From assembly GCA_944367185.1 (NCBI GenBank), contig CALVWM010000001.1:3189-67188 (forward strand): a DNA stretch of 64,000 nt, written 5' to 3'. Source of the DNA: an uncultured Clostridia bacterium. GTDB lineage: Bacteria; Bacillota; Clostridia; Christensenellales; Borkfalkiaceae. Shown in pieces: positions 1 to 64,000 of the stretch. The first letter of the stretch is position 1. Every line of letters starts with the position of its first letter. The position numbers were made by a program, and so were the translations under genes. Under the pieces are notes generated by a model. The model did not search any database, was not told where the DNA came from, and was given only the letters and a program-made list of their open reading frames with translations.

Positions 1-522
1 ACGCTGATCCGCAAACCCAAGCACGAAACAAAACATGGTCAAGCCTTTACCGTTGAAGAAGAGCATACTTTTGTAGAACGCTGCATCAACAGTCATACAG
101 TATGCCGCTATGCCTATATCCTCATGCTGTTTACAGGCATACGACGCAGCGAGCTGGCATCTGTTCAAGTTTCCGCACAATGGATCACCGTCATTACCGC
201 AAAAACACGCAAGGGAGAATCTGTAAAAACACGAAAAATCCCTGTCTCCCCTATGCTCCAACCATTTTTGCCATTTATCACAAAAGATGTGCTCATGGTG
301 AGTTTAGATGCGTTGACGAATACCTTCAAAAAAATAATGCCAGGACGACACCTGCATGAGCTGCGCCACACATTTATCACGAGATGCCAGGAATGCGGAG
401 TCAGCCGCGAGCTTACTTCCCTTTGGGCAGGACATAAAGCGGACAACACCATGACAAGCAACGTCTATACGCATTTTTCGGAAGAATTTCAGCTCATAGA
501 AATTCAAAAACTTCGGTATTAA
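1..522 (+). CDS. tyrosine recombinase / phage-type integrase, C-terminal catalytic part (5' end outside window)
   Basis: Frame 1 is open from nt 1. The translation reads ...LMLFTGIRRSEL...LHELRHTFITRC...LWAGH...NVYTHF, matching the R / HxxR / Y catalytic pattern of tyrosine recombinases. Confidence 0.85.
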   Translation, partial: TLIRKPKHETKHGQAFTVEEEHTFVERCINSHTVCRYAYILMLFTGIRRSELASVQVSAQWITVITAKTRKGESVKTRKIPVSPMLQPFLPFITKDVLMVSLDALTNTFKKIMPGRHLHELRHTFITRCQECGVSRELTSLWAGHKADNTMTSNVYTHFSEEFQLIEIQKLRY

Positions 523-651
523 GGAAAGCATTTCCCCATATTTTCCCCAATATGATAGACTTCTTCTGTATAATATGTGTATATTTTTAGTATTTCACAA
601 TTTTTATGCAATATATATGCGATATTTTGCATATAATTCACCTTGAATTGC

Positions 652-704
652 CTGTAAATCTGACGTCTTCGACTTCGGTGGTTCAAATCCACCTCTTCCC
701 ACCA
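652..704 (+). tRNA. 3' fragment (~53 nt) of a class-II tRNA, tRNA-Tyr(GTA)-like; not a complete gene
   Basis: Elements present: anticodon-loop-like CTGTAAA, a short variable arm GTC-TTC-GAC, T-arm GGTGG-TTCAAAT-CCACC, acceptor 3' strand TCTTCCC, discriminator A and an encoded CCA. No complementary GGGAAGA, D-arm or anticodon-stem 5' strand is found upstream. Confidence 0.7.
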
Positions 705-709
705 CAGTG

Positions 710-750
710 GAATAATACGAACACCGAAAAGGCGTTCGTATTATTCTTTT
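710..750 (+). terminator. Rho-independent terminator immediately after the tRNA fragment
   Basis: 13-bp stem GAATAATACGAAC / GTTCGTATTATTC followed by TTTT. Confidence 0.65.
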
Positions 751-807
751 CCATCGACTATTTCGGATTGATCCTGCCAAGAAAAAAATAGCCCTGCCGA
801 TCATGGC

Positions 808-844
808 ACAGGTTGACAGATAACTGTCAGCCTGTTTTTATTTC
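808..844 (+). terminator. orphan Rho-independent terminator-like hairpin (no plus-strand CDS upstream)
   Basis: Stem ACAGGTTGACAG / CTGTCAGCCTGT with one G:T pair, followed by TTTTTATTT. Confidence 0.4.
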
Positions 845-944
845 CCTCCGAATTTGTCTTTTTCGGTCGGCTATGGTAGCATAGTTCCTCGCGGACGTCA
901 ACGGCCGCAAAATCGTCGCTTAAAACACCCATATCGTCATGATT

Positions 945-1274
945 TCACCTCTTCGGATCACGGTATGTACGAATGATCGATGTTAAAATTTCAGCCTCGT
1001 GTTTTGAAAGTTTCGGCAACAGGCTTTGAAGAAAAATAAGTTGCTCTTCCGTCAGAAATTTACGGTTCTGCCGAAGGGTACGTCCTTCCATGGCATGAAC
1101 TCCTCCGCCTGTGCCTTTCGACGTATAAATCGGATAGCGCAGCGAAAGAAGCAGCACGTCTTTTTCAATTGTACGCCTGCTGACATGAAACTCAAATGCA
1201 AGATTTGCAATCGTCTCATGCCGGCGCGAACATAGAATGTCTATGATCGCCTCGCGCCGTTCCTCCGCTGACAC
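945..1274 (-). CDS. small helix-turn-helix transcriptional regulator (DeoR/HTH_11-like N-terminus)
   Basis: 109 aa. The N-terminus REAIIDILCSRRHETIANLAFEFHVSRRTIEKDV is a typical winged-HTH segment. Confidence 0.6.
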   Translation of the reverse strand: MSAEERREAIIDILCSRRHETIANLAFEFHVSRRTIEKDVLLLSLRYPIYTSKGTGGGVHAMEGRTLRQNRKFLTEEQLIFLQSLLPKLSKHEAEILTSIIRTYRDPKR

Positions 1275-1370
1275 GTCGTTTTCCCCTCTTTTGCGTTGTT
1301 ATGCCTTGATTCTAAAACCCCAATACGAAGGAAAAGTTCGTATTGAAAAATTTTTTTGAATCAATTTTTA

Positions 1371-1426
1371 AAATAAAAAGGTCCCGACACAGACTGCCAT
1401 TTCGCAATCTGCCGTCGAGACCTTTT
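1371..1426 (-). terminator. terminator closing the long minus-strand sugar locus
   Basis: Imperfect long hairpin AAAGGTCCCGAC...GTCGAGACCTTT with a T-run on the minus strand, located just downstream of the PIG-L gene stop. Confidence 0.45.
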
Positions 1427-1489
1427 ATCAAGGCTGTACCACTCGATGTTTTACTATTCTCTTACACAGACGTAAGTTTTATTTCCTGT

Positions 1490-2317
1490 CTATTCAAGAA
1501 ACCTGCCAATGGTTTCTTTGACCTGCGCTTTGAAACGGTCGATATAGCTTGCGATATAGTCGGCAATATCAATCGTTTTATCCATGAGCGGGGTTAAGTC
1601 CATCGCGTAGTTGAGCGCGGTGTAGGTATCGCACGCATGGCTTGCGGAGAAGGTGGCGTTCGCAAGCCGTCTGCCCTCTGCCGCCAAGTCGTACCGTTTG
1701 CCGCCCACGATCTGGCTATCGAACACCGCCGAAAGACAGCGCATGAGGTTGGGGTGCGGTCCGCAGTCGAGGTAAACCTTTTCGTCGTCGTTCACCCAAT
1801 CGAGATCACGCCACACCTCGCAACCGTACACCTTTTCAGGGCGCTCCTCTGGTCTGAGCAATCGCAACGCCGCAATGACTTTGAGCGCCGTAGCAACGTG
1901 CGTCTCGTGCTTGTCTGCAAGGTTGTGCGTGTAGAGATATTTCGGCTTTGCCTTTCGGATGAGATCGGCAAGCTCTTCGACAATTTTGGCATTGCCAGCG
2001 TCCTTCACCTCTTTGGAAGGGTGAGAGAGCATTGCCAAAAAGCCGTACTCGCCCACCATCGCTGCCTTTTTCTGCTCAATGACGCGCACCTCCTTCATCT
2101 GTTCGTCCGTGTAATCGGCGTAAAGCCCGCTTCTCGGACTCCCCGCGCCGTCCGTCACGACGATGGCGCCAAACCACTTGTCTTGATTCCCGAAGCACTC
2201 CGCGATGGGCGCGTACGCCATAAATTCAATGTCGTCCTGATGCGCGGAAATGGCAAGGTGTGTTGTACGGGAAATTGCCGCCTGTTCCTGCGTTCCGTCC
2301 GGAATATATGTGATCAT
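1490..2317 (-). CDS. PIG-L / LmbE family N-acetylglucosaminyl deacetylase
   Basis: 275 aa. It has the N-terminal HLAISAHQDDIEF motif (AHxDD zinc-site signature of the PIG-L family) and overlaps the upstream ROK gene by 4 nt. Confidence 0.75.
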   Translation of the reverse strand: MITYIPDGTQEQAAISRTTHLAISAHQDDIEFMAYAPIAECFGNQDKWFGAIVVTDGAGSPRSGLYADYTDEQMKEVRVIEQKKAAMVGEYGFLAMLSHPSKEVKDAGNAKIVEELADLIRKAKPKYLYTHNLADKHETHVATALKVIAALRLLRPEERPEKVYGCEVWRDLDWVNDDEKVYLDCGPHPNLMRCLSAVFDSQIVGGKRYDLAAEGRRLANATFSASHACDTYTALNYAMDLTPLMDKTIDIADYIASYIDRFKAQVKETIGRFLE

Positions 2318-3261
2318 TTTATCTCCTTTGCGAGCATTGCCGCGCCGACCAGCCCCGCGTCGTTGCCGAGGCTCGCCGCTCTGATCGTTACGGGCGCATA
2401 TCTGCCGCGTCCAAGAATTTTTGTGTCCACCATCTTCTGCAAGGGTAGCGTGAGTGCTTCCCCTTCCGCGGAAATTCCTCCACCGATAAGCACTGCCTGC
2501 GGGCGGAACACATTGACGATATTTGCGATCCCCTCCGCAAGATACCCGAGGTACTGCTCCACGACAGCTTTCGCCGTTTCGTCGCCCCGCCGCATTCCGT
2601 CAAACGCCGTTCTGCCGTCCGCATTGTCGGCGTTCCCTCTGCAAAGTTCCCACATTTTGCTTTCGGGGTGGCAGACCATTGCGTCTTTCGTCTGCCGCAC
2701 AAGCGCGCTTGCGGAGGCGTACGCCTCGAAACAGCCGCGCCGTCCGCAGGCGCAAGGCTCGCCGTCCAGACAGATGGCCTCATGCCCAAGCTCCGCGCCT
2801 GCGCCCAGCTCGCCCGTGAACAGCTTTCCGCCGAAAATGATGCCGCTCCCCACGCCCGTGCCGAGCGTGATGAGAACGATGCTCTTATACGCCTTTCCCG
2901 CGCCGCAGGCGTACTCCCCGTACGCCGCCGCGTTCGCGTCGTTACAAAGCGTGACGGGAATGCCGAGCAGTTCGCCCAGATCGCTTGCAAGAGGCTTATC
3001 CTCCCAGCCGAGGTTTCCGCCCGTAACGACCATACCGTGTTCGCCGTCGATGACGCCCGGGCAGCCGATGCCCACGCTCTCCGGCGCACCCATGTCCGCG
3101 ATCATCCCTTTTACCGCCTCCGCGATTGCGGACACGGTCGCCCCGTAATCGCAGCCCGCGGGCGTGGGGATTTTATCTTTTTTGAGAATGTTTCCGCTCT
3201 CGTCGACTGCGCCGAACTTTACGAACGTGCCGCCCAGATCGACGCCGATATGATAGCTCAT
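2314..3261 (-). CDS. ROK family sugar kinase (glucokinase / hexosamine kinase type)
   Basis: 315 aa. Motifs: HIGVDLGGTFVKFG ATP-binding N-terminus, and the ROK zinc motif GHEAICLDGEPCACGRRGCFEAYAS. Confidence 0.85.
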   Translation of the reverse strand: MSYHIGVDLGGTFVKFGAVDESGNILKKDKIPTPAGCDYGATVSAIAEAVKGMIADMGAPESVGIGCPGVIDGEHGMVVTGGNLGWEDKPLASDLGELLGIPVTLCNDANAAAYGEYACGAGKAYKSIVLITLGTGVGSGIIFGGKLFTGELGAGAELGHEAICLDGEPCACGRRGCFEAYASASALVRQTKDAMVCHPESKMWELCRGNADNADGRTAFDGMRRGDETAKAVVEQYLGYLAEGIANIVNVFRPQAVLIGGGISAEGEALTLPLQKMVDTKILGRGRYAPVTIRAASLGNDAGLVGAAMLAKEIK

Positions 3262-3992
3262 AACTTTGCCGCCGCCTCCCGATCGGCGATGAGAATGCAG
3301 TCTGGATGGAGCTGTAATACGGATGCGGGAACGTTTTCCGTCACTTCCCCTTTCGCCATTTTACAGACAGCGTCCGCCTTGTTCGCCCCGCTCGCCAGGA
3401 TGAGGATCTTCTTCGCCTGCATGATTTGTTTAATTCCCATCGTGAATGCCTTGCGCGGCACTTCGGAGATATCATCGAACAGCCGTGCGTTATCCTTCAC
3501 CGTGCTCTCCGCAAGCGTGACAACGTGCGTCCCGCTCCCGAAGGGCGTGCCCGGCTCGTTGAAGGCAATGTGCCCGTTGCTCCCAAGCCCCAACAGCTGA
3601 ATGTCGCGCGGGAGCTGTTCGAGAAGCGCGTCATAGCGGGCGCACTCCTTTGCCTCGTCCTCCGCCATGCCGTTTTCAATGTTGGTGTTCTCGGGATCGA
3701 TGTCCAACCCGTCGAACAGATTCTTTCGCATGAAAAACGCATAGCTCTGCTCATGCGTTTTGGGCAAGCCCTTGTACTCGTCGAGATTGGCCGTGCGGAT
3801 GTGCGCGTAACTTGTACCGTGCTTTTCATGATCTGCGATCATGTGGGCGTACAACCCCAGCGGCGTGGTGCCCGTGGCGAGCCCCAGCACGGCATACGGA
3901 TTTTTCTTTACCACTTCCAGCATCACTTTCGCCGCTTTTGCCGATAACTCTTCGTAATCCTTTGTAACGATGATTTTCATAATAATTTCCAA
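3258..3992 (-). CDS. nagB: glucosamine-6-phosphate deaminase
   Basis: The sequence MKIIVTKDYEELS...VLGLATGTTP...LGLGSNGHIAFNEPG is a canonical NagB sequence. The start is either the TTG at 3992 or the ATG at 3980. Confidence 0.9.
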   Translation of the reverse strand: MEIIMKIIVTKDYEELSAKAAKVMLEVVKKNPYAVLGLATGTTPLGLYAHMIADHEKHGTSYAHIRTANLDEYKGLPKTHEQSYAFFMRKNLFDGLDIDPENTNIENGMAEDEAKECARYDALLEQLPRDIQLLGLGSNGHIAFNEPGTPFGSGTHVVTLAESTVKDNARLFDDISEVPRKAFTMGIKQIMQAKKILILASGANKADAVCKMAKGEVTENVPASVLQLHPDCILIADREAAAKL

Positions 3993-4025
3993 TGTAGCCC
4001 AATTAAGTCTTCAATAAAAAATTTG

Positions 4026-6017
4026 CTATTCAATCACAGGAAAAATAGAAATTCTCAAACGTGTAGTTGCATAAGGCACAAGTTTCACAATTTCCTCTTT
4101 CTCTGTTTGAGATAATGAAAAATTCCTGACCCTTGGAGTAAATAATGCCTTCTTATGAACAATTGTCCCCTTCCCGCGCGGTGTCTTTCTTGTCAAAAAA
4201 GCATTTACCTTTCTCAGTTTCCAAGCCGGAATGCCATGCACCACAACATCGATCGACAATCCGCTGTTCCCTGCGCGCCAAGGTTCTTCCTGTACCGAGG
4301 CGGTACTGCGAAATATGGGATCGATTTCCCGCACAGACGGCATACCGTAGTTCCATTTGCTCCCCGGGTACAATGCGTAGTGCGGAAAATCCTCATTGTT
4401 CCGATCACGTAACCCTAAAATGATTTTTTCTTCACGGATCGGAAGAGCATATAACAGCGGTCCCTTTTTCAGGCTCACTCCGCCGGCATTTTGTATAAAC
4501 TCTATTTTATCTTCAAACTCCAAATCTATTACATCGCCATCAGAAAAAATCCTGTCGATACGGATCATGCTTCCTTCCAGACGATAAGAATAATCTCTTC
4601 CATTGATTGAAATATGCGTTCTGACCGCCCATGACGGCATACGAAGCCGCAATGAAAATTCCGCCGTACCCTCCGTTTTTATATAAAATTTTACAGAATT
4701 CCTAAACGGATATGATGTTTTTTCTTCTATTTCCACGAAGGATCCGCGGACTTCCGTCCTGCATACCGACGGCGCGTACAGAAATGCAATCAGCCCTTCG
4801 CGATCGCACATCCAGCTCCGCGCAACGTAATTCGGCATAAATCTGTGCACATTCCCCGCGCAGCACGACAAGAACTTTTCGGGCGCATAAGACATCCAAT
4901 CTTCCCCTCGGAAAAAGAAAAGATGATTTGACGTATCGTCGGCAAGGACCTGATTCGGGCAGGAAAAATACTGTTCTCCTCTAAAATCGTCATCCACGGC
5001 TCCGAGCCCGGCATTAAACACCGCATTCTCGATCCAATCGCCATATTTTCCGTCGCCCGTTATCATAAAAAGATATCCGAGCGCCCATGTCAGATCGGAT
5101 ATGTCGCACGTCTCATGCGCCGCCTGGGAATCGCTGTTCCCGTTCAGATACTCCGACGAACTATTAACGCCGTCAATGAGCATCTGATCACGATAAAGTT
5201 TATCGAAAGCGTTAACCGCCGCACGTTTATAAATTTCTTTTTTCGTGTAGAGATATAAAATTGCCGGAAGTTTACATATTTCATTATAAGTGACACCATG
5301 ATTGCGACACACTTTCCGATCGGAAAGCATCCCCTGCAATGTCAGGTCTCTCATTTCAGCCCCTTCCGGAGCGTCGGAATCATCTGCATAAATCTGATTA
5401 AATACCGCATAAGCCTCTTCCGACATTTCCAAAAAGCGCTCGTCTTTTGTTTTTCCGTATAACCATAACGCGCATTCTATGGCGGATATATCCCTCACGG
5501 CAATGATCCTCGCCCCGCTCGGCGATTTTATCCGCTCTTTCAGATCCGCACGGATATAGTGTTTTTTTAATGCTTCCAATATACGACCGTCTCCTGTCGC
5601 CTCATACTCCGCCATCAGCGCGCGGAAATAAACAGAATGCGCCCAAAGCATTCCGTCTTTCAGAAAAGACGGTCCGATATATCCGTCCGCATCCGCGTTT
5701 TCAATAGCAGGATATATCTTGCCCTCGGCATACTCGATCAGTTTTTTATCATCGATCAGCCATCCGCAACGAATCATTCCATCAATCCAGTAAGCATTCT
5801 GCTCAAAAGGCGTCCAGGCATCATCGACGCAATTCAGTCCGCCAAGAAAATTTTCATCCTCTCCGACGACAATATCCTTTTCCCCTTCCCAATATTTTGT
5901 GACGAACGGTTTGCCGATCCTGCCCATATTCCCCGTCAGTCCGCTCGCCTGCGTTTTTAAAAACCGCTCGATCCAGCCGCCGGCTTTCAGTTCGCACAAT
6001 CTTAATTCATGAATCAT
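4026..6017 (-). CDS. GH127-like (DUF1680 / beta-L-arabinofuranosidase-fold) glycoside hydrolase
   Basis: 663 aa. The HETCDISD and LSCCAGNVHRF segments resemble the Glu/Cys3 zinc-site motifs of GH127/GH146 enzymes. No signal peptide. Confidence 0.55.
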   Translation of the reverse strand: MIHELRLCELKAGGWIERFLKTQASGLTGNMGRIGKPFVTKYWEGEKDIVVGEDENFLGGLNCVDDAWTPFEQNAYWIDGMIRCGWLIDDKKLIEYAEGKIYPAIENADADGYIGPSFLKDGMLWAHSVYFRALMAEYEATGDGRILEALKKHYIRADLKERIKSPSGARIIAVRDISAIECALWLYGKTKDERFLEMSEEAYAVFNQIYADDSDAPEGAEMRDLTLQGMLSDRKVCRNHGVTYNEICKLPAILYLYTKKEIYKRAAVNAFDKLYRDQMLIDGVNSSSEYLNGNSDSQAAHETCDISDLTWALGYLFMITGDGKYGDWIENAVFNAGLGAVDDDFRGEQYFSCPNQVLADDTSNHLFFFRGEDWMSYAPEKFLSCCAGNVHRFMPNYVARSWMCDREGLIAFLYAPSVCRTEVRGSFVEIEEKTSYPFRNSVKFYIKTEGTAEFSLRLRMPSWAVRTHISINGRDYSYRLEGSMIRIDRIFSDGDVIDLEFEDKIEFIQNAGGVSLKKGPLLYALPIREEKIILGLRDRNNEDFPHYALYPGSKWNYGMPSVREIDPIFRSTASVQEEPWRAGNSGLSIDVVVHGIPAWKLRKVNAFLTRKTPRGKGTIVHKKALFTPRVRNFSLSQTEKEEIVKLVPYATTRLRISIFPVIE

Positions 6018-6047
6018 AGTTTCTTCGCTCGCATTCAGGAAATTATT

Positions 6048-11194
<5,147 letters not shown>

Positions 11195-11201
11195 TTTTCA
11201 A

Positions 11202-12944
11202 TCAATATACATTTATTCCGAACACCCGCGCCTTCTCGTCACCGTAGGTTTCCAAAAGGCGGATCACAATCTTATCCGCAACGACGCCTTCGCAGTCCAG
11301 ACGGCAGAACCGGAGCTGATTTTCGTTCTGTTCGATTCTGTGGATCAATTGATCCTGCAAGTAAAACTCCGCACAGAAACGCCTGACGAGCGACGAAGGG
11401 ATCGGCTTTTGCCTGCTTCTTATCGCATCGGACAGCGTGATCGTGAGTTCAGAAGAAAGATCGGAATCAAACCTCAGCACGACGCTTTTCGGTTTTTTCG
11501 GCGACGCCCACTGAATGCAGATCCATTCGCCGTCTTTTCGCATCCCGTCCGACTGCCAGCAGTTTATTTCCGCCCCGATATTGCGCAGAATCCCGTTTGT
11601 TACATTGCTTAGAGTATCCTGTCCGCCGGAACAGCTCAGTTCCCCCTGCAATGCGAGATCGTCGTCGGTGATCAGTTTCAGTCCCGGAAGATAGCAATCG
11701 TCCTTCATGAGAAGCTCTTGAAGAACCTCTATTCTCTCACCCAGATCCCGCGGAGCAAGGCGATGGGCAATGCAGAGAGCCGCCGCCGTTCCGACGGCTT
11801 GTCCCACGACGGCACAGGTCCCCATTACCCGCGTAGAGGCGAACGCGATATGAGAAACGCTGATCGCTCTGCCCGCAAGGAACAGATTCCCGATATTGCG
11901 CGAATACAGACAGCGGTAAGGAATCCCGTAGCATCCTTCAACGTCCACATACGAATTGGGAGGAAGAGACGCGCAGTTCAGACCTTCGGGAATATGCAGA
12001 TCGATATTCCAGCCGCCATAGGCGACAACGTCCTGAAATGCCGTATGAGAGACGAGATCCTGCTCGCGCAGAACATAATCGCCCGTAAGCCTGCGGCTTT
12101 CGCGCTTTGCGGGGAAGGGCGCGATCCAATCGAGCGCGTAATTCTCGGCGTGATGCCCTTCCGTATTTTTGATGTGATCCCACACCCCGAACAACATTTT
12201 TGAAAGTTCGGAATATATTTTATCCTGTTCCCCGATAATGTCCTCTGCTCCCGCTTCTATCCACCAATATCCTGACGAGATCTCCTGATGATCGCGGAAG
12301 TTCAGATCCTCTTCGGTATAACGGTACGCCCATGACGGCGCAGCAAAGGGCATCCGACGTCCCATATCCTTCGCCGTAAACATAAGCGAGCTTCCCATTA
12401 CCCTGCGATCCGAACATGCGGGCGCGTGCGGCTCTCCAAAGACATCCTTCCCTTCTCTGCCGTACATAAAGTCCGCTCCCGCCTGAAACCCGATATACCC
12501 GTCGCCTGTCGCGTCGACGAATATATCCGCAGAAAAACAGAATCGTTTTTCCGTGGCGCTCTGCACGGCGGAGAGCTCGCAAATCTTGTTGTCCTCCGTT
12601 CTGACGTCAATGATCCGCGTATTTAAAAACAGTTCCAATCCTTCCTGCCCGATGACCGCGTCAAGAAAGATATAGTCCTGCACATTGAACGACTGCTGAG
12701 GATTTGCAAACCTATTTTTCAGCAAAAGCTCTTCAATGATGCCTGTTTCGCGCAGGTTCGGTTTGTTGGCGTGAATGTCGGCGCCGCAGATATGCATACG
12801 CACTTCGCTCGACGCATTTCCGCCGAGCACGGGGCGATCCTGAACGAGCGCCGTATGCGCGCCGTGGCGCGCGGCTGCAAGCGCCGCGCACATTCCGGAC
12901 ACCCCTCCGCCGACTACAATAACATCAAATTGTTTTTTCTCCAT
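11202..12944 (-). CDS. FAD-dependent oxidoreductase (FAD_oxidored / pfam12831-like), paralog 1
   Basis: Rossmann dinucleotide fold FDVIVVGGGVSGMCAALAAARHG...LGGN directly after the ATG at 12944. The ORF track extends to the TTG at 12968. Confidence 0.7.
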   Translation of the reverse strand: MEKKQFDVIVVGGGVSGMCAALAAARHGAHTALVQDRPVLGGNASSEVRMHICGADIHANKPNLRETGIIEELLLKNRFANPQQSFNVQDYIFLDAVIGQEGLELFLNTRIIDVRTEDNKICELSAVQSATEKRFCFSADIFVDATGDGYIGFQAGADFMYGREGKDVFGEPHAPACSDRRVMGSSLMFTAKDMGRRMPFAAPSWAYRYTEEDLNFRDHQEISSGYWWIEAGAEDIIGEQDKIYSELSKMLFGVWDHIKNTEGHHAENYALDWIAPFPAKRESRRLTGDYVLREQDLVSHTAFQDVVAYGGWNIDLHIPEGLNCASLPPNSYVDVEGCYGIPYRCLYSRNIGNLFLAGRAISVSHIAFASTRVMGTCAVVGQAVGTAAALCIAHRLAPRDLGERIEVLQELLMKDDCYLPGLKLITDDDLALQGELSCSGGQDTLSNVTNGILRNIGAEINCWQSDGMRKDGEWICIQWASPKKPKSVVLRFDSDLSSELTITLSDAIRSRQKPIPSSLVRRFCAEFYLQDQLIHRIEQNENQLRFCRLDCEGVVADKIVIRLLETYGDEKARVFGINVY

Positions 12945-13003
12945 ACAGTTTGTAACCCCCGTACGCAACTTTCATCCGAAAATTCAGCAGAACGCCGAAC
13001 GCA

Positions 13004-14242
13004 TCAATTTTTCAGATCGTCGATCTGAACACACCCGCCGTTCAGACGCGACTGTTCAGCCGCAAACGCCATCAGATGGCTTTCAACAGAAACATCGAGA
13101 TAAGAAACGCTGTCGTCTTCCTGCCCGCATAATACACGGTAAATGCTTCTCATCATTTCTTCATCTCCGCCGCAATGTCCGCCGACAGCATTCTGCGGGA
13201 GTTCAGGAATTACCTGACGGGAAGGCGCGCCAAATGGACGAACTTCGATCAGGTTGTGCTCCATATGCCCGTAAAGCTCTGCTTTTGTGCCGTAGATCTT
13301 GATATCGCGGTATATTTCCTGTGAAAACGCCGTCATTGTATGGCAAACCGTACTGCCCTTTTCAAATTCCATAATAGTTACCTGATGATCTACGACATCG
13401 TTGTCTGAGCGGAATACGCAGCGATCATATTGCGTTTTGCGCAGATCGGCAAGGATATTTTCCTCGGACTGCCCCCGTGCGCAAAAATAACGTGCAAACT
13501 GATTCCGGACGGGATCGGGCGACGTATATAATTCCTGCGCGCGATACGGACACTCTTTCAATGCGCACTCCGAACAAAATTCTGCGGATCCCTTCGGGGC
13601 ATTTTCCTGCTTATAAAACGATAAACTGCCATAAGATGCCACCGAAACACACTTACGGGATAACAGCCAGCAAAAAATATCCATATCGTGACAGCATTTC
13701 GCGAGGATCATCGGAGATGATTCGTCCGAGCGTCTCCACGGTCCACGCACATAACTGTGGGCATAGTGAAAATAGCCCACATTTTCACTCGCGTGAATCG
13801 AGACGATATCCCCCAATTCCCCCGCTTTGATAATCTTTTTGATCGCAGAGTAAAAAGGCGTGTAGCGCAGGACGTGACATACCAACACCTTCCTTCCCAA
13901 ACGTTTGCAAGTACGATATATAGAAAGACAATCTTCCGGATTATTCGCAATAGGCTTTTCCAATAATAAATCGTAGCCCGCATTCATCATTGCCACGGCG
14001 TGTTCGCGATGCTGCGCATCCTGCGTGCAGATCACAACCAAATCGACTGTATAGCGCATTTTCAGGAAGTCCTCATAGCGCTCGAAGACGGGAACTCCTT
14101 TACAGTTCCGTTTCGCTTCCATAATGCGCGCCTGATTATTTTCTATAATCGCAACGAGTTTGAATTCCTGCGGATGCGCAACCGCATAGGAGGCGTAAAT
14201 CGCTCCTCTCTGTCCATAACCGAATATAGCAATCGTTTTCAT
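13004..14242 (-). CDS. Gfo/Idh/MocA family NAD(P)-dependent oxidoreductase
   Basis: 412 aa. Motifs: MKTIAIFGYGQRG N-terminal Rossmann fold and the EKP motif (LLLEKPIANN). Confidence 0.8.
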   Translation of the reverse strand: MKTIAIFGYGQRGAIYASYAVAHPQEFKLVAIIENNQARIMEAKRNCKGVPVFERYEDFLKMRYTVDLVVICTQDAQHREHAVAMMNAGYDLLLEKPIANNPEDCLSIYRTCKRLGRKVLVCHVLRYTPFYSAIKKIIKAGELGDIVSIHASENVGYFHYAHSYVRGPWRRSDESSPMILAKCCHDMDIFCWLLSRKCVSVASYGSLSFYKQENAPKGSAEFCSECALKECPYRAQELYTSPDPVRNQFARYFCARGQSEENILADLRKTQYDRCVFRSDNDVVDHQVTIMEFEKGSTVCHTMTAFSQEIYRDIKIYGTKAELYGHMEHNLIEVRPFGAPSRQVIPELPQNAVGGHCGGDEEMMRSIYRVLCGQEDDSVSYLDVSVESHLMAFAAEQSRLNGGCVQIDDLKN

Positions 14243-14269
14243 AAATAACCTCTTGTATTGATTTTACAA

Positions 14270-14300
14270 CGGGCGGATCCTGCATCCCGCAAGATCCGCC
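14270..14300 (-). terminator. GC-rich stem-loop downstream of the giant lipoprotein gene (no U-tract; intra-operon hairpin or weak terminator)
   Basis: Stem GGGCGGATC / GATCCGCCC, 9 bp, in the 92-nt gap between two co-oriented genes. Confidence 0.3.
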
Positions 14301-14334
14301 CGCGCTTCATACTGTTGGCTCGGAGCTCCTGCAA

Positions 14335-17300
14335 TCAGACAACTTCTTCCGTATATACGTACGAACCGAAGGAAACGGAATTTTCCGTAAAATCCCATAC
14401 GCTGCCGAAGGAGGTCAACGCATCCTCTTTTGCCATATACAGTTCGGAATAAGAGCCGACTCCATAAACATCATAACCCGCTACGAGATTATTAAAATTC
14501 CGTGCAAGATAGGGCGTCTCGTCCGCTTTTGCACTGCCCGCCGCACCGTTCTGCACTGCGCCGAACACATACAGCGAATCTGCAACACTGTTCTCGTATG
14601 CAAGTCCGTAAGCCGCATGACGGTCTGTCGCGGAGACGGAGCTCGCACAGATACGGATAATAATCTTTTCCAGATGCGCGCCGCCTTTCACGATGAACGC
14701 CAGAGTTCCGAAACGATCTATTTGCGGCATATCCGCCATCTCGATATAGACGTTGCTGACCGTTCCGCCGGCAATGGCCCGCGTCAAAAATCCGGTATTC
14801 TTTGCATTCGCGCCTGCAAAACTGTTGGCGTGTTCCTCACCCGTCTCCGGAACGATAAATTTTCCTCCCGTCACGGTTTTTCCGCCGATCACGGCAACGT
14901 TTTTCAGAACGGACTGCGACGTCAGGATCCCGAACATTCCGCCAGCGCCCGCCTGAACGTTATAGATCGCATGGCCTCTTCCGTCCAAAGTTCCGTACCA
15001 TCCAAGGTGCGCCATTTCATCGCCGGAAGGAGCGCCCGTTCCGTCATCGGTCCACCCGGGGCTCATAGTAAATTCAAAATATTCGCCGCCCTTATTGATA
15101 TCTGCCGCAAGTACAAAATATCCGTCACGATACTGCGACGTATCGGTCGACGCTGCCTGTCCCGCCTTGGTTCCCTTGTAATACTTGCTTTGAATAAGTC
15201 TGAACTCGTCAAGGTCATTGATGACCATCGTTACGAACAAGAACTGCTGTTCATAAACTTTATCCTCTGTTTCCATGATCAGCCGATAGGTCTGCCCTAC
15301 CGAGAGATCGGCAAGCGCATTCTCTGCAACCGTATATTGCCCATCCGAGAAACTGAACGCAGCAGAATAATCCTCACCGTCGATCAGTACCGCGGAGGCA
15401 GGGCTGGCTACGCCGCCGTATGTGAATCCGGCAAGCTCGAAATCGAATGTCCCCGAGAGAATTTCATGCGGTTTCTCCGTGATCGTAATATCTCCTGCAA
15501 TCTCCGCGCCGGAAATGCGGTACGTTGTTTCGTTGATTTTTTCAACGGGAATCACGCTCCCGTCCGCATCGGTCACGATAACTGCAAGGTAGTAATCCTC
15601 CGCTGCGACGTCTGCCGTAAACCGGTAATCCACATCGGGATACGCTTCTGTGTTTCCGGAGAATGTGACGTTGTCCGTATCCGTAAACTCAACGCGGTAT
15701 GCAGCGGACTGCGTCACCGTAACGGTGACAACGATATCGCCGGTGACGGCTTCTCCTGCAATGGTATAAAGACCATCTTTCGGTTCGATCGGATATTCGA
15801 TCCCGCCAATCGTTACGGTAGCAATCGCCGACATTCCGTCCGACGGAGCGTTGACTCTGAAAGTAATATCCTGTCCGAGCAATACAGTATTGCCATCCGT
15901 TACTCCTGTAATATCCGAAATGAGTTCGTTTTCATCTGTAACGCTGAATGCGTACTTCGCCTCTTCATATACAGCATACAGCGTGACCTTCCCCTCAGAG
16001 TCAGGCTTCCCGACTAAGGGAACGCCGCCTGCCGTATCTATCGGCTCTCCATTCGGCTCCGTCGCCCATCCGACGAACCTGTATCCGATCTGAGCTTTCG
16101 GTACGGGAAGCACAGCATCGGAATACGCCTTGACCGCCATTTCGGAAAACGTTTCTCCCGTATTTCCCGTCGCCGTATTATCAAATACGAACGTCCTGTT
16201 CAAATCGAATATACCGTCCGGCGTAACCGTCGCATAAGGCTGTTCGGGCCATGTCCCGACCTTTTCCCCATTCGTATAGAACCATATCGTCCCGCCGTCC
16301 GTATCTTTTCCGTCAAACGCGTTCGTATCTCCGCTCTCGCCGATCTGATCGCAGCGGTGACGGAAAAGGACATACAAATCGGAATATACGTCGCTGCCGT
16401 CGGATTGCTGCGGCAGATCCATAATCCCGTTCGGGATATAAATCTCGTATGTGGTGACGAAATATCCGTTGCTGCCTGCAACAAGCCCCGCGGCATTCCC
16501 CTGCGTTTTTGTCGTAAAACTGCCCGCATAGGATTTATCGATCAAAACAGCCGTCGTGAGCCCCTTCAAGAAATAGTCATATTTATTGTCAGAGTCTGCG
16601 ATATGCCCGTCGGGATACAATCTGTAATTGACATATTTCTGATAGGTCGGACTGTACCAGCCGAATTGCACGTGATCGACGATGTCCGGACAGCCGGAAG
16701 GAGAGGCGCCGTTGAAGTACACGACCGTATTCGTGCGGACCTGAACGGCGAGATACATTCCGTCGTCCGTGCGCTTCCCGTACAACTTCATATAATTTTC
16801 ATTCGAGCCGTTCGTGTATTCGAGCGCATGACTTCCGTATTCATTTTCAGAAATCACGCCGTCCACACCGTCTTTTGCAATCGCGCTTTCAATGCCGCCG
16901 ACGGATATAATGCTTGTGTTTGCGGCGTCATCCGTACCCTTGCCGATCTCTCCGACTGGCATTCCCCAGCTGCCGTGATAGGAGTAACTGTACTGAGCAT
17001 TCGGAGAATAAACCGTATCCTGATACGACTTATGATTGTTGAAGTTGATGATGAGCATGCCGACGTAAACACGCGTATCGGCAAGATTTTCCGCCGAAAA
17101 ATCTGCTGCCGTGTAACCGAGGTCAGCGTTCAGAATCGCGCTGACAGGCATCAGACCTTCCAGCGTATATTCATACGCGCCCGACTCTCCCGAAACCTTG
17201 GCGACTGCGCGGCTTGTGTCCGTTCCGCCGATATACCCGTCCACATTCACACCGAAGTACTGTCCGGCAGAACTTTTTGCGCTTCCGTCCTTTCTGCCAA

Positions 17301-20300
17301 GCTGGAAGCGGATCCCGTCCGAGAATAATACGTTTGCGCCGCCGTCGCGGTGGATAGAATACTGTTTTGCTTCGAGTTTGAAAAGAATCCCCTCTTCCGT
17401 GAGCGTAGCATATACTTTATATTCGTTTCCGTTGGCAAACTGATCGGCGATCACATAGGGCGTCACACCGTCATAGACAGAGGGGTCCGCAACATACTTC
17501 TCACCGGAGATCGCAATGTCATCCGTGACATACTCGGAATCGAGAACAAAGACTCCGCGCACGTCGTCATATTCAAGTTTCTGCTCCCGAGTTCCGATCT
17601 TCGCCGTGATGTCGTACACATAACTGTCTGCATCGGAAATACGTACAACGTAATCCTGACCGTATGTCGCCTCGGGAAGGTCGCTCAGTTCAAAACCGGA
17701 CGTCTCTCCGACGGTCACCGTGAACTGTTCCGCCGTTAAAACCGCATACAACGTAACGGTGTCTCCGTCAATGACCGTCAGATTGCGCACGGTTGCTCCG
17801 TCGTCATACGCTTTTTCTCCGTTCGGCGTGAGAGACCAGCCCTCAAATGTATAATGCTCGGGAACAAACCCGTCAAGAGACCCGACATCCGTCAGCGTGA
17901 CGTCCTGACCGTACTCTGCCGATAGCGTTTGCGCAAACGTCTCCTCTCCGTTGTCAAATTCAATGGTATATCTGACCGCGCGAACCGTCGCCGATACGGT
18001 AATCGCTTTATCGGTTACTGCAAAAGAATATGTGCCGTTCTCGCCCGTAACGGGAACGGGACTCCCGCCTTCCTGCGTTACGGATACTTCCGTTATGACA
18101 TATCCTTGCTCCGCGTTTACGGTGAACGTAAACGGCGCGTGCTTTTCGGCAAGCAATCCGCTCTCGCCATAGGATACGTGTTCCGCCTGCCGATAAGTTA
18201 CTTTGACGTGGCTGATCGAAACCGTTACGGTGACCGCGATATCGCCGGTGACGGCTTCTCCTGCAATGGTATAAAGACCATCTTTCGGTTCGATCGGATA
18301 TTCGATCCCGCCGATCGTCACGGTAACGATCGCCACTCCTTCCGTCGGCTCGCCGATTCGGAATGTAATCTCCTGCCCGAGCGACGCAACGTTCTCCGTT
18401 ACTCCTGTAATATCCGAAATGAGTTCGTTTTCATCTGTAACGCTGAATGCGTACTTCGCCTCTTCATATACAGCATACAGCGTGACCTTCCCCTCAGAGT
18501 CAGGCTTCCCGACTAAGGGAACGCCGCCTGCCGTATCTATCGGCTCTCCATTCGGCTCCGTCGCCCATCCGACGAACCTGTATCCGATCTGAGCTTTCGG
18601 TACGGGAAGCACAGCATCGGAATACGCCTTGACCGCCATTTCGGAAAACGTTTCTCCCGTATTTCCCGTCGCCGTATTATCAAATACGAACGTCCTGTTC
18701 AAATCGAATATACCGTCCGGCGTAACCGTCGCATAAGGCTGTTCGGGCCACGCCCCGACATTTTCTCCATTCGTATAGAACCATGTCGTCCCGCCGCTCG
18801 TATCTTTTCCGTCAAACGCATTCGTATCTCCGCTCTCGCCGATCTGATCGCAGCGGTGACGGAAAAGGACATACAGATCGGAATATACGTCGCTGCCGTC
18901 GGATTGCTGCGGCAGATCCATAATCCCGTTCGGGATATAAATTTCATATGTGGTGACAAAATATCCGTTATCGCCTGCAACAAGCCCCGCGGCATTCCCC
19001 TGCGTTTTTGTCGTAAAACTGCCCGCATTGGATTTATCGATCAAAACAGCCGTCGTGAGCCCCTTCAAGAAATAGTCATATTTTTGGTCAGAGTCTGCGA
19101 TATGCCCGTCCGGATACAATCTGTAATTTACATATTTCTGATAGGTCGGGCTGTACCAGCCGAATTGCATGTAATCGACATTCTCCGGACAACCGGAAGG
19201 AGAGGCGCCGTTGAAGTACACGACCGTATTCGTGCGGACCTGAACGGCGAGATACATTCCGTCGTCCGTGCGCTTCCCGTACAACTTCATATAATTTGCA
19301 TTCGAGCCGTTCGTGTATTCGAGCGCATGACTTCCGTATTCATTTTCAGAAATCACGCCGTCCACTCCGTCTTTTGCGATCACGCTTTCAATGCCGCCGA
19401 CGGAAATAATACTTGTGTTTGCGGCGTCATCCGTACCCTTTCCGATCTCTCCGACGGGCATTCCCCAGCTGCCGTTATAGGAGTAACGATACTGGGCATT
19501 CGGAGAATAAACCGTATCCTGATACGACTTATGATTGTTGAAGTTGATGATGAGCATACCGACGTAAACCCGCGTATTGGCAAGATTTTCCGCCGAAAAG
19601 TCTGCCGCCGTGTAACCGAGGTCAGCGTTCAGAATTGCGCTGACAGGCATCAGACCTTCCAGCGTATATTCATACGCGCCCGACTCTCCCGAGACCTTGG
19701 CGACTGCGCGGCTTGTGTCCGTTCCGCCGATATACCCGTCCACATTTACGCCGAAATACTGTCCGGCAGAACTTTTTGCGCTTCCGTCCTTTCTGCCAAG
19801 CTGGAAACGAATGCCATCCGAAAACAATACGTTTTCGCCGCCGGCGCGGTGGAGCGAATGCTGTTTTGCATCCAACCTGAACAGAATCCCCTCTTCCGTA
19901 AGCGTTGCATATACTTTGTACTCGTTTCCGTTGGCAAACTGATCGGCAATCACATAGGGTGTGACGTTTTCATATACGGCAGGATCCGCAACATATTTCT
20001 CGCCGGAGAGCAGAACGTCGTCCGTTACATATTCCGCGTCCAAAACAAACCCGCCGCGTTCGTCATCATAGGTAAGCGCATATTCCTGTCCGGCGACGCT
20101 TGCTTCGATTTCGTAAAAATAGCTGTCCGAATCGGCAAGGCGCACAATATAATCTCTGCCATATGTCGCCCGATCGAGTCCCGAAAATTCAAAACCCGAC
20201 GTTGTATCGGCAGTCACTTCATACGTTTCCGCTTCCAGAACGGCGTATAACGTTACAGTCTCCCCATCGTTGGAAGTAAGATTCAGCACGTTAGCTCCGT

Positions 20301-21276
20301 CGGTATATATTACTTCCCCGTTCGGAGCAAGCGCCCAGCCGGCAAATGTATAGTGTTCCGGAACAAATCCCGAAAGCGAATCGACCTTCGGCAAGGAAAC
20401 GCTCACATCGTAATTTGCCGATATGGTTTCGGAGAATGTTTCCTCTCCGTTATCAAATTCTATGGTATACCTGACCGCGCGAACCGTCGCCGATACGGTA
20501 ATCGCTTTATCGGTTACAGCAAAAGAATATGTGCCGTTCTCGCCCGCAACGGGAACGGGACTCCCGCCTTCCTGCGTTACGGATACTTCCGTTATGACAT
20601 ATCCTTGCTCCGCGTTTACGGTGAACGTAAACGGCGCGTTCTTTTCGGCAAACAATCCGCTCTCGCCATAGGATACGTGTTCCGCCTGCCGATACGTTAC
20701 TTTGACGTGGCTGATCGAAACCGTTACGGAAATATCCCCGACGATCTCTTCGCCTTCGATCGTATATACGTTTTCAACAGGCTGCACGTCGATCGGCGAT
20801 CCGCCGACCGAAACGAGAACGGTCGCAGAGATCTCGCCCGTTTCCACGAGCGTAAACGAATAATCCGTCCCATAGACCGCATTCGGCGCGCCCTCGGTCA
20901 GGCTGACCGCGTCGCCCGCAAGATTGCTGTAAGTCACCGAGTATGTGTTTGGCGTCCATTTTGCATACAACGTGACGTCCGAAACGGCATCTGCCGCAAT
21001 GGACGTGACGGCTTCTCCCGAAAAATCGCTTGTCGTGTACCAGCCGGCAAAGGTGTTTCCCGCCTTGGTCGGGACGGGCAGCGAGGAAAGCCCGATGCCC
21101 TCTTCAAACGCGCCGAGGGCGTCCCCTTCTCCGCCGTTCAGAACGTACGTGATCTTATACGACGTTACAGGTTCATTCTCGTTCGTCTGATCTTCGGGCG
21201 TGCAGCCGGCAAACGCAGCCATGATCCCGCACATCAACAACAGGGCAAGCAACAACTTCTTTCCTTTCGCTCTCAT
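14335..21276 (-). CDS. giant surface lipoprotein (2313 aa) with Listeria-Bacteroides (InlB B / Flg_new) repeats, CBM-like modules and a C-terminal module shared with the next gene
   Basis: The ATG at 21276 is preceded by AAGGGAG. Other features: lipobox LMCGIMAAFAGC; repeated GxxFxGW...LYAxW units; and an 833-aa unit present twice. Confidence 0.8.
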   Translation of the reverse strand: MRAKGKKLLLALLLMCGIMAAFAGCTPEDQTNENEPVTSYKITYVLNGGEGDALGAFEEGIGLSSLPVPTKAGNTFAGWYTTSDFSGEAVTSIAADAVSDVTLYAKWTPNTYSVTYSNLAGDAVSLTEGAPNAVYGTDYSFTLVETGEISATVLVSVGGSPIDVQPVENVYTIEGEEIVGDISVTVSISHVKVTYRQAEHVSYGESGLFAEKNAPFTFTVNAEQGYVITEVSVTQEGGSPVPVAGENGTYSFAVTDKAITVSATVRAVRYTIEFDNGEETFSETISANYDVSVSLPKVDSLSGFVPEHYTFAGWALAPNGEVIYTDGANVLNLTSNDGETVTLYAVLEAETYEVTADTTSGFEFSGLDRATYGRDYIVRLADSDSYFYEIEASVAGQEYALTYDDERGGFVLDAEYVTDDVLLSGEKYVADPAVYENVTPYVIADQFANGNEYKVYATLTEEGILFRLDAKQHSLHRAGGENVLFSDGIRFQLGRKDGSAKSSAGQYFGVNVDGYIGGTDTSRAVAKVSGESGAYEYTLEGLMPVSAILNADLGYTAADFSAENLANTRVYVGMLIINFNNHKSYQDTVYSPNAQYRYSYNGSWGMPVGEIGKGTDDAANTSIISVGGIESVIAKDGVDGVISENEYGSHALEYTNGSNANYMKLYGKRTDDGMYLAVQVRTNTVVYFNGASPSGCPENVDYMQFGWYSPTYQKYVNYRLYPDGHIADSDQKYDYFLKGLTTAVLIDKSNAGSFTTKTQGNAAGLVAGDNGYFVTTYEIYIPNGIMDLPQQSDGSDVYSDLYVLFRHRCDQIGESGDTNAFDGKDTSGGTTWFYTNGENVGAWPEQPYATVTPDGIFDLNRTFVFDNTATGNTGETFSEMAVKAYSDAVLPVPKAQIGYRFVGWATEPNGEPIDTAGGVPLVGKPDSEGKVTLYAVYEEAKYAFSVTDENELISDITGVTENVASLGQEITFRIGEPTEGVAIVTVTIGGIEYPIEPKDGLYTIAGEAVTGDIAVTVTVSISHVKVTYRQAEHVSYGESGLLAEKHAPFTFTVNAEQGYVITEVSVTQEGGSPVPVTGENGTYSFAVTDKAITVSATVRAVRYTIEFDNGEETFAQTLSAEYGQDVTLTDVGSLDGFVPEHYTFEGWSLTPNGEKAYDDGATVRNLTVIDGDTVTLYAVLTAEQFTVTVGETSGFELSDLPEATYGQDYVVRISDADSYVYDITAKIGTREQKLEYDDVRGVFVLDSEYVTDDIAISGEKYVADPSVYDGVTPYVIADQFANGNEYKVYATLTEEGILFKLEAKQYSIHRDGGANVLFSDGIRFQLGRKDGSAKSSAGQYFGVNVDGYIGGTDTSRAVAKVSGESGAYEYTLEGLMPVSAILNADLGYTAADFSAENLADTRVYVGMLIINFNNHKSYQDTVYSPNAQYSYSYHGSWGMPVGEIGKGTDDAANTSIISVGGIESAIAKDGVDGVISENEYGSHALEYTNGSNENYMKLYGKRTDDGMYLAVQVRTNTVVYFNGASPSGCPDIVDHVQFGWYSPTYQKYVNYRLYPDGHIADSDNKYDYFLKGLTTAVLIDKSYAGSFTTKTQGNAAGLVAGSNGYFVTTYEIYIPNGIMDLPQQSDGSDVYSDLYVLFRHRCDQIGESGDTNAFDGKDTDGGTIWFYTNGEKVGTWPEQPYATVTPDGIFDLNRTFVFDNTATGNTGETFSEMAVKAYSDAVLPVPKAQIGYRFVGWATEPNGEPIDTAGGVPLVGKPDSEGKVTLYAVYEEAKYAFSVTDENELISDITGVTDGNTVLLGQDITFRVNAPSDGMSAIATVTIGGIEYPIEPKDGLYTIAGEAVTGDIVVTVTVTQSAAYRVEFTDTDNVTFSGNTEAYPDVDYRFTADVAAEDYYLAVIVTDADGSVIPVEKINETTYRISGAEIAGDITITEKPHEILSGTFDFELAGFTYGGVASPASAVLIDGEDYSAAFSFSDGQYTVAENALADLSVGQTYRLIMETEDKVYEQQFLFVTMVINDLDEFRLIQSKYYKGTKAGQAASTDTSQYRDGYFVLAADINKGGEYFEFTMSPGWTDDGTGAPSGDEMAHLGWYGTLDGRGHAIYNVQAGAGGMFGILTSQSVLKNVAVIGGKTVTGGKFIVPETGEEHANSFAGANAKNTGFLTRAIAGGTVSNVYIEMADMPQIDRFGTLAFIVKGGAHLEKIIIRICASSVSATDRHAAYGLAYENSVADSLYVFGAVQNGAAGSAKADETPYLARNFNNLVAGYDVYGVGSYSELYMAKEDALTSFGSVWDFTENSVSFGSYVYTEEVV
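15716..18214. repeat. tandem repeat copy B (period 2499 nt) inside the giant lipoprotein gene
   Basis: Aligns nucleotide-for-nucleotide with 18215-20713 at an offset of exactly 2499 nt. The ORF-track shadow ORFs recur at that offset (16200/18699, 16357/18856, and ends 16017/18516). Confidence 0.9.
18215..20729. repeat. tandem repeat copy A (period 2499 nt) inside the giant lipoprotein gene
   Basis: See copy B. About 350 nt (roughly 18396-18750 versus 15897-16251) show no difference by eye, while other segments are clearly diverged. Confidence 0.9.
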
Positions 21277-21300
21277 GTTTTTCTCCCTTATCAAATTTCA

Positions 21301-23232
21301 TTAAATCGAGCTTAAAAGTGCGCTTTCATCAACCGTATAGGAACCGAAAGAAATCTTGTTCTCCTGAAAATCCCAGAACTCCCCGAATCCGTCGCGATCG
21401 ATCGCAGCGTTCAAATCCGCAAACGATGAAACGACCTGATAAACGGTTGCAACTCCGTATTGCACGGAATTCACCGCCGATAAGTTGCCTTTGGAAACGC
21501 CGTACGAATTGACAAGATTCCCGCGCGGCGCGGAAACTTCGATCGGATTGCCCGCAACCTCATTCACCATGACAGACGGCTGACTGGAATCGCTTGTTCT
21601 GTTCTGTCCGGAAAGAACAATACACACGGTATTGGAAATTTTTCCATATAGGGTCGTACAGATTCCCGCTTTCCCGTAAAGAGACGCCCCTACGGGAAGG
21701 CTTTCAACCGCGACCAGAACATTGTCCACCGTGCCGACCACGATTTCCGCCACAAGTCCGCTGTTCGATCCGTTATTGCCGTCGGTGCCGTCATGTATCT
21801 TCGCATTGACAAAGGCAACGTTTTTGACGACGCTGTTAAATTCGATGTTGCCGAACAGTCCGCGTTTCTCCGCTTGGATATTGCTGATCACGTGTCCCCG
21901 TCCATCAAACACGCCGTACCATCCGCGCTGCGCGCGCCAAGGCGCTTCCGCTCCTCCAGAATGGATACTGCTGTTTACATTGCGGGGGTCAACGCCAAAC
22001 GTCTGCCCCTCAAAGTCAAGATCGGCATTCAGGATAAAATACCCGTCGCGTAAAGGATCGTCATTCTCGGCGTTTCCGTTTTCGCCTCCCTTGAAGTACA
22101 CCGTTTTGATCTGCATAAATTCATTTACGTTGTCGATAATAAGCGACGCGCAGACAATCGGCACGTAAACGATAAAATCTTTTGTTTCAACGGTCAAGGT
22201 CCGTTCCCCGATCGGAATACGAGAAGGATCGAGAATAATCCAACCATTTACGACTCTGCGAATCCCAATCGCGTTTTCAGATACCGACACGGCGATCTCT
22301 TCCGATGCCGCAGGAAGATAATCCTGATATGCTGTCAGGTCGATTACGACAGAAGCCGCGTCCTGCTCGGTATCCGCAGACTGCGTGATCGTTGCGGACG
22401 GTTTCAGAATTTCAACGGCGATTTCTTCCGTTACATCGTTCAGCGTTGCCGTTACGGTTGTTTTTCCCGCATTCTTTGCAGTTATTGTACCGTTTGCGAC
22501 TGTCGCAACGCTTTCATCCGCGCTATGCCAGACAACATTTCCCGAAAGATTCGTAAAAATACCGATCTCCGCACTCGTCGGCAGCCCCTCCCCGAAAATA
22601 TCGGAGGAATACAGCGTAACGCTCTGCGATTCAGGAAAAAAATACCCGCCGTCTACAATTTCTACGCCGACATCCTTGCTCAGCGTAATGCCGGCATATT
22701 CCGCCTTGACCGTAACCGTTGCGTTCCCGACCGAAACGCCCGTAAGCGTTCCGTCCGACAGGGTCACGGCGCTGCTGTCCGACGAGAACGAGTACTGCGC
22801 CACGACCTGCTCATCCGCATAATATACCTGAGGAGAGAGATCGAACTCCTGTCCGACGGGAATTTTCAGCTGCTCGTCGGCAGTATTCAGAACAGGCTCT
22901 TCCGTATTGGCGCGCACATTCAGCTGCATCGTCGCGCTCGAATTTCCCGCCTGCACCGTGACCGTTGCGCTTCCGACGCCGACTGCCGTAAGCAGTCCGT
23001 CCTGAGAAACGGTTGCAATGCTTTCGTCGGAACAGGAATAGATCAGATCCCCGTCGTAATTCTCATCGGTCACCGCTTCAAGGGAATGCTGTGTGAATCG
23101 TTCAACCGACATTGTTTTCTGCGGGAACGACACGGTCGTTTCGCCGCCCTCATCGGCACAGCCTGCAAACAAAGAACATGATAAAACCGCAGCAAATACG
23201 CATGCCAGACATTTTTTCATGACCTTTACCAT
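21301..23232 (-). CDS. surface lipoprotein with Big_2 (bacterial Ig-like) domains and the shared C-terminal module
   Basis: 643 aa. Features: lipobox SLFAGC; repeated IATVSQDGLLTAVGVGSATVTV-type Big_2 segments; and a C-terminal GWYGVFDGRGHVISNI...FWDFQENKISFGSY paralogous to the end of the giant protein. Confidence 0.7.
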   Translation of the reverse strand: MVKVMKKCLACVFAAVLSCSLFAGCADEGGETTVSFPQKTMSVERFTQHSLEAVTDENYDGDLIYSCSDESIATVSQDGLLTAVGVGSATVTVQAGNSSATMQLNVRANTEEPVLNTADEQLKIPVGQEFDLSPQVYYADEQVVAQYSFSSDSSAVTLSDGTLTGVSVGNATVTVKAEYAGITLSKDVGVEIVDGGYFFPESQSVTLYSSDIFGEGLPTSAEIGIFTNLSGNVVWHSADESVATVANGTITAKNAGKTTVTATLNDVTEEIAVEILKPSATITQSADTEQDAASVVIDLTAYQDYLPAASEEIAVSVSENAIGIRRVVNGWIILDPSRIPIGERTLTVETKDFIVYVPIVCASLIIDNVNEFMQIKTVYFKGGENGNAENDDPLRDGYFILNADLDFEGQTFGVDPRNVNSSIHSGGAEAPWRAQRGWYGVFDGRGHVISNIQAEKRGLFGNIEFNSVVKNVAFVNAKIHDGTDGNNGSNSGLVAEIVVGTVDNVLVAVESLPVGASLYGKAGICTTLYGKISNTVCIVLSGQNRTSDSSQPSVMVNEVAGNPIEVSAPRGNLVNSYGVSKGNLSAVNSVQYGVATVYQVVSSFADLNAAIDRDGFGEFWDFQENKISFGSYTVDESALLSSI

Positions 23233-25205
23233 CTTCCGCCTCCTTCCCCGAGGGCTGTAATCCCGAGACGCGTGATATCGTTGTTCAACGCCTCCCGCAT
23301 TGCCGCAAAATCGTCCTCGCTGTAACTTCCGGAATGAATTTCCGTCAGCAGATAACGGGGAGAAATGGATTCGAGACAGATTGCGTCGTACAACCGTTCA
23401 TAGGTCGCGAGATCCGTCTGTTCATACACCGCAATCGCCGAATATGCCTCATTGATCAGCCCGAGCCACTCCTGCAAGACTCCCAAAGGGAAGAAAGTGG
23501 AATTGATCGTCTGCGATCCGGTGATCGTCCACTCGCCCTCAAAGGAATTTACTTCCGCCGCATAGTTATACCAATCGCAATAGGAATTGAAGTATTTCCG
23601 CATCGGAGCCGCCGCTTCGCGGTAGACGACGTTGAAATAATCGTCGATCAGCTTTTCGACATCCTGCGAGCAGTCCCACATCAGTTCCGCATTCAGAAAA
23701 TTCTTTAAAAATCCCCAATCCGGAATCGCCATATTTTCATAGTCGTTCTGACCGAAAAACATTTTTACAGTGAATTCCGTTGTAAGAATTTCATAATTTT
23801 TCTGAAAGGCGTCAAACCCATAATGCGGAACGAGGTAGTCGTTAAAGTAACTGCCGTTATATGCCCAAAAAAGCAGATCGCCCTCACCCAACAACTCACA
23901 CCAATTTTTCAGATTCTCATAATACGTACTGTTGAATTCGTCTTTCAGATCGGATACAAAGCTCGCGCGGATGGGCGCATAATAAAGGGCGATATTTTCG
24001 GGCAGTTTCACTTCCTCATCGAACGTCGTCGGGGCGTCAAACGTATTCATGTACGCGTAAATAGCAAGACTGACCCTGCGCCCTATTCCCTCTTCTTCAA
24101 TCCATTCTTCCAGCATTGTCGCAAGGCGTTTCGCCGTCTTAATGATGGAGGCCGCAGGAGAACCATACTTTTCCTGATCGGCTTTGCATGCATCGCAACC
24201 GCACCAGATATAATTATCCATCTGCGTAAACCACGCATACATCAGTTGCGACGGATCGGTCTGATTTGCGAGGATCGACCGTTTCAGCACATTGAACATC
24301 TCCGTCAGCATCAGCTCGTAGGATGCGCCGTCGCCGTGCGCGTTATAGCAGATCTGCGCTACGTTATTATAATCGTCCCTGAGAACATTCCCCGGCGTCG
24401 CTTCGTTGCCCTCCGTTGCGTACCATTCCGGATGAATATCCAGCCATGTGGAAGTCGGAAGATACCCGAGCGCGACATGATAATTCGTGCCATTGATCGG
24501 GATAAAAATCTCCGTAGGATTATAGATCCGATATCTTCTGCCCGTCGCGACGGAGTCCTGCAAAGCATCTGTCCTCAGCGAAGGCATTTCTATATCAGGT
24601 TTTACGAGATCGTCAAACGCCGGCAGATAATATGTGCCGACCGAACAATCGTTGATCTGCCAGACGTCGGGACGATAATATCTGTAATTCAGCGTGCGTT
24701 TGAGAAAATCGTAGACGCCGTTCAGCGTTCCTTTTTCCGTTGCTCCTGCAATGTATACGTCGTCGCCGACAGTCTTTAAGATATAGCCGCTGACACCGAG
24801 TGCCGCTTCCGATATATCTGTATCCGTCGGAAGGCATTCAACTGCTCCCAAATAAAGATACTTTCCGCTTTCGGGAGAGGTTGAAGTCGTCTCCGAAGCA
24901 ACCGGAAGCTGCGTTCCGGCAGACTCCTCAAACCGATCCTGCAATTCCGAAACGGCAAAGTTGATATGTTCGCCCGCCGTTTGCGGAATCACGATCGTGT
25001 ACGCCGTTACCCCGTTTCCCAGCAGGATCGAGTCGGTATACTGCTGCGACTGCGGAATCAGATCGGGCGTTTCTCCCGTTACCCGAATGACATCATCCGG
25101 CGAAAGCGCGTTGTTTTTCCCGTCCTGAGCGCAGCCGCTCAAAACAAATACCATTGACAGCGCCACCGAAATGACACCGCAAGCCGTTTTAAATCCCGAT
25201 TTCAT
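23226..25205 (-). CDS. lipoprotein, DUF4838-like (putative glycan-active, GH20b/alpha-glucuronidase-N-like N-terminus)
   Basis: 659 aa with lipobox FVLSGC. The segments YTIVIPQTAGEHINFAVSELQ and GVYDFLKRTLNYRYYRPD resemble DUF4838 proteins, from memory only. Confidence 0.4.
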   Translation of the reverse strand: MKSGFKTACGVISVALSMVFVLSGCAQDGKNNALSPDDVIRVTGETPDLIPQSQQYTDSILLGNGVTAYTIVIPQTAGEHINFAVSELQDRFEESAGTQLPVASETTSTSPESGKYLYLGAVECLPTDTDISEAALGVSGYILKTVGDDVYIAGATEKGTLNGVYDFLKRTLNYRYYRPDVWQINDCSVGTYYLPAFDDLVKPDIEMPSLRTDALQDSVATGRRYRIYNPTEIFIPINGTNYHVALGYLPTSTWLDIHPEWYATEGNEATPGNVLRDDYNNVAQICYNAHGDGASYELMLTEMFNVLKRSILANQTDPSQLMYAWFTQMDNYIWCGCDACKADQEKYGSPAASIIKTAKRLATMLEEWIEEEGIGRRVSLAIYAYMNTFDAPTTFDEEVKLPENIALYYAPIRASFVSDLKDEFNSTYYENLKNWCELLGEGDLLFWAYNGSYFNDYLVPHYGFDAFQKNYEILTTEFTVKMFFGQNDYENMAIPDWGFLKNFLNAELMWDCSQDVEKLIDDYFNVVYREAAAPMRKYFNSYCDWYNYAAEVNSFEGEWTITGSQTINSTFFPLGVLQEWLGLINEAYSAIAVYEQTDLATYERLYDAICLESISPRYLLTEIHSGSYSEDDFAAMREALNNDITRLGITALGEGGGRW

Positions 25206-25241
25206 TCACCTTTCCCCTTTGCGGTCCTCCCGCAAATCCGA

Positions 25242-26507
25242 TCATCTCGTTGTTTCACTGTTACGGATCTCTTTTGGCGACACTTCGCGTACCGCAATTC
25301 CCTGCTTTACAGAGATTGCCGCCGCCGTGCCTGCCGCCCAACCCGTTGCCACACAGATCGGCATCGCCCTGAAACTCGAATGCGCCATATGCGTTCCGGA
25401 AATGTTTCTGCCCGCCAGCAGCAAGCCGTCGATTTTCTCGGGGACAAGACACCCGTATGGAATCATGTACCCTTTTGCCTGAGGGAAATCCCGCTGTAAA
25501 CCTGTCTCGTCCAAGCCTGCGCCCGCAATATTATGAACGTCAAAATTAAACCATGCGCCATACACGACGCCGTCCTCAAATTGTCTTGCCTGCAAAATAT
25601 CCTCTTCCGTGAGCGTTTTCACGCCTTTGAAATGCCGCGTTTCGCGGATCCCGATCAGCGACGCCGCGCTCACGATATAGCAATTCTCATACCCGGGAGC
25701 ATACTCACGCAAAAAACGAACGATCGGGATCATCTGTTTGCGGCAGGTGATTTCCGCCCTCGTCAGATCCTCCGCTTTCGTGCCGTCGATTCCGACTGCA
25801 TTGGTCATGTTGCAGGTAACCACTCCCGGAACGGGCGAACGGTACAGCAGGACGTGTCCCGCAGGATAGGGAAGATGCTGCCGCGCAAGCGCCTGCAACT
25901 CTCCTTTCTCTGTCGGCACCAAGGTTTCAAACGACCCGGGCAGACACGCCCGCTCCATATCCACTCCGCCGACTTTGAACATGAGCGTTGCGGGCTGCAT
26001 TTTTCCGTCCGTATCCCTTCCTTCGGAATACGCCGCGCCGCTCCGATACGCAAGGTCGCCGTCTCCGGAACAATCGACCACCACGTCCGCCCGAAAGATC
26101 TTCCGCCCGCTTTTATTTTCGCAGACAACGCCCTTTACGGTATACCCGTCCATTACGGCGTCGCAGACGAACGTGTAGAGAAGTACGGTGACGCCCGCCT
26201 CTTCGAGCATTTGATAATATACGATTTTCAAGAGTTCCGGATCGATAAAAACATCTTCCCCGGGATCGTAAAAATACGTTTCCTTCGCGCGGTCAAGGAT
26301 CTCCCGATAGATCCGGTTCCCGACCGTTCCGGTAAAGTGGCTCATCAATCCGACCGTCGACATCCCGCCGACGCTCCCGCACTGATCGACCAGAAGCGTT
26401 TTCGCTCCACCCCTTCCCGCGGCGACGGCTGCCCCGATTCCGGCAGGTCCTGCGCCGACGACAATGACGTCATACTGTTCCGAAAACTGTACATTCATGC
26501 TTTCCAT
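25242..26507 (-). CDS. FAD-dependent oxidoreductase (FAD_oxidored / pfam12831-like), paralog 2
   Basis: 421 aa with motif YDVIVVGAGPAGIGAAVAAGRGGAKTLLVDQCGSVGG. Confidence 0.7.
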   Translation of the reverse strand: MESMNVQFSEQYDVIVVGAGPAGIGAAVAAGRGGAKTLLVDQCGSVGGMSTVGLMSHFTGTVGNRIYREILDRAKETYFYDPGEDVFIDPELLKIVYYQMLEEAGVTVLLYTFVCDAVMDGYTVKGVVCENKSGRKIFRADVVVDCSGDGDLAYRSGAAYSEGRDTDGKMQPATLMFKVGGVDMERACLPGSFETLVPTEKGELQALARQHLPYPAGHVLLYRSPVPGVVTCNMTNAVGIDGTKAEDLTRAEITCRKQMIPIVRFLREYAPGYENCYIVSAASLIGIRETRHFKGVKTLTEEDILQARQFEDGVVYGAWFNFDVHNIAGAGLDETGLQRDFPQAKGYMIPYGCLVPEKIDGLLLAGRNISGTHMAHSSFRAMPICVATGWAAGTAAAISVKQGIAVREVSPKEIRNSETTR

Positions 26508-26513
26508 CTTCGG

Positions 26514-29315
26514 TCACCCCACGGTTATTTCATAAATGAGTTTTGTAACATTTCCTACGGAATCGCTCACCAGATAGGTGACCCGATAAATCCCCTGCGT
26601 TTCAAACGTTACCTGCGTACCGGGCGCATACACTTCCGTTTTATGAGACTTCATCTCCTGAACGAGGCACAGACACGTCATTGTATCTGCCGAATCGACA
26701 TTATCGGAAATTGTTGCCGCAGGAAGCGTTACGGATGCGCCGACCGCAGCGGATGACGGCAGATCGCCCTCGAGCTCGATCGTGGGCGCCACATCGTCGA
26801 CAACGAGCAGCGGATACCGCACCGAACCATCACCGTTTTCAGAATGCGCGGTGTATTCTACATACCAATACCCGTACTCATTCAAAGCGCACGCGTATTC
26901 CGCATCCGCCGAAACTCCGTCGAGAGCGTTCCCGTTGATATCAGTCGCAACTGCGCCCGACGGCGTGTAAACCGTTACCGTTGCTGAAATGACAGGATCA
27001 ACCGCATCTGCATAAATTGCAGGGGAAACGGAAACCTGCTCGCCGTAACGCCAATCGTGGATATAATCCTCGGCGGAAACAATTACAGGATCGCCGATAT
27101 CAACCGTAAGATTATTGATCCCCTGTCCGTACAGCATCGAAAGGGAGAATTCCGTTGCCTGCCCCGCAAGAAACGAAAAACTGAAATACAGATAGCCTGA
27201 TGAAAATCCGCTGAACCCGATCAATTCAAAGGAAGACTGACTGTTGATTGTAATCGTATTATCCGACGCATTATAATAAAATCTCAGACTTGATCCGCTG
27301 TTGTATTCTCCGATCGTCGATCCGCCGTAAGAGAGGCTGACTCCCCGCGACGTTCTTTCCATGATCAGATCGATCCGCTCGTCATTCGTTACGGTGTCGG
27401 TGAGGGAGAGAACGATCTTTGCGCCCGCCGCCGAAGCGGAAGGCACGCCGGCGGTGAAGCTGAAATCTTTTGCAACAAACGGATTGATAAATTCTGCCGA
27501 TGCGTCGGTTTCCGTCTCCGCATTGGAAAATACGATTGAGGCAGCCGATTTTACAGCGCTTATATTTTCCGAATAAAAATATTTTGCAAGATCGATCCCG
27601 CCGTTTCCGTCCGAGACGTCGACGATGGGAATCGTGCGGCTCACGTATGTCGAATTTTCACCCTTTACCGCGATATATGAGATCACAGCCTCTTCTGCCG
27701 TCGGAGTAAATTGCATACCGTCAAGCGTACCGCCAGCAGCGTCCACCAACGTGCCGCGTTCTTTGCCGCCATCCGCGTAATCGTACGCTTTGACCTCCGG
27801 AAGCGTATACGTCTGCCCTTTTATAAAGTATTTCGGCAAACGGATCGCATCTTCGTCGATCACGGGCATATCCGCTGCGGAAACCGTAATCACATACTGC
27901 ATTTCCGCCGTGCGTCCGAAATAGTCCTCAGCAACATACGTGACCAGATACTCCCCTTTTTCCGTCGGGACAAAGGTATCGTTCTCCACGGAGATTTCCC
28001 CGCCGTTGAGCGTGACCGTGACCGTATAATCCGTTTCGCCGACGCCGCCTGAAATTACAGGAGTCGCTATCGTGACTTTTTCCCCGACGGCAGCTTCGGC
28101 ATTCTCCGCCTGCTCGATCGCAAGGGCGTTATAATCCCCCGCCATGACCCGAACAGGAATGTTGTATGAAGCCGCTGCGCCATACTCGTTTTCGGCATGG
28201 TACACAATGGTATATATTCCCTCATCCTGAGGAATAAATGAATTATTTCTGATATTGACATTGTAACAAAGCTCGCTTCCGTACCCGAAATACACCTGCG
28301 TTGTCAAAGTCGCTCTGCTTCCGTACGGATCTTCCGCCATTGCCGTGAACACGGGATATTCGTATCCGACAAGCCCTTCCAGAACATTTTCGGGCACATC
28401 GGCCACGATCCGCGGCGCGGCGTATGAAGTAATCGTCTCTTCAAATACCGTTTCCCCCGCGATCTCTCTGAAATACATATCGAACGAATCGGTATAATAC
28501 GACGTTGCGTACATGGACAGGATGACTTCCCCCGTCGTAAAGCCGTCAAACGGGACCGTGAAATAGTCCGCATCGTCAAAATCGCAGACGAGCTGTTTTC
28601 CTGCAAGCGACTGGACGTACAGCGCCTTTTCGTCGGGCTCATAAAACAGAGCGAGATACTCGTTGCCTATTTTGTACTCGCTGCGCCCGCCATACAGCCC
28701 GAACTTGGAAATCGTGCCGTAGATGTGACCGTTCGTGCCGAAGGTCGGCGCGTCGTCTGCCGTTCCTGCAAACGTCTGATTGTTTGTTTTTGCCATCAGA
28801 TAAGAGAAAATCGTCCAGCTGTTGGGGGAAGACAGCGTCGAAGGATCTGTGATTCCCGTACTGATCTGAACCGTCATAACGTTGCTCGGATCGTAAGCGT
28901 CCGTCAGAGTAAAATAGATAAAACGGACGTCGCGCTCGCCGTCGTCCGGCATCACGCCGATATTGAAAATGGGAGTGACGCCGCCGAGCTTGTTCAGATC
29001 GATAATCTGATTATACGTGAACGTATCATTGGGCGCCAAAGACACGTGCAGTCCGGAGATCGTCGTGCTTTCCGTGCTCGTATCCGTCGTGCTGAACGGC
29101 GAAACCCTGTACTCTTTTGTCTTTTCGCCATAATAAACTTCACTCTGTCCAGAACCTATGCTCCATGTATTAAGATTTTTTTCCGACACTGCGGGCGTTT
29201 TTTCGCCTTGCCCGTCAGCAAAAGCGATGCAGAACGTTGCCGTCAGCGCCGCAAGGAAAAAAACAAACAAGCACAGAATTACAATAATTCTTTTTTTTGT
29301 AAGCGCGGACTTCAT
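26514..29315 (-). CDS. membrane-anchored extracellular protein with Ig-like/HYR-like repeats, function unknown
   Basis: 933 aa. It has an N-terminal hydrophobic anchor IIVILCLFVFFLAALTATF and C-terminal DDVAPTIELEG...ISDNVDS Ig-like repeats. Its start overlaps the permease stop as TAATG. Confidence 0.6.
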   Translation of the reverse strand: MKSALTKKRIIVILCLFVFFLAALTATFCIAFADGQGEKTPAVSEKNLNTWSIGSGQSEVYYGEKTKEYRVSPFSTTDTSTESTTISGLHVSLAPNDTFTYNQIIDLNKLGGVTPIFNIGVMPDDGERDVRFIYFTLTDAYDPSNVMTVQISTGITDPSTLSSPNSWTIFSYLMAKTNNQTFAGTADDAPTFGTNGHIYGTISKFGLYGGRSEYKIGNEYLALFYEPDEKALYVQSLAGKQLVCDFDDADYFTVPFDGFTTGEVILSMYATSYYTDSFDMYFREIAGETVFEETITSYAAPRIVADVPENVLEGLVGYEYPVFTAMAEDPYGSRATLTTQVYFGYGSELCYNVNIRNNSFIPQDEGIYTIVYHAENEYGAAASYNIPVRVMAGDYNALAIEQAENAEAAVGEKVTIATPVISGGVGETDYTVTVTLNGGEISVENDTFVPTEKGEYLVTYVAEDYFGRTAEMQYVITVSAADMPVIDEDAIRLPKYFIKGQTYTLPEVKAYDYADGGKERGTLVDAAGGTLDGMQFTPTAEEAVISYIAVKGENSTYVSRTIPIVDVSDGNGGIDLAKYFYSENISAVKSAASIVFSNAETETDASAEFINPFVAKDFSFTAGVPSASAAGAKIVLSLTDTVTNDERIDLIMERTSRGVSLSYGGSTIGEYNSGSSLRFYYNASDNTITINSQSSFELIGFSGFSSGYLYFSFSFLAGQATEFSLSMLYGQGINNLTVDIGDPVIVSAEDYIHDWRYGEQVSVSPAIYADAVDPVISATVTVYTPSGAVATDINGNALDGVSADAEYACALNEYGYWYVEYTAHSENGDGSVRYPLLVVDDVAPTIELEGDLPSSAAVGASVTLPAATISDNVDSADTMTCLCLVQEMKSHKTEVYAPGTQVTFETQGIYRVTYLVSDSVGNVTKLIYEITVG

Positions 29316-30232
29316 TATTCCTTGACGCCTCCCATCGTCAGATTCCCTTCGATCAGTTTCTTTGAAAATGCGCAGAAGAGCACAAACACCGGAATAAACA
29401 CGATCATTGCTCCCGCCAATTTATGCGGCGTGCTCGTAATATCGGGATTGTTGGACAGATTGAACTCATAGAGTCCATACGACAGAACAGGCACGGAGGG
29501 AGCATATAACAGCGTTACGTTATAGTCATTCCAATTCCCGATGAAATAGAGCAGGGTGACGATAAAAATAATATTCCTCGCCATCGGAAGCACAAGTCTG
29601 AACAGTATGGAGAAGTTCCCTGCACCGTCCAGCTGCGCCGCCTCAAAGTAGTCTTTCGGGAGTCCCCTGAAAAAGGCGTGGAACACGAGAAAATATGTCC
29701 CTAAAAACGACGCCTTCATGAACAATACGCCAAACATCGTATTATACAGACCGAGACCGTTCAGGATCCGGATCTCACTCGTCTGCGCTCCGACGATTGG
29801 CAGGATCATGGCAACGATGACCACAAGATAAAGGAGTTTTGAAAGTTTGTAGTCGGAAAATTTCGCAACGGCATATGCCACAAATGCGCAGCAAAATGCC
29901 TGGATCAGCGCTCCTCCGAGGGAGAAAATGACCGAATTGACCGCCATCCCGAGCAACGTATAGGTAGCAGAGCTTGCACCGAACGGCACCGTCACCTTAA
30001 AATTATTATAGGCGTCGGCATAATTCTGCCAATAAAACGGATTCGGGAATCCAAGAGCGTTGTCCGCATAATCCAGACGATACTTAAACGACGTCAGAAG
30101 TCCCCAGATAAACGGGATCAACAGCGACAGCGCAAAAAGAACAAGTCCGATAAACAGTATGATATTGAACGGAGTCAATACTGTTTTCAGGCGATAGCTG
30201 ATATGAGCTTTGTTGACTTGCAGAAGTTTCAT
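29315..30232 (-). CDS. carbohydrate ABC transporter permease (LplC-like)
   Basis: 305 aa, multi-TM, with EAA-type loop EAAQLDGAGNFSILFRLVLP. Confidence 0.85.
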   Translation of the reverse strand: MKLLQVNKAHISYRLKTVLTPFNIILFIGLVLFALSLLIPFIWGLLTSFKYRLDYADNALGFPNPFYWQNYADAYNNFKVTVPFGASSATYTLLGMAVNSVIFSLGGALIQAFCCAFVAYAVAKFSDYKLSKLLYLVVIVAMILPIVGAQTSEIRILNGLGLYNTMFGVLFMKASFLGTYFLVFHAFFRGLPKDYFEAAQLDGAGNFSILFRLVLPMARNIIFIVTLLYFIGNWNDYNVTLLYAPSVPVLSYGLYEFNLSNNPDITSTPHKLAGAMIVFIPVFVLFCAFSKKLIEGNLTMGGVKE

Positions 30233-30244
30233 TGTATCCCCCCA

Positions 30245-31168
30245 TCAATCCGGACGCGGTCCGAATTTCAGCATACATTTGCGGATCAGCATGACAATCG
30301 GCACAAGGATCATCGTGAAGCATACACCGACCGCACTCAGGAAAGGATAATTATCCATCGTCGCTTTATTCAACTCCGTCTCGCGGAACAGCCAGTAGCC
30401 GAAGGTGTATAATTTTGTATCCGCATTGGGACCGTAAAATGAATACAGATTCAGATTGTTGCCAAAATAAGTCGCCAGCGTTGCAACGGTAAAAACAACA
30501 TACGTGGACCAGATATTCGGGAATATAATGTTCCAGAATTCACGAAAAGATCCGCAGCCGTCCAGCTTGGCGGCTTCCGTCACTGCCGGAGGCACGTCGT
30601 TCATCGCGCTTGAATAGACCAGAAGCGACGGACCGAACGCAATCCATACATTGTAAAAGAGGATATAAAAGAACGTTGTATCCGGATTGGACAGACCTCC
30701 CCGCTCCATTCCGAACAGCGCGGGCAGCGCTCCGTCTACAAAACGCGCAAAAACGACAACTGTTACAAGCGTCGAGATAATCGACGGAATGAACAATATG
30801 ATCCGCAGTACCTTATATCCAAAATATTTTTTGAACATATAGTACGAAAAGAAAATTGCCAGCGTTTTCGTAATAAACTGCGCCACGAGAAAGGCTATCG
30901 TTGAGTTTCCGAGCATTGTGAGCCAAAGCCTGTCCGTTCCCAACATTTCAAAAAAATCGATATAATTATGAAATCCGTTCCACGAAAAAACGCCCGTGTT
31001 TACATCGTAAGTCTGAAAAGACATGATCAGGGAGTTGAAATTCACTCCGAGATACATGATGCAAAACTGCACGACGGGAATACAGACAATTACGGCATAA
31101 AACACCCAGTCTTTCCAATTCCGCCGTATCGTTCGCGCAATCTTCTTCTCTTTCGCTTTCCCCATCAT
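30245..31168 (-). CDS. carbohydrate ABC transporter permease (LplB-like)
   Basis: 307 aa with EAA loop EAAKLDGCGSFREFWNIIFP. Confidence 0.85.
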   Translation of the reverse strand: MMGKAKEKKIARTIRRNWKDWVFYAVIVCIPVVQFCIMYLGVNFNSLIMSFQTYDVNTGVFSWNGFHNYIDFFEMLGTDRLWLTMLGNSTIAFLVAQFITKTLAIFFSYYMFKKYFGYKVLRIILFIPSIISTLVTVVVFARFVDGALPALFGMERGGLSNPDTTFFYILFYNVWIAFGPSLLVYSSAMNDVPPAVTEAAKLDGCGSFREFWNIIFPNIWSTYVVFTVATLATYFGNNLNLYSFYGPNADTKLYTFGYWLFRETELNKATMDNYPFLSAVGVCFTMILVPIVMLIRKCMLKFGPRPD

Positions 31169-31186
31169 TTTCCCCTCCGAATATCA

Positions 31187-32881
31187 TCACGAAAGTATAT
31201 TGCCGTTCCACCAAGATTCGTCGTGATATTCCTGCATGCCTAAAATATAATCACGCGCCGACACCCCGCTGTCAAACGCTCTGATCGGTTCGTTCCACGT
31301 TCTTCCGTTGATCGTCGATGAAAATACCATCGTATCGCTTGCAAACAATTCCGTGGTATTGCTTGCATAATAATTATTCGTCGAGATCGGATAGACCACG
31401 TCGTCGCCGATGTACTGTTTCAGAGAAACAAGCTGTTTTGCAAAAGGCGTAAGATTCCCGTTTTCGACGTCGTAATCCGACAGATAGTCAAAGGCGCGCA
31501 GCGTACTTGTCGTTTCGGTGAAAGCCTGCAATTCCGAATCCGTATGCAGGAATTGGATAAAATCTTTGATAAGATCCATTTTCTCTTCCGTCGCCTTCTT
31601 GGTAACGCCGCAAATCGTCTGGTTGGTTTCAAGGTAGGTAAATTTCGTATTCCCCCATCCGTCCGGATGAGGCAGCGGCATAAGCCCGAACTTGCGGACG
31701 GATGCGCTTTTCGACGGATCGCTGACCGAGATGGAATCGAACGTCCCTTTCGCCTCGTTCAGGAACCATACGCCGTCGATCAGCATAGCGGTATCCGCTT
31801 TTCCGCTGACGCCGTTACGCACAAAATCATCCTGTGCGTTCATGTGATCGTATGCCTGTGACATCAGATTCGACTCGTTATAATAATGATCTCCTTCAAC
31901 CGTTCTGGTGATCAGATTATAGAAGAATTCCAAAGCGTAATACATACCGGTCGTTCCGGTCATCAGATAGCCGTTCTGATCCGTGATCGGCGTCGACTCG
32001 CGCAAAACAGGCGTATTTCCGTCAAACGAAGCAATAATATGCTCCGAATTTCCTTCCAGATCGTATTTTACACGGTTTTCTTCATAACCGTCCAGATATG
32101 CCGCCATCGACTGAATGAAACGGGAGGTATAATTGTTGTTCTTTCCCGTCCATGTAAGCGGCTGCAATCCTCTTGCGAGCATTGTATTGCAAAGGGCGTA
32201 GAACTCGCTGAATGTCGCGGGAAGGCCGTTGTCAATCGCGGTAGAAGCATCCCCGTCGGGTCCAGCAGAAGCATTCGGGTCTGTCTGCGAACGCAATGTA
32301 AAGTTTCCGTTCGTATCCATAAACAGAGCATTGTCCTCAAACACGTCGATATCGTAGATAATGCCGTATGTGCTCTCATGGAAAGGAATCCCGTAGATCT
32401 TTCCGTCGGTGTATTCGTAAAATTCCTGTGCGGACGGATACATTTTTCCGTAAATCGACTCTCCGCTTTCACCTACCGTTCCCATATCCCCTTTCACAAT
32501 ATCCGTGATGTCGACAAGGTTTCCGTTGCGGATCCATGTATAATAATCCACGCTTTCATTGAAAACAACTTCGGCTCGGTTATTATCAAGAGAATTCACA
32601 ACAGCCGAACCGATCTGCATATCGTCAACGAATATCTGAACGCCCGTCGTATCGTCCGAATAATGTTTATCTTTTGCCCATTCCGTAAACCGTTCGGCGG
32701 CGTTTTCCAACCATTCCTTGCCGAACCCCTGATTAAAGTTCCCGACATACAGCTGCATTTTCGTCGCGTCGACCTGTTCACCCTCTTCGATGAAAAGATT
32801 ACACCCTGTCAGGCATGCGGCAAAACAGCTTACAGAAAGTAAACAAGCGACGGACTTTTGGACTTTTTTCTTTAACAACAT
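31187..32881 (-). CDS. extracellular sugar-binding lipoprotein of the ABC transporter (large LplA-type SBP)
   Basis: 564 aa with lipobox CLTGC. It is the first gene of the locus and is preceded by AAGGAGG. Confidence 0.8.
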   Translation of the reverse strand: MLLKKKVQKSVACLLSVSCFAACLTGCNLFIEEGEQVDATKMQLYVGNFNQGFGKEWLENAAERFTEWAKDKHYSDDTTGVQIFVDDMQIGSAVVNSLDNNRAEVVFNESVDYYTWIRNGNLVDITDIVKGDMGTVGESGESIYGKMYPSAQEFYEYTDGKIYGIPFHESTYGIIYDIDVFEDNALFMDTNGNFTLRSQTDPNASAGPDGDASTAIDNGLPATFSEFYALCNTMLARGLQPLTWTGKNNNYTSRFIQSMAAYLDGYEENRVKYDLEGNSEHIIASFDGNTPVLRESTPITDQNGYLMTGTTGMYYALEFFYNLITRTVEGDHYYNESNLMSQAYDHMNAQDDFVRNGVSGKADTAMLIDGVWFLNEAKGTFDSISVSDPSKSASVRKFGLMPLPHPDGWGNTKFTYLETNQTICGVTKKATEEKMDLIKDFIQFLHTDSELQAFTETTSTLRAFDYLSDYDVENGNLTPFAKQLVSLKQYIGDDVVYPISTNNYYASNTTELFASDTMVFSSTINGRTWNEPIRAFDSGVSARDYILGMQEYHDESWWNGNILS

Positions 32882-32946
32882 ATCATTTGCCTCCTTAAAG
32901 TTCTTTGTAAAGCGAAATCCGATAAAAAAATGTCACAAACTTTCAC

Positions 32947-32975
32947 TTGACAATCACTTATCTGCATTATATAAT
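32947..32975 (+). promoter_or_regulatory. perfect-consensus sigma-A promoter for the AraC regulator gene
   Basis: TTGACA (32947-32952), a 17-nt spacer, then TATAAT (32970-32975), about 55 nt upstream of the ATG at 33031. Confidence 0.7.
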
Positions 32976-33030
32976 AAACACAGTTTGGGTTCAACTAAAA
33001 AAATATCCTTTTTTTCTAAAAAATTACGAT

Positions 33031-33810
33031 ATGAGCCGTTATGAGTCTTTTCCGGACATCAGAAATACTGTACAAGTTTTCTCCTCCGATTATTGGGTGG
33101 GAGTACCCCATTTTCACCGAAGTATCGAGCTTATTTATTTAAAAAGCGGTTCTTTGACGGCTACAATATATGTAGGGAAAGAAGTGGTTTTCACGCAAGG
33201 AGATATTGTTTTTATTCCAAGTTATTCTCCGCACTGTATTGTAGAAAGCTCTGCGCAGACGGTAGTCATGCAGATCCCCGAATATTTTTTCGAGGAAATT
33301 GAACGCAAGACTTCTTTGAATTATTTTGCCCTCCAAAACAAGGAAGTCAATCAATCGCTTTATAAGCTAATCTGTGCCATCGATCAGTGCGACATTCACG
33401 ATGACCTTATGATAGATGGGCTGATTCGTCTACTGTTTGGCATTATTCTGAAAAAATATAAACCTTTGGATATAAAATCTCCTGAGGAAACGCACTTTGT
33501 AGCACAGATCATTGAATATCTGGACGAGCATTTCAGAGAAAATATCTCAATTTCCCAGACGGCGCAGGATTTCGGATTCAGCAAAAACTATTTTTCAAAG
33601 CTATTCAACGAATACTTTCATTGTAATTTCAACACATACGTCAATCAACTGCGGATTAAATATATTGAGACGCATAAAAACGGCAACGCTAATAATTTGA
33701 CAAATCTGATTCTTGACAGTGGATTTAAAAGTCTTTCAACATATTATGCCTTTATGCAGAGACTTGAACACGGAAAAACGATGAAAACCACGCAACCAAA
33801 GACGGATTAA
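33031..33810 (+). CDS. AraC family transcriptional regulator (cupin sensor + C-terminal HTH)
   Basis: The start was moved to MSRYESF because the ORF-track TTG start is the -35 box. The C-terminus ISISQTAQDFGFSKNYFSKLFNEYF...LILDSGFKSLSTYY is the AraC dual HTH. Confidence 0.85.
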   Translation: MSRYESFPDIRNTVQVFSSDYWVGVPHFHRSIELIYLKSGSLTATIYVGKEVVFTQGDIVFIPSYSPHCIVESSAQTVVMQIPEYFFEEIERKTSLNYFALQNKEVNQSLYKLICAIDQCDIHDDLMIDGLIRLLFGIILKKYKPLDIKSPEETHFVAQIIEYLDEHFRENISISQTAQDFGFSKNYFSKLFNEYFHCNFNTYVNQLRIKYIETHKNGNANNLTNLILDSGFKSLSTYYAFMQRLEHGKTMKTTQPKTD

Positions 33811-34391
33811 CATCGTAACACTTTCAGATCATATCATTTTCCCTTTCGCATTTTTTATTTGCCTTACTCTCCTTCAAAAAATCATACAGGGCAAGTTCCA
33901 ATGAGTACGCCAAGAGATCAACCGTTTCTTTGGGCATATTTTTCAAAGATGGGTTTTTCGGAACTTCCACTTTTAAGTTTTTTTCCTTTGCCTTTCTCAT
34001 GCAAATATTGTAATGTGTTTTTTGTAAAAAAGTAAGCGCATACTCCGCTCACTTTGCTCATACGCTCCGCACATTTACCATAGCCCTACCGTAACTCCTT
34101 GTCTTTCTCCTTTGGGGTTATCGGAAAAATCCGCTGCCGTCAAGGGGAAAAATTATCGCTGAAACCATTGAGACGACCATAAAGGTCGCCTCATTTTTAT
34201 TTTTTATGCAATAATTTTTCTGGCAAGGCCCCTGCGCCCTTGACTGCATCTTCTTTTTCCGATCTCTGTTCGGGTTGTCGAAAGACAAAGGAGAATTTTT
34301 TGTCCTTCGGCGGCATTGTCTGTCCTGCAATGCGAAAGTTTTCTTCGTATTGGGATTTTACAATGCGAAAAAACGCAAAGGGAGACTTACC

Positions 34392-35954
34392 ATGAAAAAA
34401 GCAGCTATTTATGCACGCTATTCAAGCGATGCACAGACGGAGCAGTCAATCGAAGGTCAGCTTCGGGTATGCCAGCAGTACGCCAAAAACAACGATATTC
34501 TTGTCGTGGATACCTACATCGAACGCGCCATGACGGGAACGAACGATATGCGCCCCGATTTCCAAAGAATGATCCGCGACAGCGCAAAGCGCCAATGGGA
34601 TTATGTTATCGTTTATAAGCTCGACCGTTTCTCAAGAGACAAATATGCAACAACCATTCATAAGCATACGCTGAAAGAAAATGGCGTAAAGCTCTTGTCC
34701 GCCATGGAAAATATTCCGGATACACCCGAGGGGATCATTCTCGAAAGCCTTCTTGAGGGCATGAATCAATACTATTCCGCCGAGCTCTCCCAGAAGGTGA
34801 AGCGAGGCTTAAAGGAGAGCTATCTCAAAGGGAACTTTACAGGCGGTTCCGTCCCCTACGGCTATGACGTCAAAGACAAGAAGGTCAGCATCAATCCGGA
34901 AGAGGGCGCCGTGATTAAGGAAATATTCGGTTTATATGCGCAAGGTTATACCGTAGAATATATCGCAAACGAGCTTAAAAGTCGTGGAGTCCGCGCAAAA
35001 AACGGCGGCTATCTGAAAGAAAAGACGATCTATAAAATGATGACAAATGCCCGTTATAACGGAAAAACCATTCACGGCGATACTGTCTATGAAAATATAT
35101 ATCCTAAAATCGTAGACGATGATACATGGCGCAAGGTACAGGAGCTGCATGAAGAAAACAAACATTCCCCGGGGCGCAAAAAAGAGATCTATGATTTTAT
35201 CCTTTCGGGAAAACTTGTTTGCGGCGAGTGCAAACATAACATGGTCGGCATCAGCGGCACCAGCCAATCAGGAGTCAAATATTATTACTATACCTGTGCG
35301 CACAAATTCAGGCGACACCCCTGCCCTTCCACTTCTGTCAGAAAAACAGAACTTGAAGATCTTGTCATTGAGACGACGGCAAAACTGCTTTCAGACGACG
35401 GCTCCCTTGAATTTCTCGCTGAAACAATATGCAAACGAATCAACGAAAATAACAAGACAAACACGACGATCAAATCGTTGGAAACCAGAAAAGCCACTGC
35501 CGTAAAATCGTCAAGAAACCTGATCAGCGCAATTGAACAAGGTATAATCACAGAGCAGACAAAGGAACGATTGAAAGAGCTTGAATCCGAAATCGCAAGG
35601 CTTGAGTTTGATATTGAACAGGAGCGACAGCGATCCTTCATTGAAATTACCACAGATAAAATCATCCGCTTCTTAAAAACAGCATTGCGCCCGGATTATC
35701 AGGACATCACCGCACGGAAAGTTCTTGTGAAATATCTGATACGCGACATTATCGTATACAACGACAGAATCATCATCAACTACTACTTTACAGAGCCCGT
35801 ACGCCCGCACAAGCGAACGGAGAGCTCCGCAAAGGAAACGGAACGGGCGGCTCTTGCAGCCGCTCCCCTTTCCGCCTCGTATTGTTCTAACAAATGCGAA
35901 ATCTCGCCACCAGAAAAGGCACCCTTTCGGGTGCTTTTTCGTTTGGGAAAATAG
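34392..35954 (+). CDS. large serine recombinase (resolvase domain + recombinase domain + zinc ribbon + coiled coil)
   Basis: The ATG at 34392 follows AAGGGAG. Motifs: AAIYARYSSDAQ catalytic-Ser motif, LDRFSRD, CGECKH...YYYYTC zinc ribbon, and the C-terminal IIVYNDRIIINYYF motif. The frame appears intact. Confidence 0.9.
   Translation: MKKAAIYARYSSDAQTEQSIEGQLRVCQQYAKNNDILVVDTYIERAMTGTNDMRPDFQRMIRDSAKRQWDYVIVYKLDRFSRDKYATTIHKHTLKENGVKLLSAMENIPDTPEGIILESLLEGMNQYYSAELSQKVKRGLKESYLKGNFTGGSVPYGYDVKDKKVSINPEEGAVIKEIFGLYAQGYTVEYIANELKSRGVRAKNGGYLKEKTIYKMMTNARYNGKTIHGDTVYENIYPKIVDDDTWRKVQELHEENKHSPGRKKEIYDFILSGKLVCGECKHNMVGISGTSQSGVKYYYYTCAHKFRRHPCPSTSVRKTELEDLVIETTAKLLSDDGSLEFLAETICKRINENNKTNTTIKSLETRKATAVKSSRNLISAIEQGIITEQTKERLKELESEIARLEFDIEQERQRSFIEITTDKIIRFLKTALRPDYQDITARKVLVKYLIRDIIVYNDRIIINYYFTEPVRPHKRTESSAKETERAALAAAPLSASYCSNKCEISPPEKAPFRVLFRLGK
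35915..35939 (+). terminator. Rho-independent terminator overlapping the last codons of the recombinase ORF
   Basis: Stem AAAGGCACCC-TTTC-GGGTGCTTT followed by TT. Confidence 0.6.
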
Positions 35955-36132
35955 CTCAAAGTCAAAAAAATACCGGTTCTTTTGGAACGAACGTTACGGT
36001 ACTTTCGATGAGAAAATTCTGACCGACAACCATGAGACCCCTGTTTTGATACGTTACTTCAAGAGGTCGAATATTTTTTTCAGTTGTATTAAAATTGATA
36101 AAGCAAATCCATAAATCACTATCGGGCACTCC

Positions 36133-36161
36133 TTGACTTTTTGCTTCACTTCCCTTATAAT
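36133..36161 (+). promoter_or_regulatory. sigma-A promoter of mini-unit 1
   Basis: TTGACT, 17-nt spacer, TATAAT. Confidence 0.6.
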
Positions 36162-36167
36162 GAAAGC

Positions 36168-36227
36168 ATAATCAGGTATGGGTTTAGCCCATGCGCCCCC
36201 GGACAGATGAGAGCCGGGGATTTTTTT
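36168..36227 (+). ncRNA. candidate small RNA 1 (~60 nt), unclassified
   Basis: A promoter is followed by the conserved module GAAAGCATAATCAGGTATGGGTTTAGCCCATGCGCCC (hairpin GTATGGG/CCCATGC). The unit ends with the terminator CCCCGG..CCGGGG plus T7. There is no SD-preceded ORF. Confidence 0.45.
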
Positions 36228-36255
36228 ACTCCAGCTTATCCCCGAGCTTGATTGC

Positions 36256-36284
36256 TTGACTTTTTATTTTATCTTCTGTATCAT
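36256..36284 (+). promoter_or_regulatory. sigma-A promoter of mini-unit 2
   Basis: TTGACT, 17-nt spacer, TATCAT. The sequence from the -35 box through +38 is nearly identical to unit 1. Confidence 0.55.
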
Positions 36285-36290
36285 GAAGGC

Positions 36291-36371
36291 ATAATCAGGT
36301 ATGGGTTCAGCCCATGCACCCGCCGACATCATTGCGGCATTGCCTCGGGTGGTTGAACCCCGAGGTTTTTT
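36291..36371 (+). ncRNA. candidate small RNA 2 (~80 nt), paralog of small RNA 1
   Basis: Same 5' module with 3 substitutions, then a different middle part (GCCG..CGGC hairpin), then the terminator CCTCGGG..CCCGAGG plus T6. Confidence 0.45.
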
Positions 36372-36386
36372 CATTTTCAAGAAGAA

Positions 36387-36419
36387 CGCGCCCCGAAGGA
36401 AAATTTCCTTCGGGGCGCG
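36387..36419. terminator. strong hairpin terminating the V-ATPase operon (convergent with the sRNA units)
   Basis: 14-bp stem CGCGCCCCGAAGGA / TCCTTCGGGGCGCG, 35 nt downstream of the ntpD stop. Confidence 0.65.
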
Positions 36420-36453
36420 ATCGAATTTACTTTTTTCTCGACTTTATTATTTC

Positions 36454-37089
36454 TCATGTGCCGCGTTCTTCGAGCATGCTCTTGACCTTCATCAGGCGCG
36501 TCAGGCTCGCGCGCTCGTTCTCCTCCAGCTTCTGGGAGATATAGCGGATGGTCTCCTCCAGATCGGGGATCATGACGTACTCCAGGGCGTTGACGCGGCG
36601 CTTGCTTCGTTCGATCTCCTCCGCAAGCATCGCCGTCGCCTTCTCTTTCTCTGCAAGAAGCAGCAGGCGCGAAACCAGCTTCCCCGCCGCCGCCACGGCA
36701 TAGTCCGCCTCGCTCGTGACCTCTGCAAAGGAGTAGGGATACAGTTCCTCGCTGCGCGTCTCCTCGAGGTGCAGCTTGGGAACTTCCAGATTGAGCACGT
36801 TCGCCGTCGTACACTCCAGCGTCAGAGAGACAGAGGGCATGGAAAAGACGAGCTCGATTTCCTTTTTAGACATGCTCCCGCGGGCGAGCGAAAACTGCCG
36901 CAGCACCTGCACGACTTCCGCCTCCACTTCGTCGTGCAGACGCATGGTCTCCCGCACCATCACGGAAAACCGCCGCACCATCTCGTCCGTCTTATCCTTG
37001 AGCAGCTTGTGTCCCCTCTGCGCCGTCTTGAGCCTTGCCTTCAGTCGCTTGAGCTCCATGCGCGTGGGATTTACGTTGATCCTCGCCAA
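36454..37089 (-). CDS. ntpD: V-type ATP synthase subunit D
   Basis: 211 aa, beginning MARINVNPTRMELKRLKARLKTAQRGHKLLKDK. Confidence 0.9.
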   Translation of the reverse strand: MARINVNPTRMELKRLKARLKTAQRGHKLLKDKTDEMVRRFSVMVRETMRLHDEVEAEVVQVLRQFSLARGSMSKKEIELVFSMPSVSLTLECTTANVLNLEVPKLHLEETRSEELYPYSFAEVTSEADYAVAAAGKLVSRLLLLAEKEKATAMLAEEIERSKRRVNALEYVMIPDLEETIRYISQKLEENERASLTRLMKVKSMLEERGT

Positions 37090-37100
37090 TGTCGTCCCTC

Positions 37101-38471
37101 TTACTTTTCGTAGTACTTGTCGAGATATTCTTCCTTGATGCGCTTGAGCTCCGCCCTGGGCAGGATATGCAGCAGTTCCCAGCCAAGATCGAGCGTCTCT
37201 TCAATGCTCCTGTTGACGGTAAATCCCTGCGAGACATACCGCTTTTCAAACTCTTCCGCAAATGCCGCGTACAGTTTGTCCGTCTCCGAGAGCGCCGCTT
37301 CGCCGAGGATAGCGGAGAGCTCCTTCGCCTCCTTGCCGCGCGCGTACGCCGAAAAGAGCTGGTTCATCGTGTCCGCATGATCTTCGCGCGTCTTGCCAGC
37401 GCCGATGCCCTTGTCCTTTAATCGGGAGAGCGAGGGCAGCACGTCGATGGGCGGCGTGACTCCCTTTTTGTACAGCTCGCGCGAAAGGATGATCTGCCCC
37501 TCGGTGATATAGCCCGTCAGGTCGGGAATGGGATGCGTCTTGTCGTCCTCGGGCATGGTGAGAATGGGGATCTGCGTGATCGAGCCCTTCTTGCCGCGGA
37601 TCCTGCCCGCGCGCTCGTACATGGCGGCGAGGTCGGTGTACAGATACCCGGGATAGCCGCGCCGACCGGGCACTTCCTTGCGCGCGGCGGAGACTTCGCG
37701 CAGCGCTTCGCAGTAATTTGTGATGTCCGTGATGATGACGAGCACGTGCATGCCCAGATCGTAGGCAAGATACTCTGCCGCCGTAAGCGCCATTTTTGGC
37801 GTTGCGATGCGCTCGATGGCGGGGTCGTTGGCGAGGTTTGTAAACAGCACGGTGCGCGTGATCGCGCCCGTCTCCTGGAAGTCGCGGATGAAGTAGTCCG
37901 CCTCCTCATAGGTGATGCCGACCGCCGCAAAGACGACGGCAAACTTCTCGTCGCTCCCCAGAACGCGCGCCTGTCGCGCGATCTGCGCTGCAAGTTCGGC
38001 GTGCGGAAGCCCGCTCATGCTGAATACGGGCAGTTTTTGCCCGCGCACGAGGGTATTCAGCCCGTCGATCGCGGAGATGCCCGTCTGGATGAACTCGTTG
38101 GGATAGTCGCGCGCGGCGGGATTGATCGGCTCGCCGTTGACGTCCATGCGCTTTTCGGCAAGAATGGGCGCGCCGCCGTCACGGGGGTTGCCCATGCCGT
38201 CGAATACTCTGCCGAGCATGTCCTCCGAGACGGCAAGCTCCATGCTGCGCCCCAGGAACCTTGCGCGGCTCGTGGCGATCTGCAGCCCGTGCGAGTTCTC
38301 AAACAACTGGACGAGCGCTCTGTCGCCGTCCACTTCCAGCACTCTGCCGCGCCGCGTTCCGCCGCCCGACTGCACGATCTCCACCAGTTCGTTGTATTTA
38401 ACACCCTCGACGCCCTCGACGAGCATCAGGGGACCGACGACCTCTTTTATAGTCTTATACTCTTTCAACAC
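37101..38471 (-). CDS. ntpB: V-type ATP synthase subunit B
   Basis: Homology begins at [16 protein letters not shown]. The GTG at 38471 follows GGGAGGGG. The ORF-track extension to 38555 overlaps ntpA. Confidence 0.9.
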
Positions 38472-40227
38472 GCCCGTCCCCTCCCTCAAGCTCGCGGATC
38501 TCCCGCTTGAGCTGCTCCATGATGCCGTCGAAGGCGGCAAGATCGCTTTCTTCAATATATTTTACCCTGCCGATCTTCTCGCGCACGGGAAGATTGACGA
38601 GTTTTTCATATGCCGCGCCCGCCGCGAGCGCCTCTGCGCCGAGGCGATGATACTCGCGGATGAGACGGAGCATTCTGACCTGCTTGGCAATGGAAGTATA
38701 GGTGTCCGTCTCATGGAAGGCGTTCTGATGCAGGAAGTCCTCGCGGATGGACTTCGCCGTCTCCAGGATCAAACGATCCTGATAGGACAGGGAATCCGCT
38801 CCCACGAGGCGTACGATTTCATCCAGCTCCGCCTCCTCCTGCAGGATGCGGATGGCAAAAGCTCTAAGTTCGTTGAAATCGGGAGACGCGTTGCGCGTGT
38901 ACCACGCCGTGAGCCTGTCCGCGTACAGCGAATAGCTCACGAGCCAGTCGATCGCGGGGAAGTGGCGGCGGTAGGCGAGCGAGGAAGAGAGCCCCCAGAA
39001 CACCTTGACAATGCGCAGCGTCGCCTGTGCGACGGGCTCGGAGAGATCGCCGCCCGCGGGCGAGACCGCGCCGATCGCCGTGATCGAACCGACACGCTCG
39101 TCGCTGCCCAATGTTTTGACGATGCCCGCGCGCTCGTAGAACTCCGCGAGACGGCTGGACAGGTACGCGGGGTACCCTTCCTCACCCGGCATCTCCTCAA
39201 GGCGACCGCTCATCTCGCGCAGCGCCTCCGCCCAGCGGGAGGTGGAATCCGCCATGATGGCGACGTTCAGCCCCATGTCGCGGAAGTACTCCGCGATCGT
39301 GATGCCCGTATAGATGGACGCTTCGCGCGCCGCGACGGGCATATCCGACGTGTTTGCGATGAGCACCGTGCGCTTCATGAGCGCCTCGCCCGTCTTTGGA
39401 TCCTTGAGGGCGGGGAACTCGTTGAGCACGTCCGTCATCTCGTTGCCGCGCTCGCCGCAGCCGATATAGACGATGATGTCCGCGTCCGCCCACTTGGCAA
39501 GCTGGTGCTGGACGACCGTCTTGCCGCTGCCGAACGGGCCGGGGACAGCCGCCACGCCGCCGCGCGCAATGGGAAAGAGCGTATCGATGACGCGCTGCCC
39601 TGTGATCATGGGCATCGTGGGCGACATCTTCTCCCTGTACGGCCTGCCGCGCCGCACGGGCCAGCGGGTGAGCATGCTCACCTCCCTCTCGCCCGATTTG
39701 GTCGCGATTTTTGCAACCGTCTGCGTGATATTGAACATGCCGCGTTCAATGGAGGTGACGGTTCCGTCCGCGCCCTGCGGCACCATGATCTTATGCGAGA
39801 CGATGGGTGTCTCCTGTACGTACCCCAAAAAGTCGCCCGCGCACACCTTGTCGCCCACCTTGACGAGCGGGATAAACTCCCACTCCTTTTCATGATCGAG
39901 GTTGGTGACGGAAATGCCGCGCGTGATCCTGTCGCCGTACAGCTCTGCGATGCGCGTGAGCGGGCGCTGGATGCCGTCAAAAATGCCGCCGATCAGCCCC
40001 GGAGCAAGCTCGACAGAGAGCGGCATGCCCGTGCTTTCCACGACCTCGCCGGGACCTAAGCCGCTCGTCTCCTCGTAGACCTGGATGGACGCCCTGTCAC
40101 CGCGCAGCTCGATGACCTCGCCGATGAGCCCCTTGTCGCTGACGCGCACGACGTCGTACATTCTGCAATCCGCCATGTTCTCCGCCACGATGAGCGGTCC
40201 GGATACCTTTACGATTTTACCTTGCAT
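38455..40227 (-). CDS. ntpA: V-type ATP synthase catalytic subunit A
   Basis: The ATG at 40227 ([18 protein letters not shown]) follows GGAGAG. Walker A is GPFGSGKTV. Confidence 0.92.
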
Positions 40228-40564
40228 TGTTCTCTCCGTCCGAATTTCTCCCTCCGCGGGTGATGTCCATGCCGAGCGCGCGCTCGGAGTAACTGCGCAG
40301 AAGCTGCGCACCGTAGCCGTTCCCGCCCTGCACGGAAGGGATGGGCACGATGATCGGATACGCCCTCGCCGTATAGGCGGCGATGACCTCTTCCATTTGT
40401 GCCGCGAGGACGTCCGTCACAAAGATGACCTGATAGCGCTCCGCAAGCTCCCGAATAAGCCTCGCCGCTGCCGCCGCGTCCTCCGCCGCGTACGCATCCA
40501 TGCCGACGGAACGAAAGACGAGCGCGCCTTCCCCGTCGCCGATGATCGCCATTTTTCCCTTCAT
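40217..40564 (-). CDS. V-type ATP synthase subunit F
   Basis: 115 aa with the [19 protein letters not shown] pattern, positioned between C and A. Confidence 0.8.
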
Positions 40565-41520
40565 AGACTCACCCTCGCGCGAATGGCCGTCCTCTCCACG
40601 CCGCTTGCAAGGCAGGACATGATAATGCGCACATTGCCCAGTTCCGCCTGTTTTTCGCAGCAGTATCTGAGGAAGGGACGGTAACCTTCGTCGTTGTATT
40701 TTTCCCGGTACAGCACGCTGAGCGCGCAGCCCTGCGCCGCCTGCTCGAGCGCAAGCAGAGGCCGCCCCTGCTCGCTGTCCTCCAGCGCGCCGTAGATGAG
40801 GTCGCGCCGCACGGAGCGGGCAAACTTCGCGCGCGCCGTCTCCGCGCTCTCCTCCGCGAGGACGCGGACGTCCTCCTCCGAGAGCGTTCCGCCCGCGACG
40901 GTCATCTCCGACGCGAGACGGGCACTCTTTGAGCGCAAGGCAATTCCGATGTTGGCGGCGTCCGCCCGCAAAGAGACGATCTCGCGAAGGAGCGCGTCCC
41001 TGCGCGCAAGAGATGCAAGCTCTGCAAACTGCGCGCGGCTGAACAGCGTACTGATCTTCCTGCCCGTCGCCTCGCCGCCGACAAAGAGCGCGTCCGCCTC
41101 GGCAAGTGCCTCGCGAAGCGGCGCGGGAAAGGCGGCGTAGTCGTCCGCCATGATCTTCTCTTCGAGCATGGCAACGGAGTAGACGCCCTCCGCCCCGACC
41201 ATGGCGCGGAAGTCCGTTTTGAGGTGCTTTGCCCGCATGACAGCCTCGGCATTGTGATAGTCGCGGCGCGCAAGCAAAAAGCGCGTGAGTTTTTCCGCGG
41301 GGGAAGTCTCTCTGACAAACGCGGCGAACGCGCGCTCCTCCGCCTCGATGAGCGCATCTGCATCCGATGCAGGAGAGCCCTCACCGAAGCCCACTTCCTG
41401 CAAGATCTTAAGCGCGTCCTCTGCGGTCGGCGCGTCGATCATTCTGCCCAGCCGCTCCGCCCCCAAAAGGCCCTTGGAGAGCGCGGCGGCCCTGGCATTG
41501 GCAAAGATATTATTCGGCAT
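40561..41520 (-). CDS. ntpC: V-type ATP synthase subunit C (d-type)
   Basis: 319 aa, helical, in the position typical of the ntp operon, with a 4-nt overlap with F. Confidence 0.75.
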   Translation of the reverse strand: MPNNIFANARAAALSKGLLGAERLGRMIDAPTAEDALKILQEVGFGEGSPASDADALIEAEERAFAAFVRETSPAEKLTRFLLARRDYHNAEAVMRAKHLKTDFRAMVGAEGVYSVAMLEEKIMADDYAAFPAPLREALAEADALFVGGEATGRKISTLFSRAQFAELASLARRDALLREIVSLRADAANIGIALRSKSARLASEMTVAGGTLSEEDVRVLAEESAETARAKFARSVRRDLIYGALEDSEQGRPLLALEQAAQGCALSVLYREKYNDEGYRPFLRYCCEKQAELGNVRIIMSCLASGVERTAIRARVSL

Positions 41521-41521
41521 G

Positions 41522-42103
41522 TTATTTCTCTGCGGGCATCATTTGCGCGATGTCCCGCTCCAGTTCAAACCGCTGCGCCTGAATGAGCGCGCGGAAAGAA
41601 AGGTCGGTCTCATACGTTGCGCCGTACAGGCGCATCCCGCCCTCAAAGTCTCCGTCCTTTCCCAAAAAGCGCAGCTTGCGCGCGGAGAACACCTTGAGCG
41701 ATTGGAGCGATGCCTCCGTGACGGGCGCGGACGCGGACAGCCGCACGCCATCCCCCTCCTCCGCGTACTGCGTGAGCAGCCTCTCCAGCACGGCGAGATA
41801 GCGCGCTTCCGGAAAGGCGCACGCCGTCTCGAGCGCGCGGGAAAGCGCCGCATCGATCACGGCACGGCGGGCGGCAAGCAGCTGCTTCCTGCAATCGAGC
41901 GCGGCGAGCGTCTCGCGGCGAATAAGGCGCTCCTGCGCCTCCGTCTCCAGGGCGCGGCGCCCCTCCTCCAGCTTTGCCTGCGCGGCTTTTTCCGCCTCCG
42001 CTTTCATCGCGTCTGCGCGCGCCTGCGCATTTTGTGTGCACTGCGCAGTCCTCTCGTTTGCGTCAGCTATGATCTTTTGAACGATCGCCTCTTTCCCTTC
42101 CAT
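41522..42103 (-). CDS. ntpE: V-type ATP synthase subunit E
   Basis: 193 aa with an Ala/Glu-rich N-terminal helix IVQKIIADANERTAQ... Confidence 0.8.
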   Translation of the reverse strand: MEGKEAIVQKIIADANERTAQCTQNAQARADAMKAEAEKAAQAKLEEGRRALETEAQERLIRRETLAALDCRKQLLAARRAVIDAALSRALETACAFPEARYLAVLERLLTQYAEEGDGVRLSASAPVTEASLQSLKVFSARKLRFLGKDGDFEGGMRLYGATYETDLSFRALIQAQRFELERDIAQMMPAEK

Positions 42104-42112
42104 AGCGGCTCC

Positions 42113-42559
42113 TTAGATCGAGAGCGTGAACAGCAGGGAGATGACCAGCCCGAAGATGGCGTACGTTTCGACCATCGCGGGGAACATGATGAGCTTGCCC
42201 GAGAGCTTTTCATCCTTTGCGACGGCATAGATACAGCTCACCGAAGTCTTGCCCTGATAGATCGCGGAGATAAGGCCCGTGATCGCAAGCGGCATGACCG
42301 ATCCGAACACCGCCCAGCCCTGCGCGAGATCCATGTCCGGCGTAACGGCACCCTGTCCGACCAGCGCCATGACAAACCCGTAAATGCCCTGCGTTGCGGG
42401 CAAAAGCACGAGGATCATGACTTTGCTGAACTTCTTGGCGTCCTCCGTGAGTACGCCCGCCGCCGCGGAACCCGTCTTGAAGAGCCCGATCGCCGAGCCG
42501 ACGCCGCATGCCGCAGCGCAGATCGCGAGCCCGAGGATGGCGATTACCTGACCACTCAT
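42113..42559 (-). CDS. ntpK: V-type ATP synthase proteolipid subunit K (16-kDa, 4-TM type)
   Basis: Start trimmed to MSGQVIAILG (148 aa). The segments LLPATQGIYGFVMA, AIYQGK and FPAMVETYAIFGLVISLLF closely match Enterococcus hirae NtpK. Confidence 0.9.
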   Translation of the reverse strand: MSGQVIAILGLAICAAACGVGSAIGLFKTGSAAAGVLTEDAKKFSKVMILVLLPATQGIYGFVMALVGQGAVTPDMDLAQGWAVFGSVMPLAITGLISAIYQGKTSVSCIYAVAKDEKLSGKLIMFPAMVETYAIFGLVISLLFTLSI

Positions 42560-42581
42560 AAATGAAAAACCTCCGGTTGAT

Positions 42582-44555
42582 TTATTCGGTAAAACAGATA
42601 TATTCCACACGCGAGCCGAGGGGGGTAAAGAGCGTCCCCTCGCCCGTGTAAAATTTGGAGAAAAACTCGATATATTGCAAGCGGCAGTCGTGGATGTACG
42701 CGCCCAGCACGCCCATGGCAAGGTTGAAGGCATGACCGATGAGGATGACGACCGGCCCGAAAACATAGCCGAGCGCACCCGCCGCCATGAGATCGACGCC
42801 GATCGCGTTGAACTGTTGCGCGATGATCATGCCCGAGAGCATCAGTCCGAACAGGCGCGCATAGCTCAGCACATCCGACAAGAGGTTGATAATGCCGTAC
42901 ACCGCGCCGAAGCCCTTGGTGAGTTTTCCGAGCAGCTTTTCCTTCCGCCCCGCGGTAAGCGCCGCGCCCGCAAGCCCCACGCCCAGCATGATCACGCCGG
43001 GCAGCGTCATGACATCGAAGAAGGCGGCAACGCCCGCGGGCACGGGGATCTCGAAGTACCCCGTGATGAAATTGAACACCGCGAAAAACAGACCGATGTC
43101 AAACAAGATCCAGGTAAAGGAGTCGCAGACCGCGTCTAAAATGTGCCCTTTGCGGATGCTGTTGACCGCGTTCAGGGCATAGCCGACCGTGATCTGCAAG
43201 AGACCCAGAACAAGGCAACCCAACAAGATGATCAGCACATTCGTGCGGCTGCCCGACGAGGGATCGGGCAGGAACGTATAGAGCGAAAAGCCGAAGCACG
43301 AGCCGAACAGCGCGCCGAAGATGACTGTGAACACGCCCCCGTAGGTGAGGATGGCGGCGAGTTTTCTGACGCCGTCGTTTGCCTTTCTCGTGCGCACGAC
43401 AAACAGCCCGCCCAAAAAGAGCAGCACGCCGTAGCCGATGTCCGCCATGATCAGCCCGAAGAAAATCATGAAGAAGAAAAAGACAAAGCCGTTGGGGTCA
43501 AATTCGCGGTAGTCGGGCACGGAGTACATATTCGTGATGAACTCCGCAGCCCTGGCAGGACCCTTGTTTTTGAGGAGTGTCGGCGGCGTGTCCTCCTCAG
43601 TCGGCGCAAAGAACTGCAGGCAGAAGGCTTCCGTCTCCGAGGCGATCGCCGTGCGGACGCTCTCCTGCTCCGACGCGGGGATGTACCCGTATGCCGTGAA
43701 AGTCGCCTTCGTGCGGAAAAAGGTTTCGGCTGTCTCCGCCTTCTCGATCTCGACCATGAGATAGTCGGAGAAGATCTTGAGCGGCTGCAACAGCGCAAGA
43801 TCGCGCCGCGCGGAAACGGTAATCCCCTTTTCCTCTTCGAGCAGGCGCGCGATCTCCCCATCCAGAAGGGCGGTCTCCTCTTCCGCCGTCCGTTTGCTCC
43901 GGAAGGGACAGCGCGCAAAACCGCAATCGTTCAGTACGGCCGCCACGCGCTCCGCCGCTTCCCGATGACAGAACACGGCAATGGGTAAGACATTCCCCTT
44001 TGCCCCGCTCCGATACAGCGAGACGGAGGCAAGCGGCTCATCGTGCAGGAAGTTCTCCAGCGCAGGAAGCTTCGCCTCCTCGATCAGCCCAAAAAAGCAA
44101 CAGGTATTGCGCGTATCGGAAAAATCGGAAAACTTGTCCCCGACGCCCAGATAGGGCGCATACTGCGCTCTCTGCGCGGCAAGTTTCCCCCGCTCCCCCT
44201 TGCGCTCCGTGAGCGCTTCGGACGTCTCCTCCGCGCGCGCAACGGCGTCCATCAGTTCTCCTTCCCGCGCCGCGATCGAAAGAAATTCCGGATACGAGAG
44301 CACGATCTGATCGCGCATCGCCTCTTTGAGCGACGCGTCCTTTTCGGGCACGGCATCCGCCTGCGCGCCGAGAAAGGCGATCGCCTTTTTCACGCGCGAA
44401 AGCTGCGCCGTGAGCGCCTGCGCGTCTCCCGACGGCTCGGGCGGCTTCTCCGCGACGGTCAGCTCGACGCACCGCGTTTTCTGCAGCGCCGCAAGCAGAC
44501 GCGCACGCTCCCCGCTGAGCGCCGTCAGCTCAAATTTTGACATCGTGACGATCAT
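42582..44555 (-). CDS. ntpI: V-type ATP synthase subunit I (a-type stator/channel)
   Basis: 657 aa with a soluble N-terminal half and a polytopic C-terminal half containing ARLFGLMLSG. Confidence 0.88.
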   Translation of the reverse strand: MIVTMSKFELTALSGERARLLAALQKTRCVELTVAEKPPEPSGDAQALTAQLSRVKKAIAFLGAQADAVPEKDASLKEAMRDQIVLSYPEFLSIAAREGELMDAVARAEETSEALTERKGERGKLAAQRAQYAPYLGVGDKFSDFSDTRNTCCFFGLIEEAKLPALENFLHDEPLASVSLYRSGAKGNVLPIAVFCHREAAERVAAVLNDCGFARCPFRSKRTAEEETALLDGEIARLLEEEKGITVSARRDLALLQPLKIFSDYLMVEIEKAETAETFFRTKATFTAYGYIPASEQESVRTAIASETEAFCLQFFAPTEEDTPPTLLKNKGPARAAEFITNMYSVPDYREFDPNGFVFFFFMIFFGLIMADIGYGVLLFLGGLFVVRTRKANDGVRKLAAILTYGGVFTVIFGALFGSCFGFSLYTFLPDPSSGSRTNVLIILLGCLVLGLLQITVGYALNAVNSIRKGHILDAVCDSFTWILFDIGLFFAVFNFITGYFEIPVPAGVAAFFDVMTLPGVIMLGVGLAGAALTAGRKEKLLGKLTKGFGAVYGIINLLSDVLSYARLFGLMLSGMIIAQQFNAIGVDLMAAGALGYVFGPVVILIGHAFNLAMGVLGAYIHDCRLQYIEFFSKFYTGEGTLFTPLGSRVEYICFTE

Positions 44556-44863
44556 TCGCCGAACACCTTCCTCACGACCATGTCCGCCGCCTGCGGGAGC
44601 ATGTCCTCACAGGACGCGCGAAGCGTTTCTGCCCGTGCCGCTCCCTCTGCGCAGATCTGCATATAGCGGGAGAGCGCCGCATCGTCTGCCGCGGCAAGCC
44701 GCGACTCCTGCTCGGCAAGAAGGCGCGCCTGCGCGTCGGCGGCGATCTGTTCGGCAGCGGCCTCACCCTCTGCAAGGATGCGTCCCGCTTCCTGCTCGCC
44801 CGCGCGCACGATCTCCTCCGCGCGCGCCTCCGCTTCCAGTATGGTGCCGATCACATCGTTCAT
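44552..44863 (-). CDS. V-type ATPase small peripheral-stalk subunit (G/H-like)
   Basis: The ATG at 44863 (MNDVIGTILEAEARAEEIV...) follows GGGAGGG. The ORF-track TTG at 44926 would lie only ~8 nt from the predicted transcription start. Confidence 0.6.
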   Translation of the reverse strand: MNDVIGTILEAEARAEEIVRAGEQEAGRILAEGEAAAEQIAADAQARLLAEQESRLAAADDAALSRYMQICAEGAARAETLRASCEDMLPQAADMVVRKVFGE

Positions 44864-44940
44864 GCCGTCCCTCCCAAATTCCGCCCGTTCCGCCCTGCAA
44901 TCGGGCATAACAGCGGCTTCATTCAAACGATCATGCGTCC

Positions 44941-44969
44941 ATTATAGCAAAGGAACGGGGCAGCGTCAA
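44941..44969 (-). promoter_or_regulatory. sigma-A promoter of the V-ATPase operon
   Basis: Minus strand reads TTGACG, 17-nt spacer, TATAAT. Confidence 0.65.
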
Positions 44970-45046
44970 GTCTTTGGGACATTTTAAAGAAAAATATGTG
45001 TTAATTGGCTTACCATTGCACTGCGGCATGCGATCGCGCCATATGG

Positions 45047-45075
45047 TTGACGAAGCGGCAAAAACACGCTATACT
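45047..45075 (+). promoter_or_regulatory. sigma-A promoter of the DUF1294 gene (divergent from the ntp promoter)
   Basis: TTGACG, 17-nt spacer, TATACT. Confidence 0.6.
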
Positions 45076-45126
45076 GTCTGTAATGTCGGCCCGAAACTGC
45101 CGAAAGCGGCCGATAAGGAGTATTCC

Positions 45127-45402
45127 ATGATCTTTTTCGTCCTGTGCGGCGCGTTTGCGCTCATCTCTTTGATCACCTTCTGCCTCTACGCGCGCGACAA
45201 GCGCGCCGCCAAAAAGGGAAATTGGCGCACGCCCGAAAAGGTGCTGCTCCTTTTCTCCTTCTTCGGCGGCGCGATCGGAGGAAGCCTCGCCATGGCGCTC
45301 CTGCGCCACAAGACGCGCCATTGGTATTTCGTCGCCGTCAATGCGATCGGGCTCCTCTGGCAGATCGCCGCGATCGTCGCCGCGGCATTTTTTCTGCTGT
45401 GA
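45127..45402 (+). CDS. DUF1294 family small membrane protein
   Basis: The ATG at 45127 follows AAGGAG. Motif: YARDKRAAKKGNWRTPEKVLLLFSFFGGAIGGSLAMALLRHKTRH. Confidence 0.75.
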   Translation: MIFFVLCGAFALISLITFCLYARDKRAAKKGNWRTPEKVLLLFSFFGGAIGGSLAMALLRHKTRHWYFVAVNAIGLLWQIAAIVAAAFFLL

Positions 45403-45420
45403 TCGTTTTGATGAACATCC

Positions 45421-45449
45421 AAAAAGCGGCGCCCGCCGGCGCCGCTTTT
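45421..45449. terminator. bidirectional terminator between convergent genes
   Basis: AAAAA-GCGGCGCC-CGCC-GGCGCCGC-TTTT. Confidence 0.7.
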
Positions 45450-45464
45450 CCCGCTCATGAAATT

Positions 45465-45917
45465 TTATTCCGCCTTTGCGTCCGTATCAGCCGTATCTGC
45501 AGACTGTTCAGAGGATTGCTCAGACGCTGCGTCCTGCCCGACGGAAGTCTTTTCCGACTTCAGAGGTTCCGCCCTCTTTTCCGTCTTGGATGACGTTACC
45601 GAGACGTCAAACAAGGACATAATGATGCCCGCGGCAAACACGCCGATCTTTGCGAGGATGACAAAGAAGCTGATCCAATTGAGCGCCCTCCCCATATTCG
45701 CCCCCAGCGAGGAGATGCCGTTGAGAATAGAGATGAGCGCCTCGATCGCGGTGAAGATGAGCGTGATGACGAGCACGGTCTTTGCCGTCTTTTGCAGCTC
45801 CTTATCGTTGGACTTGACGATCGCATAGCCGCCGGCGATCACAAATGCAATGAGATGCACATAGCCGCACAGCCAGATGAGTACCTTTTTCCAGTTCCTG
45901 CTCCAGATTTCCTTCAT
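45465..45917 (-). CDS. hypothetical membrane protein with acidic Ser/Asp/Glu-rich tail
   Basis: 150 aa with three or four hydrophobic helices. No family recognised. Confidence 0.5.
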   Translation of the reverse strand: MKEIWSRNWKKVLIWLCGYVHLIAFVIAGGYAIVKSNDKELQKTAKTVLVITLIFTAIEALISILNGISSLGANMGRALNWISFFVILAKIGVFAAGIIMSLFDVSVTSSKTEKRAEPLKSEKTSVGQDAASEQSSEQSADTADTDAKAE

Positions 45918-46098
45918 AAAATTGCCTCCATATTTTTACCATATTATATTCTCTTTCGGCACAGATGTCAACCCTGACGCAAAAATTTTGCAAAAAAAGA
46001 GCGGTTTTTGTACCCGGCGCGTCACGGCTTCGCAGGCCGTATCTTTCGATCGGGCGGAAAAACGGCGATTTGTACCGGCGAAAACGCCGCAGGCTCAC

Positions 46099-46140
46099 CG
46101 TCAGAAAGAGCCGCAGCTTTGGCTGCGACTCTTTCTGACG
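46099..46140 (-). terminator. long hairpin downstream of the pyrimidine operon (19-bp stem, one mismatch, no clear U-tract)
   Basis: Stem CGTCAGAAAGAGCCGCAGC / GCTGCGACTCTTTCTGACG, 50 nt past the stop at 46190. Confidence 0.4.
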
Positions 46141-46189
46141 GGCAACGCCGACCCGTCCCAACACATCGGAGGTAGAGATCAAGGGAAGA

Positions 46190-47419
46190 TCAGATCGCGG
46201 CGTCGATCTTGAGAACGGTGTTGAGGAGCACGTCCGCGCCCTTCTTGCAGTTTTCAACGGGCGTATGCTCCAGCTCGCAGTGGCTGTGACCGCCGTCCGA
46301 AGGGACGAAGATCATCGTCGTAGGCACGATATCCGCAGCGAACTGCGCGTCGTGACCGGGGCCGGAGTACATGCGCATGGAAGGATAGCCCAGCTCTTTG
46401 GCACTCTCCTCGACGAAGTCCACATAGGGCTTGTGGAAGGCGACCGTCGCACGGCTCCACGCTTCCTCATAGGAGAAGGCGCACTTTTCGACCTCGGAAG
46501 GGATCTTCTTGATAATGTCGATGCACTGCTGCACGACGGCGGGATCCTGATGGCGCGCGTCCAGCGTGAACTTGACAAGATCGGGAATGATCGTATGGAT
46601 ATTGGGGTGGCAGGAGATCTTGCCCGTCGTGTACACGAGCTTTTTGTCGAGCTTATCGAACTCGTCGTGCAGGTACTGGATGACCTTGCAGGCGGCATAC
46701 AGCGCGTCTTTTCTATACTTCATGGGCGTCGTGCCCGCGTGATCCGCCTGCCCGACGAACGTGAACTCATAGTTGATCATGCCGCACACGCCCTCGACGA
46801 CGCCGATGTCCTTCTTTTCCGCTTCCAGGACGGGGCCCTGCTCGATATGCAGCTCTAAAAGCGCGGCGCATTTATCGGAGCCGATGCGGTTTGCCTCGCT
46901 GCCGACATAGCCGCTTTCCGCGAGCGCCTCGCCGAACGTCCTGCCCGTGGAGTGAGAGACGGAGGCAAGCATCTTGTCCTTATCGAACTTGTGACAGACG
47001 ACACCCGAGCTCATCATGGCGGGCTCATAGTCCGCGCCCTCCTCGTTCGTCCAGATCATGCACACATAGTTGTGCTTGTGCGGGATGTTCTCCCTGACGA
47101 TGGTCTCTGCAACTTCCAGCGCGGAGAGAACGCCGAGGATGCCGTCATAGTTGCCGCCCTGGCGCACGGAGTCGCAGTGCGAGCCGGAGTAAATCGCGGG
47201 CAGCGAGGGATCGCTCCCCTCCAGCACCGCGTAGAGGTTTGCCATGTCGTCCGAGAACACCTTCATGCCGAGCGCTTCACAGCGGCGCACCCACTCCTTG
47301 CGGGCGGCGAGCGCCTCGGGCGAGAGGGAGAAGCGGGTGATGCCGCCATGCCCCGTGTCGCCGAACCCGGAAAAGGTCTCGATCTTATCCTTCATACGTT
47401 CCGTACTCGTCATATACAT
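46190..47419 (-). CDS. M20-family N-carbamoyl-amino-acid / beta-ureidopropionase-type amidohydrolase
   Basis: 409 aa. The segments GGITRFSLSPEA...SGSHCDSVRQGGNYDGILGVLSALEV are typical of the AllC/AmaB/HyuC family. Confidence 0.8.
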   Translation of the reverse strand: MYMTSTERMKDKIETFSGFGDTGHGGITRFSLSPEALAARKEWVRRCEALGMKVFSDDMANLYAVLEGSDPSLPAIYSGSHCDSVRQGGNYDGILGVLSALEVAETIVRENIPHKHNYVCMIWTNEEGADYEPAMMSSGVVCHKFDKDKMLASVSHSTGRTFGEALAESGYVGSEANRIGSDKCAALLELHIEQGPVLEAEKKDIGVVEGVCGMINYEFTFVGQADHAGTTPMKYRKDALYAACKVIQYLHDEFDKLDKKLVYTTGKISCHPNIHTIIPDLVKFTLDARHQDPAVVQQCIDIIKKIPSEVEKCAFSYEEAWSRATVAFHKPYVDFVEESAKELGYPSMRMYSGPGHDAQFAADIVPTTMIFVPSDGGHSHCELEHTPVENCKKGADVLLNTVLKIDAAI

Positions 47420-47421
47420 GA

Positions 47422-48522
47422 TTATTTTTCCTCCAGAGAGATTTTTAACATTTGATAGAGTTCTGCCTCGGTGGGCTGATAGGCACAGTTTGCAATGTTC
47501 TTTGCCGCGATCGCCTTTGCGGCGTACTTTTTCATCTCGGCGTCCGTGAGTGCCTCGCGCTGCCCGAGCAAGTCCGCAAGCATTTGAGAAAACGCCGCGG
47601 GGCTTTCAAAGCTGCCCGCCTGTAAGATCGCGTCCGTCCGCTCGGGCAGGTGCTGCGCGCAGAAGGCGACGAATGCGCCCAAAAGCAGTCCGTTCGCCCT
47701 GCCGTGGTCGATCTCGTGATAGTAGGTGAGCGAATAGCCCATCGCGTGCACCGCCGTCGTGCCCGTGTTGGCGATGACCATGCCCGCGAGCATGGACGCG
47801 TACAGCAGCTTCTGCCGGTCTACGGGCGCGAGACGGTCCGCCGCGATCTTCTTCGCAAGCGAGCAGATGATGGAGATGCTCTCTTTTGCGAGCAGGTCGC
47901 TCACCTCGCCCGCCTTGACGGAGAGCATGCCCTCCACCGCGTGCGAGAGCGCGTCGATCGCCGTATTGACGGTGGTGTTGTGCCCGAGCGACGCCATATA
48001 GCCGCCGTCCAGCAGCGCGAGCCTGGGGAAGATATAGGGCGTTGCGATACTCGTCTTGCTCTCGGCGACGTCGTCGGTGAGAATGGAGTACTGTGTGACT
48101 TCGCTGCCCGTGCCCGCCGTCGTGGGAATGTGCACCATAGGGAGCACGTCGGGGGAATACCTGCCCGCGAAGAGGTCGGCATCGGCGATGTCCTGCCGCG
48201 CAAGCAGCGCGATCGCTTTTGCCGCGTCCATGGGCGAGCCGCCGCCGATCGCGATGACGAAGTCCGCGCCCGCCTCCTTTGCCCTCGCCGCGCCCGCGCG
48301 GACGCAGGCTATGGTCGGATTGGGGAGCACTTCGTCAAAGACGGCGTAGCGCTGCCCGTTGCCTTCCAGCGCCGCGACGACATCGTCCAAAGAACCGTTC
48401 TTTTTGGAGCTCCTGCCCGTGACGATGAGCGCGCACTTCCCGAGCGGGGCGATGAGCGTTGCGGCCGCCCTGACGCAGCCCGCGCCCTCGACGACGCGCA
48501 CGGGCATGTAAAATTGCTGCAT
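47422..48522 (-). CDS. iron-containing (group III) alcohol dehydrogenase; candidate malonic-semialdehyde reductase
   Basis: 366 aa. Motifs: GGGSPMDAAKA, and the His-rich metal site HAVEG...HAMGYSL. Confidence 0.75.
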   Translation of the reverse strand: MQQFYMPVRVVEGAGCVRAAATLIAPLGKCALIVTGRSSKKNGSLDDVVAALEGNGQRYAVFDEVLPNPTIACVRAGAARAKEAGADFVIAIGGGSPMDAAKAIALLARQDIADADLFAGRYSPDVLPMVHIPTTAGTGSEVTQYSILTDDVAESKTSIATPYIFPRLALLDGGYMASLGHNTTVNTAIDALSHAVEGMLSVKAGEVSDLLAKESISIICSLAKKIAADRLAPVDRQKLLYASMLAGMVIANTGTTAVHAMGYSLTYYHEIDHGRANGLLLGAFVAFCAQHLPERTDAILQAGSFESPAAFSQMLADLLGQREALTDAEMKKYAAKAIAAKNIANCAYQPTEAELYQMLKISLEEK

Positions 48523-48525
48523 GGC

Positions 48526-49851
48526 TCAGATCTCCTTGTCGAGGATACTCAGAACTTCCTCAACCTTGGCGAGCTCTTCGCGCATCTGCGCCTCGGTGAT
48601 GATGAGCGGGGGCGAGATGAAGATCATGTTCTCATGCGAATAGGTCATGAACTTACGCTCGCGCAGGAGCTTGCACACCCTGCCCATCTTGCCCTCGGGA
48701 TCCTTGCCGTACACGACCCATGGCTCCTTGGTCGCCTTGTCCTTGACCAGCTCGATGGAGGAGAACAGACCGATATAGCGCACGTCGCCCACGCAGGCGT
48801 GGTTTGCCTTCATCTTCTCCAGCTCCTCGCCGAGCACCTTGCCGACGCGGTTGACGTTGCCCAGGATGTCGTTGTCCTTGTAGTAGTTGAGGCAGGCGAT
48901 GCCCGCGGCGCAGGCGAGCGGGTGACCGCTGTAGGTGAGCCCGCAGGACAGAAGGTGATCGTCAAAGTACGCGGCGATCTTGCTGCTGACCGCGACGCCG
49001 CCCAGCTGGACATAGCCGCAGGTGACGCCCTTGGCAAAGGAGACGAGGTCGGGCTTGACGCCGAAATTTTCAAAGGCGAACATCTTGCCCGTTCTGCCGA
49101 AGCCCGCCATGACCTCGTCGCAGATCATGACGATGCCGTACTTATCGCAGATCTTTCTCACACCCGGCAGATACCCCTTGGGCGGGATGATGACGCCGTT
49201 GGAGCCGGTCACCGTCTCCATGACGATAGCGGCGACGTCGTCGGGATTTTCATACACGATCTGCTCTTCCAGCTTGGCGAGGTAGTAGTTGGTCGCCTCC
49301 TCCTCGCTCGCAAACTCAATGGGCTCGCGGTAGATATAGGGGTCAAAGAACTTGACGAAGCCCGGAATGCCCGGCTCCAGGGGGTAGCGGCGGGGTTCGC
49401 CCGTCAAGTTGCCCGCGCCGAAGGTGGAGCCGTGATAGCTGCGGTAGCGCGAGAACACCTTCTTGCGCCCCGTGTACATGCGCGCGATCTTGATCGCGTT
49501 CTCGTTGGCATCCGCGCCCGCGTTGGTGAAGAACACCTTGCCGAAGTTATCGGGCAGGAGTTCGACGAGCATTTTGGCGAGCTCGCCGCGGGGCGCGCTG
49601 CCGTAGGAGGGAGAGATATAGCAGTACTCCTCCGCCTGCTTTTTGATCGCCTCGATGATGGGCTTGCAGCCGTGCCCCACGTTGAGGTTGACGAGCTGCG
49701 CGCTCATATCCGAATAGCGGTTGCCATCAAAGTCATAGACGTAGATCCCCTCCGCCCTGGCGACGGGAATGGGATTGAGGTTCGCCTGTTTGGACCAGGA
49801 CTGCATGTTGTAGTGGGAATGATTGTAGACGATCTCTTCCGACTGGGTCAT
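48526..49851 (-). CDS. class-III (omega) aminotransferase; candidate beta-alanine transaminase
   Basis: 441 aa. Motifs: DEVMAGFGRTG, and the SFAKG PLP-lysine motif. Confidence 0.8.
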   Translation of the reverse strand: MTQSEEIVYNHSHYNMQSWSKQANLNPIPVARAEGIYVYDFDGNRYSDMSAQLVNLNVGHGCKPIIEAIKKQAEEYCYISPSYGSAPRGELAKMLVELLPDNFGKVFFTNAGADANENAIKIARMYTGRKKVFSRYRSYHGSTFGAGNLTGEPRRYPLEPGIPGFVKFFDPYIYREPIEFASEEEATNYYLAKLEEQIVYENPDDVAAIVMETVTGSNGVIIPPKGYLPGVRKICDKYGIVMICDEVMAGFGRTGKMFAFENFGVKPDLVSFAKGVTCGYVQLGGVAVSSKIAAYFDDHLLSCGLTYSGHPLACAAGIACLNYYKDNDILGNVNRVGKVLGEELEKMKANHACVGDVRYIGLFSSIELVKDKATKEPWVVYGKDPEGKMGRVCKLLRERKFMTYSHENMIFISPPLIITEAQMREELAKVEEVLSILDKEI

Positions 49852-49917
49852 AAGTTACTTGCTCCTTAAACATATTTGCCTTGCGGCGCAATTTTTCTGA
49901 TTTTATAATTTTCTGTG

Positions 49918-51387
49918 TTATTTTGTATGGACGCGCTCGCCCATGGCGATCTCGCCCGTGGGACAGACGAGCGCACACAGCCCGCAGCCGACGCAGCGCA
50001 TTTTATCCAGAGAAACGGTCCGCGCATGCGCGTCCCATGCGATCGCCTGATGCCCCGCGTCGTCGCAGGCGATAAAGCACCTGCCGCAGCCGGTACAGGG
50101 CGCGGGCAGCACGGGATAGGCAATGCTGTGCCTGTCAAGCCGGTCCGCCTCCACGAAGTTTTTAAGCGCGCCGCCGATGATATCCGAAAGGCGCTTCTCG
50201 CGTGCGGCGAGGTAACGGACAAGCCCGTCCTTCAAATCGTCGATGATGCGGTAACCGTACTGCATGACCGCCGTCGTGACCTGCACGTTCTCGCAGCCCA
50301 GCAATAAAAAGTCGAGCGCGTCCCGCCAGGTCTCGATGCCGCCGATTCCGCTCAAGGGATAGTCCTTTGTCGCGGCGTACTTCTTCAGATCGTGCACGAA
50401 GCGCAGCGCGATGGGCTTGACTGCCTTGCCCGAGTAGCCCGAAACCGTGCTCTTGCCGCGGATCGCGGGGCTTGCGACGCAGGTCTCGGGATCGACGTCC
50501 GTGATGGACTTTATTGTGTTGATCGCGGCGATGCCGTCCGCACCGCCCTCGATCGCCGCCGCGGCGGGCGCCTCCATATTGGTGACGTTGGGCGTCATTT
50601 TGGCGAGCACGGGGAGTTTTGTCCCGCGTCTGACCGCCTCGGTGAACTTTTTGACGAGCTCGGGGTGAGTGCCGACGTCGCTGCCCAGTCCCCCGCCCGA
50701 CATGTGCGGGCAGGAGAAGTTGCACTCGATGACGTCGCAGCCCGCCTCCTCGCTGACACGGGCAAGGTACTCCCACTCCTCCTCCGTGCGGCCCATGATC
50801 GAGCCGACGATGACCTTGCCCGGGAACTCCGCCTTCAGGCGGCGCAGGATGGAGAGGTTTTCCTCCAGCGGTTTATCGGAGATCTGCTCCGCATTGCGGA
50901 ATCCGATGAAGGGCGTGCCCTCCTTGCGGTTGGCGTCAAAGCGGGGCGAGAGCTCCTCGGGCACAAAGACGGAATAGGTCTTGTAGACGATGCCCGCCCA
51001 ACCCGCCTCCAGCGCGCGGGCACACATATCGTACCCGCTCGCCACGACGGAGGAGCTCAAAAAGAAGGGATTTTCGCACGGGACGCCGCACATCTGCGTG
51101 GTGAGATCGGCCTCGGGCGCGGGCGCGGCGGGATATGCCTGTTCCGCGAGCGCCTTTAAAGCGAGGATCTTTGTTGCGCCGTCCGGGCGGATGCAGGCGC
51201 GCTCACACGCGCCGCAGCCCACGCAGCCCGTCATCTGCGCGAGTGCGCCTTCGCCGTTTGCAAAGCGCACGGAGCGCACGAACCGATCGGGCGAGAGCCC
51301 CTTGGGGCACGCCGCGGCGCAGGGCGCGTCATGACAGAGCATGCACGCGGACGCCAGTTCTGCAATGCGGATAGATAGCTGTTTCAT
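49918..51387 (-). CDS. PreA-like dihydropyrimidine dehydrogenase (FMN/DHOD-fold) with Fe-S domains at both ends
   Basis: The ATG at 51387 follows GGAGG. N-terminal CMLCHDAPCAAACP and GCVGCGACERAC, central ECNFSCPH and SGIGGI, C-terminal CTGCGRCFIAC and CVGCGLCALVCP. Confidence 0.75.
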   Translation of the reverse strand: MKQLSIRIAELASACMLCHDAPCAAACPKGLSPDRFVRSVRFANGEGALAQMTGCVGCGACERACIRPDGATKILALKALAEQAYPAAPAPEADLTTQMCGVPCENPFFLSSSVVASGYDMCARALEAGWAGIVYKTYSVFVPEELSPRFDANRKEGTPFIGFRNAEQISDKPLEENLSILRRLKAEFPGKVIVGSIMGRTEEEWEYLARVSEEAGCDVIECNFSCPHMSGGGLGSDVGTHPELVKKFTEAVRRGTKLPVLAKMTPNVTNMEAPAAAAIEGGADGIAAINTIKSITDVDPETCVASPAIRGKSTVSGYSGKAVKPIALRFVHDLKKYAATKDYPLSGIGGIETWRDALDFLLLGCENVQVTTAVMQYGYRIIDDLKDGLVRYLAAREKRLSDIIGGALKNFVEADRLDRHSIAYPVLPAPCTGCGRCFIACDDAGHQAIAWDAHARTVSLDKMRCVGCGLCALVCPTGEIAMGERVHTK

Positions 51388-51422
51388 GGTGTGACCTCCG
51401 TTGGACGGCGCGCGCCGCACCT

Positions 51423-52805
51423 TTAGAGATGCTTTGCGCGCTTGACAAATTTTCCTTCGCCGTAACTGCCGACGTATTCGCCGTTGTCATAGACGAGCTT
51501 GCCGCGCAGCCAGGTCTGAACGGGATAGCCGTGTAGGTGCTTTCCTTCCCAGATGGTGTGGTCGTAGTCGGAGTGCATGTTCGCAACGGAGATCGTGAAG
51601 TCCTTTTCGGGATCGTACACGACGATATCCGCATCCTTGCCGACGGCGATCGCGCCCTTCCGGGTGCAGCCGAAGATCCTCGCGGGGTTGGTCGCGCACA
51701 GCTCGACGGCGCGCTCGTAGGTGATCTTCCCCTTTCCCGCCGCGTCCAGCATGTAGGGATAGAGGTTCTCGATGCCCGCGCAGCCGTTGGGGATCTTGGT
51801 GAAGTCCTCCTTGCCCCAGTCCTTTTCCGCCTGCATGAAGGGGCAGTGGTCGGTCGCAACGGTATCGATAAAGCCGTCCGAGATCGCCTTCCAGAGCGCC
51901 TCGCGCGAAGCCTCGCCCTTCATGGGCGGCGAGCAGACGAAGTTTCTGCCGTCCTCGCGCTTGTACACGTCGGACGTGAATTCCAGATACTGCGGGCAGG
52001 TCTCGGCATAGATCTTCACGCCGCGCGCCTTTGCCTCGCGCACCACCTCTACGCCGCCTGCGTTTGCCAGGTGGACGATGTACAGCGGCGCACCCGTGTA
52101 TTCCGCCCAGTAGATCGCGCGCCTGTCCGCCTCCTCCTCGACGAATTCGGGGCGGGAGAGGTAGTGATACCAGGGCGAGAGCTTGCCCTCACGCTTAAAC
52201 TGCGCGACCTTGGCGTCGATGACGTCGCAGTTTTCGGCGTGCACGTTGACGAGGATGCCCGCCTTTTTCGCCTCCTCGAGGACGGTGAGGATATTGCCGT
52301 CGTCGATCATCATGTTTTCCCTGCGGTAGACCATGAAGCACTTGAAGGAAGTGATGCCCGCCTCCGCCGCGACGGGGAACTCGGAGAGGAGCCTGCCGTC
52401 GTCCAGATTGGTGATCGCGACGTGGAAGGCATAGTCGGACGCCGCGACGGGCGCGCACATTGCCATGCGCTTTTCCACCGACTCCATGATGCCGTCCACC
52501 TTGTCGCCGTACTTCTTCTGCATGACGTAGTCAAACACCGTTGTCACGCCGCCGCAGACCGCCGCGCGCGTGCCCGCCTTATAGTCGTCCGCAGAGACTG
52601 TGCCGCCGAACGGCATCGCGAGGTGGGTGTGCGCGTCGATCGCGCCGGGCAGGACGAGCTTGCCCGTGACGTCCACCACCTTGCTTGCCGCCGACGCATC
52701 GATCTTGCCGATGCAGGCGATCTTCTCGCCCGTGACGGCGACGTCCGCTTCGAACACGCCCTCCGCCGTGACCACTTTTCCGCCCTGAAATAAGATGTCA
52801 AACAT
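51423..52805 (-). CDS. dihydropyrimidinase / D-hydantoinase
   Basis: 460 aa. The segments LPGAIDAHTHLAMPFGG...KCFMVY...VHAEN are typical of cyclic amidohydrolases. Confidence 0.88.
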   Translation of the reverse strand: MFDILFQGGKVVTAEGVFEADVAVTGEKIACIGKIDASAASKVVDVTGKLVLPGAIDAHTHLAMPFGGTVSADDYKAGTRAAVCGGVTTVFDYVMQKKYGDKVDGIMESVEKRMAMCAPVAASDYAFHVAITNLDDGRLLSEFPVAAEAGITSFKCFMVYRRENMMIDDGNILTVLEEAKKAGILVNVHAENCDVIDAKVAQFKREGKLSPWYHYLSRPEFVEEEADRRAIYWAEYTGAPLYIVHLANAGGVEVVREAKARGVKIYAETCPQYLEFTSDVYKREDGRNFVCSPPMKGEASREALWKAISDGFIDTVATDHCPFMQAEKDWGKEDFTKIPNGCAGIENLYPYMLDAAGKGKITYERAVELCATNPARIFGCTRKGAIAVGKDADIVVYDPEKDFTISVANMHSDYDHTIWEGKHLHGYPVQTWLRGKLVYDNGEYVGSYGEGKFVKRAKHL

Positions 52806-52827
52806 AATTTACTCCTTTTTTTCCTGC

Positions 52828-52858
52828 AAAACGGAGGGGCGGTTTGCCCCTCCGTTTT
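52828..52858 (-). terminator. hairpin between the SBP gene and the dihydropyrimidinase gene (short U-tract; likely partial terminator or attenuator)
   Basis: Stem AAAACGGAGGGGC / GCCCCTCCGTTTT. Only about 25 nt lie between the hairpin and the SD and ATG of the next gene, and no promoter was seen there. Confidence 0.45.
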
Positions 52859-52907
52859 GCTCGGAAAGTAATCGCCTCCGCAAACATGCGGTGATCGGTT
52901 GGTTTAT

Positions 52908-54056
52908 TTACGACCCAAATACGTAGCTGTCGAGATCGCTCAGGTCGACTGCATCGTGCACTTCCTCCCAGAACGCCGTGTAGAACACCTGCGAGAAGGT
53001 AAGGTTGCCGATCGCTTCCTGCGTTGCAAGGTCGGTCGAGCTGGGCGTCGTGCTTGCCGTGGAGCTGGTGTAGTACTGCGAAAGGATGTCGCGCGTCGTG
53101 TTAAATTCACTTTCGACCATCGTTCCGATCGCATTGAGATTTGATTCGGTGACGGTGGTGCCGTCCACGACCAGCTTAGCGACCTCGGAAGCCATGTACT
53201 GCTGGTGATAGAGCGAGACGCTGTCGCCTGCCTCATAGACCAGAGCGCCCGTATCGTTGCCCGCGACGCCCATCTCCGCAGGATCGGCATGGGTGCATGC
53301 CCAAGCCCAGCCCTTGATGGACGCGCGCAGGAACGCCCTGACCGTATCCTGGTTTGCCGCCGCCCATTCGCTGTCCACAAACAGGCAGTCCTCCATCATC
53401 GCGACGTCGGTATCACGCATGTAGATGACGTTCAGTTCGTCAAGATCGTACCCCTCTTCCAGAACAAGTCCCAGTTCGTTGTACGTCATTGCCGAAGCCC
53501 AGTGCAGCTCGCCCGTCAGAAGCTGGTTCATGTCATAGCTCTGCGAGGTCAGCTCGGTATCCAGCCCGAGGGATGCAAGGTATGCCTGCAATTCGTACTG
53601 GTTGCCGCCCAGCCAGTTGCCGACGCTCTCGCCCGCTTCGACTTCCGTCTCCTCGCCCTGCGTCTCCTTCATAGAGACAATGGTCATGCCCGAATCCTGA
53701 TAGAACTGGGCGATCGCCATCAGCGAAGAGCCGTTTGCAATGGAAGGCAGCAGGTTGGAGACCCACGTCGTGCCGAACTGCGCGTTTCCGCTCTCCACGG
53801 CGTCGATCTCGGACGTCGTGCCGCCCTCGACGATGGTGACATCCAGTCCCTCTTCTTCATAGAAGCCCAGCACGTCCGCCGCGTAGTAGCCCATGAACTG
53901 GGACTGACGCAGCCACTTGAGCTGAAGCGTGACCGGGGTGAGCTCACCGTCGGAGCTGTTGTCCGGATCGTCCGATTCGGCGGGTGCGCATGCCGCAAAG
54001 GACAGCATCGCCGCTGCGAGCAGACCGGAAGCTACAACAAGGGGAAATTTTTTCAT
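52908..54056 (-). CDS. NMT1/THI5-like substrate-binding lipoprotein of a NitT/TauT-family ABC importer
   Basis: The ATG at 54056 lies 8 nt after GGAGG. Features: lipobox LSFAAC; LQLKWLRQSQFMGYYAA is typical of the NMT1/SsuA fold. Confidence 0.75.
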   Translation of the reverse strand: MKKFPLVVASGLLAAAMLSFAACAPAESDDPDNSSDGELTPVTLQLKWLRQSQFMGYYAADVLGFYEEEGLDVTIVEGGTTSEIDAVESGNAQFGTTWVSNLLPSIANGSSLMAIAQFYQDSGMTIVSMKETQGEETEVEAGESVGNWLGGNQYELQAYLASLGLDTELTSQSYDMNQLLTGELHWASAMTYNELGLVLEEGYDLDELNVIYMRDTDVAMMEDCLFVDSEWAAANQDTVRAFLRASIKGWAWACTHADPAEMGVAGNDTGALVYEAGDSVSLYHQQYMASEVAKLVVDGTTVTESNLNAIGTMVESEFNTTRDILSQYYTSSTASTTPSSTDLATQEAIGNLTFSQVFYTAFWEEVHDAVDLSDLDSYVFGS

Positions 54057-54088
54057 AATGGAAACCTCCACAAAAATTTAAAACAGGT

Positions 54089-54970
54089 TCAGGATTTTCT
54101 CTGCGAAGCGTGCCAACGGATGGCGCGTTTTTCGATGACCGCGACGATCGCGTACATGATGAGTCCGATGACGACCGCCATAAAGATGTATGCCCACGCC
54201 GCCGTACGGTTTTGCGTATCGAACGCCGTCTTGAACACCTTTCCAAGCCCGATCGACGTCGTGTAGGCGTAGATCTCGGAGATGAACACCGCCGCCATTG
54301 CCGTTGCGACGTTGATCTTGAGCGCCGTAAAGGTATTGGGCAGGGAGGCGGGAAGCCTCATCTTGACAAAGCTCGTTGCCGAGGAAGCGTTGTACACCTT
54401 CATGAGATCGCCCGAGAAAGGTTTGACGGTATTCAGTCCCTTATAGGCGTTGACCGCCATGCCCGCCATACAGGTGATGATGACGATGACCAGCTTTGCC
54501 GCATAGGGCGCGGACGAGCCGAACATGTTGTTAATCGCGGGCGCTAAGGCAACGACGGGCGCGGAGACCAGAATGGTGAGGATGACGAGCACCCCTCCGC
54601 CCCACTTGCGGCAGACGGTCGCAAGCAGCGCGCATCCGTAGCCGAGGAGCGCACCTAAGAGATAGCCGGGAATGAGCGCCGAGAGCGTGATGCCGGCATT
54701 GTACATCATCGTGCCGAAGTTTGCGACGGCATAGTTAAAGATGCCGATGCTCGTTGTGATTGTCGTGACCTGCGTGAGCGCGTTGGTCGTCGAGAATGTC
54801 TTGTCGAACGGGAACGGGAGCTGGGAATAGGTCTGTCCCAGCATCGCATGCAGCGCGCCCGTCTGCCAGAGGACGAACACGAGGACGAGAAGAAGCAGAA
54901 AGTAGACGGCGCTGTCGATTTTGCTCCAGTAATACCGGAATCTGCGCCACTTGAAATTGGTCTTTTTCAT
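54089..54970 (-). CDS. ABC transporter permease (NitT/TauT family)
   Basis: Start trimmed to MKKTNFKW. Polytopic. Confidence 0.8.
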   Translation of the reverse strand: MKKTNFKWRRFRYYWSKIDSAVYFLLLLVLVFVLWQTGALHAMLGQTYSQLPFPFDKTFSTTNALTQVTTITTSIGIFNYAVANFGTMMYNAGITLSALIPGYLLGALLGYGCALLATVCRKWGGGVLVILTILVSAPVVALAPAINNMFGSSAPYAAKLVIVIITCMAGMAVNAYKGLNTVKPFSGDLMKVYNASSATSFVKMRLPASLPNTFTALKINVATAMAAVFISEIYAYTTSIGLGKVFKTAFDTQNRTAAWAYIFMAVVIGLIMYAIVAVIEKRAIRWHASQRKS

Positions 54971-54980
54971 CGTTCGCACC

Positions 54981-55829
54981 TCAGTCCGTCGACTTCCAGC
55001 GAATGACAAAGTGCCGGACAAGTTCTACCAGATAGAAGATGAGCACGCCCGCAAGGATCGCCATGAAGATATACCCCCAGCAAAGATCCCAGCGGCTCGC
55101 GTACTGCGAAGCGAAGATGCCGTACCCCAGTCCCCCCTGCGTGCGCAGCAGCTCCGTGAAGATGACGGCGCAGAATGCCGAGGGCGCCGCGAGCTTGAGC
55201 CCGACGAACAGCGAAGGGAGCGCGGCGGGGAACATGAGCTTGGTGTAGACCTGATATGTATTCGCCGCAGAGATCTTCAAAAGTTCCTTTCTCTCCCGAT
55301 CCACCGCCTTGAACCCCGCGAACGTGTTCGCCGCAATGGGGAAGAAGGACATGTATGCCGCCATGAACATCTTGGATGTGAACAGCTCCGGGAAAATGGA
55401 GAGAAAGATGGGCGCAAGCCCGAGCATGGGGATCATCTGCGAGACGAGCAGCAACGGATACCCCACCTTCTGCACGGGGAGGAACAGGCTCATGAGAAGC
55501 GCGAACACGATCCCGAGCGCAAAGCCGATGAGAAAGCCGAGAATGGCGACGCTAAGCGTATCCCACAGATAGCTCCAGATCGTTGCGCCGCACAGCGAAT
55601 AGGACTGCGTCGCCGTCTGAACGGTATCGGTGGAGAAACACCAGTAGATCATGTCGTACAGGTGCGGGAATACGGTGTTCGAGCCGCCGGACGCCTGCAC
55701 TGCCGCCGCAATGATCTCCCACACCGCGAAGAATCCGATGAGCCAGACGATCGTCACCAGCCAGCGCGGCGGGATAAATTCCCTGGATGTCTTCTGCTCC
55801 TTTTCCTGCGCAGTATGACTGCCGCGCAT
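54981..55829 (-). CDS. ABC transporter permease (NitT/TauT family)
   Basis: Start trimmed to MRGSHTAQEK. Polytopic paralog of the neighbouring permease. Confidence 0.8.
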   Translation of the reverse strand: MRGSHTAQEKEQKTSREFIPPRWLVTIVWLIGFFAVWEIIAAAVQASGGSNTVFPHLYDMIYWCFSTDTVQTATQSYSLCGATIWSYLWDTLSVAILGFLIGFALGIVFALLMSLFLPVQKVGYPLLLVSQMIPMLGLAPIFLSIFPELFTSKMFMAAYMSFFPIAANTFAGFKAVDRERKELLKISAANTYQVYTKLMFPAALPSLFVGLKLAAPSAFCAVIFTELLRTQGGLGYGIFASQYASRWDLCWGYIFMAILAGVLIFYLVELVRHFVIRWKSTD

Positions 55830-55833
55830 ACGA

Positions 55834-56667
55834 TCACACCCCCTCGAAGTCGGAACGAATCTCCGCAATGTAATCATAGTACTCCTCCGTTTCGCGCATC
55901 TGAGCGCAGCGGGGACGGTTGAGGCTGATATCGAGCACCGCCGAGACCCTGCCGGGATGCGGGCTCATGACGACGACCTTGTCAGACAGATAAACCGACT
56001 CGCTGATGTTGTGCGTGACAAAGACAATGGTCATCTTGTTTTCCTTCCAGATGCCCAGCAGATCGTCGTGCAGCTTCTCGCGCGTAAACTCATCGAGCGC
56101 GGAGAAGGGTTCATCCATCAGCAGGATCCCGGGATTGACCGCAAGCGCCCTTGCGATAGAGACACGCTGCTGCATGCCACCCGAAAGCTCGTAGGGATAG
56201 CGGTGCGCGAAGTCCTTCAGCCCCACCATCTCGAGCATGTGCTCCGCACGGTCGCGGCGCTCGCCCTTGGGCAGGTGCATGATCTCGAGCGGCATCTCGA
56301 CATTCTTTAACACGGAGCGCCAGTCATAGAGCACCGCGCTCTGGAAGACCATGCCGAGCTTTCTTGCCATGCGCGCCTGCGTCGGACTCATTCCGCCCAC
56401 GCTGACCGAACCCGAAGTGGGTGTGATAAGGTCGGCGATGATGCGCAGGAGCGTCGTCTTGCCGCAGCCCGAAGGACCGAGCAGAGAGACAAAGGAACCG
56501 CTCTCGATCTCAAGATTGACATCGGTGAGCGCCGTCACCTTGTCGCCCTTATCCGTCTCATAGACCATGTTGAGGTTTTCAATGCTGATCCTCCCCTCTT
56601 CATGATCCGCATAATACTGCGTTGCGACTGCCATGTTGAGTCTGTCCCGAATCGCGATCCTTTCCAT
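55834..56667 (-). CDS. ABC transporter ATP-binding protein
   Basis: Walker [10 protein letters not shown], signature LSGGMQQR, Walker B ILLMDEP. Confidence 0.9.
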
Positions 56668-56814
56668 AATAACTCCTTATAAGATTTTCTTATCCCCTGT
56701 TTTTGCGACGATCGTACCGTGCCTTGAAGCAGGGGACCCCCTTCCAATTTTATCATATGAGATTTTGGCGGGATATTTGCAAGAAAATCAACGTTTTTTG
56801 CTTTGAATGCCATT

Positions 56815-56843
56815 ATATTACACCTTCTCTTTTTGGAAGTCAA
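56815..56843 (-). promoter_or_regulatory. sigma-A promoter of the ABC / pyrimidine-catabolism operon
   Basis: Minus strand reads TTGACT, 17-nt spacer, TAATAT, leaving a ~140-nt leader before the ATG at 56667. Confidence 0.55.
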
Positions 56844-56942
56844 TAAAATGAAAGCAGTTTCTATATACACAAAAATTTGAAATTCTATAAGTTATATTTA
56901 TACTTTTGAATCACCTTTCCTGCGAGGAAAAGGAAAAGAAAA

Positions 56943-56987
56943 CAGGCAGCCGCCCCCTGAGGAAAATCCTCAGGGGGCGGCTGCCTG
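56943..56987. terminator. very strong bidirectional terminator downstream of the flavodoxin gene
   Basis: 20-bp perfect stem CAGGCAGCCGCCCCCTGAGG / CCTCAGGGGGCGGCTGCCTG, with a T-rich run on the minus strand. Confidence 0.75.
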
Positions 56988-57078
56988 TCCGGGCCGAATC
57001 GTTCGAGTGTTCCGGACGCCAACAGCCCTCAATGCCCTATCTGCAAAAACTACCCTTTCAAAAGTTCAGGAAGCCTAC

Positions 57079-57597
57079 TCACGATCCCATCAGCCCGGCG
57101 ATCCACGCACCAACGAGCGCCTCAGCATTTACAAGATCGCGCGAGGTCAGATGCAGGTTGTCGATCAAATTGATCGAAGGATATTCCCGCTGCAAATCGC
57201 CGAACGCGCCGCTGCCCGAGGAGGAAGCGCTGGTTGAAAAGGTGTACACATCCTTGCCCAAAAAGTCATAGCTTTCCGTTTCGAGGAAGGTCTGAATGAT
57301 GCGCGGCGCATCTCCCCACCAGATCGGATGCCCGATAAATACAGCTTCGTAGTCGTTGAAATTCTCTACGATGCCTGAAATCTCGGGGCGGGCGTCCGGG
57401 TCGTCCTGCTCCTGCCTTGCGCGGCAGTTGCTGTTTGAGTAGTCGAGATCTTCCTCCGTATAGGGATCAGCCGCCACAATTTCCCACAGCGCTCCGCCCG
57501 TCGCCCCGGCGATATGTTCCGCAACCTGCCGCGTATTGCCCGTATTCGAGAAATCTTTAATGACACGACCAATGCGCGGATGGAGGAGTTGGAGCAA
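57079..57597 (-). CDS. flavodoxin-family protein; N-terminus atypical, possibly 5'-truncated at a junction with the recombinase remnant
   Basis: NTGNTRQVAEHIA...FIGHPIWWGDAPRIIQTFLE matches short flavodoxins. The usual hydrophobic beta-1 strand (..LVVYFS) is replaced by HPRIGRVIKDFS. No SD or promoter was seen upstream. Confidence 0.55.
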   Translation of the reverse strand: MLQLLHPRIGRVIKDFSNTGNTRQVAEHIAGATGGALWEIVAADPYTEEDLDYSNSNCRARQEQDDPDARPEISGIVENFNDYEAVFIGHPIWWGDAPRIIQTFLETESYDFLGKDVYTFSTSASSSGSGAFGDLQREYPSINLIDNLHLTSRDLVNAEALVGAWIAGLMGS

Positions 57598-57795
57598 CGT
57601 CTTAAAGAAATACAGATAAAACTCGAATTGAATTGTTTAGAAGAACGGCAAAAGCTGACGAAAGATAGCATCATTGAATACCTGACAAATCCTCTTCATC
57701 AGACTTCCAAGCGTCTTTTGCGCACATTGATCGAAAAAATCCTCGTCTATGACGACAAAATCGAAATTTTCTATAAATACACGAAAAAAACTCCC
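57571..57795 (+). pseudogene. C-terminal remnant (~75 codons) of a second large serine recombinase
   Basis: The coiled-coil RMEELEQRLKEIQIKLE and the terminal LIEKILVYDDKIEIFYKYT motif parallel the C-terminus of the intact recombinase at 34392-35954. The catalytic, recombinase and zinc-ribbon domains are absent. Confidence 0.7.
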
Positions 57796-57810
57796 GAAAA
57801 TCCTCGGGAG
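57784..57810 (-). terminator. Rho-independent terminator (minus strand) just beyond the distal ssrA repeat
   Basis: Minus strand reads CTCCCGA-GGATTT-TCGGGAG followed by TTTTTTT. Confidence 0.6.
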
Positions 57811-57841
57811 TCTCTCTCCTATCCAAGTTCGGATAGTTCGG

Positions 57842-57863
57842 TTTTGGTGGACCTGCGCAGAAT
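57842..57863. repeat. direct repeat copy 1: duplicate of the last 18 nt of ssrA plus 4 flanking T
   Basis: TTTTGGTGGACCTGCGCAGAAT is identical to 58030-58051. Confidence 0.85.
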
Positions 57864-57988
57864 ACTTCGCGCCAATCGTGCCATCTTTCCTTTTCCTGCG
57901 CTGTGCGCTGCGCTCGTGCCAAAGCTACGCTTCGGGGTGAACTGCGGCATGGCTTCGCCATACTTGCGCAGTCATTTGACAGGTCCGC

Positions 57989-58033
57989 AAAAAGGGGGCG
58001 GGGACTGGCCAAGCCAGTCCCCGCCCCCTTTTT
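57989..58033. terminator. strong hairpin directly downstream of the tmRNA 3' end
   Basis: AAAAA-GGGGGCGGGGACTGG-CCAA-GCCAGTCCCCGCCCCC-TTTTT. Confidence 0.7.
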
Positions 58034-58051
58034 GGTGGACCTGCGCAGAAT
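58030..58051. repeat. direct repeat copy 2 (overlaps the genuine tmRNA 3' end)
   Basis: Identical 22-mer to 57842-57863. The sequences diverge immediately beyond it. Confidence 0.85.
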
Positions 58052-58419
58052 TGAACTGCGGTCTTACAAGGTTCGTCTGCGGACACTACACGCTTAGTCT
58101 GTGATCAGATCTCGCCCGCGGGCAGTCCACAGACAACCTGCGCCTTGGGCATACTTCCCTATGATCCTCTCAGGGGACGGAAGTGTTTCCCCCAAGTAGG
58201 TTCCCCACTCAATTGACGCCCTGTTCCCGACCGTGGGCAATCGGGGCAGGACGGGGCTTAAATGGTTAAGCCGCAAGCGCTACACGGCGCGCGGAAGCGC
58301 GACGTGCAACAGCCGATCTCTTTTTGGAATCAGCATTTAAAATTGTTCCGTTTTTCCGGAGCCGAGCCTCCGACGTGCGTCCGTCAAACTCCGCTTGCAA
58401 TCGAATCCGAAACAGGCCC
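58033..58419 (-). ncRNA. ssrA: transfer-messenger RNA (tmRNA)
   Basis: Minus-strand 5' end reads GGGCCUGUUUCGGAUUCGA... The 3' end reads ...CGCAG-UUCAAUU-CUGCG-CAGGUCC-A-CCA. Together these give a 7-bp acceptor stem with G3:U70, a T-arm and an encoded CCA. The internal tag frame ends GCG CUU GCG GCU UAA (..ALAA stop). Confidence 0.88.
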
Positions 58420-58436
58420 ATGGAGTTTGTTTTATT

Positions 58437-58465
58437 ATATTATACCCCAAAGCGCGTTTTGTCAA
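58437..58465 (-). promoter_or_regulatory. sigma-A promoter of ssrA
   Basis: Minus strand reads TTGACA, then TATAAT at 15 nt or TAATAT at 17 nt, about 20 nt upstream of the mature 5' end. Confidence 0.55.
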
Positions 58466-58509
58466 ACAAAATGACGGCGTTTTGATCGGAATCCCGCAAG
58501 CCCGCTCAA

Positions 58510-58803
58510 TCACGTTTCACTCTGCTGCCATTGCACAAAGATGCTTAAGATACGTTCCAACTTCTTGGGATCACCCATTCCCTTAAAAAAATAATTTTCC
58601 ACTTTGCACAAGATCCAATCCTGGTCGGAGTTCCATTCGTCGATCTGCTCAAAGGGTTTATCCTGCAATTCAGTCTCGTACAGGTAAATTTCGACGCTCC
58701 AGCCGGGATTATCCAGCGTCTCGATCGTGATCCCGTAATCATGCTCCCAATCCCCGTCGCATTGCGACTGAAACCATTCATTGACCGCGTTTAAGACACC
58801 CAT
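58510..58803 (-). CDS. Imm53-like immunity-type protein
   Basis: The ATG at 58803 follows AAGGAGG. NEWFQSQCDGDWEHDYGITIETLDNPGWSVEIYL matches my recollection of the Imm53 family signature. Confidence 0.55.
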   Translation of the reverse strand: MGVLNAVNEWFQSQCDGDWEHDYGITIETLDNPGWSVEIYLYETELQDKPFEQIDEWNSDQDWILCKVENYFFKGMGDPKKLERILSIFVQWQQSET

Positions 58804-58840
58804 TGCAACCTCCTTTTTTTCGAAAACAGCATAAAAAATA

Positions 58841-59248
58841 TTATCCCTTTCGCAACGACGACGCCAAAACGATGAACTTATCGGGCGAGCCGAAAAAATA
58901 TTCCTCTTTGAACAGGGCGACCTTGTCCATGACAAACGCACTGCCGCCCCCTGAGGCAAAACATGCCTCAACTCCCTCTTCGATCAATACGATTTCTCCG
59001 TCCCGTGCGCAGAAAACCAGAAATCCATTTCCCTCGCGGGTATACTTCTTCAATTGCGCGATCGCCTGCGCTTCATTGAGTTTATCGCCTCCAAAAACGA
59101 TCGCCTTTTCATCGATCATCCCGAGCACGTCGTGGCAAAGTCTCCATTCAAACCGATCGGGCTTCTTGCGCATCTCGTGAAGGACGCGCTCCCGCAAGTC
59201 CTTTCTGACAAATTGATCTGCAAAATATTCCTGCTGCACTTTGGTCAT
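58841..59248 (-). CDS. hypothetical protein (135 aa), no family recognised
   Basis: The ATG at 59248 (MTKVQQEYF) follows GGGAGAGG. The longer ORF-track version runs into recG in another frame. Confidence 0.55.
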   Translation of the reverse strand: MTKVQQEYFADQFVRKDLRERVLHEMRKKPDRFEWRLCHDVLGMIDEKAIVFGGDKLNEAQAIAQLKKYTREGNGFLVFCARDGEIVLIEEGVEACFASGGGSAFVMDKVALFKEEYFFGSPDKFIVLASSLRKG

Positions 59249-59292
59249 ACATCCTCTCCCCTGCCGACTTTCCGCCGTACTCCAAAACGGCA

Positions 59293-61296
59293 TCAGTTGA
59301 GCGTCACGTCCCTGAGGCTTTCGTACTTTTGCATGGCGGCGCTTCTGATCTCCTCGAAGTTCAGGCGGCGCGCAAACGCCTCGTCCGTCAGTTTTTTTGC
59401 CGTGAAAATGACGTCCGTCGAATAACGCAGGTTCTTGATGTCCGTCAAAATATGACCGCTCTGGCGGGTGCCCAGAAAGTCGCCGCTGCCGCGCAGCTGA
59501 AGATCCTTTTCCGCGAGTGCAAAGCCGTCGGACGTACTCTTGAAAATGCCGAGCCGCTCGCGCGCCGCGTCGCTGTCCGAACCGATCATCAGGAAACACC
59601 AGCTCTTCTCGCTCCCGCGCCCCACTCTGCCGCGCAGCTGGTGCAGCTGCGAAAGCCCGAAGCGCTCGGCATTCATGATGACCATGATGGTCGCATTGGG
59701 CACGTCCACGCCGACCTCGATGACGGTGGTCGAGACGAGGCAGTCGTATTCGTGATTTTTGAACGCCGTCATGACGGCGCTCTTTTCCCTGTCCTTCATC
59801 CTGCCGTGCAACAGCCCGAAGCGGACGTCGGGAAGCCGCCCCTTCAGCTCCTCCCAAAGTTCGGTGACGGAGGTCACTTCCCCCTCGTCATCGTCGATCT
59901 TGGCGCACACGAAGTATGCCTGCCGCCCCTTTTTGCACTCCCCGCGCACATAGCCGAGCATGTCCTCGTACTTGTAGGCGGGGACGATGGCGGTCGTAAT
60001 GGGTTGGCGTGCGAGCGGCTTGTCGGGGATGGTGGTCACGTCCAGATCGCCGTAAAAGACGAGCGAGAGCGTGCGCGGGATAGGCGTTGCCGACATGACG
60101 AGCATGTCGGGCGACTCCCCCTTTTCGCCGAGCTTGTTGCGCTGGGCGACGCCGAAGCGGTGCTGCTCGTCGCAGACGCAGAAGGCGAGGTTCTTGAAGT
60201 GCACATCCCCCTGCAGGACGGCGTGCGTGCCGCATAACACGTCGATCTCCCCCGCGGCGAGCGCCGCCTTTAGTTCCCGCTTCTCCTTTGCCGTGCTGCC
60301 GCCCGCAAGGTACCCTACACGGTACTCGGGAAAGGTATGCTGTAAGAGCGCATAGTTCTGCGCGGCGAGCACTTCGGTCGGCGAGAGGTAGACCGCCTGA
60401 AACCCGCTTTTGAGCGCCATGAAGATGCCCGTCAGCGCGACCGCCGTCTTGCCGCTGCCGACATCGCCCTGCAAGAGGCGGTTCATGCGCACGGGGCCGG
60501 TGACATTATCGTAGATCGCGCGCACCGCCGCCTGCTGCCCCGCCGTGAACGGGAAGGGAAAGCGCTTTTCAAAGTCGGCGACCTCCCGCTCGGTGACGGC
60601 GTACTTGTTGACGCGCGCCTCCTGCCGGTCTCCCTTGATGAGCTTGAACGCCGAGAGCAGCGTGAAGTACTCCTCCAGGGCAATGCGCTCCGCCGCCTCG
60701 CGCATCTCCTGCTGCGTCTTGGGAGCGTGAACGGCGCGGTATGCCGCATCCAGGGGAGAAAGCGCGTACTTTTGCCGCAGTTCATAGGGAATGACGGAGA
60801 CGACTTTCTCCACGGCGAGCGCCGAGGAGATTGCGTCGCGGACGATGCGCTGCGTCAGCCCGCCCTTTAGGGGGTAGACGGGAACGAGCCCTTTCAGGCG
60901 CACGTTCTTTTCCATCGGCTCGAACGTCGGGTTGACAAGGCTGATCTGCCCGTAGCGGTTCTGCACCCTGCCGTAGAAGAGGTACTCGCCCGGCTTTAAG
61001 CGCTGCGCGAGGTAGGGCATGTGAAACCACACCGCCGAGAAGGTGACGCCGTCCTGCTCCAGCCAGGCGCGGACGGTCTTGTTGCGCGAATACAGCTTGG
61101 GCGGCTCGACGGAGACGATGCGGCAGGCAATGAGCGCCGTATCGTTGTGATAGACCGACGTGATCTTTGTGCGGTCGGTCATATCGAGATAGGCGCGCGG
61201 AAAATAGCGCACGAGCTGTACGCTGTCCGTGATGCCGAGTTTTTCAAGTTGTTCGGCGCGCTTTTCCGTGACGCCTTTGAGTCTGACAAGTTCCAT
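59293..61296 (-). CDS. recG: ATP-dependent DNA helicase RecG
   Basis: Motifs: Walker A GDVGSGKT, DEQHRFGV, and the wedge-domain N-terminus. Start chosen at MELVRLKG; the ORF-track alternative is the TTG at 61323. Confidence 0.9.
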   Translation of the reverse strand: MELVRLKGVTEKRAEQLEKLGITDSVQLVRYFPRAYLDMTDRTKITSVYHNDTALIACRIVSVEPPKLYSRNKTVRAWLEQDGVTFSAVWFHMPYLAQRLKPGEYLFYGRVQNRYGQISLVNPTFEPMEKNVRLKGLVPVYPLKGGLTQRIVRDAISSALAVEKVVSVIPYELRQKYALSPLDAAYRAVHAPKTQQEMREAAERIALEEYFTLLSAFKLIKGDRQEARVNKYAVTEREVADFEKRFPFPFTAGQQAAVRAIYDNVTGPVRMNRLLQGDVGSGKTAVALTGIFMALKSGFQAVYLSPTEVLAAQNYALLQHTFPEYRVGYLAGGSTAKEKRELKAALAAGEIDVLCGTHAVLQGDVHFKNLAFCVCDEQHRFGVAQRNKLGEKGESPDMLVMSATPIPRTLSLVFYGDLDVTTIPDKPLARQPITTAIVPAYKYEDMLGYVRGECKKGRQAYFVCAKIDDDEGEVTSVTELWEELKGRLPDVRFGLLHGRMKDREKSAVMTAFKNHEYDCLVSTTVIEVGVDVPNATIMVIMNAERFGLSQLHQLRGRVGRGSEKSWCFLMIGSDSDAARERLGIFKSTSDGFALAEKDLQLRGSGDFLGTRQSGHILTDIKNLRYSTDVIFTAKKLTDEAFARRLNFEEIRSAAMQKYESLRDVTLN

Positions 61297-61307
61297 GATG
61301 ATGAAGC

Positions 61308-61341
61308 GGCGGCGCGGGCGCAAAATTGCGCCCGCGCCGCC
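61308..61341 (-). other. GC-rich 14-bp hairpin between the DAK2 gene and recG
   Basis: Stem GGCGGCGCGGGCGC / GCGCCCGCGCCGCC, with no U-tract. Confidence 0.5.
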
Positions 61342-61347
61342 AATATT

Positions 61348-62994
61348 TTATTCCAATGAGAGCATATAGTAATAAACGGGCTGTCCGCCGTAGTGGAAGT
61401 CAACGTCGCAGTCGGGGAATGCCTCCTGCACCTTTTCGGAGAGTGCGGACGCATCCGGCTCATCGACGCCTTCGCCGTAGTACAGCGTGATGACCTCGTG
61501 AGAGTCGTCTTTGAGTTTATCGAGGAGCTTGAGCACAGTTTCATCGATGCTGTGCCCCTTGGCAAGGATCTTCTTGTCGTCCAGTCCGATGATGTCCCCT
61601 TCCTTGATGGAGAAGCCGTTGACATTTGTCGTGCGTACGGCATGTGTGACCTGACCGCACTTGACGTTGTCGATCGCGTGGATCATGTTGGTCTTGTTCT
61701 CTTCGACGGGTGCATCGGGGCTGAACGCGAGCGCCGCCGCAAAGCCCTGCGGGACGTTCTTGGTGGGAATGACGTGGATCGTGCGGTTGTCGACAAGCGC
61801 CTTTGCCTGCTCCGCCGCGAGCACGATATTTTTGTTGTTGGGGAATACGAATACGTTGTCCGCGTTGATCTTCTGGACCGCCGTCGCAATGTCGGACGCG
61901 GAGGGGTTCATTGTCTGACCGCCTTCGATGACGCGGTCGACGAACAGGTCTTTGAAGATATCGGAAATGCCCTCGCCCGCACAGATCGCGAGCATGCCCT
62001 GCTCCTTCTTCTCTGCCTCGCGCTTTGCCTTTAAGGCGCGGTTCTGTTCGAGCATGTTCTCGATCTTGGGACGATCCAGCTCGCCCAGTTCCAGCGCGTA
62101 GGTGAGCGCGACGCCGGGGCTGTTGGTGTGTACGTGCACCTTGACCATTTCCAGATCGCCGATGCAGATGACGCTGTCGCCGATGCCCATCAGATTTTCG
62201 CGCAGCTTGTCGATGTCGGCAAGCGTGGTGCTCTTTTTCAGGTTGATGACGAAGAACTCGGTGCAATAGGCAAACTGGATCTCGCCCAGGTCCATATTGA
62301 TGATATCCGAGTTGTCGCCGAAGTCCGCTTCGCTGCCCGCGTTGCTCGCAGCCTCGGTCTGCACGTCGGAGACGATCTCCTCACCCATGATCGCGGAGAG
62401 AAATCCGCGCATGATGGTCATAAGACCCACGCCGCCGGAGTCCACGACGCCCGCCTTTTTTAATACGGGCAGGAGTTCGGGGGTCTGCGCAAGCGCCCTG
62501 TCCCCTTCCTCGATGACGGCGGGAAGGAAGGTCTCGAAGTCCTTGTACTTGCCCGCGATCTTGACGGCGTACTCGCTCATCATCCGAACGACGGTGAGGA
62601 TGGTGCCCTCTTTGGGGATGGACACGGCGCCGTATGCTACTTTTGTTCCGGCTTCCAATGCCTTGGCGAACGTCTTGGTGTCCACCTCGGGCTTACTGTC
62701 GTGCAAAACGGAACAGATGCCACGGAAGATCTGTGAGAGGATGACGCCCGAATTGCCGCGCGCGCCGCGCAAAGCGCCCTTGGAGACGTGATCGCACACC
62801 TCGGGGAAGCTGTTGGAAGCAGTAGAGAGCTCCTTGACCGCCGACTGCATCGTGAGCGACATGTTGGTACCCGTGTCGCCGTCGGGCACGGGGAAGACGT
62901 TGAGCGAGTCCACCTTTGCCCTGTTATTTTCCAGCATCTTCGCGCCGACAAGGACCATCTTACGGAATGTGGCGCAATTGATCGTTTTTTGCAT
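61348..62994 (-). CDS. yloV: DAK2 domain-containing protein (YloV-like)
   Basis: 548 aa. It carries the N-terminal Dak2 motif PVPDGDTGTNM and a C-terminal DegV-like half, in the conserved position between asp23 and recG. Confidence 0.85.
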   Translation of the reverse strand: MQKTINCATFRKMVLVGAKMLENNRAKVDSLNVFPVPDGDTGTNMSLTMQSAVKELSTASNSFPEVCDHVSKGALRGARGNSGVILSQIFRGICSVLHDSKPEVDTKTFAKALEAGTKVAYGAVSIPKEGTILTVVRMMSEYAVKIAGKYKDFETFLPAVIEEGDRALAQTPELLPVLKKAGVVDSGGVGLMTIMRGFLSAIMGEEIVSDVQTEAASNAGSEADFGDNSDIINMDLGEIQFAYCTEFFVINLKKSTTLADIDKLRENLMGIGDSVICIGDLEMVKVHVHTNSPGVALTYALELGELDRPKIENMLEQNRALKAKREAEKKEQGMLAICAGEGISDIFKDLFVDRVIEGGQTMNPSASDIATAVQKINADNVFVFPNNKNIVLAAEQAKALVDNRTIHVIPTKNVPQGFAAALAFSPDAPVEENKTNMIHAIDNVKCGQVTHAVRTTNVNGFSIKEGDIIGLDDKKILAKGHSIDETVLKLLDKLKDDSHEVITLYYGEGVDEPDASALSEKVQEAFPDCDVDFHYGGQPVYYYMLSLE

Positions 62995-63039
62995 GAAACC
63001 TGATTCTCCCGAATATTGAAGTCGCGCAGAGGCCTTGCC

Positions 63040-63390
63040 TTATAATTTCAGGCCGGCTACATTGACGTTGACCGTGTCCACGATCATGCCCGTGAAGTTC
63101 TCCACCTTGTACTTGATGGCCTCCTTCAGGGATTCGGCGACCGCCTCGATGGAGACGCCGTACTTGATGAGGACAGAGATGTCAATGAAAATGCGGTTTC
63201 CGGACGTGACGACTTTCACGCCCTTGCCCCCCGCGTCTTTCTTGAACAGTTCGGCGAACGTATCCGTAAAATGGCGCGACGCGGTATCTACGATGCCGTA
63301 ACTCTCCAGCGCAGCCTGCGCCGCGACCTTGGCGATGGCAAGGTCCGAGATAGAAATTTTACCGTATGCGTTGCTCGTGCTTACAGACAT
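63040..63390 (-). CDS. Asp23/Gls24 family envelope-stress protein (YloU-like)
   Basis: 116 aa. The segments GKISISDLAIAKVAAQAALESYGIV...VNVNVAGL are typical of the Asp23 family. Confidence 0.85.
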   Translation of the reverse strand: MSVSTSNAYGKISISDLAIAKVAAQAALESYGIVDTASRHFTDTFAELFKKDAGGKGVKVVTSGNRIFIDISVLIKYGVSIEAVAESLKEAIKYKVENFTGMIVDTVNVNVAGLKL

Positions 63391-63511
63391 AAATGATTGC
63401 TCCCAAACGTTCTCCCATCTATTCTACCCCATCGCGCAGCAATTTGCAAGCGTTCTTGAAAAATTTTTCACGATTTGTCAAAAAAAATTGCTAATTCGAG
63501 GCCGAATTTCA

Positions 63512-63540
63512 TTGCTTTTTTTCGGGAGAAATGCTATCAT
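63512..63540 (+). promoter_or_regulatory. possible sigma-A promoter of rpmB
   Basis: TTGCTT, 17-nt spacer, TATCAT. Confidence 0.35.
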
Positions 63541-63617
63541 TGTTTTGTTCTGCGCGCGGGGATTCTCCCGTGCGTTTTGAAAGCAGAGAAAATTTCGCCC
63601 CTCGGGAGGATGATAGT

Positions 63618-63806
63618 ATGTCGAGAGTTTGCAGTATTTGCGGCAAGGGTCAGACGGCAGGCAACAACGTGAGCCACTCCAACCGTAAGACCAAGCGTGC
63701 GTTCAAGGCCAATGTTCAGAAGGTCTCCTTCGTCAAAGACGGGAAGGTCGAGACCGACTACGTCTGCACGCGCTGCCTGAAGAGCGACAAAGTCGAGCGC
63801 GTTTAA
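63618..63806 (+). CDS. rpmB: 50S ribosomal protein L28
   Basis: The ATG at 63618 follows GGGAGGA. The protein begins [27 protein letters not shown]. Confidence 0.92.
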
Positions 63807-63819
63807 GTTGAAGTCAGAA

Positions 63820-63847
63820 AAAAGGACTGCTGCGGCAGTCCTTTTTT
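63820..63847 (+). terminator. Rho-independent terminator of rpmB
   Basis: AAGGACTGC-TGCG-GCAGTCCTT followed by TTTT. Confidence 0.75.
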
Positions 63848-63876
63848 GCGTGCCTTCCTTCTTGCCTCTGCATCCC

Positions 63877-64000
63877 CTATCCGCAGACCTCCGCAAAGAC
63901 GCGCACGAAATTGCCTGCGGTGACCTTCTCAGCGACGCGGCTGCCGAGCGCATCCGCAAGCAATCCCAAAAACTTCGGCATATGCGAGGGATCGGGCAGG
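63877..64000 (-). CDS. 3' end of an unidentified minus-strand gene running off the window
   Basis: An open frame reads ...LPDPSHMPKFLGLLADALGSRVAEKVTAGNFVRVFAEVCG-stop. It is absent from the ORF track because no start lies in the window. Confidence 0.35.
   Translation of the reverse strand, partial: LPDPSHMPKFLGLLADALGSRVAEKVTAGNFVRVFAEVCG

Follow-up and report, generated by a model that had tools for sequence, protein, structure and literature searches.

Two adjacent predicted small-RNA genes in a Clostridia bacterium belong to a structured RNA family associated with filamentous-phage-like elements

Several short phage RNAs, among them P22 sar, P1/P7 c4, P4 CI and lambda OOP, are transcribed against phage messages or act on them, and restrain late or anti-repressor functions. 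Bacterial core genomes carry adjacent paralogous sRNA genes such as OmrA/OmrB, LhrC1-5 and PrrF1/2, which have their own promoters and terminators, share a common segment, are otherwise different from each other, and act as trans-acting regulators with known targets. The type I toxins encoded by Bacillus subtilis prophages are hydrophobic. The B. subtilis prophage pairs bsrG/SR4, yonT/SR6 and txpA/RatA are type I systems with 3'-overlapping antisense RNAs, of which SR6 maps between neighbouring cistrons of a polycistronic prophage transcript and overlaps both the 3' end of the first gene and the 5' end of the second (PMC5848175; PMC3834814; PMC3531473); YonT is a protein of 58 aa (PMC5848175). 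Type III systems (ToxIN, CptIN, TenpIN/AbiQ) combine a Kid/MazF-like protein with an adjacent structured RNA that is often multicopy, and some of them reside on mobile elements (PMC5086642; PMC3401426). A type III locus has a single promoter, tandem identical repeats upstream of the toxin, and a terminator between the RNA and the toxin (PMC5086642). In two inovirus papers, one of which deals with gut Clostridia, a full-text search returned no mention of small or non-coding RNAs.

Here we analyse two short promoter-hairpin-terminator units in a 64,000-nucleotide stretch of DNA from an uncultured Clostridia bacterium (the whole stretch is referred to as the window), together with their relatives in other genomes. 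Prophages are known to carry antisense small RNAs next to putative toxins; it is the layout and the partner protein that are new here.

The RNA pair in the window and its genomic setting

A repeat search identified a 74-nt direct repeat (36132-36205 and 36255-36328; identity 81%, spacing 123 nt), the copies of which diverge mainly in the promoter spacer, the RNA module being almost unchanged. Exactly two copies of the 29-nt core of the module are present in the 64-kb window, compared to none in 100 shuffles, and a promoter scan of a 2.5-kb region returned 5 promoter-like sites compared to 1.6 expected. The repeat and promoter scans agree with the initial annotation, which had described two units 123 nt apart, each with a TTGACT-17-TAT(A/C)AT promoter. 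On the + strand, unit 1 extends over 36133-36227 and unit 2 over 36256-36371, with the following features:

36133..36161, + strand: unit 1 promoter, sigma-70-like TTGACT-17-TATAAT (consensus match 11/12); the -10 box ends exactly 6 nt upstream of the conserved A of AUAAUCAGG
36168..36227, + strand: unit 1 RNA, type A, about 60 nt predicted (fold and covariance model R1)
36168-36176, + strand: unit 1 lead, AUAAUCAGG
36176-36183/36187-36194, + strand: unit 1 hairpin P1, followed by the linker GCGCCC
36197-36202/36214-36219, + strand: unit 1 terminator stem, with its U tract at 36221-36227
36256..36284, + strand: unit 2 promoter, sigma-70-like TTGACT-17-TATCAT (consensus match 10/12), with the same 6-nt gap to the conserved start
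36291..36371, + strand: unit 2 RNA, type B, about 81 nt predicted (fold and covariance model R1)
36291-36299, + strand: unit 2 lead, followed by P1 (36299-36306/36310-36317) and CACCC
36322-36325/36335-36338, + strand: unit 2 hairpin P2, followed by AUUG
36343-36349/36359-36365, + strand: unit 2 terminator P3, with the conserved loop UGGUUGAAC and a U tract at 36366-36371

Both units are predicted to fold into an unpaired lead, an 8-bp hairpin that includes two G-U pairs, and a terminator hairpin with a U tract, and unit 2 has an extra hairpin in the middle. The folding energies are -24.2 kcal/mol (z = -3.4) for unit 1 and -35.1 kcal/mol (z = -3.3) for unit 2. The conserved 5' module and its hairpin, both described before, are present, but two details change: the RNA is predicted to begin not at GAA(A/G)GC but at AUAAUCAGG, with transcription starts at A36168 and A36291, as judged from 19 promoter-bearing homologues (see below), and the stem, given as 7 bp, has 8 bp with an added closing G-C pair. 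The sole substitution within the hairpin does fall in the loop, and the folds confirm the unit-specific 3' parts and independent terminators that had been proposed. The covariance model R1, which was built from type A copies only (the types are defined below), scores unit 1, a member of its seed, at 76.8 bits (E 1e-16) and unit 2 at 51.5 bits, and detects no family copies in the window besides these two. A candidate anti-terminator pairing in unit 2 (36303-36312 with 36351-36360) was rejected as specific to the window, the pairing not being kept in other type B copies.

The only ORFs over the units are, as had been stated, one of 10 codons in unit 1 and, in unit 2, a 270-aa read-through frame (36301-37113) antisense to ntpD. 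Coding on the sense strand was rejected: the short ORFs vary in both length and sequence among copies. Downstream of the units the + strand is geneless, and ntpD (36454-37089) and ntpB converge from the - strand; the view that the units are not leaders or riboswitches, which would precede a gene on the same strand, thus holds. The predicted transcripts show a fixed distance between promoter and start, an intrinsic terminator and compensatory changes in related copies, as could be expected of independent small-RNA genes, and we conclude that the window carries two adjacent small-RNA genes of one structured family, each with its own predicted promoter and terminator.

Near 36 kb, the GC content steps from about 50% to about 60%. 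The DNA to the left of this step is a carbohydrate-utilisation island (glycoside hydrolases, an ABC sugar transporter and an AraC regulator), with two features at its right end:

34275..35954, + strand: large serine recombinase gene, right end of the island (Pfam Resolvase, Recombinase and Zn_ribbon_recom)
35907..35912, + strand: last bases of tRNA-Tyr, CCACCA, right junction of the island; identity with locus L005 begins here

The initial annotation had associated the RNA units with this recombinase. A look-up of the NtpD protein in public assemblies yielded ten same-species contigs, all of which (10/10) carry both units; because these contigs are >99.8% identical over the unit region, selection is unreadable within the species. 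In one of the ten, L005, which is free of the island, a tRNA array (Met-Asp-Phe-Thr-Tyr) directly joins the sequence that starts at window position 35907. Comparison of the two junctions indicates that the island was inserted in the 3' end of tRNA-Tyr and that the units lie on the host side. Because L005 carries both units unchanged, the association is rejected: as judged from this comparison, the apparent tie to the recombinase is an accident, produced by the later, separate insertion of the island into the adjoining tRNA gene, and the units are host-side DNA between the tRNA array and ntpD whether or not the island is present. Among the loci compared, recombinase homologues are confined to contigs of the window's own species, and the suggested co-occurrence of module and recombinase was found in 0 of the ~30 other RNA-bearing loci. 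Duplication of the units by integration, following an att-site model, was also rejected, given that, within the window, the opposite end of the island lacks a third copy and that both units are present at the empty site.

The RNA family in related genomes

Relatives of the pair were collected in three scans. The first used one genome per species and a pattern of lead plus hairpin, and yielded ten loci in MAGs labelled Candidatus Scatosoma, Gallimonas, Coproplasma or 'Christensenellaceae/Clostridia bacterium'. The second covered metagenomes with the hairpin fixed but the lead left free (eight further loci), and the third used only protein X, the product of the gene next to the RNA that is described in the next section (12 loci, L029-L040). 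The family sample thus comprises ~30 loci from Christensenellales-type MAGs and metagenomes, part of it ascertained by the RNA sequence itself; because much of the module was set in the patterns of the first two scans, the X-collected copies are needed for a test of structure. Conservation of the module beyond the window, one of the checks that had been proposed, is borne out by its recurrence in these loci, where the flanking genes are unrelated between loci, not syntenic, and mostly on the opposite strand.

The copies take two forms. In type A, which resembles unit 1, P1 is followed by CACCCCCGG, leading into the terminator; in type B, which resembles unit 2, P1 is followed by CACCC, P2, AUUG and the terminator P3, with the loop UGGUU(U/G)AA(U/C). 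The 'variable tail' of the initial annotation is instead one of two discrete conserved forms, each of which occurs in several genera. The distance from the -10 box to the conserved A of AUAAUCAGG is exactly 6 nt in 19/19 promoter-bearing copies, and from this invariance it follows that conservation starts at the predicted +1.

Compensatory changes in P1 were identified in five of the X-collected loci: UAUGGG/CCCAUA is changed to UACGGG/CCCGUA in L029 and L036, and the stem reads UAAGG/CCUUA in L031 and L032 and UGCGUU/AACGCA in L034. P2 and P3 also covary, both across the X-collected loci and in the alignments. In the type A alignment (A4), 95.9% of the cells are paired and 7 pairs are changed on both sides, compared to 96.7% and 9 pairs in the type B alignment (A5); in either case, 0/500 shuffles equalled the observed value, and control alignments that were slid out of register were 25-50% paired. 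Outside its seed, R1 matches L040 (70.5 bits), L036 (43.8 bits) and the second unit of L028 (42.1 bits). The check for covariation of the stem that had been suggested therefore comes out positive, for P1 as well as for the other helices.

The statement that the units match no known RNA class also stands as far as Rfam is concerned, at gathering as well as permissive thresholds. The sole Rfam 15 match in the whole window was tmRNA; in the region 35900-36500, with E up to 10, Rfam returned terminator-driven noise (best score 22.8 bits, compared to a gathering score of 60), and in eleven related loci it returned only tRNA, 5S and ZTP. Taken together, these sequence comparisons indicate that the units belong to a conserved, covarying family of predicted structured sRNAs that has no Rfam counterpart.

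Coding on the antisense strand was considered as well, given a 137-aa ORF across the RNA in L026, and was rejected because a stop codon interrupts the frame in L025, because the P1 swaps in L029 and L036 would give W to R and I to V replacements, and because the window has no antisense ORF of at least 40 aa over the units.

Alternatively, the RNAs could be sibling sRNAs of the host that act in trans on host mRNAs through the 5' lead and the C-rich linker, with the phage association described below being secondary. Near-consensus promoters and terminators are intact in copies free of phage genes (the window, L011, L012, L016 and L017/L018), which belong to several genera; the lead is kept in 4/6 distinct copies from the scan whose pattern left it free; and the lack of synteny among flanking genes is also consistent with this explanation. 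However, target prediction with the single-stranded lead, as had been advised, found no recurrent complementary site beyond the RNA's own antisense strand in the window (~64 kb of genome) and eight phage-bearing loci (~8 kb each), a weak negative at this scale, and most copies of the RNA lie inside a string of phage-like genes that includes X and a Zot-like ATPase. We consider a primary role as host trans-acting regulators unlikely.

Protein X and the parent element

In many of the related loci, the gene for protein X lies on the opposite strand, convergent to the RNA, with its stop codon inside the RNA terminator or a few nt from it. This is the 3'-overlap layout of type I pairs, seen in the related loci but not in the window, where X is absent (no match by tblastn). 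X proteins are 140-290 aa long with a basic N-terminal tail, and form a family of at least 504 members, none of which has an informative name; comparison of X to Pfam, PHROGs, PADLOC and PDB sequence profiles produced no significant match.

The association of RNA and X is close. In the loci collected by X only (L029-L040), the gap after X always holds 1-4 promoter-sRNA-terminator units on the opposite strand, and over all sources a convergent sRNA unit is found at the 3' end of X in 14/14 distinct X loci. Only tens of nt separate the sRNA promoter from the start of the next phage gene, and promoter and RNA together take up the entire gap of about 90-125 nt that follows X in L029 and L036. The subfamilies correspond as well: X of the L020 type always adjoins an RNA of a second family, with the core GACCCGC-N4-GCGGGAUA, whereas the remaining X types always adjoin the family found in the window (family 1). 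The RNA occurs without X in the window, L011, L012, L016 and L017/L018, whereas X was never seen without the RNA. In some arrays, several RNA families occur together.

The AlphaFold2 model of X (mean pLDDT 83.9, from a 37-sequence alignment) contains a five-stranded barrel and two C-terminal helices. The best Foldseek matches to it in the PDB are MazF of S. aureus (4mzm and 4of1; E 5e-3 to 1e-2, probability 1.0), Kid (1m1f) and other MazF proteins; ToxN chains appear lower in the list as weak matches, and PemK-like proteins lead the matches among predicted viral structures. Overall, the fold matches are modest, with E about 3e-3 to 5e-3 and TM scores of 0.4-0.65. In an hhalign comparison with EndoA of B. 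subtilis, the invariant Arg59 of X aligned to the residue equivalent to Arg25 of EndoA, at a non-significant E of 0.52. Sequence-level tests do not confirm the fold, and a MazF/PemK/Kid-like fold of X is therefore put forward as a moderately supported lead. Because its place in the gene string is fixed, X might, instead of a toxin, be one of the core proteins of the phage.

The sequence of the RNA is conserved far beyond what antisense pairing in cis would need, and near-identical type B RNAs accompany X proteins in L020 and L023 that have an identity of only ~25%. This speaks against a purely antisense mode and suggests that the RNA has a protein partner or a target in trans. One explanation of this kind resembles type III systems: the sRNAs would bind and neutralise X, and orphan copies would be stand-alone antidotes, or immunity, against X-bearing elements. 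The predicted fold of X is the one common to type III toxins (PMC5086642), and the weak ToxN matches point in the same direction. The unpaired lead, CACCC and the P3 loop UGGUUUAAU are conserved, and the covarying stems exceed antisense needs; X subfamily tracks RNA family in 14/14 loci, and it is the RNA, never X, that is found alone. On the other hand, there are no tandem identical repeats and no common promoter, and the RNA is downstream and convergent, which departs from the definition of type III loci (PMC5086642). Furthermore, the near-identity of the L020 and L023 RNAs, next to X proteins this divergent, speaks against binding to X as well. On balance, direct neutralisation of X by the RNAs seems improbable.

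X belongs to a string of genes on one strand that encode a large secreted protein, X, a Zot-like P-loop ATPase and a rolling-circle Rep; in some elements, a larger membrane P-loop protein takes the place of the Zot-like ATPase. Matches to the Pfam Zot model were identified in L020 (31.0 bits) and L019 (21.9 bits), compared to a cut-off of 20.3, and tblastn found Zot homologues in L013, L015, L022, L026, L031, L032, L038 and L039. Rep matches are REP_ORF2-G2P in L033 and Rep_1 in L036. The parent element thus has a pI/Zot ATPase, a rolling-circle Rep and its genes on a single strand, the gene content by which inovirus-like elements are recognised. IMG/VR holds no relatives of X or of the elements, so the label 'phage' is drawn from the genes present, which are those of a putative filamentous, inovirus-like prophage.

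A rolling-circle element could also use the hairpins at the level of DNA, as a single-strand (minus-strand) origin for which the short RNA serves as primer. The RNA is indeed transcribed from the strand that, given the one-strand genes and the Rep, would be displaced or packaged. However, the promoters are of the ordinary duplex kind, and no sequence is present with which they could pair in single-stranded DNA; the gap after X in L029 and L036 is wholly taken up by promoter and RNA; and full Rho-independent terminators and predicted products of 60-85 nt are not primer-like. An origin function is therefore very improbable.

How the window came to have the RNA but not X is suggested by L020 (Candidatus Gallimonas merdigallinarum), in which the same tRNA array is closely followed by a complete element, with the order and orientation of the window species: tRNA-Tyr, Zot side, RNA, X. 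Between the two units, the window contains one further feature:

36229..36257, - strand: probable remnant of the X 3' end, including the 11-nt CTTGATTGCTT (36247-36257)

CTTGATTGCTT is identical to the 3' end of X in L019 and to a remnant in L012, in the same position after the terminator, and translates to KQSS, which agrees with the C-terminal motif H(T/S)KQS of X. On this thin evidence, the RNAs and a short stretch derived from the 3' end of X are probably all that the window retains of such an element. The site in L020 and the CTTGATTGCTT remnant together suggest that the window pair is the residue of an element at the tRNA-Tyr site.

Such a residue might be inert, that is, recently orphaned pieces of a decayed prophage that have no function now. 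The phage genes are gone from the window locus, a tRNA gene, which is a common place of integration, adjoins the site, and the near-identity of the species contigs makes selection unreadable; however, the promoters, terminators and all helices are intact, and the copies barely differ in the RNA module. We regard loss of all function as quite unlikely.

Proposed mechanism and relation to known systems

There is good support for the RNA genes and for their origin in a phage. For the window pair, the reading that we favour, with slightly more confidence than doubt and with its mechanism inferred, is that the two units are orphaned copies of an antisense, antitoxin-like sRNA of a prophage. In the intact element, no terminator intervenes between X and the RNA gene, and X transcripts should read through that gene because the X strand has no U tract after the hairpins. 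The sRNA would then be fully complementary to the 3' region of X and to the intercistronic RNA between X and the morphogenesis genes. Being antisense to X, it would form a duplex that leads to decay or to control of the translation of X, and convergent transcription could interfere with read-through into the Zot-like/morphogenesis genes. Loss of the phage genes at the window locus would have left two orphan RNA genes and the trace of X. Because the partner gene is gone, the pair would now be inert or trans-acting; in the latter case, the orphans may be active on incoming related elements.

A broader proposal, which we advance tentatively and think more likely to fail than to hold, is that X and the convergent sRNA arrays form a new RNA-antitoxin module of filamentous phages of gut Clostridia, composed of a putative toxin with a MazF fold and independently transcribed structured sRNAs, in cognate protein and RNA subfamilies, with the orphans kept by the host as antidote or immunity against incoming elements of this type. 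If X is a MazF-type toxin that is checked by the RNAs, this would be a new layout of RNA-based toxin control, and would make the orphan RNA genes candidates for immunity kept by the host. Apart from such functions, the analysis defines a predicted structured small-RNA family without an Rfam match in poorly studied gut bacteria and ties it to an unannotated protein family of >500 members and to filamentous-phage-like elements.

Comparison to the systems outlined at the beginning shows partial likeness to each. Like the phage antisense and immunity RNAs, the RNA described here is short and would be transcribed against a phage message; it has, however, no sequence or structure relationship to P22 sar, c4, CI or OOP (Rfam negative), and the host group is different. 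Like the tandem sibling sRNAs, the window pair consists of adjacent paralogous units with a conserved segment, whereas the X-linked family is mostly phage-borne, antisense to a fixed neighbour and has no target found. As in type III systems, a predicted Kid/MazF-like protein is paired with a small structured RNA next door, but X has no match to ToxN/AbiQ in PADLOC or Pfam, and the layout is not that of type III, the units being downstream, on the opposite strand, each with its own promoter and terminator, and not identical repeats. The likeness to bsrG/SR4 and yonT/SR6 lies in an independently promoted and terminated small RNA, transcribed convergently with a prophage gene and overlapping the 3' end of that gene. 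Compared to the small peptides that are the type I toxins, X is a basic, soluble protein of 140-290 aa with a predicted MazF-like fold, not a small hydrophobic peptide, and compared to the B. subtilis type I RNAs, the family described here occurs in arrays of 1-4 units and is conserved in sequence across genera.

Longer members of family 1 and variation in unit 2

In L028, one of the other RNA-bearing loci, we identified a tandem pair of longer RNA units:
L028 1116-1394, minus strand, tandem pair of longer RNA units
The 5' domain of these units is different, whereas their 3' part (hairpin-CACCCCCGG-terminator) is the same as in family 1, the RNA family of units 1 and 2; family 1 therefore extends to longer RNAs.

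The first hairpin of unit 2, P1 (GGGTTCAGCC, window 36303-36312), is complementary to the loop and 3' arm of the terminator (GGTTGAACCC, 36351-36360). The alternative fold in which these segments pair was rejected, as the other type B copies do not preserve the pairing. Among ten contigs, the sole polymorphism within the units is a T to A change in L002, a contig from the window's species, at the base matching window 36256, where the -35 box of unit 2 begins.

Surroundings of the units and the island

Two further features were located in the window:
36387-36419, minus strand, ntpD terminator (15-bp GC-rich hairpin), 16 nt past the end of unit 2
58033-58419, minus strand, tmRNA gene (scoring 129.5 bits, with the tag peptide ADSKKRSAVARRASARRVALAA)

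In the region 1-35954 of the window, carbohydrate-utilisation genes make up an island that is larger than 36 kb, with a GC content of about 50%. The recombinase ORF (34275-35954) spans the island/host junction (35907), such that its stop codon lies in host DNA. Among contigs from the same species, the island site is empty in L005 and contains a truncated recombinase in L002 and L006, with cargo that differs from that of the window. A short ORF at window 124-522 weakly resembled the C-terminal portion of the phage integrase family, scoring below the cut-off, and may be a fragment.

Family 2 and arrays of short RNAs

A distinct RNA, family 2, has GACCCGC-N4-GCGGGAUA as its core, with a terminator downstream, and in all five loci adjoins a protein X gene of the L020-type subfamily:
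L013 6740-6860, family 2 RNA
L020 1560-1680, family 2 RNA
L022 1450-1580, family 2 RNA
L034 5430-5550, family 2 RNA
L038 4440-4570, family 2 RNA

In four loci, multiple unrelated promoter-short RNA-terminator units, with strong promoters that are alike, are arrayed side by side:
L012 2050-3100, multi-unit short-RNA array
L013 3730-4400, multi-unit short-RNA array
L016 4500-5150, minus strand, multi-unit short-RNA array
L034 5430-6000, multi-unit short-RNA array
The arrayed units of these loci had no matches in Rfam. Beside the RNA promoter in locus L014, the gene at 570-1604 weakly matched the MID domain of bacterial Argonaute, below the cut-off (E = 3e-4, 21.3 bits; cut-off 27).
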